The translations under genes were made by a program, and so were the position numbers. 64,000 nucleotides of DNA from Tortispora ganteri (lineage: Eukaryota): assembly GCA_003707115.1 (NCBI GenBank), contig PPNB01000009.1, positions 1 to 64,000 on the forward strand, read 5' to 3'. Position 1 is the stretch's first letter; each line of letters begins with the position of its first letter. The notes below the pieces were generated by a model that had not been told where the DNA came from, made no database searches, and saw only the letters and a program-made list of their open reading frames with translations. Below, piece after piece: positions 1 through 64,000 of the stretch.

Positions 1-29
1 TTTTATTTGCCTACATAATAACTACTGAA

Positions 30-1445
30 ATGAGCAGTCCTGTCCCTGTTTTCGGCGCTGTCGCTGAGCCTTCCTCCAACGCAGTAACACTATCGACTAG
101 TCCTACAATTTCTGCACACTCGCCGGGAAGCTATTTTGGATCTATGAGCAGGCGTCTGACATCTTCGTTTACTGCTCCGCCTAAGACTTTGAAGCCTTTT
201 AATACCGAAGACATGAAAGTGCTTTTGTTGGAAAATATCAACAAGACCGCTATAGACATTTTGAACGAACAAGGTTACCAGGTTGAGGTCTACAAGTCTT
301 CCTTGGACGGGGAAGAATTAATTGAAAAGATTCGAGATGTTCATGCCATCGGAATCCGTTCGAAGACAAAGCTGACTGCCAAGGTCTTACGCGAAGCAAA
401 GAACTTGGTGGCTATCGGCTGCTTTTGCATTGGAACTAATCAAGTTGATCTCGAGTACGCTGCCCGTCATGGCATTGCAGTATTCAACTCCCCGTTTAGC
501 AATTCTCGTTCCGTTGCCGAATTGGTTATTGGCGAGATAATAACCCTTGCGCGTCAACTTGGAGATAGAAGCATGGAAATGCACCAGAACATTTGGAACA
601 AGGTAAGCGCAAAATGTTGGGAAATCCGAGGAAAGACTCTGGGAATCGTCGGATATGGTCACATTGGATCTCAGTTGTCAGTATTAGCTGAAAGTATGGG
701 AATGAATGTTGTTTATTACGATGTTGTTCCCCTCATGGCGCTCGGCACTGCTCGACAAATTCCTACACTGAATGAATTATTGTCTGTATCTGATTTTGTC
801 ACTCTACATGTTCCACAATTACCTGAAACGCATAATCTCATTTCGGGACCACAAATTGCTGCTATGAAAGAAGGAGCTTACCTGATTAACGCATCACGTG
901 GTAATGTGGTTGACATCCGTGCCCTTGTAAATGCTCTATCTTCGGGCAAACTCGGTGGTGCCGCATTAGATGTTTATCCGAATGAGCCGCCCCGAAATGG
1001 TCCTCATTTTGTTGAGACTCTTAACTCTTGGATCCCTGAATTAGTTAAGCAGAAGAATGTAATTCTTACCCCACACATTGGTGGATCTACTGAAGAAGCG
1101 CAGTCTGCCATTGGCGTTGAAGTTGGTACGGCACTCACCAAGTACATCAACGAAGGTTCTACGATTGGTGCTGTTAACTTTCCCGAGTTAAGCTTACGAC
1201 CTCTCTCTGCCGATGAAGAGGGCCATGTACGTGTTCTGTACATTCACAGTAACGTTCCTGGTGTTTTGCGAACTGTCAATGAGATTTTTGCTGACCACAA
1301 CATTGAAAAGCAGTACTCTGAATCTCGCGGTGAAGTTGCTTATATGATGGCTGATATTGCTGATGTCACAACATCCGATATCAAGACTCTATATGAGCAG
1401 CTATACAATACTCCATTCAGAATCGCTATTCGCTTGCTGTACTAA
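30..1445 (+). CDS. SER3: D-3-phosphoglycerate dehydrogenase
   Basis: GIRSKT, GCFCIGTNQVD, Rossmann GIVGYGHIG, TPHIGGSTEEAQ, C-terminal ACT domain. Confidence 0.97.
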   Translation: MSSPVPVFGAVAEPSSNAVTLSTSPTISAHSPGSYFGSMSRRLTSSFTAPPKTLKPFNTEDMKVLLLENINKTAIDILNEQGYQVEVYKSSLDGEELIEKIRDVHAIGIRSKTKLTAKVLREAKNLVAIGCFCIGTNQVDLEYAARHGIAVFNSPFSNSRSVAELVIGEIITLARQLGDRSMEMHQNIWNKVSAKCWEIRGKTLGIVGYGHIGSQLSVLAESMGMNVVYYDVVPLMALGTARQIPTLNELLSVSDFVTLHVPQLPETHNLISGPQIAAMKEGAYLINASRGNVVDIRALVNALSSGKLGGAALDVYPNEPPRNGPHFVETLNSWIPELVKQKNVILTPHIGGSTEEAQSAIGVEVGTALTKYINEGSTIGAVNFPELSLRPLSADEEGHVRVLYIHSNVPGVLRTVNEIFADHNIEKQYSESRGEVAYMMADIADVTTSDIKTLYEQLYNTPFRIAIRLLY

Positions 1446-1666
1446 AATTTTTTAACGAGTCTAGTACGCATGCCGATACATTTCAACCTCATAATTTTTG
1501 GAGATTGACCCCTGTTTCAACACATAATGTTCCCTAATATAAAAAAATGTTTTAATGATGAATATGGATATATATATTCTATAAAGTGTGTATACATATA
1601 CAGCGTGTTACGCGATATATCACGTGACATACTCCACCCATCTCGTCCCGCACGTTGGTCGACTGT

Positions 1667-1675
1667 GTAAACAAA
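1667..1675 (+). promoter_or_regulatory. Forkhead-type site GTAAACAAA upstream of haspin; E-box TCACGTGA at about 1620-1627
   Basis: Exact forkhead consensus about 40 bp before the ATG. Budding-yeast haspin ALK1 is a G2/M (CLB2-cluster) gene. Confidence 0.4.
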
Positions 1676-1711
1676 CCTACTTTATCCTTTTGCTGCTAAC
1701 CGCAAACAAGC

Positions 1712-4033
1712 ATGCTAGTACAAGACAAACAAGAAAAAGCATATGGACGCATAAACTATAATTATATCCGAAATGATTATTTGCAAGATGCGTTTTCAGA
1801 ACTCAAAAGTCAAGACATTCAACAAGAAGATACACGACCATCGGAGCACGATGTCTCTCTTGAGGATAGCTCTTCCGTGCACACAGCGCGCGCTGTTCCT
1901 TTGCACCAGTATCGCGTAGATTCACGAATATCAGAGAATACTAGCGTGCCCTCTTACAATTCGCGACTTTCGATAATTTCGCTGTCAGGTTGCGCTAAGG
2001 TACATACGCACAATACGTCAGCCAATACCTCCGCGCAAGCATCACCACGAAATTCTGCTAGCACGAAATCCTCCATTCCTCGATCTACTGCAGTTTCTAT
2101 GAATCTTACAGATTTGTTATCTAGTGACAGTGAAACCTCCAGCATTCGTTCCTCAAAATCGAGCAATAGCAACAGACACTCGATCGTATCACCAGGTCGC
2201 GTGGGCTCCACATCCGCACGAGTATCTACCGCTTCCAGAAATTCAAAACCACCACTCTCGCCGGATGTGAGCAAACCGCTTCTTAGTCGACCGCAGGACA
2301 GTTTGCCTAAGCATGTTGCTTCCCTTCGCAGACCTCCCCTCTCTCAGATTCCTCAAAATCGGCAAGTTTCTAACTTGCGCAACCAATCTTCGATCTATTC
2401 TTTGAAGGATCATTTGAATAACTCTGGAAATACAGCTCATGTTTTGCCAAAGTCGTCAACTAGGTCAAGTATTGCCCAACCTCTCCATCAATACCATCAT
2501 CCAATCGACCTGAAATCCCCTCCATCACACTCTGACATCAGATCATTGACATCTTCCTCATCAAGGTCTTCTATTTCCTCAGTTCTCAGACCTATAATGT
2601 CAAGGATGCCGTCTAAATCTAATTTGTCTAAGATTGCTGGTCATTTTTCAAGGAAATCAAAGAACGCTCATTCAATTGACAAGAGTTTGATTTCGGAACC
2701 TCAATCGGTTGTAACTAGCGCTAGCATGGCTGGGTTACATAACTTGATAAATCAACCCAGTCATGATACACTACGCAGGTACGCCGCAGTAACTTCTATT
2801 ACCGAAGATAATACTTTCAATCACTCTGCAGCACCTTCCCCACAATCTTACACTAAAACACGAAGACGACTTTCAGCTTTAACATCCTCTACTATATCTC
2901 AGCCTACTTACAGTCGTGGGATGCAAACGCTTTTGTCCCTTTGTGAGCAACAGGATGTGATCAAATTTACGAAATTTATCACTGACTTGAGGTCAAATGG
3001 TACGTTAGTTAAATATGCCGAAGCCTCCTACTCCGAGATCTTTCTATATGAGAAACAGGATATGTCCAAATCTATTTTGAAAGTTATTCCTTTCGGAGCT
3101 TTGGATACACAACCCAGCTTAAGCGGAATTGTACACGAAGTGCGCATTGCTCAGACGCTATCGTCGCTGAAAGGGTTTACAGGTTTAAAAAGCACTCATA
3201 TAGTAACAGGACGTTTTCCATCTCACCTGCTATATTTATGGGATTGCTATGACCGTGATAGCAACTCTGAGAATGACCGGCCAGATGCTTATGAATCTGA
3301 ACAGTTGTACTGCATCATAGAAATGGAATTTGGAGGTGTGGATTTAGAGCACTACGTTCTTAAAAGTTGGAAAGATGCGTCTATTATCTTCTGGACCTTA
3401 GTAAAGCACTTAGCTACTGCTGAAAATGTGAGTGAGTTTGAACACCGGGATTTACATTGGGGAAATGTTTTGATCGAAGACGAAGAATCACTAGATCTAA
3501 TGGAAGAGTTCGACAAACTGATTTTGGAAGACGGTACACTGAAAAAACCCAACGAAGTTCGCAGAATTGGGGTACATATTGTGGACTATACTCTCTCTCG
3601 AGCACAATGTAAGCCAGTGAGCAGTGGGGGAAGGGCGATTATTGAATACGAAGTCCTTGACGACTCTAGTTTGTTCAATGGTCACGGAGATCCTCAATTC
3701 GAGGTTTATAGGCAAATGAGAAGATATATAAGGAAACAGCAGGGTGATGCAACGGACTATGACATAGACTGGTCCATGTATTGCCCAGTGACTAATGTTC
3801 TGTGGTTGCACTATCTACTAGGCAAGCTTATCAATGATAAGGGTTTAGGAAAACCTCGTGGATACAGGAGAGATGCCAAAGTTTCTATCAATTCTGAACG
3901 TGGGGCGTATATTTCGCTGAGTTTGGCATATGAAAGTACCATATACAAGAAAGTTATGAACGGAACGAGTCCACAGAGCAGTGAGCAGTTGCTCAAATGG
4001 GCCAAAGATGAAGGTATAATGCCTGATATTTAG
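1712..4033 (+). CDS. Haspin-family Ser/Thr kinase (Alk1/Alk2/Hrk1-like)
   Basis: Ser-rich disordered N-terminal half; kinase motifs AEASYSEIF, SENDRPD, FEHRDLHWGNVL, DYTLSR, TNVLWLHYL. Confidence 0.93.
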   Translation: MLVQDKQEKAYGRINYNYIRNDYLQDAFSELKSQDIQQEDTRPSEHDVSLEDSSSVHTARAVPLHQYRVDSRISENTSVPSYNSRLSIISLSGCAKVHTHNTSANTSAQASPRNSASTKSSIPRSTAVSMNLTDLLSSDSETSSIRSSKSSNSNRHSIVSPGRVGSTSARVSTASRNSKPPLSPDVSKPLLSRPQDSLPKHVASLRRPPLSQIPQNRQVSNLRNQSSIYSLKDHLNNSGNTAHVLPKSSTRSSIAQPLHQYHHPIDLKSPPSHSDIRSLTSSSSRSSISSVLRPIMSRMPSKSNLSKIAGHFSRKSKNAHSIDKSLISEPQSVVTSASMAGLHNLINQPSHDTLRRYAAVTSITEDNTFNHSAAPSPQSYTKTRRRLSALTSSTISQPTYSRGMQTLLSLCEQQDVIKFTKFITDLRSNGTLVKYAEASYSEIFLYEKQDMSKSILKVIPFGALDTQPSLSGIVHEVRIAQTLSSLKGFTGLKSTHIVTGRFPSHLLYLWDCYDRDSNSENDRPDAYESEQLYCIIEMEFGGVDLEHYVLKSWKDASIIFWTLVKHLATAENVSEFEHRDLHWGNVLIEDEESLDLMEEFDKLILEDGTLKKPNEVRRIGVHIVDYTLSRAQCKPVSSGGRAIIEYEVLDDSSLFNGHGDPQFEVYRQMRRYIRKQQGDATDYDIDWSMYCPVTNVLWLHYLLGKLINDKGLGKPRGYRRDAKVSINSERGAYISLSLAYESTIYKKVMNGTSPQSSEQLLKWAKDEGIMPDI

Positions 4034-5400
4034 AGGCGGCCTCTGGGATATATACATGTATTTAATTGCAATATAACTAAACCTCATGCTGTATCCTCAT
4101 TTTGCAATACTGAAACTCATTGTCCTGCTACGATAAGAGAATTTTGGAGCACTAAACTTAATACACGATCAATTAAGAACATATATATATTTATTACTAA
4201 TCAAATGAATCAATACAGTAGCTACTTTCCATGTTTTATATCCCATCTACGGCACAATTGATGGCAATTCCGTGGTCAAGAAAGCTGCCCATAGAACCTT
4301 AATCCCAATATGCACCACTTTTTTCAACCTTCCGATAAATACAAGCCTACGGGACACCGCGCGATACAAAGACTATTAACGGATAAATAAATGCTGAATT
4401 GTACACGCTTAAAATTAGCGATTTCCCGGAGTGCATTTGCGTACCGGAAAACTGGCTCATGCAGAAAGTTGAATACCTCAACGTACAATATTTTCCGAGG
4501 CCTCATTAATGAGCCGCACATACGTCAAAAGGCTGTATTCACCACTCTATACTATTCTCCCACGAAAAGAACTCATTTCACACATAGTAATATCTGTCAA
4601 ATTCCTGCCTCTGTTAAAAAGTAAGTAATTTTTTATTTGTTGATTCGCTTGACTGAAAGGATAACATTGAACCCTTTACTTTCGCTATCACATCTGAGCA
4701 AGGTAATCGTCTATGCTCGTTCACTGGATGGATTGCCTTATGTGTGCCAACAGGTGCATCACACTACGCCACCGCGCACTTCCATCAGCGAGTTCAAATA
4801 TCACGCATGCTGTCCTCAGTTGCTCTGCATTATCTAAATATTAAACTATATGCAGGTGAATGTACTCTTACCGGAAACGCTGCCTCTCGCCAATATGGTA
4901 ATCAGTTTCTTTTGTTCATTGCGAATTTATGGCAAACCTCGCATCTGCAAGGTCCTATGTACTGTATTTCGGGCTTGAATTGCCGGAACTGCTAGGAGTA
5001 ATTGAGCCCTCTATTTCGCATTAATATGTATATTTCGCCATGAGTCATGCACTTTGCTGCTTTTCTGGTCTTCGATTGGTTTCAGTGGTTTAGGTTTATC
5101 CCCCTAGCACCCCCTATCTTTTCCATAATCAACAAGCCGTTTGGACCTTGTATTACTAATAGCAGCACTTTATCCCGGCTTTCTTCCTTTTTATTTTTTA
5201 TCTGGGCCAATTGCGTTCCGGTTTGGGGATTATTTGTACGATAAAGCCATTCTTTCTCCAAAAATTACCGCCTGCTCTTACAATCTCTAGTGTATCCCGC
5301 GATACATTCTCAACATATACAACCTGCGCAAAACCCGTTTCCTCTCTTTCATTCAAGAAGAAAGCTATACGATAACTACTTTCTGCTTTATTTCTTTGTT

Positions 5401-8097
5401 ATGGTTAATTACGGATCCGTACTAGTTCAAGCTCTATCGTTAAGTGGTGCAATTACTAACGTGTGGAATGGCCTTCGTGGCTATTCCTCTAGTATGTCTA
5501 AAAACGACCGTGAAATCTTACCACAGGATGTTTTGCCCCTCCATTACGATCTCTCTCTGGAACCTGACTTTGAAACTTTCAAATTCAGCGGTCATCTAGA
5601 TCTCTCCCTCGACGTGGTGCGTGATACTAATACTGTCGTTCTTAATGCGCTGGATATGGAGTTCGGCTCTGTATCGGTCATCATCGATGGTAAAGAAACC
5701 CCTGCTAACAGCTCCAATTTTGACGAGGAAGCTCAAACTGTTACAATTGAGTTCCCAATCACTCTTAGCAAATCTGCTGATCCTGTTCTTTCCATTGACT
5801 TCGTAGGTATTCTGAATGACAAGATGGCTGGTTTCTACAGATCTAGCTACAAAGCACCCGATGGTTCCAAGAAGTGGCTTGCAACTACTCAAATGGAGCC
5901 TACAGACGCTCGCCGTGCTTTTCCTTGCTTTGATGAGCCTGCACATAAGTGCACATTCTCTATCACCCTTGTCACAGACCCCAAACTCACCGCTCTTTCG
6001 AACATGGACACAGCTTCAGAAGTCATTAAGGATGGAAAGAAAATAACTACTTTTTCTAAAAGCCCCCTCATGTCAACATATCTAGTTGCTTTTGTAGTTG
6101 GCGATCTTAAATATGTCGAAAGTGACCTCTTCCGCATACCTGTTAGAGTATACACTCCCCCTGGAATGGAAGAGCGTGGTCATTTTTCTGCAGAACTTGC
6201 TGCAAAAACTTTAGCTTTTTTTGAGAAAACGTTCGACATGCCGTTCCCTCTTCCTAAGATGGATATGGTTGCTATTCCTGACTTTTCCGCTGGTGCTATG
6301 GAGAACTGGGGACTTATTACCTATCGCGTCGTCGATCTGCTCTTTGACGAAAAAACTGATGGTGCTGCAACTAAAGAACGTGTTGCAGAAGTTGTGCAAC
6401 ATGAACTTGCACATCAATGGTTTGGTAACTTGGTCACAATGGACTGGTGGGAAGGTCTTTGGTTAAATGAAGGTTTTGCTACTTGGATGTCTTGGTTCTC
6501 TTGCAACAACTTTTATCCTGATTGGAAAGTTTGGCAGAATTATGTGGTTGATAACTTGCAGTCTGCTTTGAGCCTTGACGGTTTGCGTTCCAGCCACCCT
6601 ATCGAAGTTCCCGTCAAGAAAGCTGATGAAATCAATCAGATTTTTGATGCTATTTCGTACTCTAAAGGTTCGTGCGTACTCAGAATGATTTCTAAATTCC
6701 TCGGTGAAGACACTTTTATTAAAGGGATTCAAATTTATTTGAAGCGCCATAAATATGGTAACACTGAAACTGCTGATTTATGGAATGCACTCTCTGAAGC
6801 ATCTGGAAAGGATGTGAGCCATATTATGGACATTTGGACTAAGCAAGTTGGCTTTCCAGTCATTACAGTCGAAGAGGATGGTACTAAGGTTACATTCCGT
6901 CAAAATCGTTTCCTTAACTCTGGCGATGTTAAGCCCGAAGAGGACCGTACGCTCTATCCCGTGTTTTTAGGTATTCGTACCAAGTCTTCAGTTATGGAAG
7001 ATTTAACGCTTGACTCTCGCGAGATTACATTGGACCTTGGTAGTGATATTGATTTTTACAAGGTCAATGCGGATCAATCTGGCATTTTCAGAACTTCCTA
7101 CCCTCCCTCTAGATTAGCCAAGCTTGGAGCCAACCCTCAACTCCTATCTGTTGAAGATCGTGCCGGACTTGTTGCAGATGCCGGCGCTCTGGCTTCCAGT
7201 GGTTATCAGAAGACCTCTGGTCTTCTCAGCCTTGTATCTCAATGGCAAAATGAGACCGAATTTGTAGTTTGGCAGGAGATGCTCAGTCGAATTGCTCTTA
7301 TCCGTAACGCTTGGATATTTGAATCGCCTGACATTACCGATTCTATGAAATTGCTACAGCGCGAGCTGACTGCCCCTATGGCTCACAAAATGGGTTGGTC
7401 ATTCTCAGAAACCGATGGACATGTCGAATCTCAGCTTAAAGCTTTGCTTTTTTCAGTTGCTGGTCATGCTGGTGATGAAACTATCATTGCCTCTGCTTTG
7501 GATATGTTTGATCGTTACTCTAAGGGTGACAAATCAGCTATTCATCCTAACATCAAGGGAGCCGTGTTTGGAATCGCTGTGAAGGAGCTTGGTGCACCTG
7601 CTTGGGATGTTCTTCTAGAAACGATCATGAATCCTATTAGCACGGATGAGAAGAATACTGCTTATCGCAATCTAGGACGCTCCAATGATCCAGAATTGAT
7701 CCAGAAGACAATTGACTTGCTTTTCAATGATACCGTTGTCAAGCCGCAGGATATTTATTTGCCTATGGCTGGATTGCGCACGCACAAAGAAGGTATTGTA
7801 GCTCTTTGGAAGTGGACTAAGACTAATTGGGATGAGATTGTTCATTTGCTGCCTCCTGGTCTTTCAATGCTGTCCAGCGTTGTGTCTATTACCACATCTG
7901 GGTATGCTACGCCTGCTGGTTTGGCTGAAATTGAAAAGTTTTTCAAGAACAAGCCTACCAAGGGATTTGATCAAGGACTCGCGCAGTCTCTTGAGAGTGT
8001 ACGCTCTAAACTGAGCTGGGTAAAACGTGACACGTCCGATGTGAAAAAATGGCTGAAGGAGAGTGGATTTTACAGCAAAGACTCTACGCGTCTCTAA
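5401..8097 (+). CDS. APE2: M1-family aminopeptidase; first ATG 5401, second in-frame ATG 5494
   Basis: GAMENWG, HELAHQWFGN...WLNEGFA zinc motif, FDAISYSKG. The ORF-track start at 5290 is GTG. Confidence 0.95.
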   Translation: MVNYGSVLVQALSLSGAITNVWNGLRGYSSSMSKNDREILPQDVLPLHYDLSLEPDFETFKFSGHLDLSLDVVRDTNTVVLNALDMEFGSVSVIIDGKETPANSSNFDEEAQTVTIEFPITLSKSADPVLSIDFVGILNDKMAGFYRSSYKAPDGSKKWLATTQMEPTDARRAFPCFDEPAHKCTFSITLVTDPKLTALSNMDTASEVIKDGKKITTFSKSPLMSTYLVAFVVGDLKYVESDLFRIPVRVYTPPGMEERGHFSAELAAKTLAFFEKTFDMPFPLPKMDMVAIPDFSAGAMENWGLITYRVVDLLFDEKTDGAATKERVAEVVQHELAHQWFGNLVTMDWWEGLWLNEGFATWMSWFSCNNFYPDWKVWQNYVVDNLQSALSLDGLRSSHPIEVPVKKADEINQIFDAISYSKGSCVLRMISKFLGEDTFIKGIQIYLKRHKYGNTETADLWNALSEASGKDVSHIMDIWTKQVGFPVITVEEDGTKVTFRQNRFLNSGDVKPEEDRTLYPVFLGIRTKSSVMEDLTLDSREITLDLGSDIDFYKVNADQSGIFRTSYPPSRLAKLGANPQLLSVEDRAGLVADAGALASSGYQKTSGLLSLVSQWQNETEFVVWQEMLSRIALIRNAWIFESPDITDSMKLLQRELTAPMAHKMGWSFSETDGHVESQLKALLFSVAGHAGDETIIASALDMFDRYSKGDKSAIHPNIKGAVFGIAVKELGAPAWDVLLETIMNPISTDEKNTAYRNLGRSNDPELIQKTIDLLFNDTVVKPQDIYLPMAGLRTHKEGIVALWKWTKTNWDEIVHLLPPGLSMLSSVVSITTSGYATPAGLAEIEKFFKNKPTKGFDQGLAQSLESVRSKLSWVKRDTSDVKKWLKESGFYSKDSTRL

Positions 8098-8209
8098 ACT
8101 GCATATACGAAGATGCGGGTTTTTGTTTTTTCCTTGATATCACTAAAAATTAAATTGTTACATATGCGAATATATTCTGAACAATACATTGCTCATTTCC
8201 CCGTAAATA

Positions 8210-9403
8210 TTAGATTTTTGCAGCGCCAGCGCTGAAATAGTACAATGCAGAAGCTGCTATTGTAGATATGGCAAGACCTCTAGCACTTGTAGAGAAATAT
8301 AATCCCCAGGAAAGCGCTCTATTTGAATAACTTGAAGCAATTCTCCAGGGCAGCTGTTCATTTGATGTGAGTGGACGAGGAAGAGCCACAGAAGAATCGA
8401 TGATGGCGCCACTTAGCGGAATAGATATGCCTAGATACACTGGTACATGGTCTGATGTTTTTACAGAAGGCATACTTGTGTAGATAGTCACTTTCTCTGG
8501 CTCGATGTGAGGTAAGAATAAAATGCGATCTGTCCAGGAAGGAACCCTGCGGGGAGAGTATGTTCGAGTTCCGTCTTCCGCTGAGTGAATGAACTTGTAG
8601 GTTGGCGGAAACGTGATGGGAGCCTCACTGAGTGACTGAAGAGTTCTCCCTGCATCTTTGTGTAGTGAAAGTTCGTCCGTTTTGAGAAACAAGTTGATCA
8701 CTTCCTGGTTAGTAAAGTCACACTTGTAAGGATCAAGGCCTATAGGGCTAGTGAGAGCTGCAGATTCTGTTAAACTAGCACTAGGCATAGAACATCGATA
8801 ATTTAAATCACCAAATACAAATAAGTGTTGAGGTTTTTTCGTGTAGATTATGTCATCTTCAGGGTGAGCAGATGCGGGGGCAAATCTGAGGTACTTCACT
8901 ATGCATTCATAGTCATAATTTCGTGAATCCACTTCGTTTTCATTAGCTGCAAGATGCGCACATATGAAGGTAAAAAGCACTGGATCTAGTGAACTGTCAT
9001 CAAATATATATTGAAACCTGACCCCAATTGCGCCTTTCACTTTTATTTGCAGCGGTCCTGTGGTTCCACAATCGCCCGTCTGGATAGAGCTGATCGATCC
9101 AGGCACAGATCTAGTGAGCGATGCAAATATCAACAGCATTGTGGGACCCACATTAGATTTGAATACAAGTTCGTACTCCTTGTCGGTCTGCCTCGCAGCA
9201 TTATTTACCGCTGTCGTGTACGATTCGACGATGTACGTGAGATCGCCGATGAAGCTCCACCTAATTCCGGTGCACTCTTGCAATCCGACAGCAAGTATAT
9301 CCGGGGAGTTAATGTTAAACTGTTTTACTAGCTCACCGGTCAATTGATCGCTATTAGGCAGTTCTTTTCCTGCATTGAAAGTGAGGATTCCAATATCCAT
9401 CAT
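8210..9403 (-). CDS. INP54: Tail-anchored inositol polyphosphate 5-phosphatase
   Basis: TFN, GLQE, KGAI, CAHLAA, GDLNYR, PTYKF, PSWTDRI, SDHVPV motifs; hydrophobic C-terminal tail. Confidence 0.85.
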   Translation of the reverse strand: MMDIGILTFNAGKELPNSDQLTGELVKQFNINSPDILAVGLQECTGIRWSFIGDLTYIVESYTTAVNNAARQTDKEYELVFKSNVGPTMLLIFASLTRSVPGSISSIQTGDCGTTGPLQIKVKGAIGVRFQYIFDDSSLDPVLFTFICAHLAANENEVDSRNYDYECIVKYLRFAPASAHPEDDIIYTKKPQHLFVFGDLNYRCSMPSASLTESAALTSPIGLDPYKCDFTNQEVINLFLKTDELSLHKDAGRTLQSLSEAPITFPPTYKFIHSAEDGTRTYSPRRVPSWTDRILFLPHIEPEKVTIYTSMPSVKTSDHVPVYLGISIPLSGAIIDSSVALPRPLTSNEQLPWRIASSYSNRALSWGLYFSTSARGLAISTIAASALYYFSAGAAKI

Positions 9404-9943
9404 AGTGGTGAAGTATACGTTTCATAATCTGCAACGCAGGAAAGTAGAGCTCTAAGTCACGCGACCAGACTACGCTGCGTCACTATGCAGCAAGAAGCAT
9501 ATAATGCATATAGCTGTTCTACAACTACATGTGATACGGATGCTAGTAAATGCTGTCATCATTACGTATATTATTACATTCAATACCCAAAAAGACATCG
9601 AAAATGTATCTTGGATACCTGGTAGCTGCGAACAGTAGAAGTTCATCGCCCGAAAGCACCCAAGAATTTTGCTTATTCTAGAGAGACTAAGGACTGAAGT
9701 CACTGGCAACGTTGCATCGTCTTAAATCCTGACGCATCGTCGTGGCATGCTCTCAACTTCCTATGGAAAAAAAAGAAATCCATTCGCGTAGAATTTTCGA
9801 TATGAAAAGCTTCGCAAAGCACAGTTGCTACGGAAACTGGCGCTTTGGACTGTTGAAACGAAACCGTCTTGATTGCTTTCGAACATTATTGCATCAGTGT
9901 TTCAAATAGGCGTATCATGAGCTGATTTAAATTAGAAATAGCT

Positions 9944-11437
9944 TTAGATAGCGTACCGCCAAAGAATTATATCTCCAGATCGTCTGTGGTCATCGTGGAA
10001 GTATGTGTTGAAGAATCTTCTATGTTCTTCGTAATGCACCGTTGTGTTGCAGTATTGTTGCATGAGCGGTAACATTTGTTCAAAAAAGACTAGATATTCA
10101 GGCCAAACATGCGTGCCATTTGTGCCACTTTTAGTTATTTGTGTTTTGACAAACAGTTCGGTATTGTCGTAGAATCTATCAGCTTCGTCGCGATAGGTGC
10201 TGCGGCCCTCAAGGCTGTAGCCGATTGGAGGCTCGCATGTGAGAAACCATGCATCAGTATGTGGACTGTGAAAGTAGGATTGCCAGGGAGTAGAGTGACA
10301 AGGCATGAGAAACCCTACAGAGTCTGGCTTGACCTCCCTGATGAGATCTGACACGTCAATAACACCTCGCTGATGTACCATATTAAAGAAATAGGCGGTA
10401 GGTATGTTTACAGTGAGTGCTACAGCAATCAGCCAGAACCTTACTGATGAGTTATTTAGCTTCGCATATGCTGATCCGATCAGACAGTTTCCAATAGGAA
10501 GGAGCGAGAGGATAAATCGGTGTTCTTTGTGGGAGATCATGGAGTATGTCGCTATGACGAATACTAGCGTCCATACTAGCGCGCTTTTCCTGTGAATGTA
10601 TAAAGCGCCCAGGAATGAAGGCAAATATCCCATGAAAAGCAAAGGAATCCCCTGCGAGATGTAATAATGGATAGGTGAGGTACCGTAAAACTCAGAGAGA
10701 GAATCCGAGATGTTGAAGTTGTAGAACTGGTATATTGGGAGCATGAGCTGTTTTGTAATGTAGTAGTTCAACGCAACATCTGATGCGATCACTATAATTG
10801 CTATCAGTAGGCAAACAATAGCAACTTTTGTCATTTGTAGAACACCAAAAGTAGTCGTAGTTTGCACAATGTATAACAGGCCTGGTATTACCCACAGTAA
10901 AAGGGCAGTTGGCCGCATGCAAGTAGCTATAAAGATGAGAAACATGGTAAGGTATATTGAGTGATATGACCGATTATATTGCGAAGGCCACGGCCAGATG
11001 GCGCAGGTGTATGCCGCGAACGACGCTTCCATTGAGTTAGAGAAAGTGCGCGTCATTGTGTACCATGCAAACGGGTTTGTGAGTGATGCCAGAAGAGCAA
11101 ACTTCGCGGACCTGGCACCAAAGAGGCGTTTTGCAAAGACAAATGTAGCCCAGTCAGCAAGAGCAGCAAATATAGATTGCAGGAGTCGCGGAGCGAGAAT
11201 AATCCACCGAGTTTCAGATAGGTTGAGAGAATCGACGCATTTGTAGAGAAGTATGAAGACGGATGGATGGATCCAGCTGCGTATATGGTGCTGCCATTCC
11301 CAGGTAAGGTAGCCATAGCCGTAGTAATACCAATGGGCAGGTTCGAGGCTCTGCCAGTATTCATCAGGTTGGCTAAATGTTATAGTAGTCAATGCGTTAA
11401 TTACGCGTACTGCCACACATAAGAGCGGTATTAACAT
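9944..11437 (-). CDS. GPI10: GPI mannosyltransferase 3 (PIG-B family)
   Basis: PDEYWQSLEPAH, TWEW, RTFSNSME, HKEHRF, LMPCHSTPWQS, FLTCEPP. Confidence 0.95.
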   Translation of the reverse strand: MLIPLLCVAVRVINALTTITFSQPDEYWQSLEPAHWYYYGYGYLTWEWQHHIRSWIHPSVFILLYKCVDSLNLSETRWIILAPRLLQSIFAALADWATFVFAKRLFGARSAKFALLASLTNPFAWYTMTRTFSNSMEASFAAYTCAIWPWPSQYNRSYHSIYLTMFLIFIATCMRPTALLLWVIPGLLYIVQTTTTFGVLQMTKVAIVCLLIAIIVIASDVALNYYITKQLMLPIYQFYNFNISDSLSEFYGTSPIHYYISQGIPLLFMGYLPSFLGALYIHRKSALVWTLVFVIATYSMISHKEHRFILSLLPIGNCLIGSAYAKLNNSSVRFWLIAVALTVNIPTAYFFNMVHQRGVIDVSDLIREVKPDSVGFLMPCHSTPWQSYFHSPHTDAWFLTCEPPIGYSLEGRSTYRDEADRFYDNTELFVKTQITKSGTNGTHVWPEYLVFFEQMLPLMQQYCNTTVHYEEHRRFFNTYFHDDHRRSGDIILWRYAI

Positions 11438-11520
11438 TGGCAGTGGTGGGGGTTTTGGGAGTGAAAGCAGTGAACCTCGGAGGCATGTATTCTTTTACAG
11501 TGTTTATGCCGCTGGCGAGA

Positions 11521-12100
11521 ATGCGTACAGCCAGGAAGCTGGTTGATTATGCTATACTTAGGTCGTTCTTTAGCGCTAGTAAGCAAACGCATTCAATTTC
11601 TAAGGTGTTGCCGTAAGTAGAGAAAGTTGGCAATAGTCCGCATGAAATAACCCATTCTAATCTAACTTAATAGCCATTCACCGCTGTTCATGTACGCGAT
11701 AATCTCAAATGTTGATAGCTATTCGGAGTTTATTCCATATTGCATAGAATCTAAAGTTACTGCAAAAGATAGTAAAACTGGCCAGCCCGCTGCTGCTACT
11801 CTTAGAGTAGGATGGGAAAACTTCGACGAGTCCTTCGAAAGCAAACTCACATGCGTAACTCCGCATACTGTGATCGCTGAAGCGTTAAATAACAGCCTAT
11901 TTGATATATTATACTCTGAATGGACTTTAAAACCGATACCCGCTAAACCAAATCTTACCAAAGTGCATCTTAATCTTGTCTTCAAGTTCAACAACCCGAT
12001 CTACAACACTGTGTCTAACGTTTTCGCACCTACAGTCACTGATCTCATGATTAGAGCGTTCACTAATAGAGCTAAACAACTAGACAGTGAAAATATGTAA
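11521..12100 (+). CDS. COQ10: Coenzyme Q-binding START-domain protein, spliced join(11521..11612,11674..12100); alternative in-frame ATGs at 11485 and 11506
   Basis: Intron 11613..11673 (GTAAGT...TCTAAC...TAG). Splicing gives KVLPHSPLFMYAIISNVDSYSEFIPYC in frame and adds a mitochondrial-presequence-like N-terminus. Confidence 0.88.
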
Positions 12101-12129
12101 ATATTACCTCATATCAAATAAGTAAATAG

Positions 12130-14493
12130 CTAAATCATCATTCGTTCGAGAGTGTAGTCAATAATAGACCCCTCTTCCTGCAGTCGTGTGATCCTATCGA
12201 CATGCTTCTCCGTATACGGGATTAGCGCGTCTGCTAATTGCTTGAACCCTTTTAGTTTTGCAAGTTCGGTCATTTTATATGATCTCAATATGACGTGTAG
12301 CAGTCTCTGCGCAACAATAGACGTCCTCGCATTTGTGTTCCAATCTCTAATGTACCTTAGAAGTGACGCAAGCTGTTCGCTCGATAAATGGCTCACAACG
12401 TCGTCCACCGTTCGCAGTCCCAGAACGCTATCCTCTTCCTGTCCGTCTGTTATCACATTCAAAAACAGGTTCAGTAGCTTCATAGGGTAGTCCATCGACA
12501 TTGCCGTCAGTATGGCATTCTTCCAATCCTTCTTGAAAAGGTAGTTATTCAGTTCCTGTTCTTGCTCAACTTGTTTCGCTCGCTTCAGCTCACCTTCAGC
12601 AATCTTCTCCTGAGTTACATCAGTCCAAAATGTAAGTACAGAGTCACCTGATCCTGAAACTAGCACTCTGCCGTCCTCTTTAGCCGCCAGCGACCATACC
12701 TTATCTTCATGGGCATCTATAGTGACATCGCACTCACCGCTTTTCACATTCCATACTTTTATCAATCCTTCACCGCCAGATGTAGCCAATTGACGTCCTT
12801 CAGTTATAAATAGAACTCGTAGAACAGAGTTGGAATGCCCTTCGAATGTCTTCAGACAGGTATAGTCGTTCAGGTTCCATAACTTAGCAGTCATGTCCCC
12901 GCTACAAGTAGCAATGAATTTATCAAATTTGCTGTATTTCACACTCCATACTCCTCGTTTATGTCCCTTAAGTATTCCAATAGTCTCGCCGCTGTCAGTG
13001 TCCCATATCTTGACGCTTCGGTCTTGACTCGCGGTGGCAAACGTTTTGTCGTTAGGAGCAACGTCAATGGCATTAATATCCTTGTCATGCGCTTTTCTAG
13101 TATACAAGGCTTTGCATGCAGAGCCGTTATCCAAGTCCAATTGCCACACCTTGACCGTCAAATCTTGCGAGCCGGTTACAATGAAGGGAGGTGGGTCTGT
13201 AGGTCGGCGTCCCTGCAGCTTCGCAAAGCAGACAGCGCCCACAGACCCAGCATGACCTATCAGATTAGCCTTGATGGTGTGATCATTATTCTCAAGGTCC
13301 ATGCGCCACACTATGGCAGTGTTGTCCTTAGAAGATGACGCTAACCACTTACCGTCAACGGAGCGGTCCAGACTGATCACGACATCCTTGTGCCCACGGA
13401 GAGTGTTGTGTTCAAATCCGTTAGAGCTAAGCAGCCGTATAACAGCAGAATTTGCAGCAATAGCTACACGTTGATCTTTCTCACCAATGAACGTGCAATC
13501 TATAATCTCCGCGTGGTGACCAGCCATACGGCGAATTTCCGTTATTTTTTGCTGGCATATTTCCATATCGACGATTGTCTGATCAGAAAGCACGACTATC
13601 ATTCTATTATGGCCATCATATACTATTTGTGAAACACCGATCTCCTCTTCACTGCTTTCGGCTTCAGGTATTGAACACAGGATCTCTTCACTGGTTGCGA
13701 TGTTCCATGTTCTCACAGAACCGTCCATGCCGCCAGAGTACACAATTAGGTCAGATGACTTTTTTGAGAGTTCTGCACTTAGAAACCCAACAGTTTCAAG
13801 AGAAGAGTGCACAGGAATAGTGCGCTGCAGCTTATGTGATTTCGTATCCCAGACGCAGATGACTCTGTCACGTCCGCCTGAAACAAGAACAGAGGCGTCG
13901 GTGCTGAAATCTAAACCTCGTATGACACTAGTGTGTCCATCCAGAACTGCGATGCATTTTCTAGACACCAAATCCCATATTCTTACGGTACAATCGTCAG
14001 CACCAGATGCCAACCACCATTTTGAGCCGCCAGATTCTCCCCAAATCTTCAATGCACTAATGACACCGCGGTGGCCTTTGAGGTTGTGTGTAGCAAACCC
14101 GCCTTCTATATCCCATACCTTTATAGATCCATCAGAAGCGCCACTCGCAAGAAGAGTCGACGTGTCATCCGTTGCAGATACAATTACCGGTGCAGTGTGT
14201 GCCTTTACTTTGCGCACAAGTGTGCAGCTAGGCAGTTTGTACGTAGACATCTGAAAGGATCGTGAAAACACTACAAGGTACTGGGCCGAGTGAGTTAATG
14301 AAAGAGATGTCACTAGCTCGCCGTCGCCTTCAATTCGTGCGATCTCTTCACCTGTCGATAACTTCACTATAGCGACATCTTCCCCGATCGGTGTGACAAG
14401 CAGATCCTTGTCGTAACTTACAGCAAGCGTTCCACCGCTATATATCGGATTTAGACTGTGTGCTTTGAAATCACTTCTTAGCAGCGTAGCCAT
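12130..14493 (-). CDS. UTP13: U3 snoRNP / SSU processome WD40 protein
   Basis: Many WD40 repeats (THNLKGH, AHDKDIN, GHKRGVW) plus the Utp13 C-terminal motif RDWNTNAR. Confidence 0.95.
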   Translation of the reverse strand: MATLLRSDFKAHSLNPIYSGGTLAVSYDKDLLVTPIGEDVAIVKLSTGEEIARIEGDGELVTSLSLTHSAQYLVVFSRSFQMSTYKLPSCTLVRKVKAHTAPVIVSATDDTSTLLASGASDGSIKVWDIEGGFATHNLKGHRGVISALKIWGESGGSKWWLASGADDCTVRIWDLVSRKCIAVLDGHTSVIRGLDFSTDASVLVSGGRDRVICVWDTKSHKLQRTIPVHSSLETVGFLSAELSKKSSDLIVYSGGMDGSVRTWNIATSEEILCSIPEAESSEEEIGVSQIVYDGHNRMIVVLSDQTIVDMEICQQKITEIRRMAGHHAEIIDCTFIGEKDQRVAIAANSAVIRLLSSNGFEHNTLRGHKDVVISLDRSVDGKWLASSSKDNTAIVWRMDLENNDHTIKANLIGHAGSVGAVCFAKLQGRRPTDPPPFIVTGSQDLTVKVWQLDLDNGSACKALYTRKAHDKDINAIDVAPNDKTFATASQDRSVKIWDTDSGETIGILKGHKRGVWSVKYSKFDKFIATCSGDMTAKLWNLNDYTCLKTFEGHSNSVLRVLFITEGRQLATSGGEGLIKVWNVKSGECDVTIDAHEDKVWSLAAKEDGRVLVSGSGDSVLTFWTDVTQEKIAEGELKRAKQVEQEQELNNYLFKKDWKNAILTAMSMDYPMKLLNLFLNVITDGQEEDSVLGLRTVDDVVSHLSSEQLASLLRYIRDWNTNARTSIVAQRLLHVILRSYKMTELAKLKGFKQLADALIPYTEKHVDRITRLQEEGSIIDYTLERMMI

Positions 14494-14737
14494 TCTTTAT
14501 CGAAACAAAAGAAAACAGAAGAAAACGCTGCGTTAAGTTCAAAAACCAGAAAGTAAAATACGGTGCGATCGATTTTTCTTTCTTGGTGTATGGAATTTTT
14601 TCTCTCGAGGTGGGAACTGCCTAAATAGGTAAATTTTAACTTGTTAATTAGTAAAACGTTGGAACCGCGAGCCCCGAGGCGCCATTACTTCGAATAAAAC
14701 GCTTGCGATAAGATCCGCAAAGAAAATCTAATATTTT

Positions 14738-17152
14738 ATGGTATTCAGTCGCAGAGCAAAAGTCAAAGCGTCAAAGAATTTAACGGTAAGCGAATCGGAT
14801 AGCTATTCTGAGGACGCCGCTTCTGATGGATCAGAGTATCACACTTCGCTAGAGAGCGATGACTCAGATGGCGACAAGGACGTTATAGAATACGATTCAT
14901 CGTCTACGGATGTGGAAATCGTGGAACCTCAACCTAAGAAAAGGAAAGTTAAAGCTAAGAAGGAAGTCAAAGATGAAGAGGAGGCCGTTCTATCTGAGGC
15001 AGAGCCAGAAGCCTGGATCTTCGAGCCGACACCACTCCATCCATTAGCTCCAGATTTTTCTGAACCTCTTACAAGAGTGAAAACTCCACCAAAGAAGAAC
15101 CCAGATGGATCGAAACGTGAAAGGATGACAGAAAAACCTGAAAAGGAGGATTTTGAAAAGAAAATCGACTATCTTCGTGAGCTGCAGCGGTACATGGTTG
15201 ATAATAAATCGGCCAGAGTAGCGACCTTTTATTTATACCGTCAGCATCCGCAGCTGCTTGGTCTATTAACAGAGGAAGAGCCAAGGGAACCAGTTATTCC
15301 GATAGATCAACCTAAAGACATTGTAACGCCATTATTGCCGTTCCAACGAGAAGGTGTAGCGTGGCTGCTGCGACAGGAACGCGATCCGAAGTACAAAGGC
15401 GGTATTCTTGCAGATGAAATGGGTATGGGCAAAACTATACAGATGATATCACTATTTGCTACTGAACCACGCCGATCGCCAAACCTTGTTATATGTCCTA
15501 CAGTTGCACTTATTCAGTGGAAGAATGAGATAGATCAGCATTCGGGCGGCAAACTCAAGACTTTAATATATTACGGTGCGAAGAGAGACAAAACTACAGT
15601 AAATTTTGCTGATTATGATGTCGTTCTTACCACATATGCAACTATTGAATCGTCATATCGCAAGCAGCAGTCTGGAACTAAACGTCGAGGGATGATGGTC
15701 AAGGCACTGAGCTCGCTCCACAATACCAAGTTCGAGCGGATTGTGCTAGATGAAGCGCATAACGTTAAAAGTCGAGCAAATAACACGACAAGGGCTGTTA
15801 TCAAACTAGAAGGCGAATCAAAGTTTTGTTTGAGTGGTACACCGCTCCAGAATCGTATAGGCGAACTTTACTCTCTTATCCGCTTCATGAAGATTTACCC
15901 GTATGCTTACTACTTCTGCAGAAGATGTTCCTGCGAGAAGTCTGTGTGGGGCCATCAGTATTGCGATAAGTGTGGCTGTCACGGTACCGGACACAATGCC
16001 TGGTTCATGGCGGAGATTCAGAATCCTATTCAGCGCGCCACCACTAACGAAGATGCTCGTGAACCTATGGTGAAACTTCACCGATTACTGAAACAGATCT
16101 CGCTGCGGAGAACAAAAATTGAGCGTTCAGAGGATTTGGGTTTGCCTCCACGAATTGTACGCGTCAGGAAGGATTTTTTCAGCCCGGAAGAACTTGATTT
16201 TTACAGAAGCATTTATGATGATTCACGTCGCCAGTTTGACGTTTATGCGAACAAAGGTGTGGTTCTAAACAACTACGCCAATATTTTTACGCTAATTATG
16301 CGAATGAGACAGGTAGCGGATCATCCGGACCTTTGTCTTCGTAGTGACTCCGCTATTGCACAGGGTCTCACTGAAGTGGAAAAGAGAATGATCTGCAAAC
16401 TGTGCGATGAAGAAGCAGAAGAGCCTATTGAGTCGAAATGTCATCATGTTTTCTGCCGTGCATGTATAACGAACTACGTTGAGAGCTTTGATTTTGATTT
16501 AGCCAAGCTGCAATGTCCTGTGTGCCACGTTGGATTGTCCATCGATCTCGAAGCGCCCGCGCTCATATTTCCTTCGGAGTTTACAGGTAGAAGTATTGTT
16601 GACAGGATCGACACAAGCAGATGGCGGAGTTCAACCAAAATAGAGGCACTCGTGGAAGAACTGTATCGCCTACGCAGCAAGAAAGTAACAATAAAGTCGA
16701 TCGTCTTCTCGCAGTTCACTAACATGCTTGATCTAATTGATTGGCGACTGAAAAGAGCAGGTTTTGAGACCGTCAGATTACAGGGAGGAATGACTCCTGC
16801 ACAGAGGGACAATTCTATCAAATATTTCATGAATAATGTTCACGCAGAGGTGTTTTTAGTGTCGCTGAAAGCTGGTGGTGTCGCTCTTAATCTATGCGAA
16901 GCGTCGCAGGTGTTCATAATGGATCCTTGGTGGAACCCCAGCGTTGAGTGGCAATCTGGAGACCGTGTGCATCGTATTGGCCAGTACAGACCTGTCCGTA
17001 TTACTCGACTGATAATAGAAGACAGTATAGAGTCTAGAATTGTGGAGCTACAGGAAAAGAAAGCTAATATGATTCAGGCCACGTTGGCGCAAGACGAAGG
17101 CGCACTAAACAGACTAACACCTGCTGACATGCAATTCCTCTTCTCCTCCTAA
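14738..17152 (+). CDS. RAD16: SNF2-family RING-containing NER ATPase
   Basis: [36 protein letters not shown]3HC4 [14 protein letters not shown], end [10 protein letters not shown]. Confidence 0.95.
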
Positions 17153-17193
17153 TAAACATGTAAATACGATAATAGAAAGAAAAACATAGTATA

Positions 17194-18267
17194 TTAGATA
17201 GCAAATATTACTATTTTGCCATCGATTCCAGCAGTACAAATCTTTGTGACCTTGCCACCCGAAGATTCGAAAGGTCTTACAACAGTGATAGTGTTCTGGT
17301 GTATAGTGGGTAGCATGCTGTCGGACTGTTCAGACCCTTTGAGATCAAGTCGTCGGAACATGCTCAAAGCAGAATTATCACCACTAGTAGTTTTTGAGGA
17401 GGTTTCAGGATCGTCAAGCGAACGTTCTTGCTTCCATCCACTCTCGTCGCCGGAAAAGATAACGGGGTGGCAAGCGAATCCTGCGGCGACAAGCGAAGTC
17501 TCAGAAATCCAAGTCAGTGTTTTGAAGGGAAGGATGTCTGTCTTCACGTTGATAACCGCACGCGGAGCCTGTTCTGGGCCAGAGGGATAGACTACAGTGA
17601 CGGAAGCGTCGTGGGCACAATATGCCAGAGAGTCTCCGGAGGGGGAGAACGCCACATCGTGGACCCACGAACCGGTTTCATTAGTGAATTCTCCGCAGAG
17701 TGTCTGAAATGGAATGCGCTCACCCCAGGCAGTGGGTGCAGGGCGTTCATCGACTCCTTTAATGTAGGCTGAAAACACGCGAGCGTATCCGTCGGTCGAG
17801 GCTGCGGCCAGAAGAACGGAGTTAGGGTGCCAGTTTATGTTAAGTACAGTTGAGTGAAGAGGTTTCTTTATATGCTTTGATACCCACCAGTCGTTTTCCT
17901 CTTCGAAGTAGCAAATCGCAATTAAGCGGGCGCCAGAACCAACGGCAAACTTGCGCTCGTCTGGTGACCAGCGAACAGACGTCGCTGCCCGATTGATTCT
18001 CAACAGCACCAAACTCGGCTTCCACTCACCAGAAGCATCTCGATCCCATACTAAAGCGTTTCTGTCTTGCGAACAAGTGACAATTCTTCCTGAGGGAGAT
18101 ATGTCTATACCCGTAACAGTTTTATCGTGCTCGGTGAGAGTATGGGACAGTTTGAAGTTGTTGTAGAGCTCAACGTTAGATGCACGCGGTACGGCAAGCA
18201 GGTCCCTGTTCGCCGAAAAAGCAAAATCGCCAATTGGATAATGACCTAATTGGTGTATTTCAGGCAT
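17194..18267 (-). CDS. ARC40: Arp2/3 complex subunit 1 (ARPC1)
   Basis: CSQDRNA, LVLLRINRAA, ENDWWVSKHIKKP, TIHQNTI. Confidence 0.95.
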   Translation of the reverse strand: MPEIHQLGHYPIGDFAFSANRDLLAVPRASNVELYNNFKLSHTLTEHDKTVTGIDISPSGRIVTCSQDRNALVWDRDASGEWKPSLVLLRINRAATSVRWSPDERKFAVGSGARLIAICYFEEENDWWVSKHIKKPLHSTVLNINWHPNSVLLAAASTDGYARVFSAYIKGVDERPAPTAWGERIPFQTLCGEFTNETGSWVHDVAFSPSGDSLAYCAHDASVTVVYPSGPEQAPRAVINVKTDILPFKTLTWISETSLVAAGFACHPVIFSGDESGWKQERSLDDPETSSKTTSGDNSALSMFRRLDLKGSEQSDSMLPTIHQNTITVVRPFESSGGKVTKICTAGIDGKIVIFAI

Positions 18268-18392
18268 TTATAATTTCTTAAATTGGCAGGAGTATGACCG
18301 CTCTACTGCGCAATGTCCAGAGGTAAGTGGCTAGGGTCGGGTAGTGGTGGTATTTAGCATGACAACCCTACCGTGCCTGCCGCGATGCAATT

Positions 18393-18860
18393 ATGGACTA
18401 TGCCGCATTCAAAGAAGGAATCGACGCATTGGCTTGCGATCGAATTGGTGAAATAGTGCAGTACAAGTTACCGGTTACTTCTGAAGATGTAGTGGCTCTT
18501 AAGTTCGAACAACAGGACGGAGAATGCAGGATTGTGTACTATGTGCTCTATTCTGAAGAGTTTCTTTGTCCAGTAATATACTTTGACGTGTACCTACAAC
18601 GCGACGATGGTTCAATGGAAATAAACAGTGTAGAAACGATACAATATCAGCTAGCGAAATGGTCTACAAACATGCAGGAGAAGCCGGTAATAAGCAGCGG
18701 TATTCACCCGGTCACTTTGCTCTCATCGAGCTTTGTGCACCCATGTATGTCGAGCGAAATGAGCAAAGCCTTTGGTTGGGCTCAGCTAACTGCTCATCAA
18801 CAGATTACACACTGGCTAGAAGTGTATGGATCGGCTGTCGGCCTTAGGCTCTCTTATTGA
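18393..18860 (+). CDS. ATG10: Autophagy E2-like enzyme
   Basis: YSEEFLCPVIYF, HPV...FVHPC catalytic motif, terminal WL..YG..VGL. Confidence 0.8.
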   Translation: MDYAAFKEGIDALACDRIGEIVQYKLPVTSEDVVALKFEQQDGECRIVYYVLYSEEFLCPVIYFDVYLQRDDGSMEINSVETIQYQLAKWSTNMQEKPVISSGIHPVTLLSSSFVHPCMSSEMSKAFGWAQLTAHQQITHWLEVYGSAVGLRLSY

Positions 18861-20187
18861 GCAGTCTCAGGCCTTTCACCACAACAGCAATAGAAGCACC
18901 CGCTAACACTGTATTCACGACGGCGCTCAGGATCTTGGTGTGCAGTTTCTCTGTACTGTAAGCTAGTGAGTACGGTATATCCGGTCGAAAAGTGACCATG
19001 GTGTAAAGTCTGAGCCATCTATCTTTTAGAACTCTTTCCAAAACCCGTTCCAGCGAGCGTCGGACAAGAAAATGCCAGTCTTGGACACCGCGCCGCATCT
19101 CATCGTAATTCGCCATTGAAAGGTCGCATATAGCAACCAGATCTTTGTGTCTGCTAGCGGTGTATAAATCATATCCGTCTTTCAGTGATTTTTTCGTCTC
19201 GAGAATGTGCATAAGAACCTTGACGTCTTCAAATCCGGCGTTCATTCCTTGCCCGTAAAACGGCACCTGCGCGTGTGAGGCGTCACCAATAATGATGCCT
19301 TTACCACTGTGGTTGTAAGGTGTGCACTTTATGCTCACTAGCGATCCTCGCGGATAATTGTGGTAAATGTATTTCAGTCTAGCTTCGCCTACCAGGCTCA
19401 CGGCATCCGGGAAGTTTGTAGAAAAGAAACTCATAAACGAGTCCTCCGTATTGAGTTCGTCAAAAACAGATGCAGGCGCAAATAGAGTGGCTGTGAATGA
19501 CTTGTCAGCGTTAGGTAAAGCAATGAGCATGAAATCGCCCCTTGGCCAGATATGTAATCTGTTGGGGTGTAGCATGAAATCATTGGATTCGGACGCAGGT
19601 ATAGACAATTCGAGATACATATGAGGGATATATATCTGCTGAAAATTCATTCTTTCGGCTCGCATTATATGATTTCTCACAGTCGAGAAAGTTCCATCAG
19701 CCCCGATAACAGAGGTAAAGCCCCCAATATTGCAAAATTCTTCGCCGCACTGAAAATTCAGTTCCATCAAACTCCAGTCGATTCGTTTCAATTTATGATT
19801 AAATTTCACTGTAACTCCTGTTTTTTCAAGCTCATCTAACAATAAACCATTCAACAGAGTTCGGTCAATGGAATTTATACTCTCACCGTACAAGCCATAA
19901 GGCTGGTAGGCCTTCTTTCCATCAAGGGAGTGGATCAACCGTCCTGACATTGGAATCATGTGTTTTGCAATCGACTTGAGAGCATCTGGTGCTATTTCAG
20001 CTAGTGTCGAAATTCCTCTTGCTGAGATAGCCAAATTGATAGATCGACGTCCTTCAAGCGCAGTTTCATCTACTCTGAGATCACTTCTGGCTTCAAACAC
20101 TACAACTTCATATCCTAGCTTTGTAAAAGCCAATGCTGCGACTGATCCCACTAGTCCGGCACCCACAATTGCAATCTTTTCGCTCAT
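18844..20187 (-). CDS. BNA4: Kynurenine 3-monooxygenase
   Basis: GAGLVG, RSINLAISARG, LHIWPR, GDASHAQVPFYGQGMN. Confidence 0.96.
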   Translation of the reverse strand: MSEKIAIVGAGLVGSVAALAFTKLGYEVVVFEARSDLRVDETALEGRRSINLAISARGISTLAEIAPDALKSIAKHMIPMSGRLIHSLDGKKAYQPYGLYGESINSIDRTLLNGLLLDELEKTGVTVKFNHKLKRIDWSLMELNFQCGEEFCNIGGFTSVIGADGTFSTVRNHIMRAERMNFQQIYIPHMYLELSIPASESNDFMLHPNRLHIWPRGDFMLIALPNADKSFTATLFAPASVFDELNTEDSFMSFFSTNFPDAVSLVGEARLKYIYHNYPRGSLVSIKCTPYNHSGKGIIIGDASHAQVPFYGQGMNAGFEDVKVLMHILETKKSLKDGYDLYTASRHKDLVAICDLSMANYDEMRRGVQDWHFLVRRSLERVLERVLKDRWLRLYTMVTFRPDIPYSLAYSTEKLHTKILSAVVNTVLAGASIAVVVKGLRLLNKRA

Positions 20188-20505
20188 ATTGTAGTATTCC
20201 GAAAGCGATAGCTGATAAATTATTTTCTAGCAATTAAAGGTAAGGTATACTCGATTTGGCCGCTGTTAATACCGCAATAAGTTGCATGACAATGTAGCAA
20301 GAGTGATCGTTCAGATCGCTATAAAGAGCCGGGTAACTCGGCCTTATAAAAACTGATTTTTTCATCGTCACAATTTACCTAACTTTTCATTCACCTCTGT
20401 ACTTTATAAGAGAATTTAATATCAATAAATATCTTGAGAATTATGTTTCTTTTTGACACGACGCCAAGTACATGCTTAGTCGATTGTAAATGAGTGAAAG
20501 GATAC

Positions 20506-20602
20506 TGTCATATGATGTTATTTTGCTGTGCACCAGTCGGAAAGACGGTTTACTCGCTGTCAAATGAAGTGAAATTCCAACCTTTAAGCACTACTGATGA
20601 CA
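20506..20602 (+). ncRNA. Box C/D snoRNA, snR40-like
   Basis: Terminal stem TGTCA/TGACA; box C ATGATGT 20512-18; guide GCTGTGCACCAG 20525-36 complementary to 18S rRNA UGGUGCAUGGC; D' CGGA; C' ATGAAGT; box D CTGA 20594-97. Confidence 0.8.
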
Positions 20603-20707
20603 AGTCTCCTTTTACTTAATTTATAATGTTTTAGTTCTTCTGGCAGCTTACAACTGCAAGCAGTTCGATCGACAGCTGACTTTGGCAATCGTAAACATTC
20701 TCATAAC

Positions 20708-22231
20708 CTATTGTAGTTGTCGTAACTTCGTTAATAACTGTTCCATTTCCCCTTTACGCGCTTCAACCAACTCTCTTTGTAAAGCCGAATCTAAATGGAT
20801 CCACATAGCTTTGAGCATGCCAGACACATGTTTTCCTGAAACATGAGTCAGAACGGGTAGAAAATCAACTTCCGAACTTTTCATTTCTAGCGCCCATAAC
20901 GCGGTTGTACTCAAAAGGTAAGCTTCTGTGGTTCTCTTCTCTTGAGAAAGCTTTTCTGCATGTGCTAGTAAGCCAGTTACTTGTTCCTTATTGAACTGTT
21001 TCAGGTCAGACACCGATAATTTGTATTTCTTTTGTAGCGCCCCAGCAAGAGAGCCGAGATCAGAGCCTGTGACTTTGACTATAGGATCTTTAGTTATTCC
21101 AGATAAGATACTTTCTTGCAAATCTTTAAGTGAGTCAGGAAGTGATATAGCAGCCCAGCATGAAATTAGCAGTTCAGAGGCTCTTGTTCGTACGAGTCGT
21201 TTCTGTTCTTCAAGTTCGCATGCTTTCCAGGAGCTTGACATTGCATTGTAAGCCCTTTTCACGATCCATCTGTTTTTGCGCAAGCGTTCGCCTATCTCGT
21301 ATGCCAATGCCAAATTGAATTTCCGCTTGTTCTCAAGTTTATAAGTCATGATAGTGGCTTCTACGAGGTCACGGATCTCGATGTCCAGTGAATTCTTGTT
21401 CATGATGTAACCATCCGTCACTTGACAATCAGGAAGGTACGTAGCAATAGAACTGTCCACTTTGAGAGACTCCAGACTCAGAGGAGAGTAAGCAAGTTGA
21501 GCGATTTCCGCTAGTTTTGTATTAGAAATGATGCAACTATCTAGAACCTTAGAATCAGAGATACTATGTGGGTCTATAGTTTGCATTTTGGCTAGCGGCA
21601 CAATGCCAGTCGACCTTAATTCTGCAACTATGCTGTTTCTCTGGTCGTCAATAGACACTAGAGGTTTGTAAATGTTTCCAAGGATCTTGAACCCGTTCCG
21701 TCGCGCAATAATTGCATCAATATCAGAGAGAGTTAGCGGTTCTGTGGCGCTTGTAAGCTTTTCTTGGAGCGATACTGATCGTTTTTCCAGGTACTCGCGC
21801 CCAAAAAGGACAGTAGAGTCAAGTATTACGTCAGCGAGAGAGATGGAAAGATCTTTGACGAAGTTGAGAGGTAGCTGATTATCGGCACTCCATTTGACAA
21901 GTTCGACCGGGTGATCTTGTAGATCTGAAGACAATAAGTGAGCTAGTCGGTCGATTTCATTAGAAGAATACACTACGCCTAAATGAGTAATAGCGCCGCT
22001 GGACGCTATGTAGTCAACAACTACAGTGACAGGCACCTGTAAAGCGGCAGATATTTCGCCAGGCGTTGATTTGTCAACTGAATTGAGGTAATTAGCGATC
22101 AAGCTGTTGATCCATTCACGCGTAGCCAGCCCTCCGTTTACAGCGAACAGTTCGCTATTGTAAGTAAGAAGATCAGAGATGTTGGCTAGATCGGCCTCTG
22201 AGACTGTTGGTTCTCTCCTGAGAAAGTTCAT
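20708..22231 (-). CDS. Uncharacterised protein with a candidate divergent UFL1-like (winged-helix repeat) N-terminal region
   Basis: Long ORF with first ATG at 22231. By-eye similarity to the UFL1 N-terminal region (see findings). The CDS is well supported; the family call is tentative. Confidence 0.6.
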   Translation of the reverse strand: [507 protein letters not shown]

Positions 22232-22411
22232 CAAATGTGGCAAATAAGTGTAGGCAAGAACGAAAAAAAAGGGAGAGCTGGTACGCAAATAGTACTCTAA
22301 GAGTACTAGCTGTGGTTTTTGTTAAGCCGATATTCGATGAAGAGTGTGAATGTCACGTGATCAAATATAGCAACTTTCGATGGCTCTATTCCTGTATTTA
22401 GTAGCATACAC

Positions 22412-23272
22412 ATGCGATCGACTATCTACTCCACGTTGATTCGGGTACCTGAGCTGGTGCAGAAGGAATGGAAACAGCTAGTTGAATCGAAGGGGACGAT
22501 CGTGGGTGAGATAAAACTTACTGCGGATGTTGTGGAGTACAGTATAGAAGGCGCAGATGCGAACGAACTGCGACAACTGGTTTTTGATATCGAACTGAAA
22601 CGCGGCCAAGTGATAAGTGTGCGGAAATATGCGCCAGCGGCTGTTAAACTAGCGGTATTTGATATGGACTCAACGCTCATAAAGCAAGAAGTCATCGATA
22701 TGATTGCGGCTAAGGCAGGCATAGAGGCGAAGGTGGCTAGTATTACTGAGCTTGCAATGAGGGGCGAGATCGATTTTAATGAGTCTTTGAGGCAGAGGGC
22801 ATCTCTTTTAAAAGGTATTACAGGTGACGTGTTTGAGAATCTAAAGAAAGAGCTGATATTTACGCCTGGCGGAGCAGAGCTTATGCAACGTTTGAAACAG
22901 CATGGCGTTAAAACTGCTGTCCTGTCCGGAGGATTTATACCATTGGCTAAATACGTTCAAGAAAAACTGGGCATAGATTATGCTTTTGCTAACAGTCTCG
23001 CTGTTGTTGACGGCAAACTATCGGGTGAAGTAGAAGGCGAGATCGTGAATGCAAACCGGAAAGCTGAACTTCTGCAGGAGATTGCCGCGAAGGAAGGAAT
23101 AGCACTTCAGGATACAGTAGCGATTGGCGATGGTGCTAACGATCTGGTGATGATGTCTGTTGCTGGGTTCGGCATTGCATTTAATGCCAAACCAATTGTA
23201 CAGCAAAAGGCGCCTTCGCGGTTAAATGGTGATTCACTACTAGACGTACTGTACATGCTGGGATACTCATAG
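22412..23272 (+). CDS. SER2: Phosphoserine phosphatase (HAD family)
   Basis: FDMDSTLI, AMRGEIDF, LSGGF, GDGANDL. Confidence 0.96.
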   Translation: MRSTIYSTLIRVPELVQKEWKQLVESKGTIVGEIKLTADVVEYSIEGADANELRQLVFDIELKRGQVISVRKYAPAAVKLAVFDMDSTLIKQEVIDMIAAKAGIEAKVASITELAMRGEIDFNESLRQRASLLKGITGDVFENLKKELIFTPGGAELMQRLKQHGVKTAVLSGGFIPLAKYVQEKLGIDYAFANSLAVVDGKLSGEVEGEIVNANRKAELLQEIAAKEGIALQDTVAIGDGANDLVMMSVAGFGIAFNAKPIVQQKAPSRLNGDSLLDVLYMLGYS

Positions 23273-23316
23273 ACGCTGCATATACGAATCACTTGTGATT
23301 TACATATAGAGTGTAG

Positions 23317-24234
23317 CTAGTAGTCGTATTCGCCTTCCTTTTCATCGGACTTGGCGGGAGCCAATGTTTTGAGAATAGACAGTGGTCCAGCAGTTTTTAT
23401 ATAGTCGACTTCCTGCTGCGTTCTGGCCAACAGAAACCCCATGAACCCCGTAGTGTTTATGCTCATAGACACATCTCCGTCGCTGTATATTTCCTGGGTG
23501 CGCGGAACCATTGCCATCCATTCAGTAGTCATGGCGAAGTTGAACGAGATGGGCACGTTGGCTTTCCTTAAGACGGTGAGTATGCGGGCCAGCAGCTGCG
23601 AAAACTTCATTGCGAGCTCAGACTCGTCTTCATCGCCGGAAAGTGGTACCAGAAAATGTGCGTACGGTATATCTGGATGTGATAGCGGTTTCATAGTGTG
23701 GTCCCATGCGCTGTCACTGGCAGTTTTGTGTGTGTGGCATATGAGATCAAAATATGTTTCAAAATTGTCTGGGATCGGCAAGAATTGCATGTGTTTGTGC
23801 GGTTGAGAGGCGCCAGAATTAGCACCGCAGTTGTAGAAACAGAACCATCTTTCTGTGCTAGAATTGAGCGACTTAAGGATGTACATTGCATTGCCGAGGT
23901 CGGGTTCGATGAGCGGGGTATTCTGCGAGATGAATTGTTTTGTCACTAGCAATGCGTGTTCCGGTACCAGTGGAAACTTGTTAAGCAGCACATAATAATC
24001 GTGCAACTCTTCTACTATAAGATCTTTTTCGGGTGGGCTGAACGGGTCGAACTGTGGAGCGTTCTTCTTCGGAGGAGTGAACAAGGGTTTGTTCGCGAGC
24101 GAAGGTGCATGGCGTATCTCGAAGGAGAACGGTCCCTCATTTATCATAATCGGTTCAGATGTAGTAAATACTATCTTTTTGTTTTCAAGTGCCTTTTTAT
24201 AGACTTGGCTGATTTTCTGTCGCAGTTGGTTCAT
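23317..24234 (-). CDS. APA2: Ap4A phosphorylase / ATP adenylyltransferase (APA1/APA2 family)
   Basis: LNKFP, FYNCGANSGASQPHKHMQ (HxHxQ motif). Confidence 0.9.
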   Translation of the reverse strand: MNQLRQKISQVYKKALENKKIVFTTSEPIMINEGPFSFEIRHAPSLANKPLFTPPKKNAPQFDPFSPPEKDLIVEELHDYYVLLNKFPLVPEHALLVTKQFISQNTPLIEPDLGNAMYILKSLNSSTERWFCFYNCGANSGASQPHKHMQFLPIPDNFETYFDLICHTHKTASDSAWDHTMKPLSHPDIPYAHFLVPLSGDEDESELAMKFSQLLARILTVLRKANVPISFNFAMTTEWMAMVPRTQEIYSDGDVSMSINTTGFMGFLLARTQQEVDYIKTAGPLSILKTLAPAKSDEKEGEYDY

Positions 24235-24306
24235 ATTGTTGTGTGATTGGTGTGTGTGTTTGTGTAGGTAAGGTATTGATAGAAAAGGTGGTAAAGGGCG
24301 GTGGGG

Positions 24307-25251
24307 TCAAGCCTGAGTGCCCATGAACCCGCTACAGTTTGCGGCGCCACATAAACATTTCAGCGGTTCTGATCCATGGAACCACGAGAAATTATAATTG
24401 TAGCATATTTCCTCACCATTGCGTATTCCCTGTGCTCCTGCGAATAGACACATATGCGGTTCGTCGTCGATCAGCCAGAGTTCCATCTGCGAGTTGGGAT
24501 CGCACGAATGGTTCGCAAACCGTGCCTCTGATCCGCGCACACTTGCATCAATGTACATATCCTTGTTAATACATAGAATATAAAAATGTGTGCCTTTATT
24601 CGCAAGTAGCCGCTCATTCAGCATAGACTTATTTATTATATCGCCCGTGTACTCAAGAATGAGTTCTCCGGCAGTGTAGTCGCGGATCGCCCGCAGTCCA
24701 TGTCCCTTCTGGCCCGCCATAAATACTTCGTAGCCGCAAGTGTATGCATTGCCCCGTTTTTGTTGTCGGTAAAAATTCTGAATTTGTCGATTAGTACAGT
24801 TATCTGACATACATATCGCGTTAGAGCACTCATACCTCAACGCTCTATTTAGACAGTTTTCAGCACAATCGTTCGTGCACTCACACGTTGAACGCGCCAG
24901 CTGACCCCGCTGTAGCCTTGAACGTATCTCGCCAATGTAAGCGTTCTTATACAATGGCTTCCAGTTCTTCGGCCGCAATTTCTTAATTGCAGGATTGTAG
25001 TATTTCGACGGCAGCTGAAACCTGCCAGGTTGACTCATCTTCCGTAGACCCGCGCCTAAAGGTAACTTGAACGCGAACTTACTGCTCTTGCCTACACAGT
25101 ACACGCCACGATCAACCACTCCAGGCCGATCCCGCACAACGGTCTTAGGCAAACTATTGGTGATTTCATCAATCGCATTTCGCAGTATCTCATTACTGTT
25201 TGCCACGTGACTAAAATTAAAAAACAAAGATATACTATGCCTGACATCCAT
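24307..25251 (-). CDS. Short AWS-SET-postSET histone methyltransferase, ASH1-like
   Basis: AWS CECTNDCAENCLNR, KGHGLR, EYTGDII, RFANHSCDPN, EEICYNYNF, postSET CLCGAANCSG. Confidence 0.85.
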   Translation of the reverse strand: MDVRHSISLFFNFSHVANSNEILRNAIDEITNSLPKTVVRDRPGVVDRGVYCVGKSSKFAFKLPLGAGLRKMSQPGRFQLPSKYYNPAIKKLRPKNWKPLYKNAYIGEIRSRLQRGQLARSTCECTNDCAENCLNRALRYECSNAICMSDNCTNRQIQNFYRQQKRGNAYTCGYEVFMAGQKGHGLRAIRDYTAGELILEYTGDIINKSMLNERLLANKGTHFYILCINKDMYIDASVRGSEARFANHSCDPNSQMELWLIDDEPHMCLFAGAQGIRNGEEICYNYNFSWFHGSEPLKCLCGAANCSGFMGTQA

Positions 25252-25349
25252 CGTCTTAGTGTTTGTAGAGTCTGCGTTGCTGCCTGCCGAACTTTCCTTC
25301 TTGTCAAACTAAGCCCTCTTATCTTAAACCTCATCCATTGTCACACACA

Positions 25350-26504
25350 ATGTGGTACATTCTTGCTTTGATCGCTTCTGTATCACTGCTAACATTTATT
25401 CTCTTGTTTGGCCGTGCTCCGGCCTTCAAAAATAATACAATCGGGTCTGCTTATACCTTTCTGGCGGTATCACTTCCCTCATCGCTTTACAAACTCGACT
25501 TGCTCTTTTTCAAAGGCGCAATTACTAACCATTCACAAGCGTCATTTAACTACCTGCTATACGACAGAAACTGGGCCGTTGTTATTATATACGTAGCAAT
25601 TGTCCTTTTCGAAGAGTACCTCTACTTTTCTTGCATATTTCCTGCCCTCCCAGGCCTGCTTCAGTTTCTTTCAGTTATTATCGCTTCCCTACCATTTGTG
25701 ACGCTCTTCCTCGCTTGTACGACAGATCCAGGCGTTATTACATCACAGAACGTTCAGAAAGCTATTACTCTCAACCCATATGATAGACTCTTGTTCATGC
25801 CCTCAGAATGTTCCTCCTGTAATATATTAAAACCTGCGAGAAGCAAACATTGCTCAATCTGCAAAAGCTGCATATCAAAAGTCGATCACCATTGTCCCTG
25901 GATCAACGCTTGCATCGGCCAGAACAACCAGCGCTTTTTTATTTTATTTTGTCTCGCAAACGTGCTGCTCACATTTGCCGGTCTCATTCTCTCGGCTCAT
26001 GCAATTCTTGATGCGTACCATGATTACATCGACTCAGTCGATCCTCCGCTACCTTCCATTTGGAACCCATATACCTTCAAAATCCTTCTGCATGAAGGCT
26101 ATATAGAATCCGGACATTTCATAGTATTCTGGACTTCTCTTCTCACACTTCCACTCGCAGTTGCCTTCTCATGTCAACAGCTCCTATTTATCGCAATGGG
26201 CTACACCCTGAACGAGCACTCGAAATGGCAGGTTATTAAGGCGGGTCTTGCTGATGGCAATCTCGATCAGTTTGTTGACGCGAACGGCCTGCCTCACGGC
26301 ATGGGCCGAAACGGAGCAGGCTCTATCGCGCTTCAATGGCTTGGAGACAGCTACAATCGTACGCTCACGCCCGAAGAGGATCAAATGATCCAAAGACATG
26401 GGCTGCATATCACTAAGGTCACTTCCTGGAAACAACTGAATAACATGTACGACAAAGGATTTGTCGGAAACTTCAAAGAAGTATTCTTTGGACCGTTCCT
26501 ATAA
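25350..26504 (+). CDS. SWF1: DHHC palmitoyltransferase
   Basis: KPARSKHCSIC...DHHCPWINACIG, N-terminal LFGRAPAF, NMYDKGF. Confidence 0.88.
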   Translation: MWYILALIASVSLLTFILLFGRAPAFKNNTIGSAYTFLAVSLPSSLYKLDLLFFKGAITNHSQASFNYLLYDRNWAVVIIYVAIVLFEEYLYFSCIFPALPGLLQFLSVIIASLPFVTLFLACTTDPGVITSQNVQKAITLNPYDRLLFMPSECSSCNILKPARSKHCSICKSCISKVDHHCPWINACIGQNNQRFFILFCLANVLLTFAGLILSAHAILDAYHDYIDSVDPPLPSIWNPYTFKILLHEGYIESGHFIVFWTSLLTLPLAVAFSCQQLLFIAMGYTLNEHSKWQVIKAGLADGNLDQFVDANGLPHGMGRNGAGSIALQWLGDSYNRTLTPEEDQMIQRHGLHITKVTSWKQLNNMYDKGFVGNFKEVFFGPFL

Positions 26505-26949
26505 CCAAGATGCGTTGATTCGATAGCCGATCAGTCAACCGAGTCTTGTGCTGTTTTTTTAATAACTAAAGCTCTACCTTTTCCCCGGCATTTCTTTTAC
26601 CCAATTGGGTAACACTCATCGCATTCCGCGCCAACTATTCCGCGCCAGATAACTTCTCCATGCATCTAAAATATCTAGTACTATCTAATCGATATTGAAA
26701 AAATATTTAAATACATTTCCCGATACTATGAATTTTCACTTACTTGTTCAGAGTTGCTTCGTTGTGCCGAAACAAATGCACAAAGAATTGGCTTGCTAAT
26801 TACGCCGCTATTACTAGTTTAGGAAATAATAGTCCGAAACTTTATGAGATTCCCCGCGTCGTCGAAGTATATATATACACGTCTAAGCTATTGTGAGCCG
26901 ATTCTACCGGCTATCTCTCCGCCTTGCACTCTTTGCTTATCGTACTGTC

Positions 26950-28410
26950 ATGACTGCCATAAAAGTTACTAAAAATGCAAGTGTTCGTGCCGCGAACCTT
27001 CTGCGCTCTGTACAGGGCCATGCGGCATCTTGTCCCTGCCACGGCTGTTCCACAATTCGTTCTGGCTCCCTAGGTGCTATCAGACGACTTGCTGTGCCCT
27101 CTAAAACCCCAGTTCAGAAGGAATACGCTTTTGAGATGGCTGCTAGCAATATCAGGTTTGGTCCCGGTGTGACGCGCGAAGTAGGTATGGATTTCAAAAA
27201 TATGGGTATCGAAAAAGTTGCTATTTTCACGGATAATAACATCATCGGGCTACCGGCGATGAAGACTGCAGTAGAATCGCTAGAGAGATCAGGAATTGCT
27301 TACGAAATCTTTTCCGATGTCAGTGTTGAACCCAAAGACAACAAAGTTAAAGAAGCTATTGCCTGGTCAAGAAAAGTTCAGCCTAATGCCTACCTGGCTG
27401 TTGGAGGTGGTTCTGTAATGGATACATGCAAGACTGCTAATCTTTACCAATGCTACCCCGATGCCGATTTCCTTGACTTTGTGAATGCACCGATCGGAAA
27501 GGGTTTACCAATTGATAAGAACGTTAAGCCGCTAATTTGTGTGCCTACCACTGCCGGAACAGGTTCAGAAACCACAGGTACTGCTATTTTTGACATTGCT
27601 TCTCTGAAAGCCAAGACAGGAATTGCTGACCGCAAGCTTAGACCTCTTCTTGGAATTGTTGATCCATTAAATACCTACACTATGCCATCGCAAGTGAAAT
27701 CTTCATCTGGACTTGATGTTCTTTGCCACAGCCTTGAATCGTGGACTGCTATTCCCTACTACGAGCGTATTCCTCGTCCTGAGAACCCCATCAACCGTCC
27801 TGCTTATCAGGGTGCAAATCCTATATCGGATGTCTTTAGCTTTGAAGCGCTTCGTATGACTGTCAAATATCTACCCCGATCTGTCAAGGACCCAGAAGAC
27901 CGCGAAGCACAAGAACAGATGCTCCTTGCTGCAACTTTGGCTGGCGTGGGTTTTGGAAACGCAGGTGTCCATCTTTGTCACGGTCTTTCCTACCCGATCT
28001 CGGGTATGAACCCAGGATATAAGCATCCCGGCTATAATGTCGATCACCCGATCATTCCACATGGTGTTTCCGTAGCCGTTTCTTCTCCTTCTGTGTTCAG
28101 GTACACGGCAGCATCAAATCCCTTGAGGCACTTGCAAGCCGCTGAAGCTTTTGGTGTAGATACCTCCAACGTCAAATTGGAGTCTGCAGGTGAAGTATTG
28201 TCTGAGGCTCTGTCAAAATTTTTGGAAGAACTAGGCGACCAACCAAAAGGCCTTAAGGACCTCGGATTCAAGAGATCCGATATTTCTAATCTCGTTGAAG
28301 GCGCGCTCCCTCAACAGAGAGTACTTAAACTCGCTCCTTCTATTTCTCATGAACAGGAACAGCAGCGCGAGGATCTTGCTAAAATCCTTGAAGGCTGTTT
28401 TTCTTACTAA
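26950..28410 (+). CDS. Hydroxyacid-oxoacid transhydrogenase (HOT/ADHFE1, Fe-ADH family), mitochondrial-type N-terminus
   Basis: EYAFEMAASNIRFG, GGGSVMD, PTTAGTGSETTG, RPAYQGANP, GVHLCHGLSYPISG. Confidence 0.93.
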   Translation: MTAIKVTKNASVRAANLLRSVQGHAASCPCHGCSTIRSGSLGAIRRLAVPSKTPVQKEYAFEMAASNIRFGPGVTREVGMDFKNMGIEKVAIFTDNNIIGLPAMKTAVESLERSGIAYEIFSDVSVEPKDNKVKEAIAWSRKVQPNAYLAVGGGSVMDTCKTANLYQCYPDADFLDFVNAPIGKGLPIDKNVKPLICVPTTAGTGSETTGTAIFDIASLKAKTGIADRKLRPLLGIVDPLNTYTMPSQVKSSSGLDVLCHSLESWTAIPYYERIPRPENPINRPAYQGANPISDVFSFEALRMTVKYLPRSVKDPEDREAQEQMLLAATLAGVGFGNAGVHLCHGLSYPISGMNPGYKHPGYNVDHPIIPHGVSVAVSSPSVFRYTAASNPLRHLQAAEAFGVDTSNVKLESAGEVLSEALSKFLEELGDQPKGLKDLGFKRSDISNLVEGALPQQRVLKLAPSISHEQEQQREDLAKILEGCFSY

Positions 28411-28468
28411 AGACGCTGAATAAAATATACTATTTATTGAATACGTTACTAATATGTAATGAAATGAA

Positions 28469-31069
28469 TTAAAGACGAATCCATACGTGCCTTTCACCTT
28501 CACCAACATTAAGCACTCCCTGTTTAGTGAGTGATTCAATCGAGTCTTCCAGTATTCCGGAAACGCAAGATTCACTCACGATCTGAATAACTCGGCAAAC
28601 ATCGCTTAAATTACCAGAAGAAGATCCAAGCATTAGCTTAGGTGCCTTGTCAAAGGGAATAGCGTCATCTGTAGGGAAAGTCTGGAATAAAACCTGACCA
28701 GGCTTCTCCTTATCTGCAATAGAAATATGACCTGAAGTAGATTGTACCATAGGTTTGACTCCAGATTTGGATCCAGACTTCACTTCAGCTTGAGTTTTGG
28801 AAACAGAATTAGATCCAGGTTTTACATCCGGTTTAGCGCCAGTTTTGCCGTTTCTGTCACTTGATCCCGATTTAGAGTCGGAATCGCTTGATCCAGCATT
28901 AGCTTTCGCACTGGCAGTTACTTTGACACCTGAACGAGAACCAGGGACTTTATCACAATCAGGATCGGTACCGGTGTTCATTGCTCCAGATTTTACATCA
29001 GCAGTAGCGCGACCATTAGCATAAGCTTTAGCTCCAGAATGAGCACGAGCATAGGCTTCTGCATCGGCAGCAGCACCAGAACCGGCAACAAAATTAGTGC
29101 TAGCATAAGCATTAGCATTAGCATTAGCATTAGCATTAGCATTAGCATTAGCATTAGCATTAGCATTAGCATTAGCATTAGCATTAGCATTAGCATTAGC
29201 ATTAGCATTAGCATTAGCATTAGCATTAGCATTAGCATTAGCATTAGCATTAGCGTTAGCATTAGCAGAAAGATAAGAAGCAGCTGTGGCATCAGTATTG
29301 GCACGAGCATCACCTTTGGCTGTGGCATAAGCCTCAGCATACGCTTCCGCAACGGCTTCTTGAGGCTGAGTCAATTCATCAATAACAGAATCAGTCGTAC
29401 AGTCAATAATATTTGAGGCGGTGGGTACTGCAGGAACAGTCCAGTCACTGAAACTGTAGCTTGGTCGAGATTGGATAACCAATGTGGTGCTCTCGTGAAA
29501 TCCTTGCGTAGTTTTAACAGTTTCAGCAGAGGTAACGTCTTCAGTAATGATTGCTTGCTCAGTAGTGTCAGTAGTTGTAGTTGCAGGCACATAAGAAGTT
29601 TTAGGAGCCGCATGAGAAGTAGGACGATGTCCGGTAATGCTATTGACTTGAGTTCTATGAACCATGGTAGTTCTAGTAGGGGTAGTAGTGATGGTTTGCG
29701 CAGGTTGAGTAAAGACACTGGTATGGGGAAGTGTACTGTCTTCAGTGTACTCATTATCGCAATCAGGGCGATTTGCACAATCAGTAGCATATTCAGGACA
29801 AGGATCAGCGGTCGGTTTAGCGGGTGTACCATGTTGAATACCATCAGTAAGCGCGGCAATAATGGTCTCGCTGGGCGCTTCTTTGGGTAGTTGCATGCTA
29901 TCACCAATGATGCCGCCATCAAGGTCAGGTTCGTCGTAGTGAAGTTCTTCTACCACATCTTGTTCATTCAAGTTAGTTTCATCATGACCTTCTTCTTCTT
30001 CACAGTCTTCTTCAAGCGGAGTATTTTCTGCCTGATCAGGAGACGTAGCAGAACCAGTGTTGGGGCCACTCACATAGTTAGCAGGCAAACATTCCTCTCT
30101 GATAGGTCCAACTTCATTGATATAGACTTGACCGTGAAGAATAGATCCATCAACGAGAGGAATGACAACACAACAAGACTCATAAGAATTTTGCAGCAGG
30201 AACTCACTCAGTTTCTCGGCGTATTTTTCAACACTAATAGCGGGGACGATGTTAGACGAGACTTGATTCTCTGTGAGTTTGAAACGGAAAATCATTTTGC
30301 CAATAGTCATAGAGTATCCGTCGGTGTCACGTCTAGTGATGTTCTGTTGCATAGTATCTTCAGTGTAGTGGATAACGACCTCACCAAATCCAGTATCGAT
30401 ATCGAAATCCATAGAAACACCAAATGGTACATGAGGAACGATATTACTATGGTCAGCCAGAATAGAATCAAGAATAGAGTCGTCAGTGGTACGACGGTAA
30501 ATGCTATCGTCGGTACGGACAATAGAGTCGCCTCTCCAGTCGTACTCGTGGGCAAACTGGAGGTTGCCAGAAATAAGGTCTCGCTTAGACATCTTGAAGT
30601 TGAACAACTTGACGGCGCTCGTTGCAAGTGTGAGAAGAGAAACGACGGCCAGTCCTCCAATACATCCAGGAGGGCCTAATGCTTGAGAAGAGCACAGAGC
30701 GACAGTACCGGCTTTTGCAAACTGCGTGATTGAGGATAAAGGGGCAACTAGGGCGTTAGGAGAGGCTTGAGTAGTAATGTCTTTGCCGGTGAAGAGATCA
30801 ATACCATCGCGAATGAATTTCTCGCTGAGACGGAACTGACGCTGAATGAATTCTTTCTCTTCCATGGAAGTAGCAGAAACCTCAAGTCCGTCGAACATGT
30901 CAGGAGACACCTGGACCAATTTGCGTCCGCCTTGGCTGAAAACCTTTGAGTTCAGTACGAGATCAATAACATCAGCAGAAGGGTTGTTCAAGAAATTAAC
31001 CACGTCGGCAAATCCGCCGAGGATAGTTTTAGCGGTGTCAATAGCGGATTCGAGGAAATTGCCGAACAT
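28469..31069 (-). CDS. Orphan 866-aa protein: toxin-like N-domain, acidic linker, Thr-rich stalk, (AN)n repeat
   Basis: Long ORF with TATATAAA at 31131-38 upstream; no housekeeping family recognised. Confidence 0.8.
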   Translation of the reverse strand: MFGNFLESAIDTAKTILGGFADVVNFLNNPSADVIDLVLNSKVFSQGGRKLVQVSPDMFDGLEVSATSMEEKEFIQRQFRLSEKFIRDGIDLFTGKDITTQASPNALVAPLSSITQFAKAGTVALCSSQALGPPGCIGGLAVVSLLTLATSAVKLFNFKMSKRDLISGNLQFAHEYDWRGDSIVRTDDSIYRRTTDDSILDSILADHSNIVPHVPFGVSMDFDIDTGFGEVVIHYTEDTMQQNITRRDTDGYSMTIGKMIFRFKLTENQVSSNIVPAISVEKYAEKLSEFLLQNSYESCCVVIPLVDGSILHGQVYINEVGPIREECLPANYVSGPNTGSATSPDQAENTPLEEDCEEEEGHDETNLNEQDVVEELHYDEPDLDGGIIGDSMQLPKEAPSETIIAALTDGIQHGTPAKPTADPCPEYATDCANRPDCDNEYTEDSTLPHTSVFTQPAQTITTTPTRTTMVHRTQVNSITGHRPTSHAAPKTSYVPATTTTDTTEQAIITEDVTSAETVKTTQGFHESTTLVIQSRPSYSFSDWTVPAVPTASNIIDCTTDSVIDELTQPQEAVAEAYAEAYATAKGDARANTDATAASYLSANANANANANANANANANANANANANANANANANANANANANANANANANANAYASTNFVAGSGAAADAEAYARAHSGAKAYANGRATADVKSGAMNTGTDPDCDKVPGSRSGVKVTASAKANAGSSDSDSKSGSSDRNGKTGAKPDVKPGSNSVSKTQAEVKSGSKSGVKPMVQSTSGHISIADKEKPGQVLFQTFPTDDAIPFDKAPKLMLGSSSGNLSDVCRVIQIVSESCVSGILEDSIESLTKQGVLNVGEGERHVWIRL
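29108..29266. repeat. Coding hexanucleotide tandem repeat (AGCATT)n, about 26 units, encoding Ala-Asn on the minus strand
   Basis: 24 perfect units 29108-29251, then AGCGTT, AGCATT, AGC. Confidence 0.98.
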
Positions 31070-32091
31070 AGTTAAATACAGTATTCAGTCGAGACTGATG
31101 AGAGGAAGTAAATTGATGAAAACAGGCACATTTATATATTCAAAGAAGTCTGATTAGTACACCAGCACGCAAGCCATAAACGGTGAAGTGGTTGCGATCT
31201 GTTTGCGGAACGAGTATCAGACGATTGCAAAGAGACAATGTAGGTCTGCGGAAGGACCCGCATGTCACAAGTAGACACTTCAATGCGAACGGATCTGACA
31301 GTTTACACAATACAGGCTGTCAAAGATCATCCAGAGGGTAGAAGTAGAGCGATCTGTTGACTAGATACCAGAACATTGAGGCTCGCCATGCCTAATCAAG
31401 TTAAGGGTCTCTTTACGAACTGCCGAACGCAAGAAGGACCCTGAACAGTGCTAGCCAATAGCGCCAAATCCAGTAAGCTCAAACATATAGCTGACGTTTC
31501 AGCGGCAGTACGACATTCAGTCGGGTCAGGAAAGGATGGTGAACGTGGCCAAAGGTTAGTCATGTATTGTTCAAGATGGCAACACAACGAGACTATCAGA
31601 CCGCGATTCGGGCTTTAGGTCCCTAATACGACCGGCAGATTGTGTTAAAATTGTCGAACAGAATTATATGTTCATTTGTTCGCTTTTTTGAATAATTATA
31701 TGGCAATATAAGCTTATCTGATCGTAATTGTGCGTGAACTGCTGGCGATCGCGGTTAGTACAAAGTCATGTGCTCGATCTGTTAGTTTTCGCCACAAACA
31801 TCTTTCTGCCGCTACCAGCACCGCAACTTTACGCACATACAATCAAGCATTTGTAAACTAATCTAAAACCAATATTTAATTGACCTACTGCGTAATTAGA
31901 AAAAAATGCTAGCCTTTTCTAGTACCCTTACCCTTTTTTTAGTTGCGGCTTGGTGGCTCACTAATCGCCTTGTGATTTATTTGCCCACCAACGCCGCCTA
32001 CACTGTTTAACCTACCTCTATACCTCCCACCCTTCCACACTACGCCAAACAAACCCGCCCATATTTACAAAACCACACCGTACATACGGAA

Positions 32092-33969
32092 ATGAAAGAT
32101 GTTGCAGCGAAACGACTACGCACTAAGCTAATAACAGATGAACATGCGACTTCTCCTCGCCAGAAATCGCGTCCGCTCACTGGCGGTCTGCTACTTTGTT
32201 GTTACCTACCTGCATTACATGCTTTGCCAATGCTTTTGACAAGACGCAGCAACCACTTGACTGCTACCGAAGGAACAACAAACAACGATTTTTTTGTCGA
32301 TCTGATAATAGCCATTTTTCTTGTTCTTCTAGGTGGTGTCTTCGCAGGCCTGACCCTGGCACTCATGGGCCAGGACGAGATCTACCTCCAAGTCATCGAA
32401 CAGTCCGGTGAACCTGCCGAACGCAAGGCTGCTTCAAACGTTCGTAACCTGCTGAAACGTGGAAAACACTGGGTTCTGGTAACTCTGCTTCTCTCGAACG
32501 TAATCACTAACGAAACTCTGCCTATTATCTTAGATCGTACTCTGGGAGGCGGGTGGCCTGCCGTCGCCGCTTCCACGGTCGCGATAGTCATATTCGGCGA
32601 AATCATTCCGCAGAGCGTCTGCGTGAGATACGGTCTCTCAATTGGCTCTATGTTTGCTCCTTTCGTTTTGGTGCTTATGTACTTGCTCTACCCGGTCGCT
32701 GTACCTACAGCCAAACTGCTCGACTACGCCCTTGGCGAGGATCACGGTACTATGTATAAGAAAGCCGGACTTAAGACATTGGTCACTCTACACAGGACCA
32801 TGGGTGTTGAAAGACTGTCGCAAGACGAAGTAACTATCATATCTGCCGTATTGGACCTCAAAGAGAAGCCCGTCGGCAGTATTATGACCCCCATGGCCGA
32901 CACGTTCACAATGAGCGCCGATACTATACTAGACGAGGCGATGGTGGATAGAATCTTGGAGGCCGGATACTCCCGCATTCCAATCCATGCTGCTAATGAA
33001 CCTACAAATTTTATTGGCATGCTCTTAGTCCGAATATTGATTTCATACGATCCTGAAGACGCCATGCCCGTTTCCTCTTTCCCTCTTGCAACTCTTCCGG
33101 AAACTCGTCCTGATACTTCCTGTTTGAATATTCTTAACTATTTCCAGGAAGGAAAGTCGCATATGGTATTGGTCTCAAACCATCCTGGCGAACCATACGG
33201 AGCCATTGGTGTTCTTACTTTAGAGGACGTTATTGAGGAGCTGATAGGCGAGGAGATTGTTGATGAATCTGACGTTTACGTGGATGTGCATCGCGCCATC
33301 AGAAGGACGCAGCCAGGTCCGCTAGCTAGAAGGTTGCTTACATACATCCACCATCACGGTACGGATCATGCTGGCCAGATTCCTGAACCGGATCGGATTC
33401 TGCAAAAACGCGCTTCTAAAATAGCGGAAGCCCCGACAAAACTCGGTCCTTCGAATCCAGCTTCTAATCCAAGAATGACCACCAATACTAACGTGAAAAT
33501 CAAGGTCCAGCCTAGTGCGCAAAATCCTTTGTCATTATCGCCTGAGCACGATTTTGGTATGTATGTACCGCCGGTTGACGATAGCGGAATTGATACCATT
33601 TCCTCTAATGCTCCATATGGATCTACTGGAAACTCGAAGGCAGTGGAGCTTGGTGGCTCCAAAAATAATAAGAAGTCTTCATTTGATAGCATTGACATTG
33701 CATCCGGCAAACACAATAACCACCACTTGCAGGTGGAACTAGATGGACAGCTCATCACCCCTGGAGACGGGAACTTTGAAAGTCAAAGCCATCGCAGTGG
33801 AGGAGTCGTTGAGAGTGTGGTCAACGTTCATGGATTTTCAAAGGTTGTTATTGCAACTACGGATGAATCTGAAGACGATGATGACCGTGAGTTAAGTTCG
33901 GGTAGTGGTGAGACAGGAAGAGAAGATGCGTCGTCGAATCCTTTACTACGGGTTTCGTACAAGCATTAA
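32092..33969 (+). CDS. MAM3: CNNM-family (DUF21 + CBS pair) metal transporter; start uncertain
   Basis: LGGVFAGLTLALMGQD, HWVLVTLLLSNVITNETLP, FGEIIPQ, GYSRIP, TLEDVIEELIGEEIVDESD. Confidence 0.93.
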   Translation: MKDVAAKRLRTKLITDEHATSPRQKSRPLTGGLLLCCYLPALHALPMLLTRRSNHLTATEGTTNNDFFVDLIIAIFLVLLGGVFAGLTLALMGQDEIYLQVIEQSGEPAERKAASNVRNLLKRGKHWVLVTLLLSNVITNETLPIILDRTLGGGWPAVAASTVAIVIFGEIIPQSVCVRYGLSIGSMFAPFVLVLMYLLYPVAVPTAKLLDYALGEDHGTMYKKAGLKTLVTLHRTMGVERLSQDEVTIISAVLDLKEKPVGSIMTPMADTFTMSADTILDEAMVDRILEAGYSRIPIHAANEPTNFIGMLLVRILISYDPEDAMPVSSFPLATLPETRPDTSCLNILNYFQEGKSHMVLVSNHPGEPYGAIGVLTLEDVIEELIGEEIVDESDVYVDVHRAIRRTQPGPLARRLLTYIHHHGTDHAGQIPEPDRILQKRASKIAEAPTKLGPSNPASNPRMTTNTNVKIKVQPSAQNPLSLSPEHDFGMYVPPVDDSGIDTISSNAPYGSTGNSKAVELGGSKNNKKSSFDSIDIASGKHNNHHLQVELDGQLITPGDGNFESQSHRSGGVVESVVNVHGFSKVVIATTDESEDDDDRELSSGSGETGREDASSNPLLRVSYKH

Positions 33970-34118
33970 CTTGAGCTTGAGAACTTATTGAAGCTTATTT
34001 GTTAAAGAACAGATCATTAACTACATTTATTATTCTTTTCGCTATACATTACATATTTGATTAGCTTTTGTGCACTGAGTTGTACGTATGTACCCTCCTA
34101 TAGTCAATTAGTATATAT

Positions 34119-35189
34119 TCAATATGTAAACTTGACAGGACGATGGGTGTTAGAAGAGTTAATTGATAGCTCAATGAATGCAATGTCTGCTAATGCTTCT
34201 TTAGGTGAAAGTTTCTTGTCAACAACGCCTGCTTGGATAGATTTGGCAAAACTCTGATATTCTGCAAGCACTGCGTCTTGAAAGTCATGTTTTGGAGTGA
34301 CAGTAAATACCTCTGGAGTCGGTTTTGGAGCAGATCGAAGACTTGATTCTTTAGGATAGAAGGTGACTGAGTTGGAGCTGTCCACATGTAGCATGCCGTT
34401 AGCACCATAGAGGTTAAGAGACAGACGACGCACTGCAGCACCCCAGGACAATGTTACAGTACCAGAAACCCCATTTTTCAAGTCTACTTTAGAAACGAGC
34501 GTATCTGCAGGTGGAAGGTATGGCTGGATCTGTCTCACTGAAGAGTACAATGAGTCAAACTCGGTGTTAAAACAGACCAGCATTCTCAGCAATGCTAAAG
34601 CGTGAACACCACCATCAAGCAGAAACCCTCCCTGGTAGTCGGGATCTTTTCTCCAAGGCGACTTAAAAGAAGGATGATCAGAGTCTACAACAGAAGTGAC
34701 GGTCAACTCGAAGAAGCTGATATCGCCCAGTTTTTCATGCATAAGGCGTTCTGCCTCGATATGCAGCGGAACGAACCGGTGCTGCTCTGCGACAGCCCAA
34801 ATAAGTCCATTATGTGTATTACGTGAAGATTCGTAAATTTCCATCATTGATTTCGCGGTGGCAATATCTTTAGCTATCGGTTTCTCGCTGAGAACATGTT
34901 TACCATGCACTAAACATCTCACCACAATATCCGCCTGAATGGTTATCGGCAAAGCCACAGCGACGGCACTGATATCTTCACGTTTAAGTAATTCAGCCAA
35001 ACTCTTGTTTTCTCCTAGATCGTCCGCATAAAGGTCCACCGGATGACCAATTATATCTATTGTCTCTTTAGCGGACTCCTGACGGCGGCTGTACACTGCT
35101 TTGATTTCGAACTGCCCAGAAGCCTTTAAAGCAGGCACATGCTGAGTGTTCATAAATCTGCTGGCGCCAATAAGTGCTATTCCAATCAT
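34119..35189 (-). CDS. Gfo/Idh/MocA-family oxidoreductase
   Basis: GKHVLSEKP, WR...YQGGFLLDGGVH. Confidence 0.9.
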   Translation of the reverse strand: MIGIALIGASRFMNTQHVPALKASGQFEIKAVYSRRQESAKETIDIIGHPVDLYADDLGENKSLAELLKREDISAVAVALPITIQADIVVRCLVHGKHVLSEKPIAKDIATAKSMMEIYESSRNTHNGLIWAVAEQHRFVPLHIEAERLMHEKLGDISFFELTVTSVVDSDHPSFKSPWRKDPDYQGGFLLDGGVHALALLRMLVCFNTEFDSLYSSVRQIQPYLPPADTLVSKVDLKNGVSGTVTLSWGAAVRRLSLNLYGANGMLHVDSSNSVTFYPKESSLRSAPKPTPEVFTVTPKHDFQDAVLAEYQSFAKSIQAGVVDKKLSPKEALADIAFIELSINSSNTHRPVKFTY

Positions 35190-36320
35190 TTCGTCAGTGG
35201 TTTAACTTCGATTTTGTTGACAATGGAGTCGTCTAAAGTTAGATGTATATATCCCTGCCTTGTTTCATATACTTCGCTCCTCCGCACCCTGACTTGAGGG
35301 TCCCTAAGCTGTTCTGACTGAAATTGCCACAACTGCTCGTAAAACTAAATACATCTATAAGTAGTTCAAGAAAGGTTCTTACGATATCTATCGTGCAATA
35401 ATCTTTTAGCAATTATCCTTATAATTGTACCTCTCTTGCCACTGTCGTCACCTGAACGTTCAAGGCCCAGCACAATGTTCCCAAGGTTTACTACTGCAAA
35501 CCATTTTGACAAATCGGCTACATAAGAACGTTAATTAATTTCTATCTGCAGAGCTTTTCCTTACCAATTGTCAGGTTAACACGACGCTGTCGTCGATGAC
35601 CAAGGCTGCTTCGTAACCTAATTTAAAATAAAGTTACGTCAAAATGAACCTTATATAAGTGGTTATCTCATCTAGTGTGATCTTCTTCGTTGTGATAGCT
35701 CTACAACAAGATAGTACGACGCTAAAAGGGGTATATTTGTAAATTGACAAAGGGTACCTTTTTTAATTTGCTAAATACTAAAGTTTGCTCTATGATCCGA
35801 CTGGCTTAACGAAAGATGCAGGCAATATTGTCCTCAAGGATCTGAAACCGTCTAGGAGTGACCAGGGAGCTACTTACCGTCACGCACAAGGATTTTTAAC
35901 AAACTTATATTGTGTATTTTTATTATTTAACTTACTTATCGTGTTCAAGTATGCGCTGAAATCCACCAGTCCAGCAGCAGTTGTTCTGTTCTGTTCTATC
36001 CTCTACTCGTTCTTAATGTACTCGTAGTATCTACCTTTTGCTCAATCGGAATACTTCTATTCCCATGACATATATATATTTCTAAACGAATTTGGTACGC
36101 AATATGGAATATCTATTATAAAATTAAGCCGATCTGCGATCGTCGCCTTACCCCACTGCAAAAGCCATTATTGAATGTGGCAATCATTATATGCCCTAAC
36201 CCTATTACATATTAACTTCTACCTGCTTACTAATGATCACGTTTATATTGTACCGCGCACTGAAATCCGGCTCTTCTTGAGAGGCCCAATTGATTGAATA
36301 TAATCGGGTAAAAACATATA

Positions 36321-37007
36321 ATGAGTTTAACACTATACTCTGCTATTATCTGTCCATATGCTGCGCGTGCGTGGATTGCGCTGAAGATTGCCGGAGTTGA
36401 TTTTGAGCTAGTCAACATCGATTTATCTAACAAACCTGATTGGTACATCAAGGATGTAAACAAGCTTGGTAAAGTACCTGCATTGAAAATCGGAAATGAA
36501 ATTCTGATAGAATCGGCTATTATTACCGAGTATATCGCCGATAAGTATCCTGAAGCGAAGCTATGGTTGCCTGATCCTCTTGATAAGGCGTATGGACTCC
36601 TTTTTGCAGAAAAATTCGGTGAACATTTGGGATCTTTCCGTTATAAAGTCCTGACTAAAGGGTTTAGTAATGCCAGTCTTTACAAGGAGGCTGTCGACTC
36701 TGTTCTTCAGTACCTTAGACTGGACCTGGCGAAGGGTCCTTATTTTGCAGGCTCAGCTACGCCTACAGTCACCGATATTTTATGTGCTCCGTTTATGGCT
36801 AGGATCTTGACCGACATTGAAAGCATATATCCTAAGGATATTGCTAAACAAGTACTTGATTCTGTGTCTGGCCCTGATTATGACGAGTTTAATGCTTATG
36901 CTAAGACACTAAGGAACATGAAGGAAATTAAAGAGACCTACGATGCTCACCTTGAGGAAAATATTGCACGTACAAAGCTCTGGCTTAAACAATATGGACA
37001 TCTTTGA
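36321..37007 (+). CDS. Cys-type glutathione S-transferase (omega-like)
   Basis: CPYA active site, KPDWY, GKVPAL, ESAIITEYI. Confidence 0.9.
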   Translation: MSLTLYSAIICPYAARAWIALKIAGVDFELVNIDLSNKPDWYIKDVNKLGKVPALKIGNEILIESAIITEYIADKYPEAKLWLPDPLDKAYGLLFAEKFGEHLGSFRYKVLTKGFSNASLYKEAVDSVLQYLRLDLAKGPYFAGSATPTVTDILCAPFMARILTDIESIYPKDIAKQVLDSVSGPDYDEFNAYAKTLRNMKEIKETYDAHLEENIARTKLWLKQYGHL

Positions 37008-37068
37008 AACTGAAATAATTAAAACATCAATTGCAATACATAACTAAAATACATGTTGTAGTATGTAC

Positions 37069-38979
37069 CTACTTGCTCGTCTCCCTTTCCAAGAATTCCG
37101 TCCAAAGATCAGCAATGCTTTCGTTGCTTTCACCAGTGAGCCCAAATCGATTCAATGTAGCCGATGATGTGGCTGCACCAGCTACTGGTAGCTTATCCAT
37201 AGACAGCGGCATTCTAGCTAATCCAGCAGCGGCCCGTTTTTGGTCATCCCACTTCAGGTAAGTCGCAATCACCTTGAGTACCTCAAACCGTTTAGAATCG
37301 CCTCTTGGAATTTGGATAAACGATAAGAACAAATTCGATATTAATTCCTTATCAAAGCTTATATCTGCATTATCGTTTTCCAGATCGACAGGCGCTGCTC
37401 CAGCTTCAAGGGACCGTGCAGCATCAATATTTGGCCGTAGTTTCTTGATCAGTTTCAATGCTTGTGTTAAATGTTCATTTAGTGCGACTGATTCGTGCCG
37501 TAGTTTGCCGACTAATGCGTTTTTTTCCTTTAATTCCTTCTCCAAATCAGTAATTGTAGACACTTGCTGTTGTAGCTTTTCTATTACAAGTTGCGCTTCA
37601 TGTGTTCTTGCATTCGCTGCCAAAAGTTCCTCTGCAGCTTCTTGCTTTTGAGCATCAAGTTTGTTCTCCAGATCTCTAATAGATTCTGTATATTCATAGC
37701 TTTTTGTATCGGCCTGAAGTCTTAGTTCTGCAATTTGCTCTTCTAGTCGAGCCTTGTTCTGGTTCTCGGACGCAGACTGTTCATTGTACAAACGCAGCTG
37801 ATCCTCCAAGTCCAGTATACGTGTTTCCAAGACCGTCCTTGCTTTTCGTTCCTCATTTGCCAAAATTTCCCAATCCGAAGCAGTCTGTTCAAGATTGGCC
37901 AGTTTTGTCTGAAGGCTCTCAATTTTTCTGTTTAAAGAATCTCTTTCTGCGTCCCAAGATTCTTGAGCGCTTGAAAGTTGCGACCTCAGGGCCTGGTTGT
38001 CTTTAGATAGCCTATCGAAATCGTCAGTGCTATTAATTAGTTCCTTTTTCAGCTGCGACACGGTATCCTCAAGCTCGGCAATTTGTGCTTCATTGTTTGC
38101 GATCTGCTCCTGGTCAGATTTGAGCCTCTCACCAATGCTAGTGCGAATAGCAGACATCTTCTCAACCAGTTCGTCATACTGATTTAAGTACTCATCTCTT
38201 TCAATAAGCGCCTGGTCAAGCTGATAGCGGAGATCTTCTATAGTTGCAACTTGAGACTCCAGAACTGTCTTTAAAGACAATCTGTCGCCATTTAAATTAG
38301 CAGCGGCGGTTGCAGCTGTACCTGCAGGTGGGGCGCTACTTGCGCCCGTCGATTTTCGTACATCGCCAGTGCTCTCATTGATGTCAATTGATTCTAAATG
38401 TCCTTCGAGCGACTTTATGGTGTTATCGACAAAACACACAGGTGCCTGTGTTTCGTCCACATGTCCATTCACGGTTTGGGTGTTGTCGAGGCTCTCCTGG
38501 GGACTATTAGAGTCAACGTGTTCGTAAGGAGAGCCTTCAGGCTGATTAAGATTTTGTGATATGGTAGGTATGATAGGTATGTTCTCTGAGAAGCCAGAGG
38601 TATGAGAAGGTTCGGGAGCAGGTTTCAGTGCTGGTTCGGATGAAGTATAGTCGAGGCTGGCTGAAACGGCTGCGGCCGAGGGAGGAAGAGTGTTGGCGAG
38701 TACAGTGTCTTGACCACTGAGTTGGGGTTGTTCTGCATTATCGTTACAATCGCTTTGATTGGTGTCAGTATCAGCAGCGTCGTCCTGCCGTGAGTCCATT
38801 TTTGAAGACTTGGTAGATACAACAGGTACTTGCGTATCAATGACTGACTGTGAAGGTTCTTGATTGTCTGTTTGTGCTTGCACATCAGCATCGCCAAAAT
38901 CAATCTGTTCGTCACCCCAGCCGTCTAAATCGTCAAAATTGTCAAAGCTATCGTCAACATTGTCATCAAGTGGTTTCAT
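37069..38979 (-). CDS. RUD3: Golgin with C-terminal GRAB domain
   Basis: Long coiled coil; GKLRHE...LNEHLT; DKELISNLFLSF..PRGDSKRFEVL; terminal SIADLWTEFLERE. Confidence 0.88.
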   Translation of the reverse strand: MKPLDDNVDDSFDNFDDLDGWGDEQIDFGDADVQAQTDNQEPSQSVIDTQVPVVSTKSSKMDSRQDDAADTDTNQSDCNDNAEQPQLSGQDTVLANTLPPSAAAVSASLDYTSSEPALKPAPEPSHTSGFSENIPIIPTISQNLNQPEGSPYEHVDSNSPQESLDNTQTVNGHVDETQAPVCFVDNTIKSLEGHLESIDINESTGDVRKSTGASSAPPAGTAATAAANLNGDRLSLKTVLESQVATIEDLRYQLDQALIERDEYLNQYDELVEKMSAIRTSIGERLKSDQEQIANNEAQIAELEDTVSQLKKELINSTDDFDRLSKDNQALRSQLSSAQESWDAERDSLNRKIESLQTKLANLEQTASDWEILANEERKARTVLETRILDLEDQLRLYNEQSASENQNKARLEEQIAELRLQADTKSYEYTESIRDLENKLDAQKQEAAEELLAANARTHEAQLVIEKLQQQVSTITDLEKELKEKNALVGKLRHESVALNEHLTQALKLIKKLRPNIDAARSLEAGAAPVDLENDNADISFDKELISNLFLSFIQIPRGDSKRFEVLKVIATYLKWDDQKRAAAGLARMPLSMDKLPVAGAATSSATLNRFGLTGESNESIADLWTEFLERETSK

Positions 38980-39098
38980 TGTTGCGTGGAATAATAAAGG
39001 TAAGATAGCGATTGCTCTAGGTGGTTTGGCTGGTAGGGGTAGAATATATTATACACATCCCACCTCCACCTATCTCCACCACAACTCTACACTTAACA

Positions 39099-39641
39099 AT
39101 GAGGATGCGAAACCGTTTCAAACCTACGCATTTCCTTTCTATACCGTTACAGGACAACCAACAGCTTATTGAGAGTTGTCATAAATGGAGACAAGATGTT
39201 CTGAGTCTTGCACCAGATGTAGAGCCTTACCTGCTGCCGGATCCGGGACTGCACATCACGATCGCTACGATTCCCGATATCAAAGTCGGGCAACTGGCTA
39301 TGAAGAATCTCAGGGAATCCAATCTGCAAAAATTTGCCCTTGAAGTGAAAGGTACTGGTAGCTTCAATGCTGCGTCCGGTGTTGTGTTTGGCAGAGTGCA
39401 TGGTCAGACACAGATGCTAGACGAGATACGTGCGGTTTCTAAAGTACCACTGCCAAATTCCACTTATACACCGCATCTCTCTCTAATAAGAAGGTATCCA
39501 CGTAAAGTAACACACATTGCATCGCATTATCCAAACTTCATGTTCATGCCGCTTCAGGAGATGAATAAAATAGCACTCTGCAAAATGTCCGCCAATGCCG
39601 ATGGCGCCTACACAACTATCGATGAAATCATTATACAATAA
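39099..39641 (+). CDS. 2H phosphoesterase, AKAP7/LigT-like
   Basis: PTHFLSIPL N-terminal motif and two Hx[T/S]x motifs (LHITI, PHLSL). Confidence 0.75.
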   Translation: MRMRNRFKPTHFLSIPLQDNQQLIESCHKWRQDVLSLAPDVEPYLLPDPGLHITIATIPDIKVGQLAMKNLRESNLQKFALEVKGTGSFNAASGVVFGRVHGQTQMLDEIRAVSKVPLPNSTYTPHLSLIRRYPRKVTHIASHYPNFMFMPLQEMNKIALCKMSANADGAYTTIDEIIIQ

Positions 39642-39747
39642 GAGAATATGTTTCTGACAAAAAAGAAAATATGAAAGCGTCAAGATACGCTCGCTTCTGT
39701 ATGCAAAGGAAGCCGTTCCCTCTTAAAGAGATCAACGAAATAATCTA

Positions 39748-41064
39748 TTAGTCGTCCTCATTAGCATCGTCCAATTCAGTGCGCAATTCATGACAAATGT
39801 CAAAACATTCCGCCAATAGAGCATTCAGTAAGCCTTGTCCCTCCGGTATGGTATCGCCTACTAGAAACTTACCGTCTTGTCGCATGTTGTCAATAGACGC
39901 AAGTTTCATTTGGTATGGATACAGATCACGGGCAGACGATAATCCACCCATTCGCTTAACTTCAAGTAAACATCGCCTGACTGTGGACAACTGATTCTGA
40001 ACAGGCATAAGCGCTTCAGACACCGGTTCAGATGCCTCCAGAAGTTTGTAAATAAGCGCATAGCACCGTCTCAGCAGGTATAGCAACAAATTGCCGCCTT
40101 TACCGGGGTTCCCATTCTCGTCAACAAACTTGCCATTAACTCTTAAATCATCAATCTCCTTCAGCTTATGCTGATAATAATATAGATCAGTCTCTCGCAT
40201 AGTCCATCTATGAGTCAACGACAATGTCTCTAACTGAGATTTCATCGTAGTGAGCTCGTTAAATATGTCCTGTAGGAACGGCGCTATCAGCTCATCCTTA
40301 GAAGCTAGAATATCGTTGAGGTTATCATGGATATCCTCTATACAAGCATTGACTTGCGACTCACCTTCAGCTATGTCGCCGTCCGGCGTCAAAAAATGCC
40401 CATCGACTCTCTTTGCTTCAATTCGCCGCAATTCCTCTTTAATATCGTTTAACTGCTTGATGGATAGTCCAGCCTTGGTGCTGGCTGTAGTGCGAAACAT
40501 AAGTCTTCTGAGATTAACCAAACGACCCAGAAGAGACATCATATCTGGCGATATCTTAGACAAAGATTCCTCCAGCTCTTTCAAAGAGCTCTCTGCAACA
40601 TCAATTTTCTTCTTCAACAACTGTACAACCTCCGGTGACTCTTCGCCACTATCGTTCTTTACAATTGCCTTGATCTCCTCAAGGCGCGTCCTTATAGGCT
40701 GCAGGTCGTTCTCCGAATATATTCTGACCTCTTTCAAATGCTCTAAAATTCGCTGCACCGTAGACAAGGATGCATAGGTGGCTACTGCTTCCCTGTTCAG
40801 TCCTACAGTCAAAAAGCACAATGACAGCAGCTGAAAGACGTCTTCTAGGACAGTGTCCAAGCGATTGCGTTCATCATGGTACTGCGGGTCCTCGCGAATA
40901 TGATTAATTTTACTAATTTGGCTAATTAGCTGTTCATATAAAGCGCTAACATCGGAAGATTTCATATAATCAGATCTGTCTTGTTTGAGCGCTGTCAGTT
41001 TAGATCTCAGGTTGATCAGTCTCTGCAGAATGGGCTGCTCAAATGTGGGCACCGCAGAGTTCAT
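39748..41064 (-). CDS. Conserved fungal DUF2408/UPF0662 protein (YPL260W/Cub1-like)
   Basis: LKQDRS.Y, FQLLSLCFLTVG, THRWTMRETDL, SEPVSEAL, LYPYQMKL, PEGQG. Confidence 0.8.
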   Translation of the reverse strand: MNSAVPTFEQPILQRLINLRSKLTALKQDRSDYMKSSDVSALYEQLISQISKINHIREDPQYHDERNRLDTVLEDVFQLLSLCFLTVGLNREAVATYASLSTVQRILEHLKEVRIYSENDLQPIRTRLEEIKAIVKNDSGEESPEVVQLLKKKIDVAESSLKELEESLSKISPDMMSLLGRLVNLRRLMFRTTASTKAGLSIKQLNDIKEELRRIEAKRVDGHFLTPDGDIAEGESQVNACIEDIHDNLNDILASKDELIAPFLQDIFNELTTMKSQLETLSLTHRWTMRETDLYYYQHKLKEIDDLRVNGKFVDENGNPGKGGNLLLYLLRRCYALIYKLLEASEPVSEALMPVQNQLSTVRRCLLEVKRMGGLSSARDLYPYQMKLASIDNMRQDGKFLVGDTIPEGQGLLNALLAECFDICHELRTELDDANEDD

Positions 41065-41267
41065 CGTTTAAAATTCCAGCTGGTATTCAGACAGCAACTA
41101 TTAAGCACTAATTGCGCGCGTTCTTAATTATACAACAATGCCTGGTGAAGATCTATGTCCTATCTTCGAGCTACAAGGAAAAGGGAATTGGAAGATATGG
41201 TTGGTTTCCAGGAGCGCTAATTAAGCTGCTCGGTGGGGTAGCACCCCTTTACCCTAAACTGTAATTG

Positions 41268-41306
41268 TAGGGCGGCTTTTCTGCCCTATAAAGTCACAGT
41301 CACGCA
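41268..41306 (+). promoter_or_regulatory. RP-gene promoter: inverted TAGGGCGG...CTGCCCTA (Tbf1/IFHL-type) plus Homol-D-like CAGTCACGCA
   Basis: Motifs read directly; the same motifs occur upstream of RPL15. Confidence 0.7.
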
Positions 41307-41388
41307 CTTAGCAACTCTTACACCACACAACTCCCACACACGCTCCCACCAACTTCGGTTGACTATTACACATACATTCAACGAAATA

Positions 41389-41715
41389 ATGTCTGCTCAA
41401 ACTGCTTGCTCATACGCCGCTTTAATCTTGGCTGACGAAGGTGCCGAAATCACCGCCGATAAGCTTCAAACTCTTATCCAAAGTGCCGGTATCGACTCCG
41501 TCGAGCCTATCTGGACTCAATTGTTCGCTAAGGCTCTGGAAGGAAAGGACATCAAGGAGCTCTTGTTTAACGTTGGATCTGCTGCTCCTGCTGCTGGTGC
41601 CGCTGCCGGCGGTGCTGCTGCTGGAGGTGCCGCTTCCGAAGACGCTCCTGCTGAGGAGAAAGAGGAGGAGAAGGAGGAATCCGACGACGACATGGGATTC
41701 GGTCTGTTTGACTAA
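41389..41715 (+). CDS. RPP1: 60S acidic ribosomal protein P1
   Basis: [17 protein letters not shown], terminal [13 protein letters not shown]. Confidence 0.97.
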
Positions 41716-41975
41716 GAATTTATTACTTAGCTAATGAACGTCTTATGTTAGTTTTTTCTGAAACATTACGCCTGCTGTAGTAAAGTGTAAGCTTGCGATA
41801 CATATTCGCACATAGTAAATGAGTAGATAATCATAATCGTAGTATTGATATAGTAGATGAGATACACGTTGGCTTCCGCATATGCTAAAGTGTTGTCGAT
41901 AGAAGAACTATCGCTGCGGACTATTATCGCAGAATATTCTCCGACGATGATATACGATTGCCGTGATTAGCATGC

Positions 41976-42881
41976 TTATACAGCAAAATCGTCGGCCGTC
42001 TGTCTGTATATATAGAATTGTGCAAAAATGATGAGATCCTCCACGATGGTGCCCAAGGACCCGATGAGCCAGGGTAGATTGAGCATCATGTACTCATGTT
42101 CGGTCGAAAATATAATAATTTGAGCACCATATGTAAGGTTTCCTATGGTAGAGAGAATGAAGAATAGTAAGGATAGGCCATGTACACTCCTCTTCTTATG
42201 ATTTTGGATAATCTGCGGAATACGTGCGGCCAAGTATAGGACGGCCGATATATAGCCGAATGCAGAAGCCCAGTCTTCCTGAACAGGACCAGGCACACCG
42301 TTGTGTGAGTCTCCGTCAGAAGGCGACGTTGATCCAGAGAGAAAAAATCCACCAGCGCCGGAGAGTATGATTACGAACAGAGGAATAACATATTGAACTA
42401 GAACAAGGCGCCAGCCTTGTCTGGGCTGCTCAATGATAGCAGCCAATGAGTCATTACTGCTTGATTTTCTTCTTCGCACAGATGATCGACGCCTGTTGGC
42501 AGAAGGTCGCCTGCCTGCAAGTGAGTTGTTGCGCTCTAGAAGCGGAGATAAATGGTCATCTGCGGCATTGGATCGCGATCTCTCCAGTTCCTCTAAACGT
42601 TCGAGCCTCCTGTAATATAAAGTAGAAACAATTATAAGACAGTCAGCTATGCAAAACCATACAGCCAAAGCAATCACCTGAGGTAGTAAATCACCTATTA
42701 TAGCGCCAATTAAGTTTGTGATATCACCAATGAACCATGCAGTAATGAACGTTAACGATATGCCATCGGATGATTTTAATTTCCATTGTTCGATAAGCTG
42801 CGGAAGGAGAAGCACAACCCAACATGAAATACTAATAGATCCACATAATCCAGAGATAGCTACTCTGAGATCGTCGGTCAT
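41976..42881 (-). CDS. PQ-loop vacuolar basic amino acid transporter (Ypq-like)
   Basis: Two PQ motifs (LLPQL, ARIPQI), multiple TM segments; first ATG at 42881. Confidence 0.88.
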   Translation of the reverse strand: MTDDLRVAISGLCGSISISCWVVLLLPQLIEQWKLKSSDGISLTFITAWFIGDITNLIGAIIGDLLPQVIALAVWFCIADCLIIVSTLYYRRLERLEELERSRSNAADDHLSPLLERNNSLAGRRPSANRRRSSVRRRKSSSNDSLAAIIEQPRQGWRLVLVQYVIPLFVIILSGAGGFFLSGSTSPSDGDSHNGVPGPVQEDWASAFGYISAVLYLAARIPQIIQNHKKRSVHGLSLLFFILSTIGNLTYGAQIIIFSTEHEYMMLNLPWLIGSLGTIVEDLIIFAQFYIYRQTADDFAV

Positions 42882-43176
42882 GTTAGGCAAATTAAGAAGC
42901 TGAAGGTATAGACGATGGTGGAAAGGCGTAGTGCAACCAGCTTTTCTGTCCTTGCAATTCAGGTACAGAAACACGCCCCATGGCAACGTACAGGGCCCGC
43001 CTCGCACATAACAGAAAGGTTGCAAGTTTTAAAGGCGTTTATGTGATGTATAGATATGCTTAGAGACTAGTGTATATTTTTTTATTACTGAAGAAGACTT
43101 ATTCGCCACAGTTTTCAGTACTTTTTCATTATGTGGCCTTATGTTTAACTATTGCGCAGTTACCCCTTAGTGTATT

Positions 43177-43269
43177 GGCAACATGGCCGAGTGGTTAAGG
43201 CGAAAGACTCGAATCACTTTAGGGATCTTTTCTCCTCTGGAGTCGCAGGTTCGAATCCTGCTGTTGTCG
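43177..43269 (+). tRNA. tRNA-Ser(CGA) with an 11-nt intron (43214..43224)
   Basis: Acceptor GGCAACA/TGTTGTC+G, A box TGGCCGAGTGG, anticodon stem AAAGA/TCTTT with CT-CGA-A, long variable arm CTCC/GGAG, B box GGTTCGAATCC. Confidence 0.93.
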
Positions 43270-43270
43270 A

Positions 43271-43279
43271 TTTTTTTTT
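43271..43279 (+). terminator. Pol III terminator (T9)
   Basis: Oligo-dT immediately after the tRNA. Confidence 0.85.
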
Positions 43280-43589
43280 GGTCTGTTTCTTATTCGGTTG
43301 CTTTTTGTTTTTAGAGTGTATTGGATTTTATTTTACGCAATAAGTATCTGGTTACATGTGGACGGGAAATAGAAGCATATTGCAGGGAGATTGCTACTGT
43401 AGATAGGCATAACGCGTATTGCGATGGAAGCCAAAATAGAGGAGACTACAAATATCGATTCATTTATGTGAGCATTTATGATCGGTTTGTTAAAAAGTGA
43501 CAGCAATGGTATTATAAGCCGGCACCAAACGATACAGACAGGAAATGGATGGCGTTGAACTCATCATAATATTGGTTTGCAAGTGACAT

Positions 43590-44258
43590 TTAGAACTGGC
43601 CAGGAATGAACAGCAGCCTTTCAGGGTCACTTTCGGTGAGGACAACCATTCGAATAACGCCTCCAGAAGAGCCATCCCATTTCATAGCTTCTGATAAAGC
43701 ATTTTTCATGAAATCTATAGTTTCATCTTTAGTCATATTCGGTCTGAAGTGTTTATCACAATAGCCGTATATGAACGATGAACCTGATCCTGCAATTGCG
43801 TAGTCTTGTTTATGGACGCTACCACCTAGCGGTATAGCGTAAACTTCTCCACCGTTTCGTGGATGGTATCCCGCAACAATTATACCGGCGGTGAGCATGT
43901 CTTTGTTCTGGTAGCATATTTCTTGGAAGATGGCAGCGGCCTGCTGCGTAGTTGGCCGGCCGTTCATGACACTATAGTTAGCTAGATGGTACCTGACCAT
44001 ATCTGCAACTGCCTGTGTATCGGCTGCAGAACCAGATCTGCAGCACCAGATAGAGTCGTGCACCATTGTTAGTTTGTCAGAGACACGGTTCGCGATGTAG
44101 GCACCAGTAGTCGTTCTACTGTCTGCACCTAGGATGACGCCGCCGTTGAAAGTGACAGCCATGATAGAGGTGCCCAGATTGACTTCGCCCTTTTTTAATC
44201 TATTGATATCGACATTTATGCCGTTGAAATCTGTCATTGTGACTCCGTGACGGTACAT
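43590..44258 (-). CDS. PRE3: 20S proteasome beta1 subunit (alternative ATG 44237)
   Basis: Propeptide LKKGEVNLG|TSIMA, GADSRTTTG, RSGSAADTQ. Confidence 0.97.
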   Translation of the reverse strand: MYRHGVTMTDFNGINVDINRLKKGEVNLGTSIMAVTFNGGVILGADSRTTTGAYIANRVSDKLTMVHDSIWCCRSGSAADTQAVADMVRYHLANYSVMNGRPTTQQAAAIFQEICYQNKDMLTAGIIVAGYHPRNGGEVYAIPLGGSVHKQDYAIAGSGSSFIYGYCDKHFRPNMTKDETIDFMKNALSEAMKWDGSSGGVIRMVVLTESDPERLLFIPGQF

Positions 44259-44367
44259 TCTGCTTTAGTTTGGTGGTCCCGTGGCGTTGGTGTAGAAGGT
44301 AAGTTTGGCGAACCAGAGAGAGTTAAACCCGCACCACAACCACATCTTCCTTATCTCAAGTGCACTA

Positions 44368-45279
44368 ATGTCGTTCATCGCTACATTAACGAAGCTAGCT
44401 ATCTACGGCGCTGCATTTGTAGCCGTGACTTTATCGAGTAGTCTTGCTGTTTTATATTTGACGCAGAACTACATAATCTACATGAACAACTTCCCCAAAG
44501 ATGCGCGATCTACCGTTTCTCGTCCAAGCGTCTACGGCCTGCCATACGAAGACGTTGTTTTTGTAACAGAGGACAAAATCGCAATCTTCTCATATTTTAT
44601 ATACAATCCAAAATCTCCCTCTTCTCACACTGTCGTTATGTGTCATGGCAATGCTGGAAATATGGGTACCCGTATACCGCTGGCTAGTCAGTTCTACGAG
44701 ATGGGTTATAACGTGGTACTTTGGTCATATCGCGGATATGGCGCCAACACCGGCCGACCGAGCGAGAAAGGTATAAAGTTGGACGTTGCTGCCCTTCTTG
44801 CGGCTTTGAAAGAGCATCAGGTACTGTCGAAGACGCAATTCATCCTTTACGGCCAGAGCATTGGCGGGGCCGTCGCATGCTACATGGCCTCAGTTGAGCC
44901 TAACATGTTCCGCGCCATTGTCCTTGAAAACACCTTTTTGTCCATACAAGACATGATCCCCGCTACGTTCCCGTTGTTGTCAAGATTCTCGTACCTATGC
45001 CACGAGAAGTGGAATTCTAAGGCGCTTGTCCCGTCCTTCAAGATTCCTGCACTATTCTTAGCCGGTATGAAAGACGAAATTGTGCCTCCCGACCAAACCC
45101 GTGCATTATTCGATTTATGCGGTTCCCCCTACAAGTCCTTCTACGGGTTCCCGGGATTTGGCCACAACGATACCTGCACGAGCGATGACTACTGGGAAAA
45201 GATCGATAAGTTCCTCAAGGAATCCCTTTCGCTGCCATCTGACGGGCCCAACGAAAAGACGGCAGCTATTGCTGCCTAG
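44368..45279 (+). CDS. Bem46/ABHD13 alpha/beta hydrolase
   Basis: HGNAGNMG, YRGYG, GQSIGG nucleophile, ENTF, HNDT. Confidence 0.92.
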   Translation: MSFIATLTKLAIYGAAFVAVTLSSSLAVLYLTQNYIIYMNNFPKDARSTVSRPSVYGLPYEDVVFVTEDKIAIFSYFIYNPKSPSSHTVVMCHGNAGNMGTRIPLASQFYEMGYNVVLWSYRGYGANTGRPSEKGIKLDVAALLAALKEHQVLSKTQFILYGQSIGGAVACYMASVEPNMFRAIVLENTFLSIQDMIPATFPLLSRFSYLCHEKWNSKALVPSFKIPALFLAGMKDEIVPPDQTRALFDLCGSPYKSFYGFPGFGHNDTCTSDDYWEKIDKFLKESLSLPSDGPNEKTAAIAA

Positions 45280-45418
45280 ATGGAGATTGTCACTTATTTA
45301 CTTGTTTCATGGACTTTATTTGACGTACATAATGATGCCTCTGCACTACGCATCACTACTGCCCATGCACGTCTCTTCGAGTCGTCTTCCCAACTTAGAT
45401 TTTCATTGCGCACCCAAA

Positions 45419-48169
45419 ATGCCTTCAATCGAACAGGACCACGATCCTCCTTCTGCAAACGCTACTGCTTCGAATAAAGGTGGCAAAAATAAACAGAGGA
45501 AATCTCAAAATGACGCTAAACGGAATAAATTACGCAAAAAGCAGTTCGGCTCTAAACTATCCTCAGCCAAAGATGCCTCAAAGGGTTCTTCAAATATCAA
45601 AGTCGGGGATCTAGACGCAGACTTGTCCTACATTAAGTCATTTGGAGTTACCGACGATAACATTATTATTAATATCATTAGAGATATCGCTAATAGCGAT
45701 TATGACTGCTTGATATGCTATGATTCCGTAACTCCTCGGTCTAAAGTGTGGGCATGCGACGTTTGTTCTCATGTATTTCATCTTTCTTGTGTACAAAAGT
45801 GGGCATCGAAAACCATCCAAAACAACTCTACCGCTAATAATACTGCATCGAAATGGCGCTGTCCTGGCTGTCAGACAGTTCGTGAGTCTGTACCAAAGCT
45901 ATACAAATGCTGGTGTGGAAAAGTTACCTCTCCACACGTCAAATCTAGCGCCATACCGCACAGCTGCAGCAAGCCATGTGGAGTCAAACATACTGAATGT
46001 AACCATGAATGCCATATTATTTGTCACCCGGGTCCGCACCCTCCCTGCCAGGAAACAGGCATCACTACGCGGTGTTTCTGTGGCAAACGGGCAAAGCAAG
46101 ACCGCTGTGCTGACATAGATTATAGCGGCTGGTCGTGCGAAGAAATATGCAACGAAACAATGCCTTGCGGAATTCATGTGTGTCAGAAAACTTGCCATTC
46201 TGGTTTGTGTGGACCGTGTCAGTCGATAATTGACCTGTTCTGCTACTGCGGAAAGGAAGTTTACCAACGCAAATGTTCTGAGCGGGTCGAATTCAAACGA
46301 AGCGTTGTGCAACTAGGCGCAGAGGTCCGCGTATGGGACGGAGCTGTACAGTGTCATCATATATGCAATAGGCCGTACGATTGTGGTGTCCATTTCTGCC
46401 CGAAGCCTTGCCACCCACAGACTATGCGCGCCTCGCATTGCCCCTTCAGCCCAGACGTAGCCACTACATGCCCCTGTAAGAAGAGAAAAGTTTCGGAAAT
46501 TCTAGGCCGAGAGCGCGAATCATGTTCTGAACCTATCCCGACATGCGGCCAGCAATGCGAAAAGCCTTTACTTTGCGGTCATACATGTGAACTCAGTTGC
46601 CACGAAGGACCTTGCAGTCCATGTGAGAAATCAGTGTGGAAAGAATGTGTATGCGGTTACTCGTCTGTTGAAGTTATATGTGGCCAAATGCCTGTGGGCA
46701 TTAAACCGACTTGCCAGAGAGTCTGCCAGGCTCTGCTTAATTGTCAAACACATAAATGCGGCCAGACCTGCTGCAGTGGTGAAAGACACTGGGCCAAACG
46801 CACGGCTTCGAGGCGACGCCGTGGCTTTAATAGCGATGCAGCGAGTATTGAACCTGAGCACATATGTACGCGAGTGTGCGATAAGCTCTTACCGTGCGGG
46901 AATCATCGCTGTACCAATATCTGCCACAGAGGGCCTTGTCCGCCTTGTTTGGAGGCTATTTTTGAGGAAATTGAATGCAACTGCGGGCGCACGCGGTTGA
47001 TGCCCCCTCAACCTTGTGGCACAAAACCTCCACACTGTAATTACAATTGCCAGAGACGTCCACCATGTGGGCACCCGCCTGTTCCTCATAACTGTCATTT
47101 AGAAGACGAGCAATGTCCGCCGTGTCCGCACCTGGTCACGAAGAGATGTCTTTGCGGGAAAGCTATGGTCAAAAATCAGGCTTGCTCGAAAACGAGAGTC
47201 TTCTGTGGCGTGGTGTGCGGCAAACCTCTGCCTTGTGGGTTACATAAATGCACAGCCGTATGTCACGAAGCCGGGGAATGCCCACCGTGTACTAATGCCT
47301 GTGGAAAACTACGTCCATGTGGACATAAGGACATGACGCGATGTCATGCGCCATTCGAATGTAATACTCGTATCCCATGTCGGTCACAAATGAAGACGAG
47401 TTGCGAATGTGGAGAGAAAACTGCGGTGGTTCAATGCAACAGCACGAAAGACGATCCTTATCCGAATCATATACTGAAATGCGATGAGGAATGTCTTAAA
47501 TTACAACGAGACAGACGATTAGCTCAGGCACTGAATGTGAATTTCGCTCAAAGAAATGATTCACACAGCTCGATCTCTGTGAGATCTCCATTTTCTGAAT
47601 ACCTCTTAGATTACTACAGTGAAGGCAAATCAGAGAGAAGTTTCTGCGATGGAGTTGAAAACACCATGACAGAGTTTGTTTCTCGCTCTTCAGCAAAACA
47701 TTACTCGTTCCCTGCGATGCCTCAACAAAGTCGCAGAATAGTGCACGAGTTTGCTAGCGCATTTGGATGTGACAGTATTGCCCATGATCCAGAGCCCAAA
47801 AGGAATATAGTCGTCTATAAAACGCTGACTACAAGAACTCCGCCCGTCAAGTTACGTGATGTATGGCTAGATCAGGCAAAGAAAAGCAGCGCTGAGCAGC
47901 CGGCGTCCATCACTGCTACACCAAAGAGATCGATGCAGGCTGCTGATGCGACTGAGTGGGATGCTGATTTCTGTTGGGACACAGACGATGACAACGAAGA
48001 TTCTGCGGTTCTGTCGTTAATTGAGAAAACAGCGAAATTTGTGACGCTGAGTGTCGAAATGGGTATCGATCGAGACGTATTAAGAAGCGTATGCAAGAAC
48101 CATGGGTTTGTGTGGATAGAGACTATAGGGAGCCCGGAGATCACAATTTACAGGATAGAGGAGCCATAG
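45419..48169 (+). CDS. FAP1: NF-X1-type zinc finger protein with RING and R3H domains
   Basis: RING CLIC...HLSC...WRCPGC, repeated CHxGPC NF-X1 fingers, R3H FPAM...RRIVHE...DPEPKR. Start uncertain (in-frame ATGs 45332-45419). Confidence 0.9.
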   Translation: MPSIEQDHDPPSANATASNKGGKNKQRKSQNDAKRNKLRKKQFGSKLSSAKDASKGSSNIKVGDLDADLSYIKSFGVTDDNIIINIIRDIANSDYDCLICYDSVTPRSKVWACDVCSHVFHLSCVQKWASKTIQNNSTANNTASKWRCPGCQTVRESVPKLYKCWCGKVTSPHVKSSAIPHSCSKPCGVKHTECNHECHIICHPGPHPPCQETGITTRCFCGKRAKQDRCADIDYSGWSCEEICNETMPCGIHVCQKTCHSGLCGPCQSIIDLFCYCGKEVYQRKCSERVEFKRSVVQLGAEVRVWDGAVQCHHICNRPYDCGVHFCPKPCHPQTMRASHCPFSPDVATTCPCKKRKVSEILGRERESCSEPIPTCGQQCEKPLLCGHTCELSCHEGPCSPCEKSVWKECVCGYSSVEVICGQMPVGIKPTCQRVCQALLNCQTHKCGQTCCSGERHWAKRTASRRRRGFNSDAASIEPEHICTRVCDKLLPCGNHRCTNICHRGPCPPCLEAIFEEIECNCGRTRLMPPQPCGTKPPHCNYNCQRRPPCGHPPVPHNCHLEDEQCPPCPHLVTKRCLCGKAMVKNQACSKTRVFCGVVCGKPLPCGLHKCTAVCHEAGECPPCTNACGKLRPCGHKDMTRCHAPFECNTRIPCRSQMKTSCECGEKTAVVQCNSTKDDPYPNHILKCDEECLKLQRDRRLAQALNVNFAQRNDSHSSISVRSPFSEYLLDYYSEGKSERSFCDGVENTMTEFVSRSSAKHYSFPAMPQQSRRIVHEFASAFGCDSIAHDPEPKRNIVVYKTLTTRTPPVKLRDVWLDQAKKSSAEQPASITATPKRSMQAADATEWDADFCWDTDDDNEDSAVLSLIEKTAKFVTLSVEMGIDRDVLRSVCKNHGFVWIETIGSPEITIYRIEEP

Positions 48170-48318
48170 AAGATGATATATTAGAGGATTATGAAAAATT
48201 TACGCTGATAGACATATAATGTATATATAGCACTTACCCAGCCATAAATATTAGTCAAATAATAAATAATAATAAAATCGAGAATGAATAGTAACACGGC
48301 TAATAAAGTTTTAATAAG

Positions 48319-48340
48319 TAGGGCAGAAAGCAGTCACGCA
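48319..48340 (+). promoter_or_regulatory. RP-gene promoter: TAGGGCAG plus Homol-D-like CAGTCACGCA
   Basis: Same motifs as the RPP1 promoter at a similar distance from the ATG. Confidence 0.7.
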
Positions 48341-48418
48341 TTGGGAGGTAAGGCGACTCACTATAACTACATCGGGGTAGTCTTGTACGTGAAACAAGTC
48401 AGCAACAGCCACAACGAT

Positions 48419-49033
48419 ATGGGTGCCTACAAATACCTTCAAGAGCTTCAACGCAAGAAACAAAGCGATGTTATGCGCTTTCTTTTACGTATTCGATGCT
48501 GGGAGTATCGTCAGTTGAATGTGATTCACCGTGCTTCTCGTCCTTCTCGTCCTGATAAAGCTCGCAGACTCGGTTACAAGGCCAAACAAGGATATGTTAT
48601 CTACCGTGTTCGTGTCCGCCGTGGAGACCGCAAGAAACCTGTTTCCAAGGGTGCTACCTACGGTAAACCCACTAACCATGGTGTTAACGCTATGAAGTAC
48701 CAACGATCTACCCGTGTTACTGCTGAAGAGCGTGTCGGTCGCCGATGCTCTAACTTGCGTGTATTGAATTCATACTGGGTCAACCAAGACGCTACTTACA
48801 AATACTACGAAGTCATCCTTGTCGATCCTAACCACAAGGCTATTCGCCGCGATGCACGCATCAACTGGATTGCTAACGCTGTTCACAAACACCGTGAAAA
48901 CCGTGGACTTACCTCTGCTGGTAAGAAGAGCCGTGGTATCAGACGTGGTCATCTGTACAACAAGACTTCTGCTGGTCGTCGCAAGACTTGGAAGCGTCAC
49001 AATACCTTGAAATTGTGGCGTTACAGAAAATAA
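48419..49033 (+). CDS. RPL15: 60S ribosomal protein eL15
   Basis: MGAYKY...[30 protein letters not shown]. Confidence 0.98.
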
Positions 49034-49172
49034 ATTATGAACTAATCTGTAGCTATGTGCAGTTTATGATTATACTTGAAAGCAATTTAGTGGAAGACAC
49101 TACGCAAGACATACTGTAGACTGTATTATTTATTTGCCTTAAGGGGGAAAACGTTAATGATTACCTGTAAAG

Positions 49173-49952
49173 CTAGTCGTCTTTCATTTCCGCGTCCTCT
49201 TGTTGGTTATCTTCATCATCATCGTCGTCTTCGTCGTCGTCCTGGGCGAGACGCTCAGCTTCAGCGAGGAGATCAGAAGGTATTTGCTGCTGGCCATCTT
49301 TGGTCACCCATATCATCTCTAACTCGAAGTCTTTTTCTTTAGATTCTTCATGGGCGAGGTATATGATTCTCGCGGCAGCTTTGACTGCATCTTCGAGCGA
49401 GATGTCGGGTAGTGAGAGTTTTTCAAGCTGAACGCGCGCCGTCTGTCTTCCTCGACCTGCGGCGGCGCCACGATAGCCCCAATAAGCACCGGAAGGCTCA
49501 ATCATGTAGAGGTGCGGGCCAGTTTCGTCGAATCCGGCGACTAGTGCAGATATACCAAATGGTCTCACAGAGTTATACAAGGTGTGTGCCTGTACGTACG
49601 AACCCAGACGGTCGGCGAGCGAGGGGATGGGTACGGGGGACTTGTAGAGATCGATCCATTGCTTTGCTTCGGCGCGCGCGTGGGAGACTAAGTGGCGGCC
49701 GTCCGCAACAATACCGGCGTATGTACATGCACAATGCTTTCCAATTGCCTGGATGCGGCGGTTAGCATTTGGCTTCATGAGCTTGGACTGTTGTATCTTC
49801 TCGACGGCAAGTACGACGCCATCGTTGCACTTTATACCGATGGCGGTGGAACCGTTCTCTACAGCCTTCGCTGCATATTCTACCTGGAAGTTTCTACCGT
49901 CTGGTGAAAATACCGAGTTTGACAGGTCATAGCCTGTTCCTATCGACGCCAT
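49173..49952 (-). CDS. PRE10: 20S proteasome alpha7 subunit
   Basis: SIGTGYDLSNSVFSPDGRNFQVEYA, acidic tail. Confidence 0.97.
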   Translation of the reverse strand: MASIGTGYDLSNSVFSPDGRNFQVEYAAKAVENGSTAIGIKCNDGVVLAVEKIQQSKLMKPNANRRIQAIGKHCACTYAGIVADGRHLVSHARAEAKQWIDLYKSPVPIPSLADRLGSYVQAHTLYNSVRPFGISALVAGFDETGPHLYMIEPSGAYWGYRGAAAGRGRQTARVQLEKLSLPDISLEDAVKAAARIIYLAHEESKEKDFELEMIWVTKDGQQQIPSDLLAEAERLAQDDDEDDDDDEDNQQEDAEMKDD

Positions 49953-50474
49953 TGCAAAGGTCGAAAAGCTAGCAGAAGTTGCGGGATTACTGTAGGAGAA
50001 AGGAGGGAAATGTGTGGGAAAGTGGTCAACTCTTCACTCTAGCTGAACGGTTGCTATGTGGGAATCACGAAAACTACTGTAAAATCTCTACTTTGACTTA
50101 TTGGAAAATTGGCTATTGTAATATATCTACAATCATTGCACTCCTAACACTCGTAAGACAATTAGCATTGCACCCAAGATTATAGCATACTTATTCTACC
50201 TTTCTAGCCGGACAAGAATGAGCCTGGTGGAAGCAGACGGCACCTTGATATCGTTAAGAACTAGACAAAGGATTTAAATTTGCGTTGTTAAGGAGTGAAA
50301 AACTGCTTCTGACGTCTTTTTATATTAGAGCACTACTACAGTGAACTCTAAATGTATTAGCCTTTTTTTTGATCGTAATTTTTCCCCCTTCCTGCTGAAA
50401 AGACAATCTTTGCGTTTTCTCCTCCTACTGCTATAGTCTGCAGCTGTTGCCTTGAACACTTTATCCTTTGAATA

Positions 50475-52268
50475 ATGACTGAACACGTACCTACTGCAAT
50501 TGTCTCTGTATACGACAAAACCGGTCTTTTGGACCTCGCTAAGGGTCTTACCTCGCACGGAATCCGCATCCTCGCTAGCGGCGGCACCTCCAAGATGATC
50601 AGAGAGGCAGGTTTCCCTGTCGAAGACGTCAGCACCATTACTCATGCCCCTGAAATGCTTTCTGGTCGCGTCAAGACTCTCCACCCGGCTGTCCACGCAG
50701 GTATACTTGCTAGAGATATCCAATCTGACGAAAAGGATCTTATCGAACAGGGCATCGAGAAAGTCGACTACGTCGTCTGCAACCTATACCCTTTCAAGGA
50801 AACCATTTCGAAGATCAATGTTACTATTGAGGAAGCTGTAGAGGAAATTGATATTGGTGGTGTAACCCTTCTGCGCGCCGCTGCCAAGAACCACTCTCGT
50901 GTCACAATCCTATCTGACCCTGAAGATTACCCTGGCTTTTTGCAGCAACTGGAAGTAAATGGCTCAATCTCCGGCAGCGCTCGCAACATATACGCTCTCA
51001 AGGCCTTTGAGCATACCGCAGCCTATGACTCCGCTATCTCTGACTTTTTCCGTCGCAGATACGCGGAAAACACTCAGATGCTCAAACTTCGCTACGGCGC
51101 AAACCCTCACCAGAAACCCGCTCAAGCTTACGTCAACACCGGATCTTTGCCTTTCCGCGTACTAAACGGCTCCCCTGGTTACATAAACTTGCTTGATGCC
51201 CTCAATTCTTGGCCTCTTGTTCGTGAACTGTCACGCTCTTTGAACCTCCCTGCTGCTGCTAGCTTCAAACACGTTTCCCCTGCAGGTGCCGCTGTTGGTC
51301 TCCCTCTTTCCGACATTGAACGAAAAATCTACTTTGTCGAAGACATCGAGAACCTCTCTCCATTAGCCTGTGCTTATGCTCGTGCCCGTGGCGCTGACCG
51401 CATGTCTTCCTTTGGCGATTTCATTGCTCTTTCCGAGAAAGTCGACCTTCCTACCGCTCAGATAATCTCCAAGGAGGTTTCGGACGGTATCATTGCGCCT
51501 GACTACTCCAGCGCGGCTCTTGAGTTGCTCTCTAAGAAGAAGGGCGGAAAATACTGCGTTCTGCAAATTGACGCTGACTACACTCCTGAAGGCACTGAAA
51601 CTCGTGAAGTTTTCGGTGTTTCTCTGCAACAGAAACACAACGATGCCAAATACTCTCCAAACACCTCATTCACCGACATAGTTGTTCCTAGGGACACTTC
51701 AAAGAAAATTGAACTGCCTCTTCAGGCCCGTATTGATTTGACTGTTGCTGCTATTGCACTCAAGTATACTCAGAGCAATTCGGTCTGTTACGCCAAAAAC
51801 GGTATGGTCATTGGTCTCGGCGCTGGCCAGCAGTCTCGCATTCACTGCACGCGCTTGGCAGGAGACAAGGCTGATAACTGGTGGTTTCGCCAACACCCGA
51901 AAGTACTCGGATTCAAGTGGGCTAAGGGCACTAAACGCCCAGACAAGAGTAATGCCATCGACTTGTTCGTTTCCGGCCAAGTTCCCACCGAAGGACCTGA
52001 ACTTGAAGATTTCAACAGCAAGTTTGCTGAAGTACCTGAGCCTTTCACTACGGAAGAACGCAAAGAATGGCTCAGCAAATTCACCGATGTTTGCGTCGCT
52101 TCTGATGCCTTCTTCCCCTTCTCAGATAACGTTTACCGCGCTGCTAAATCAGGAGCGAAGTACATATTTGCTGCTTCTGGAAGTGTTCAAGACGAAGCTG
52201 TCTTTGCTGCTGCCGAGTCGCTAGGAATCACCTACGTCATTAATCCGTTCCGTTTGTTCCACCACTGA
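50475..52268 (+). CDS. ADE17: Bifunctional AICAR transformylase / IMP cyclohydrolase (ADE16/ADE17)
   Basis: [32 protein letters not shown], terminal RLFHH. Confidence 0.97.
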
Positions 52269-52487
52269 AAATGGACATTTTACTGTTTACACTACTATAC
52301 TTTGTATCTTTTTTGTCTATATTATATAATGATTGATTATTAAGTAAACTAACGTGATAGCAGTGCTAGCATGTTGAATTTCTAAAAGGTACAGGAGACG
52401 TAACAGATGCAAGTGCTGTAATCCAGAGTCGATCACGTAAACGCAGTTGATAAAGAAGCACGTGGATAGCGAGCGCCTGGGACGCGA

Positions 52488-53144
52488 CTAGACAGCCTCG
52501 TCTGCAAAGGCGCTCTCAATGGGTTTATCCATGATCGCAGCATGCCCTAGGATGGATACGCCAGAGGCACCGATTAGCCACATGATAGTAGAGATTGGAG
52601 AGGCAAACAGGGTGAGTGGAACAACAACGACAAGTAGACCGGTGTACAACTGCGAGGTGGTGAGTTGTGCGAAGCCGAGATTGAGGTCGCCGCCGCCAAG
52701 CATGCTGATGCCGTACGCGCCACCGAGGCCAAGAACAATAACAAACAAAAGCAAAGGGTTGGTGAGTAAAGAGTAGACACTCAACATAGCAAAAAGGACC
52801 AAATAGTTGGTGCTGAAGTACGATAAGTTGTAAGACCATCGAGACTGTATTTCCCCGAACCCAGAGGGTTTCGACATGCGTTTGACATCGAAGAAATCCT
52901 GCGGAGGTTTAAGGTTACCTAATCTGCTTTGTAGCGATTGTGTCTCCGACTAAAGATGTGCGTTAGTTACCGTTCAGTGAATGTCGAGCGGCACAGGGGG
53001 CGTTTGCGACTAAGTATACTTACTCTGATGCGGTCCATGTTAAGTCGTTCGGAGAGTCCCGATAACATCTGCCTTTGTTAGTAAAATGCTTTGGAAAAAG
53101 GCTGCAACGCGTGTACTTACTTGAATAGCTTGGGCACGAGACAT
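52488..53144 (-). CDS. YIP3: PRA1-family Rab acceptor, spliced complement(join(52488..52949,53024..53068,53121..53144)), 176 aa
   Basis: Two GTAAGT introns (53069..53120 with TACTAAC and CAG; 52950..53023 with AACTAAC and TAG). The spliced frame reads continuously into NLKPPQDFFDVKRMSKP...YNLSYFSTNY. Confidence 0.9.
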
Positions 53145-53424
53145 CAGTTTTATATTTGCAGTTCGAAGCAACTGTTTTAAAAAGAGAAAAAAAGAGCACG
53201 AGGGTCGTAGGCGTGAAAGAAAAAGAGACAATTACGTGTGTAACGAGGTGTACTTGATTATATTAAAACCCTCGACCCTGTCCATTTTGGAAGCAGGAAG
53301 CACGCAGATCTGAGCAAGTATAGCAGCCACTGGATGTGGGCTGGCTCAGCAGGTGCAGGACTGGCCTGAAATATACAGCTATGTAAAAATTAAATTAAAG
53401 ATCAGTCAGGACCACATAAAGCTA

Positions 53425-54570
53425 TTATTCTTCATCATCATCGTGGCCATGATCAAACAGGTAGTTGGCAGCGGCCTGCTCGTCTTTGTCGCACACCAAG
53501 AAAGCCTGTATGGCTACTTGTCTGTCGAAACCGAGACCGCAAAGACGTTCAATAGCGGCATTCTCTTCCGCAGTGATGGTGATCTGAGTGGTACCTGGTG
53601 GCAGTGCAGACTCTTCGCCGCCCTCACCGGCAAAAAATTGCAAGAAAGTTTCCGGGTTTGCGGCGATCATCTGGGCCAGCTCTGGTTGTTCGCGCGCAAG
53701 CGTCTGGAGCAGGTGCTGGAGCATCGAGGGGTCCTGTCTGATCATTTCACGCAATTGCATCATGTAGTTTTGCATTGATGAGTTCACGCCGCCGTTACCA
53801 TCACCATCTATATCATCTGATTCTGCTGCCTGCAAAGCGGCTGCGAGCATGTTTGATTCAGCAGCGTGTTCTCCACCCTGGGCTACAGGCGTCTGTCCGA
53901 CTGTCTCTGCGCCGACGTCACCAGTGGCGCCGAGCACAGCACCCAGACCAGCAGTTCCAGCGCCGCCAGTAGCTGTCCGTTCTGTGGCCACAGAATCAGG
54001 AAGTCCAGTGAGCAGGTACTCGACTGCACGGTCAGGGTTATTAAACGCCGCCCGCATGGCTCGCTCCACTTCGTCTTTAGGGTAGCCCATTTCCATCATT
54101 GACTCGATCGCTTTAGTGCGCGCTGAGCCGGTAGAGAATGCCGACGGGTCATTAAATGATGGCCGAGCGGGAGCGTCAGTGTTAGCCGGGACGGACGGGT
54201 TTGCAGGCGTGATTGGCGTGGGGGGCGCAACATGAGTCGATGTGGTGGCAGTGCCAGCGGCAGCGGTGGCAGACGCAGCAGAAGCAGCCGGACCTGGACC
54301 AGATGCGGCCTTTGCAGGTTCAGATTTAGCAGTTGACTGTTGTGGTTTCATTTTGGTGACCATGCAGACGACGAATCCAGTTTCCTGGATTTTATATGAG
54401 GCAACAGACTTCGAATCATCGAGAATCTTACCTGAGTATATAAGTTTGAGCGAAGAGAGGTCCCATCCCTTATCTTCGCATATTGTTTTCCGAAGATCAT
54501 TTACGGATGCATCATCAGCGATTTCGACTGTCCATTTAGTCTGTTTGAGGTCTCTTAAAGCGACTTTCAT
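53425..54570 (-). CDS. RAD23: UBL-UBA ubiquitin receptor / NER protein
   Basis: UBL KLIYSGKIL, UBA MGY...RAAFNNPDRAVEYL, second UBA at the C-terminus. Confidence 0.96.
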   Translation of the reverse strand: MKVALRDLKQTKWTVEIADDASVNDLRKTICEDKGWDLSSLKLIYSGKILDDSKSVASYKIQETGFVVCMVTKMKPQQSTAKSEPAKAASGPGPAASAASATAAAGTATTSTHVAPPTPITPANPSVPANTDAPARPSFNDPSAFSTGSARTKAIESMMEMGYPKDEVERAMRAAFNNPDRAVEYLLTGLPDSVATERTATGGAGTAGLGAVLGATGDVGAETVGQTPVAQGGEHAAESNMLAAALQAAESDDIDGDGNGGVNSSMQNYMMQLREMIRQDPSMLQHLLQTLAREQPELAQMIAANPETFLQFFAGEGGEESALPPGTTQITITAEENAAIERLCGLGFDRQVAIQAFLVCDKDEQAAANYLFDHGHDDDEE

Positions 54571-55058
54571 TTGGTTTTACGGCAGGACTTTGAATGGTGA
54601 AGTCAATGGGAGAAAGTCAAGTTAGTCTAAAGTAAGTGAGGCTCTTGTATCGAAGAAATGTCGAACTGCCGCTAACGGGCCAGCATGTAAAAGACATTAA
54701 ATATAAATTTAACATAAATTTTATTTGTAAAAATTTTAGAAATATTATAATACAATAAATTTAGTGTCATCTTGCTGCTTTGGAGAAAATAGTCCAATAG
54801 GACGGATTGGCTGGAGGGACCGATCATGGTGTTTTGTACCACTACTTACCGCGGGTTATTCTTCTTGCACACTCTGGCACCTTTTCTTAAACGAGATTAG
54901 CCGCTCCCTCCTCTTTTGCATCGTCTTCACCACGCGTGTGACCCTGCAAATTTGCAAGAGCAAATAACCAACGCTTGTATTTTTTTCGTTCCTAACACAA
55001 TAGAGGACGGACGTACTAGCAAACACAATCAATATCACACTTATTTGGTCTATGAGCG

Positions 55059-57488
55059 ATGCCGTCGTCCAGCCCACAATTATTCCTGGACTACCCAGAC
55101 AAGACGAAAACAGCACAGCTAGAGTTTACACCTATATCTCAATGTATATACTTTTCTAAGAATCTCGGGTTCTCTGGCCAACGGGAGCTTATGACTTGCG
55201 ACTGTCCGCCGGACGTCCGCCGCGGGACTAACCACGCTTGTGGTGACGACTCTGACTGCATAAATAGACTCACATCAATCGAATGTATTGGTGATTCATG
55301 CGGCTGTGGTGACAACTGCCAGAATCGTAGGTTCCAGAACCGCCAGTACGCCGCTGTGTCAGTCATCCAGACAGAGAAAAAGGGCTACGGTCTCCGCGCA
55401 GACGCTCCGATAGACCGCGGCGCCTTCATATACGAGTACATTGGTGATGTCATCGACGAGAACAGATTTCGCAAAAGAACTCAGAATTATGCAAAGGATG
55501 GTATAGTGCATTTCTACTTCATGATGCTTCAGCAGGGCGAGTTCATAGATGCAACCCAGAAGGGCGGCCTAGCACGTTACTGCAACCACTCCTGCAACCC
55601 TAACGCATATGTAGATAAATGGGTTGTGGGCGAAAAACTCAGAATGGGAATATTTGCAAAACGCGATATCATCCCAGGCGAAGAAATTACCTTCGATTAC
55701 AATGTAGATCGCTACGGTGCTGATCCACAGCCCTGCTACTGCGGTGAACCAAACTGTGTCGGCGTTATAGGTGGCAAAACGCAAACTGACGGCGGTCTTT
55801 GCATTCCACTCTCGCAAACAGAGGCACTCGGTCTTCCTGACGATGATGAAGATAGCTGGAATGCCCTACGCAAACCCAGCCCCACCAAGAGGGGCAGGAA
55901 AGCCCGCGATTATACCGACTCTGAAAACTGGTTCGACCCCGAAAAAATTCATACTTACCCCTTGTCCGACGAAGACGTCTCTAAGGTCATGTCTGTTCTG
56001 CTACAGGTCAAAGAAGACTGGCTGGTGCAAAAGCTGCTGAACCGTATCCAGATTACTGCCGATGATTCCATACAGAGAAAGGTAATGAAATTTCACGGGT
56101 ACCAAATGCTTGCCTCAGTCCTTCAGAAGTGGAAAGACGATGTCCCCATCGTTCTCACCGTCTTAAACATTCTAATAAAGTGGCCTACTGTTACGAGAAA
56201 CAAGATATCGAGCTCTCAGATAGAGGAAATAATTCTTCAGTTGTCTAACAGCTCTGAGGACGATGCAGTGCGTAAATTATCAAAGGCACTACTCGAAGAA
56301 TGGAAAGACCTTAAGATGGCATACCGAATACCGCGCAAAAACAAAAATGCTACCTCTGAGTCCGAAACTAATGGATCGGCAAGTGAGTTCAATTCACCAT
56401 CGAGAGCCTTATCAGAAGATCCTCAAAAAGACGACGGCCACAGTTCTTCTAACGAAGAAAATGACGAAGAGGACGAAGAGCTATTAAATTACAATGATGA
56501 TGACGTTGATGAAGCCCTAATTGCCGTTGGAGACGACGAAGAGATGGCCAATATTATCAAACAGTACAGGGAGAAGTATTTGCTGAAAGTACCGGACCCT
56601 CCTCGGGAACCGCCTGGCCCAGAAGATAAGGTGGAGACTGTACCAGGATACTCAGAACGAGGCAAGAAAGGTAAAATGAAAATCAGAAGGCAATTGAGAA
56701 TTGAAAATGAAAAACGATTGCCACCTGGCTGGGCTTTGTCTATTGATGACGAAGGCCGGCTGTATTTTTTCAAAAGAATGAAGCACTCAAGGAACGAGGT
56801 GCCTCAATGGACTCGCCCAGATTTGAAAGTGTCAGAGGCCAAAAGCGTTCAGCGGGATTCTGAGAGTATCCGAGAGCGCGCTGAAAAATCGATTGATGAT
56901 GTACAAGATCGCAGACGTGAAAGAAAACTGAAGGAGTGGGAAGAGCAGCGACGCAAATACATCAAAAAGATGCTAATGGAACAGAAGAAACAAGCTAAGT
57001 TGGCTGCTTCTCAAACTCCTGCTAAGCAGGCATTGGATCTACAAAAGATTATCAGCGAAGCCAGCCAGTTGCAGACGCCTAGTCAACGTCCCGATTCAGC
57101 AAGCGAGAGCCCTAGGGGTGCTTCAAACGATCACAGCGACCGCAAAGGAGACTCAAAGCTAGATGAGACACAAAAAAAACAGAAGGCAGTGATGAAGTTG
57201 TTTGCCAGACAGGTTCCGAACATGATTGCACGATTCGAGGAAGAGCTGGGCCATGACAACTTGAAGGAATGTGCTCGGGAGATCGTGCACACATTGGTAG
57301 CAAAGGAGATGAAAGCAGACAAGCCAGTGCCCGAAAGTTTGAGTGATGAAAAGAAGAAGAAAATTAAAGCTTTTTCGTTGGCATTTATGGAGAAAGTACT
57401 TGCTAAACGTAAGAGGAAACGAGAAGAGAAGGCGAAGAGCCAAAACGGTGATCTGGATCGACACAACAAGTCACAGAAGGTAGAGTGA
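55059..57488 (+). CDS. SET2: H3K36 methyltransferase
   Basis: AWS-SET-postSET (CINR, NHSCNPN, FDYNVDRYG), WW domain LPPGW...PQWTRP, C-terminal SRI-like region. Confidence 0.96.
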   Translation: MPSSSPQLFLDYPDKTKTAQLEFTPISQCIYFSKNLGFSGQRELMTCDCPPDVRRGTNHACGDDSDCINRLTSIECIGDSCGCGDNCQNRRFQNRQYAAVSVIQTEKKGYGLRADAPIDRGAFIYEYIGDVIDENRFRKRTQNYAKDGIVHFYFMMLQQGEFIDATQKGGLARYCNHSCNPNAYVDKWVVGEKLRMGIFAKRDIIPGEEITFDYNVDRYGADPQPCYCGEPNCVGVIGGKTQTDGGLCIPLSQTEALGLPDDDEDSWNALRKPSPTKRGRKARDYTDSENWFDPEKIHTYPLSDEDVSKVMSVLLQVKEDWLVQKLLNRIQITADDSIQRKVMKFHGYQMLASVLQKWKDDVPIVLTVLNILIKWPTVTRNKISSSQIEEIILQLSNSSEDDAVRKLSKALLEEWKDLKMAYRIPRKNKNATSESETNGSASEFNSPSRALSEDPQKDDGHSSSNEENDEEDEELLNYNDDDVDEALIAVGDDEEMANIIKQYREKYLLKVPDPPREPPGPEDKVETVPGYSERGKKGKMKIRRQLRIENEKRLPPGWALSIDDEGRLYFFKRMKHSRNEVPQWTRPDLKVSEAKSVQRDSESIRERAEKSIDDVQDRRRERKLKEWEEQRRKYIKKMLMEQKKQAKLAASQTPAKQALDLQKIISEASQLQTPSQRPDSASESPRGASNDHSDRKGDSKLDETQKKQKAVMKLFARQVPNMIARFEEELGHDNLKECAREIVHTLVAKEMKADKPVPESLSDEKKKKIKAFSLAFMEKVLAKRKRKREEKAKSQNGDLDRHNKSQKVE

Positions 57489-57982
57489 ATGATCTCTTAC
57501 CGAACTTTGCAGTTTCTTAGTTGAGTTACGTCTTGATGTTCCGTAGTGTAATTTCATGCGCCATAAATGTGCTTACGTTGCCTTTTTTTTCTCTTGTGCG
57601 CACGAGGTGTTGCAACTAAAATTGCGGTAAGCGCGCCTCGGATGCATGGACTTACTTATTCTCGCAGGCGAAACCATGGACCTAATAGTTATACGCCAAC
57701 CCCAACCCTATATCTTGGCACCTGAATTTCATGACTGTATTTGAGCGGTCATTTTTCCGTGTTTATAACAGGTACTGTGTGATGTTGATAGCCTGAACGA
57801 TTTATTTGGATATCTTTCAAAGGAATGAAATGAATGACGTGCAGTCGAGATGCGATTTGGTCGTATCCGAGCGATATGGTTGTAGATAATGGCGGATCAA
57901 GTGCGCGTGTAAGTGAACCTTAAATGCCCCCCCAAAAACTACCTTATAAGCCGCTTCGGAATCATCAATATATAAACTAGGA

Positions 57983-59488
57983 ATGCCGGCCCACTTTCCT
58001 GTGCGTCTACGAGATCTTACAACTAAAATAATGAGAAAAGGCATTACTAGCAATGCTGCTAAAGGATTTTTAAGATCGTACTCCAATGCGGCGAAAGTGT
58101 ACGGCGAACCCGAAAAGCCGGTACTGACTACTTCTGAAATCCCCGGCCCTAAGAGCAAGGCCGCATTGGCGTCATTGAACGAGGTATTCGACACTCGCGC
58201 TGCCTATATGGCTGTGGATTACAGTAAGTCGAAGGGTAACTACATTGCCGATGCCGATGGAAATTTGTACTTGGATGTATACATGCAAATTGCATCAATT
58301 GCACTCGGATACAATCACCCTTCTTTGATCGAAGCAGCCAAAAGTGATGCTATGACTCGCGCCCTGGTCGACCGCCCGGCGCTCGGCAATTTCCCCTCTG
58401 TAGAATGGGATGACCAACTTCGTAGCGGACTGCTAAAGTATGCTCCACCTGGCATGAATCAAGTCTGGACAGCTATGGCCGGTTCTGATGCCAACGAAAC
58501 AGCGTTCAAGGCAGCCTTCATGTACTACCAGTTCAAGAAGCGTGGTAGCAACAGCAAGTTTACTTCCGAAGAAGAGACATCTGTGATGGAGAACCAGAGC
58601 CCTGGTGCCCCTGAAATGTCTATTCTTTCGTTTGCCTCTGCATTCCATGGTAGACTATTTGGATCGCTTAGTGCGACTCGATCTAAGCCGATCCACAAGC
58701 TTGATATCCCGCAATTCAAATGGCCTAAGGCACCATTCCCGGTCTATAAGTACCCGTTGGCCGACAATGAGGCTGTTAACAAGGCTGAAGACGACCGGTG
58801 CCTAGACGCGTTGCGTGAGATCATCAAAACCTGGCAATCGCCCGTCGCTGCAGTGATTGTCGAGCCCGTGCAGTCTGAAGGTGGTGATAACCATGGATCC
58901 CCCTACTTCTTCCAGGAGGTACGCAAGATCACTAAGGAAATGGGTGTTCTCATGATTGTGGATGAGGTTCAGACCGGTGTCGGCGCTACCGGCAAGATGT
59001 GGGCTCATGAGCACCTTAACCTGCCTTTCCCTCCTGATATTGTCACATTCTCCAAAAAAATGCAGGCTGCAGGCTACTACTTCGCTGATCCCGAACTCAG
59101 ACCTGAACTGCCTTACCGCCAGTTCAATACCTGGTGCGGTGATCCTGCCCGTGCTATCATTGCCAAGAGCATCTGTGAAGTTATCGAATCTGAGGGCCTT
59201 ATTGCTCACACTGCTGAAGTCGGTGACTACCTATTCGGCGAGCTAACCAAGCTGTCCAAGAAGTACCCTAAGATGATCAGCAACCTCCGCGGAGAAGGTC
59301 GTGGAACCTTTATTGCCTGGGATACTACAGATGGTTCTGCGAGAGACGCGTTCCTCAGCAAGATGCGCACTCTCGGTGTCAACTGCGGTGGATGTGGACC
59401 TGCTGCAGTAAGACTACGTCCTAGTTTGACATTCTCGAAGAACCATGCCGATGTGTTGCTTGAGACCATCGAAAAGGCTTTGGCTTAG
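57983..59488 (+). CDS. UGA1: 4-aminobutyrate aminotransferase with mitochondrial-type presequence (alternative ATG 58031)
   Basis: QIASIALGYN, FHGR...TRSKPIHKLDIP, EPVQSEGGD, DEVQTG, TFSKK, FNTW. Confidence 0.96.
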   Translation: MPAHFPVRLRDLTTKIMRKGITSNAAKGFLRSYSNAAKVYGEPEKPVLTTSEIPGPKSKAALASLNEVFDTRAAYMAVDYSKSKGNYIADADGNLYLDVYMQIASIALGYNHPSLIEAAKSDAMTRALVDRPALGNFPSVEWDDQLRSGLLKYAPPGMNQVWTAMAGSDANETAFKAAFMYYQFKKRGSNSKFTSEEETSVMENQSPGAPEMSILSFASAFHGRLFGSLSATRSKPIHKLDIPQFKWPKAPFPVYKYPLADNEAVNKAEDDRCLDALREIIKTWQSPVAAVIVEPVQSEGGDNHGSPYFFQEVRKITKEMGVLMIVDEVQTGVGATGKMWAHEHLNLPFPPDIVTFSKKMQAAGYYFADPELRPELPYRQFNTWCGDPARAIIAKSICEVIESEGLIAHTAEVGDYLFGELTKLSKKYPKMISNLRGEGRGTFIAWDTTDGSARDAFLSKMRTLGVNCGGCGPAAVRLRPSLTFSKNHADVLLETIEKALA

Positions 59489-59598
59489 TATACTTCTCAA
59501 ATTATATAAATTATTAATTGCGCTGAAATGTAATGTATGCATACACGTCAACATATATAATGAAATGCACTATATCGCATTAAAATGTAAGCAAGCGA

Positions 59599-60342
59599 TC
59601 AATGCCTGCGGCCTCTTTTTGTGGGTTTCCTGTTCATTCCAGGAATATAAAGGCCACCATGCATGCTTTTACCTATGGTATTAATTTTGAGTCCCCTGTC
59701 CCTGCGTGTGACTGGCTTCTTCTTTGTCGAGGCAATCGGAGCAAACTCTTTGTAGACGCCAGGAGAGGAGTTTTTAGCGACAGACTGGACTAGAGGTCCG
59801 GAAGAGCTCGATTTTGCTAGTATAATTCCTGCATCTTTAGCACGTTCTTCATGTTGTTTCTGGGCCTCTTTGCGGTGCTTATTAATACTTTTCCGTATGT
59901 TCATCGGTATAACATTGTGGCCAGCTTCGTAGTAGGCAAGATCTTTACCGGAGGAATATGATAGACGGTGCTGGAGCGATTTTAGTCTGGTAGTAGAAGA
60001 GTTTTGGGCGAGGATTCGTGATTCAGATATAAGTCGCTGTAGTTCGAGATCGTTTATGAGATTCTGGCTTTCATCGTCTGAATCATGTTCTATATGAGAA
60101 GATAGTACATGATCTGAAGGTTGCTGCTGAATGACAGTGTCCGATAGGTTAGAATAGTCTATAGTTTGTATTTCATCGCTGGATTCATTAGAATCGCTAG
60201 AATCAGATTCAGCGAAGTTGAAAAACGGTATGTTTTGATTCAATAAATCATTTTTATCAGATTGGTCTTCTGTTTTAGTAGAATCTGGTTCTAGAGGCGT
60301 AAATTTTGATTCAAAATATTGTTTGAATGGATCTATGGACAT
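59599..60342 (-). CDS. FAF1: 40S assembly factor Faf1-like
   Basis: NDLELQRLISES, PMNIRK, AKDAGIILA, RDRGLKINTIGK. Confidence 0.7.
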   Translation of the reverse strand: MSIDPFKQYFESKFTPLEPDSTKTEDQSDKNDLLNQNIPFFNFAESDSSDSNESSDEIQTIDYSNLSDTVIQQQPSDHVLSSHIEHDSDDESQNLINDLELQRLISESRILAQNSSTTRLKSLQHRLSYSSGKDLAYYEAGHNVIPMNIRKSINKHRKEAQKQHEERAKDAGIILAKSSSSGPLVQSVAKNSSPGVYKEFAPIASTKKKPVTRRDRGLKINTIGKSMHGGLYIPGMNRKPTKRGRRH

Positions 60343-60425
60343 AAAGGAAATTGTGATAGGGGGTAAAGTAGAAATTTGGAATTAACTTTATTAACAAGTT
60401 CACCACAATTTAACCCTCAAGAAAA

Positions 60426-61205
60426 ATGACATTGTTCAAAGGATGCATTGACATCCATGATGGACAAATAAAACAAATTGTAGGTGCAAGTTTAAATACA
60501 AATGAAGGTGTTAAGACAAATTTTGTGTCTTCAAAAAGTAGTAGATACTATGCGCAGTTATATAGAGAAAACGACATCGAAGGTTGTCATATTATTAAGC
60601 TGGGTCCCGGATGCGACAATGCTGCATTAGAGGCTATTAGAGAATGGAAAAATGGACTACAAATAGGAGGTGGAATTAATCTAGATAATGCAAATTATTG
60701 GTTAGATGAAGGCGCGGCCAAACTTATAGTTACTTCATATATATTCAACGGGCCTGAACTTGATGAATCGAAACTCAAAAGTCTCTACGAAGCGGTCGGC
60801 AAGGACAGACTAGTGCTCGATCTTAGTTGTAAGCGGGTAGCAAATGGCGGCTGGTTTGTCGCGACTAATAAATGGCGAACTGTCACTAATACTGAGCTTA
60901 ACAGGGATCTGTTCGAGCGATTGGCTCATTACTGCAGTGAGTTTCTAATCCACGCAGCAGACGTTGAGGGACTTTGTAAGGGTATTGATGAAGACCTCGT
61001 TGCTAAACTAGGTGAATGGTGCGATATTCCAGTGACATATGCGGGCGGTGCAAAACATATTGACGATCTAAATCTCGTTAAACGGCTATCGCACGGCAAG
61101 GTTGATCTCACTTTCGGCAGCGCACTCGATATCTTTGGCGGCAATCTCGTCACATTTGCAGACTGTGTTGCTTGGAATAACAAAGAGAAACAAGCAGTGA
61201 AATAA
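60426..61205 (+). CDS. HIS6: ProFAR isomerase
   Basis: [53 protein letters not shown]. Confidence 0.97.
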
Positions 61206-61334
61206 AATAGATTAAGAGAAAAAAAATAATTTCATGCTTGATGTTTTAGCACCTATCTAATCAATCGAACAGATAGTTGTCGCCCCTATAGCGGTCTGCA
61301 GGTGGGTGAAGTCATGAAGTTGACATTATTTTGC

Positions 61335-61628
61335 TTATACCTTCGGCAGGGTATCTGCATTCGGCGATGCAGATTTCAGAAACGAAACCATATTAGTAAA
61401 ATACTTGCGGATTCTCGAACCGCTCAATGCTCCTTGAAGGTTCATGTACACTAAAAACCTACGCAAACTGATCAATCCAAGGTGTATAATGCTGCCTTGT
61501 ATGAACGGGTACAACACTTGGTCTTTCACAGTAACATAAACAGCTTCATACCATTTCAGCCCTTCAATAGATTTCAAGTACATGACATCATATCGCATAT
61601 CAGGCATCTTTTTTGGCTTGTCAGCCAT
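61335..61628 (-). CDS. Small conserved fungal membrane protein, DUF1770-like
   Basis: PDMRY...YLKSI...W...TVKDQVLYPFIQG pattern; ATG at 61628. Confidence 0.65.
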   Translation of the reverse strand: MADKPKKMPDMRYDVMYLKSIEGLKWYEAVYVTVKDQVLYPFIQGSIIHLGLISLRRFLVYMNLQGALSGSRIRKYFTNMVSFLKSASPNADTLPKV

Positions 61629-61738
61629 TGTTTTTGGTAGTTTGGTCAATTTTGCTGGTACTGCACCAGTTTAGGTTAATGCCACCCAATACCTCTTCCA
61701 CCCAAAGACTAATAACACTTTGTCCTTTGTAGCGTATT

Positions 61739-63700
61739 ATGGACTTAGTTCGTCTCTTTCTCAGACAAGACGATCCCGATGGTGCAGGCGATGACGATGA
61801 TATTGTGAAAGATCCTGCAACTGCAGAAATATTTAGCTCATGGGCTATCTTTATCCTCATCATGCTCCTAGTCTTCTCTCTCTGGACAAGCTACTACCTA
61901 CACCGACGCAAAATACAAGCTGTTCATGAAACTGTAGTTTCCATCTTTTCAGGCATGCTTGTCGGACTTATTATCCGTATTGCACCTGGTCACTACATTC
62001 AAGATGCAGTTTCTTTCAATTACGGCTACTTCTTCAACCTCCTCCTACCTCCTATTATCCTTAATTCAGGCTTCCAACTTCACCAATCTAATTTCTTCAA
62101 GAATATCAGCTCTATCCTTACTTTCGCCATAATCGGTACAGCCCTGTCCTGCTTAGTTTTAGGCATAGTTCTCTTTCTATGGTCTCAAACCGGCCTTGAT
62201 GGTCTCAAACTCACTCTCGTAGAGTGCATATCCGTCGGCGCAACTCTCTCCGCAACAGATCCTGTAACAGTCCTTGCCATTTTCAATGCCTATAAGGTAG
62301 ATCCTAAACTTTATACGCTCATATTTGGCGAATCAATCTTGAATGATGCAGTATCTATTGTCATGTTCGAAACTGCACAAAAATTTCACGGTCAAAAGGT
62401 CTATGTCTCTTCGCTTTTCAAAGGTATCGGAATGTTTTGCGGCACCTTTATCATTTCAATGATCATAGGCGTAAGTACAGGTGTATTTGTCTCTTTGACG
62501 CTCAAACATTCAAAAGTCAGACGAATGCCGCAGGTAGAGGCTTGTGTCGTTCTTTTGCTCGCTTACGCTTCTTACTTTTTCTCAACTGGCTGTCACATGT
62601 CTGGTATTGTCTCGCTGCTTTTCTGCGGAATCACACTAAGACGTTATGCCTACTACAACATGTCAAGACGCACACAGCTAGCTACTAAATTTATTTTTGA
62701 ACTTCTCGCTCAGCTCTCTGAGAATTTTATCTTTGTCTATCTGGGCTTATCTCTATTCACCGAAATAGACTTGGTATATAAACCTCTCTTCATTGTCATC
62801 TCAGCTTTGGGGCTCTGTCTGGCTCGTTGGTGCGCAGTATTTCCGCTCTCTAAAGTCATCAATATAATCCATAAAACTCGAGTTAAACGGAGAAACAACA
62901 GATCAGGTATTATCGGCATCAACAACGACAACATAGAGGATGAGATACCAGAACCGTACCAAATGATTCTTTTTTGGGGAGGTCTGCGCGGTGCTGTTGG
63001 AGTTGCACTGGCTGCAGGACTAGAAGGCGAACATGGCGCTGCATTGCGCGCTACAATTCTAGTCGACGTGGTTTTGACCGTCATCATCTTCGGAGGAACG
63101 ATTTCGTCTATGCTTGAAATAGTCGGTATTCAAACTGGAGTTGAAAATACTGACTCAATGGACGACGATGACGAGTTTGATGTTGAGAACAACAACACTT
63201 ACCAGCCAAAATTCAAGGCTCGCAGCAACGTGGCAGTGGCTCCGCCGACAGGATCGCTAAACGATGCTATAAATCTGAGGACCATGCCGAATGATTTTGG
63301 ACCCGAAGAAGGCACATCTACATCGAGACCGCACTCTACGAGCGGTTCAGTGCGTATTTCTAATCGAGGTTCGTTTTCTTCGTCACTTGGCGGCAACGAG
63401 CCACACGGACCATGGGACTCTGATATGGAATCAGATCTCGACCTTCCTCCAAGTTTACCTGCTGAACGGCGGTATACTAGTGCTCAAAACCAAGAAAGCC
63501 GCTCTAATTCGACCACTGGACTGGCGTCCCTAGGTGGAGGAGTTCGCGAATCGATCAGCAACATTCAAAATATATGGGGCCGCATACCGTCCGATCAGGG
63601 TAAGTGGCTACAGCACTTGGATGAGCAAGTGATCAAGCCTGTATTATTAGACTCTTCACCGGCAATTGATGAAGCAGATGACGATAAAGACAGCTCATGA
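61739..63700 (+). CDS. NHX1: Endosomal Na+(K+)/H+ exchanger
   Basis: FFNLLLPPII, SATDPV, IFGESILNDA, ENFIF.YLG, GLRGAVG. Confidence 0.96.
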   Translation: MDLVRLFLRQDDPDGAGDDDDIVKDPATAEIFSSWAIFILIMLLVFSLWTSYYLHRRKIQAVHETVVSIFSGMLVGLIIRIAPGHYIQDAVSFNYGYFFNLLLPPIILNSGFQLHQSNFFKNISSILTFAIIGTALSCLVLGIVLFLWSQTGLDGLKLTLVECISVGATLSATDPVTVLAIFNAYKVDPKLYTLIFGESILNDAVSIVMFETAQKFHGQKVYVSSLFKGIGMFCGTFIISMIIGVSTGVFVSLTLKHSKVRRMPQVEACVVLLLAYASYFFSTGCHMSGIVSLLFCGITLRRYAYYNMSRRTQLATKFIFELLAQLSENFIFVYLGLSLFTEIDLVYKPLFIVISALGLCLARWCAVFPLSKVINIIHKTRVKRRNNRSGIIGINNDNIEDEIPEPYQMILFWGGLRGAVGVALAAGLEGEHGAALRATILVDVVLTVIIFGGTISSMLEIVGIQTGVENTDSMDDDDEFDVENNNTYQPKFKARSNVAVAPPTGSLNDAINLRTMPNDFGPEEGTSTSRPHSTSGSVRISNRGSFSSSLGGNEPHGPWDSDMESDLDLPPSLPAERRYTSAQNQESRSNSTTGLASLGGGVRESISNIQNIWGRIPSDQGKWLQHLDEQVIKPVLLDSSPAIDEADDDKDSS

Positions 63701-63909
63701 CATACTGCATACGGTCATTTACGTATAGCGCGATTCAGACCGCAATTACAATATCAACTTTAGACGCATTTATTGTAGATTTATTTACGTATACGCAGGT
63801 GAACTAATAAAAGACAAATTAATTGATATTCATAGTGAAACTACTTAGTAACAAAATATTATATGGCAGACAAAATAAGGCACGGCGCACGCTAAAGGAG
63901 GCAAAACAA

Positions 63910-64000
63910 TCAAGCCTGACCAGCGACAACCTCAGAGTCTTCTACGGAGTTGCGCTTGTTTGATGGAACCAAAAGCTGTATTCTGCGATGTCGGTACAAG
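63910..64000 (-). CDS. Possible 3' end of a gene running in from beyond the window
   Basis: Open frame LYRHRRIQLLVPSNKRNSVEDSEVVAGQA* convergent with NHX1; too short to identify. Confidence 0.25.
   Translation of the reverse strand, partial: LYRHRRIQLLVPSNKRNSVEDSEVVAGQA

Follow-up and report, generated by a model that had tools for sequence, protein, structure and literature searches.

A probable, shrunken homologue of the UFM1 ligase UFL1 in the budding yeast Tortispora ganteri

In this study, we describe a gene of the yeast Tortispora ganteri (Saccharomycotina, Trigonopsidales) whose 507-aa product is very probably a full-length but shrunken homologue of UFL1, a UFM1 ligase that clamps the ribosome in animals and plants, with the UFL1 domain order kept. 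The proposed orthology rests on remote-homology scores, since no intermediate fungal sequence was recovered. The gene lies in a 64,000-nucleotide stretch of contig PPNB01000009.1 (assembly GCA_003707115.1), here called the window, in which a sequence-only reading had pointed it out as a UFL1 candidate. It and its two neighbours are arranged as follows, the neighbours being given for context only:

20508..20599, + strand: snR40-like box C/D snoRNA (snR40 model 32.7 bits, E 1.9e-4; gathering score 50)
20708..22231, - strand: UFL1-like gene; 507 aa, single exon, one copy, no paralogue in the genome
22412..23272, + strand: SER2-type phosphoserine phosphatase (Pfam HAD), divergent from the UFL1-like gene and 180 bp off

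The locus thus agrees with the earlier description of an ORF of about 507 aa between an snoRNA and SER2, the latter being a name that we assign to the HAD phosphatase. The snR40-like element, in which C/D boxes and a terminal stem are visible, is convergent with the UFL1-like gene some 110 bp beyond its stop, and no indel is listed across it in the syntenic contig of run X3. The further description of the ORF as an orphan does not hold in the strict sense, as the window protein (P0001) has an orthologue in Tortispora caseinolytica, the unannotated hypothetical protein CANCADRAFT_107197 (P0002), which has the same length and a common start and is 83% identical without a gap. P0002, for which no Pfam domain is precomputed, was the sole relative obtained from direct protein searches (one of 8000 scored candidates; one match in 1.84 billion). 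Identity between the two proteins differs by domain, reaching 87% in the C-terminal domain compared with 73-75% in the second and fourth winged helices (WH2 and WH4). None of the nine indels listed in the syntenic contig of run X3 (about 90% DNA identity) falls inside the ORF; the indel comparison is that of run X3, runs X2, X4 and X5 being without useful cover. Moreover, the GC content of the ORF (0.434; GC3 0.413) is host-like, both values being spanned by 24 neighbouring genes.

Other genes of the window deserve brief mention. The UFL1-like gene is 1.8 kb away from an ATG10-like E2 gene (18393-18860, + strand, PF03987), which shares 17 bases with the 3' end of a gene for a flavin monooxygenase (18844-20187, - strand) that is presumably kynurenine 3-monooxygenase-like. 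Two proteins combine AWS and SET domains, a full SET2-like one (55059-57488, + strand) and a short one of 314 aa (24307-25251, - strand). At 44368-48169 (+ strand), an alpha/beta hydrolase ORF shares about 95 bases with an NF-X1/R3H ORF on the same strand, probably reflecting an early start call. Two ORFs on the - strand belong to no Pfam family: an 866-aa one (28469-31069) that is rich in Thr in its middle part and has a long repeat of alternating Ala and Asn, and a 247-aa one (59599-60342) with an acidic N-terminal half and a basic C-terminal end.

Single-sequence and family-profile searches lead to UFL1 without crossing the usual thresholds. The best Pfam family of both Tortispora proteins is PF09743 (E3_UFM1_ligase), at 14.3 bits (E 0.032) for P0001 and 17.0 bits (E 0.0049) for P0002, but both fall below its gathering cut-off of 23.2 bits. 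PF23659 (UFL1) and PF25041 (UFL1_C) match neither protein, nor the C-terminal 197 aa, and both are found in the control protein P0004. A phmmer search of the PDB (E<=10) returned eight matches, all of them chance-level glycogen-synthase fusions and none UFL1. Searches seeded with canonical UFL1 (114 and 90 proteins) recovered no named fungal protein besides P0002 and no bridge sequences, and the UFL1 motif is absent from viral contigs. Identity between P0001 and human UFL1 is about 16%.

Comparison with a broad UFL1 family carries the homology. UFL1 sequences were gathered by a metagenome motif scan (117 loci) and a homologue search (114 proteins), giving a profile that recovers human UFL1 in the PDB at E 5e-190. 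Filtering 128 sequences by length and identity left 45 non-redundant ones for an HMM, against which P0002 scored 14.8 bits, with 7.6 as the best of 3000 shuffles, and P0001 scored 3.5 bits, a value beaten by 12 of 3000 shuffles. When both Tortispora sequences were aligned with 57 UFL1s by hhalign, residues 19-241 matched in local mode (probability 91, E 1.1e-6) and the global alignment reached a probability of 96 (E 9.6e-10), with a second, non-overlapping match of residues 388-492 on the UFL1 C-terminal domain (E 1.8e-4). In a first null set, the best of 48 real decoys reached E 1.5e-3 locally and 2.4e-4 globally, the best of 28 column shuffles 0.068 and the reversed control 0.24; in a second, the best of 76 further genome proteins, which we take to be Zuotin-like, reached 3.7e-4 and the best of 107 block shuffles 9.1e-4. 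These decoys are single sequences and the best query is a pair; scored alone, P0002 reaches 52.5, P0001 41.2 and the best decoy, a charged coiled-coil, 38.8. The claimed UFL1 homology therefore stands at the profile-profile level, colinear over the winged helices and the C-terminal domain and above all nulls, but P0001 by itself is borderline (global E 0.036).

Of 11 HMMs built from UFL1 segments, the two that are significant at the expected place cover the start of WH3 and the C-terminal domain. The C-terminal segment matched residues 425-499 at 7.3 and 11.6 bits, with no score as high in 1000 shuffles, and the WH3 segment matched residues 141-210, with as high a score in 1 of 1000 shuffles for P0002 and in 19 of 1000 for P0001. 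For the full protein, the ESM Atlas gave its highest score (0.93) to an unnamed 610-aa Ascomycota cluster, followed by UFL1 clusters at 0.86-0.89; residues 1-290 matched UFL1 first (0.91; 199 shared features), and all ten named matches belong to one family. Recognition was 1378 compared with 2300 for typical known families. Furthermore, a MAFFT alignment with the 57 UFL1s placed the three segments quoted in the sequence-only reading on the corresponding UFL1 segments, of which hhalign agrees on the second and third and skips the first, putting residues 19-78 on WH2. For residues 1-80, where the two registers differ, we adopted the one backed by Pfam and by the structural alignment of WH1 described below. 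The proposal that the N-terminal 200 or so residues are colinear with UFL1 is thus upheld by MAFFT for all three segments and by hhalign for two, but the similarity is not limited to them, residues 425-499, unremarked in that reading, matching independently.

Structure prediction points in the same direction, with differing degrees of independence. An AlphaFold model from the two Tortispora sequences only (family-free) was poor, with a pLDDT of 37, and served only to read off secondary structure and to query Foldseek without circularity. In that search, UFL1 chains took ranks 2, 3, 5, 10 and 20 of 350,542, none of them significant (E 0.46-1.8), and rank 1 is unrelated to UFL1; residues 34-84 of the model form a winged helix that aligns with residues 45-115 of UFL1 in 8ohd_A (Z 5.4, rmsd 2.3, 51 aligned). 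A family-guided model, with 57 UFL1s in the alignment, reached a pLDDT of 71, exceeding 88 over residues 41-150 and 201-280. Its top match is UFL1 (Foldseek E 6e-11; 8b9x, VIA Z 10.5, rmsd 3.7, 146 residues), a partly circular result with no decoy control. The partial winged helix (pWH) and five winged helices are present in the guided model, again with partial circularity, and the family-free model confirms WH1 and the helix boundaries only; the helix state is the same in both at 87% of residues. After UFL1, the next structural match is the C-terminal array of SelB (1lva, 2v9v, 1wsu; Z 8.8-9.3), likewise made of tandem winged helices, but with 6-9% identity to the Tortispora protein, no C-terminal helical domain and no sequence-profile support.

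That the protein might be an unrelated or analogous winged-helix-repeat protein, resembling UFL1 generically without being its orthologue, strikes us as improbable. Such a reading draws on the sub-threshold Pfam scores, the phmmer search without UFL1, the score of P0001 alone barely over that of the coiled-coil decoy, the unnamed cluster that heads the full-protein Atlas search and the fact that WH1 by itself matches many winged helices equally. Nevertheless, Pfam, the Atlas, hhalign and the family-free Foldseek search all point to UFL1, and the UFL1-specific C-terminal domain is also matched in the correct order, which weighs most heavily against a mere repeat of generic winged helices.

Read as a UFL1 homologue, the protein can be divided as follows, pLDDT values being those of the family-guided model:

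22199..22231, - strand: residues 1-11, stub in place of the UFC1-binding helix alpha1; I8 and F15 columns are gaps; pLDDT <50 at residues 1-7
22121..22198, - strand: residues 12-37, pWH; helix 12-24, strands 28-31 and 34-37; pLDDT 63-79
21968..22120, - strand: residues 38-88, WH1; family-free fold of 34-84; pLDDT 90-95
21800..21967, - strand: residues 89-144, WH2; Pfam PF09743 stretch 85-174; pLDDT 91-95
21656..21799, - strand: residues 145-192, WH3, about 20 residues missing; segment HMM 141-210; pLDDT <50 at 178-190
21524..21655, - strand: residues 193-236, WH4, shortened; local hhalign match to residue 241; pLDDT 81-97; aromatic uL1/CDK5RAP3 patch lost
21335..21523, - strand: residues 237-299, WH5, shortened; assigned by model only, pLDDT 88-97 to residue 280; isolated segment not significant
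21002..21334, - strand: residues 300-410, basic helical linker with remnant of the PTC/NEMF loop; pLDDT mostly <50
20711..21001, - strand: residues 411-507, putative UFL1 C-terminal helical domain; H-x-x-G motif H463-G466; hhalign 388-492; below detection by Pfam UFL1_C

The same order of pWH, WH1-5 and a C-terminal domain with H-x-x-G is found in human UFL1 (PF09743, PF23659, PF25041; 8qfc, 8ohd, 9gy4, 8c0d, 8b9x). Human UFL1, however, has 794 aa, whereas the 507-aa Tortispora protein is without alpha1 and the PTC/NEMF loop, has WH3-5 shortened and has the uL1 patch changed.

The shortened or absent UFC1-binding helix had already been suspected from the letters of the sequence, and the family alignment agrees: 12 residues precede the family motif column, compared with at least 22 in 51 of 57 UFL1s, and of the alpha1 residues I8, F15 and Q19 associated with UFC1 binding, the columns of I8 and F15 are empty. 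A 5' exon restoring alpha1 was sought in 240 bases around the start, where no strong donor or branch signal was found, and the in-frame stretch upstream of the start contains no Met and no strong intron signal. For human UFL1, passages of PMC10937380 report that point mutations in alpha1 abolish the complex with UFC1 and impair ribosome UFMylation. The following pWH is assigned by position and model because its isolated segment is not significant, although helix 12-24 is seen in the family-free model too; in the human complex DDRGK1 completes this half winged helix, and the Tortispora protein appears to keep the half domain.

The PTC/NEMF loop columns hold 14 residues, compared with a family median of 88 (range 10-155), and no GGN-type motif is present, the sole GG of the protein being at residue 33. 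According to the consulted text of PMC12047416, the human loop (388-476), which carries the GGN motif and the NEMF-binding strand, is required for ER-RQC. As a separate observation, UFL1 of Blastocystis (P0118) has about ten residues in these columns, hinting that loop loss may recur in diverged UFL1s. The register of residues 300-410 is uncertain because pLDDT is mostly <50. Charge is unevenly distributed, with +7 net over residues 291-360 and -4 to -6 in each winged-helix segment. No membrane segment is present (best 19-residue hydropathy 1.4), and Pfam detects no RING or HECT family in the 507 aa.

Residues that touch the human ribosome have mostly changed. With human numbering transferred through the bird protein P0012, none of ten contact positions in WH1, WH2 and WH4 is identical (N78T, Q83S, G150L, W256S, F260E, N264T, Y266I, E268P, E270A and L275I), the first three of which vary within the UFL1 family too. 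In the WH4 patch, W256, F260, N264 and Y266 correspond to S200, E204, T208 and I210; F260 is found in 50 of 57 UFL1s and N264 in 53 of 57. The basic C-terminal patch retains one of its three residues. In human UFL1, the C-terminal domain occupies the tRNA groove, as described in passages of PMC10937380.

Little of the UFMylation pathway is recognizable in the genome. Profile searches of the 9.6-Mb assembly (1044 contigs) gave no match for UFM1, UFC1, DDRGK or Peptidase_C78, and the same search found the Urm1 control at E 1.7e-28; in the UFSP (Peptidase_C78) search the control also matched nowhere. ThiF gave nine matches in eight genes, four of which were checked for Pfam domains; we take the eight to be UBA1, UBA2, AOS1, UBA3, ULA1, UBA4, ATG7 and TCD, that is, the ordinary yeast set without UBA5. 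The only CDK5RAP3 match (E 0.057) was dismissed as spurious, since it falls in the frame of a GCN2-like kinase. No DDRGK1-like gene was found among the 31 further window ORFs, and the two family-less ones (28469-31069 and 59599-60342), once translated, are unlike DDRGK1. A genome search with PF09743 misses the UFL1-like gene itself, and the genome negatives therefore exclude conserved copies only. The absence of UFM1 and UFC1 is a fair argument because both are normally highly conserved, and that of DDRGK1 and CDK5RAP3 a weak one. The proposed search for UFM1, UBA5, UFC1, DDRGK1, CDK5RAP3 and UFSP thus came back empty, at a sensitivity that passes over diverged copies. The substrate has changed as well: RPL26 has 129 aa with Met, compared with 145 in human and 127 in Saccharomyces cerevisiae, and ends ahead of K132/K134, which lie in the C-terminal tail described for the human protein (PMC7820333). 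The suggestion of a relic UFMylation pathway gains no support: these searches turned up no UFM1, UFC1 or UBA5-like E1, and RPL26 stops short of the UFMylated lysines.

The role that we tentatively propose is that of a diverged, shrunken UFL1 orthologue that has lost E3 activity, is joined by a DDRGK1-like partner and binds the 60S subunit independently of a tag, a role close to the UFM1-independent ribosome/ER clamp offered as the other option in the sequence-only reading; taken as a whole, this chain has slightly less than an even chance of being right, and its steps differ in strength. Descent from UFL1, with the order pWH-WH1-WH2-WH3-WH4-WH5-C-terminal domain kept, is very likely. Granted that descent, UFM1 transfer would with high probability be impossible, because the UFC1-binding helix is gone, the genome searches gave no UFM1, UFC1 or UBA5, and RPL26 is without the target tail. 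The half winged helix would, more likely than not, be completed by a diverged DDRGK1-like partner that may also provide the ER anchor; a kept half domain argues for a protein that complements it, given that human UFL1 is unstable without DDRGK1 (from passages of PMC10952357), and UFL1 and DDRGK1 are often retained jointly after UFM1 loss, according to the text consulted of PMC10183829. Finally, the scaffold may bind free 60S along the side of eL13 and the L1 stalk, place its C-terminal domain within the tRNA groove and act as a tag-independent holding or recycling factor that would be weaker than the human clamp, would not probe the peptidyl transferase centre and would not bind NEMF/Rqc2. In favour of the 60S role, the C-terminal domain has been retained, and it belongs to the regions that differ least between the two yeasts. 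Evidence against a 60S clamp comes from the contact residues (0/10 identical), the basic patch (1/3), the deleted PTC/NEMF loop and the missing membrane anchor, and further from the failure of a weak search to find CDK5RAP3, needed for RPL26 UFMylation in cells (passages of PMC10937380), and DDRGK1.

This erosion of the ribosome contacts keeps alive a reading in which the UFL1-derived scaffold works off the ribosome, with another protein or a nucleic-acid partner, in ER stress, in the nucleus or on RNA, a DDRGK1-like subunit being optional; we regard it as a real though lesser possibility. Such a role would fit the lost ribosome contacts, the missing PTC loop and an RPL26 without its tail, and the closest folds after UFL1 are RNA/DNA-binding winged-helix arrays (SelB: Z 9.3, rmsd 4.1, 113 aligned). 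Additionally, in Asgard archaea UFL1 and DDRGK1 appear to be older than UFM1 (PMC10183829), and roles of UFL1 that are independent of UFMylation are reported. However, the net acidic winged-helix region is a poor fit to nucleic-acid binding, the 60S clamp arm retains all its domains in order, the C-terminal one included, and nothing positive names another partner. A still active ligase, serving a cryptic UFM1 pathway or re-wired to a different ubiquitin-like tag and E2, is a far less plausible outcome: strongly diverged partners can hide where a PF09743 search overlooks the gene itself, and the assembly, in 1044 contigs, may have gaps, yet conservation of UFM1 and UFC1 is usually high, the search that missed them did find Urm1, the eight ThiF genes leave no UBA5, the E2-binding helix is lost and Pfam detects neither a RING nor a HECT family. 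Least credible of all is a decaying remnant without function. Strong divergence, many deleted parts and partners that were not found could be so interpreted, but the T. caseinolytica protein is 83% identical without a gap along all 507 aa, and this, together with an ORF spared by all nine listed indels of run X3, speaks against it.

The tag-free scaffold that we favour has a precedent in general terms. Passages of PMC10183829 describe UFL1 as retained in eukaryotes after UFM1 loss and propose a UFM1-independent function, the same pattern as in Tortispora; that UFL1 can be kept without UFM1 is thus already in print, and we found no published budding-yeast case. The UFL1s of that study were found at BLAST/HMM E<1e-5, according to its text, whereas the Tortispora protein lies below the Pfam cut-off. 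Its text passages name no budding yeast, and its spreadsheet contains none of six fungal genus names, the species-level figure EV1 lying outside this comparison. In the literature searched, which covers few subscription papers, no paper on a budding-yeast or fungal UFL1 was found, and the text consulted of PMC8057497 reports UFMylation genes as lost throughout fungi. How fungi that have no UFMylation handle ribosomes stalled or terminated at the ER, and how UFL1 acts without UFM1, are questions left open in the passages of PMC10183829.

Claims of complete pathway loss in yeasts can, as this case illustrates, depend on search sensitivity. It is conceivable, if rather unlikely, that in budding yeasts and other ascomycetes 60S subunits at the ER are still clamped and recycled by a tag-free UFL1(-DDRGK1) complex that has so far escaped notice. 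If so, the mechanical function would be older than UFM1 conjugation and separable from it, and the 507-aa protein would represent its minimal core. The Tortispora protein, a UFL1 relative that is conserved and encoded once in a yeast amenable to culture, has lost precisely the helix that binds the E2 and the loop for PTC and NEMF; it amounts to a natural deletion mutant and may reveal a scaffold function of UFL1 independent of UFM1 tagging.
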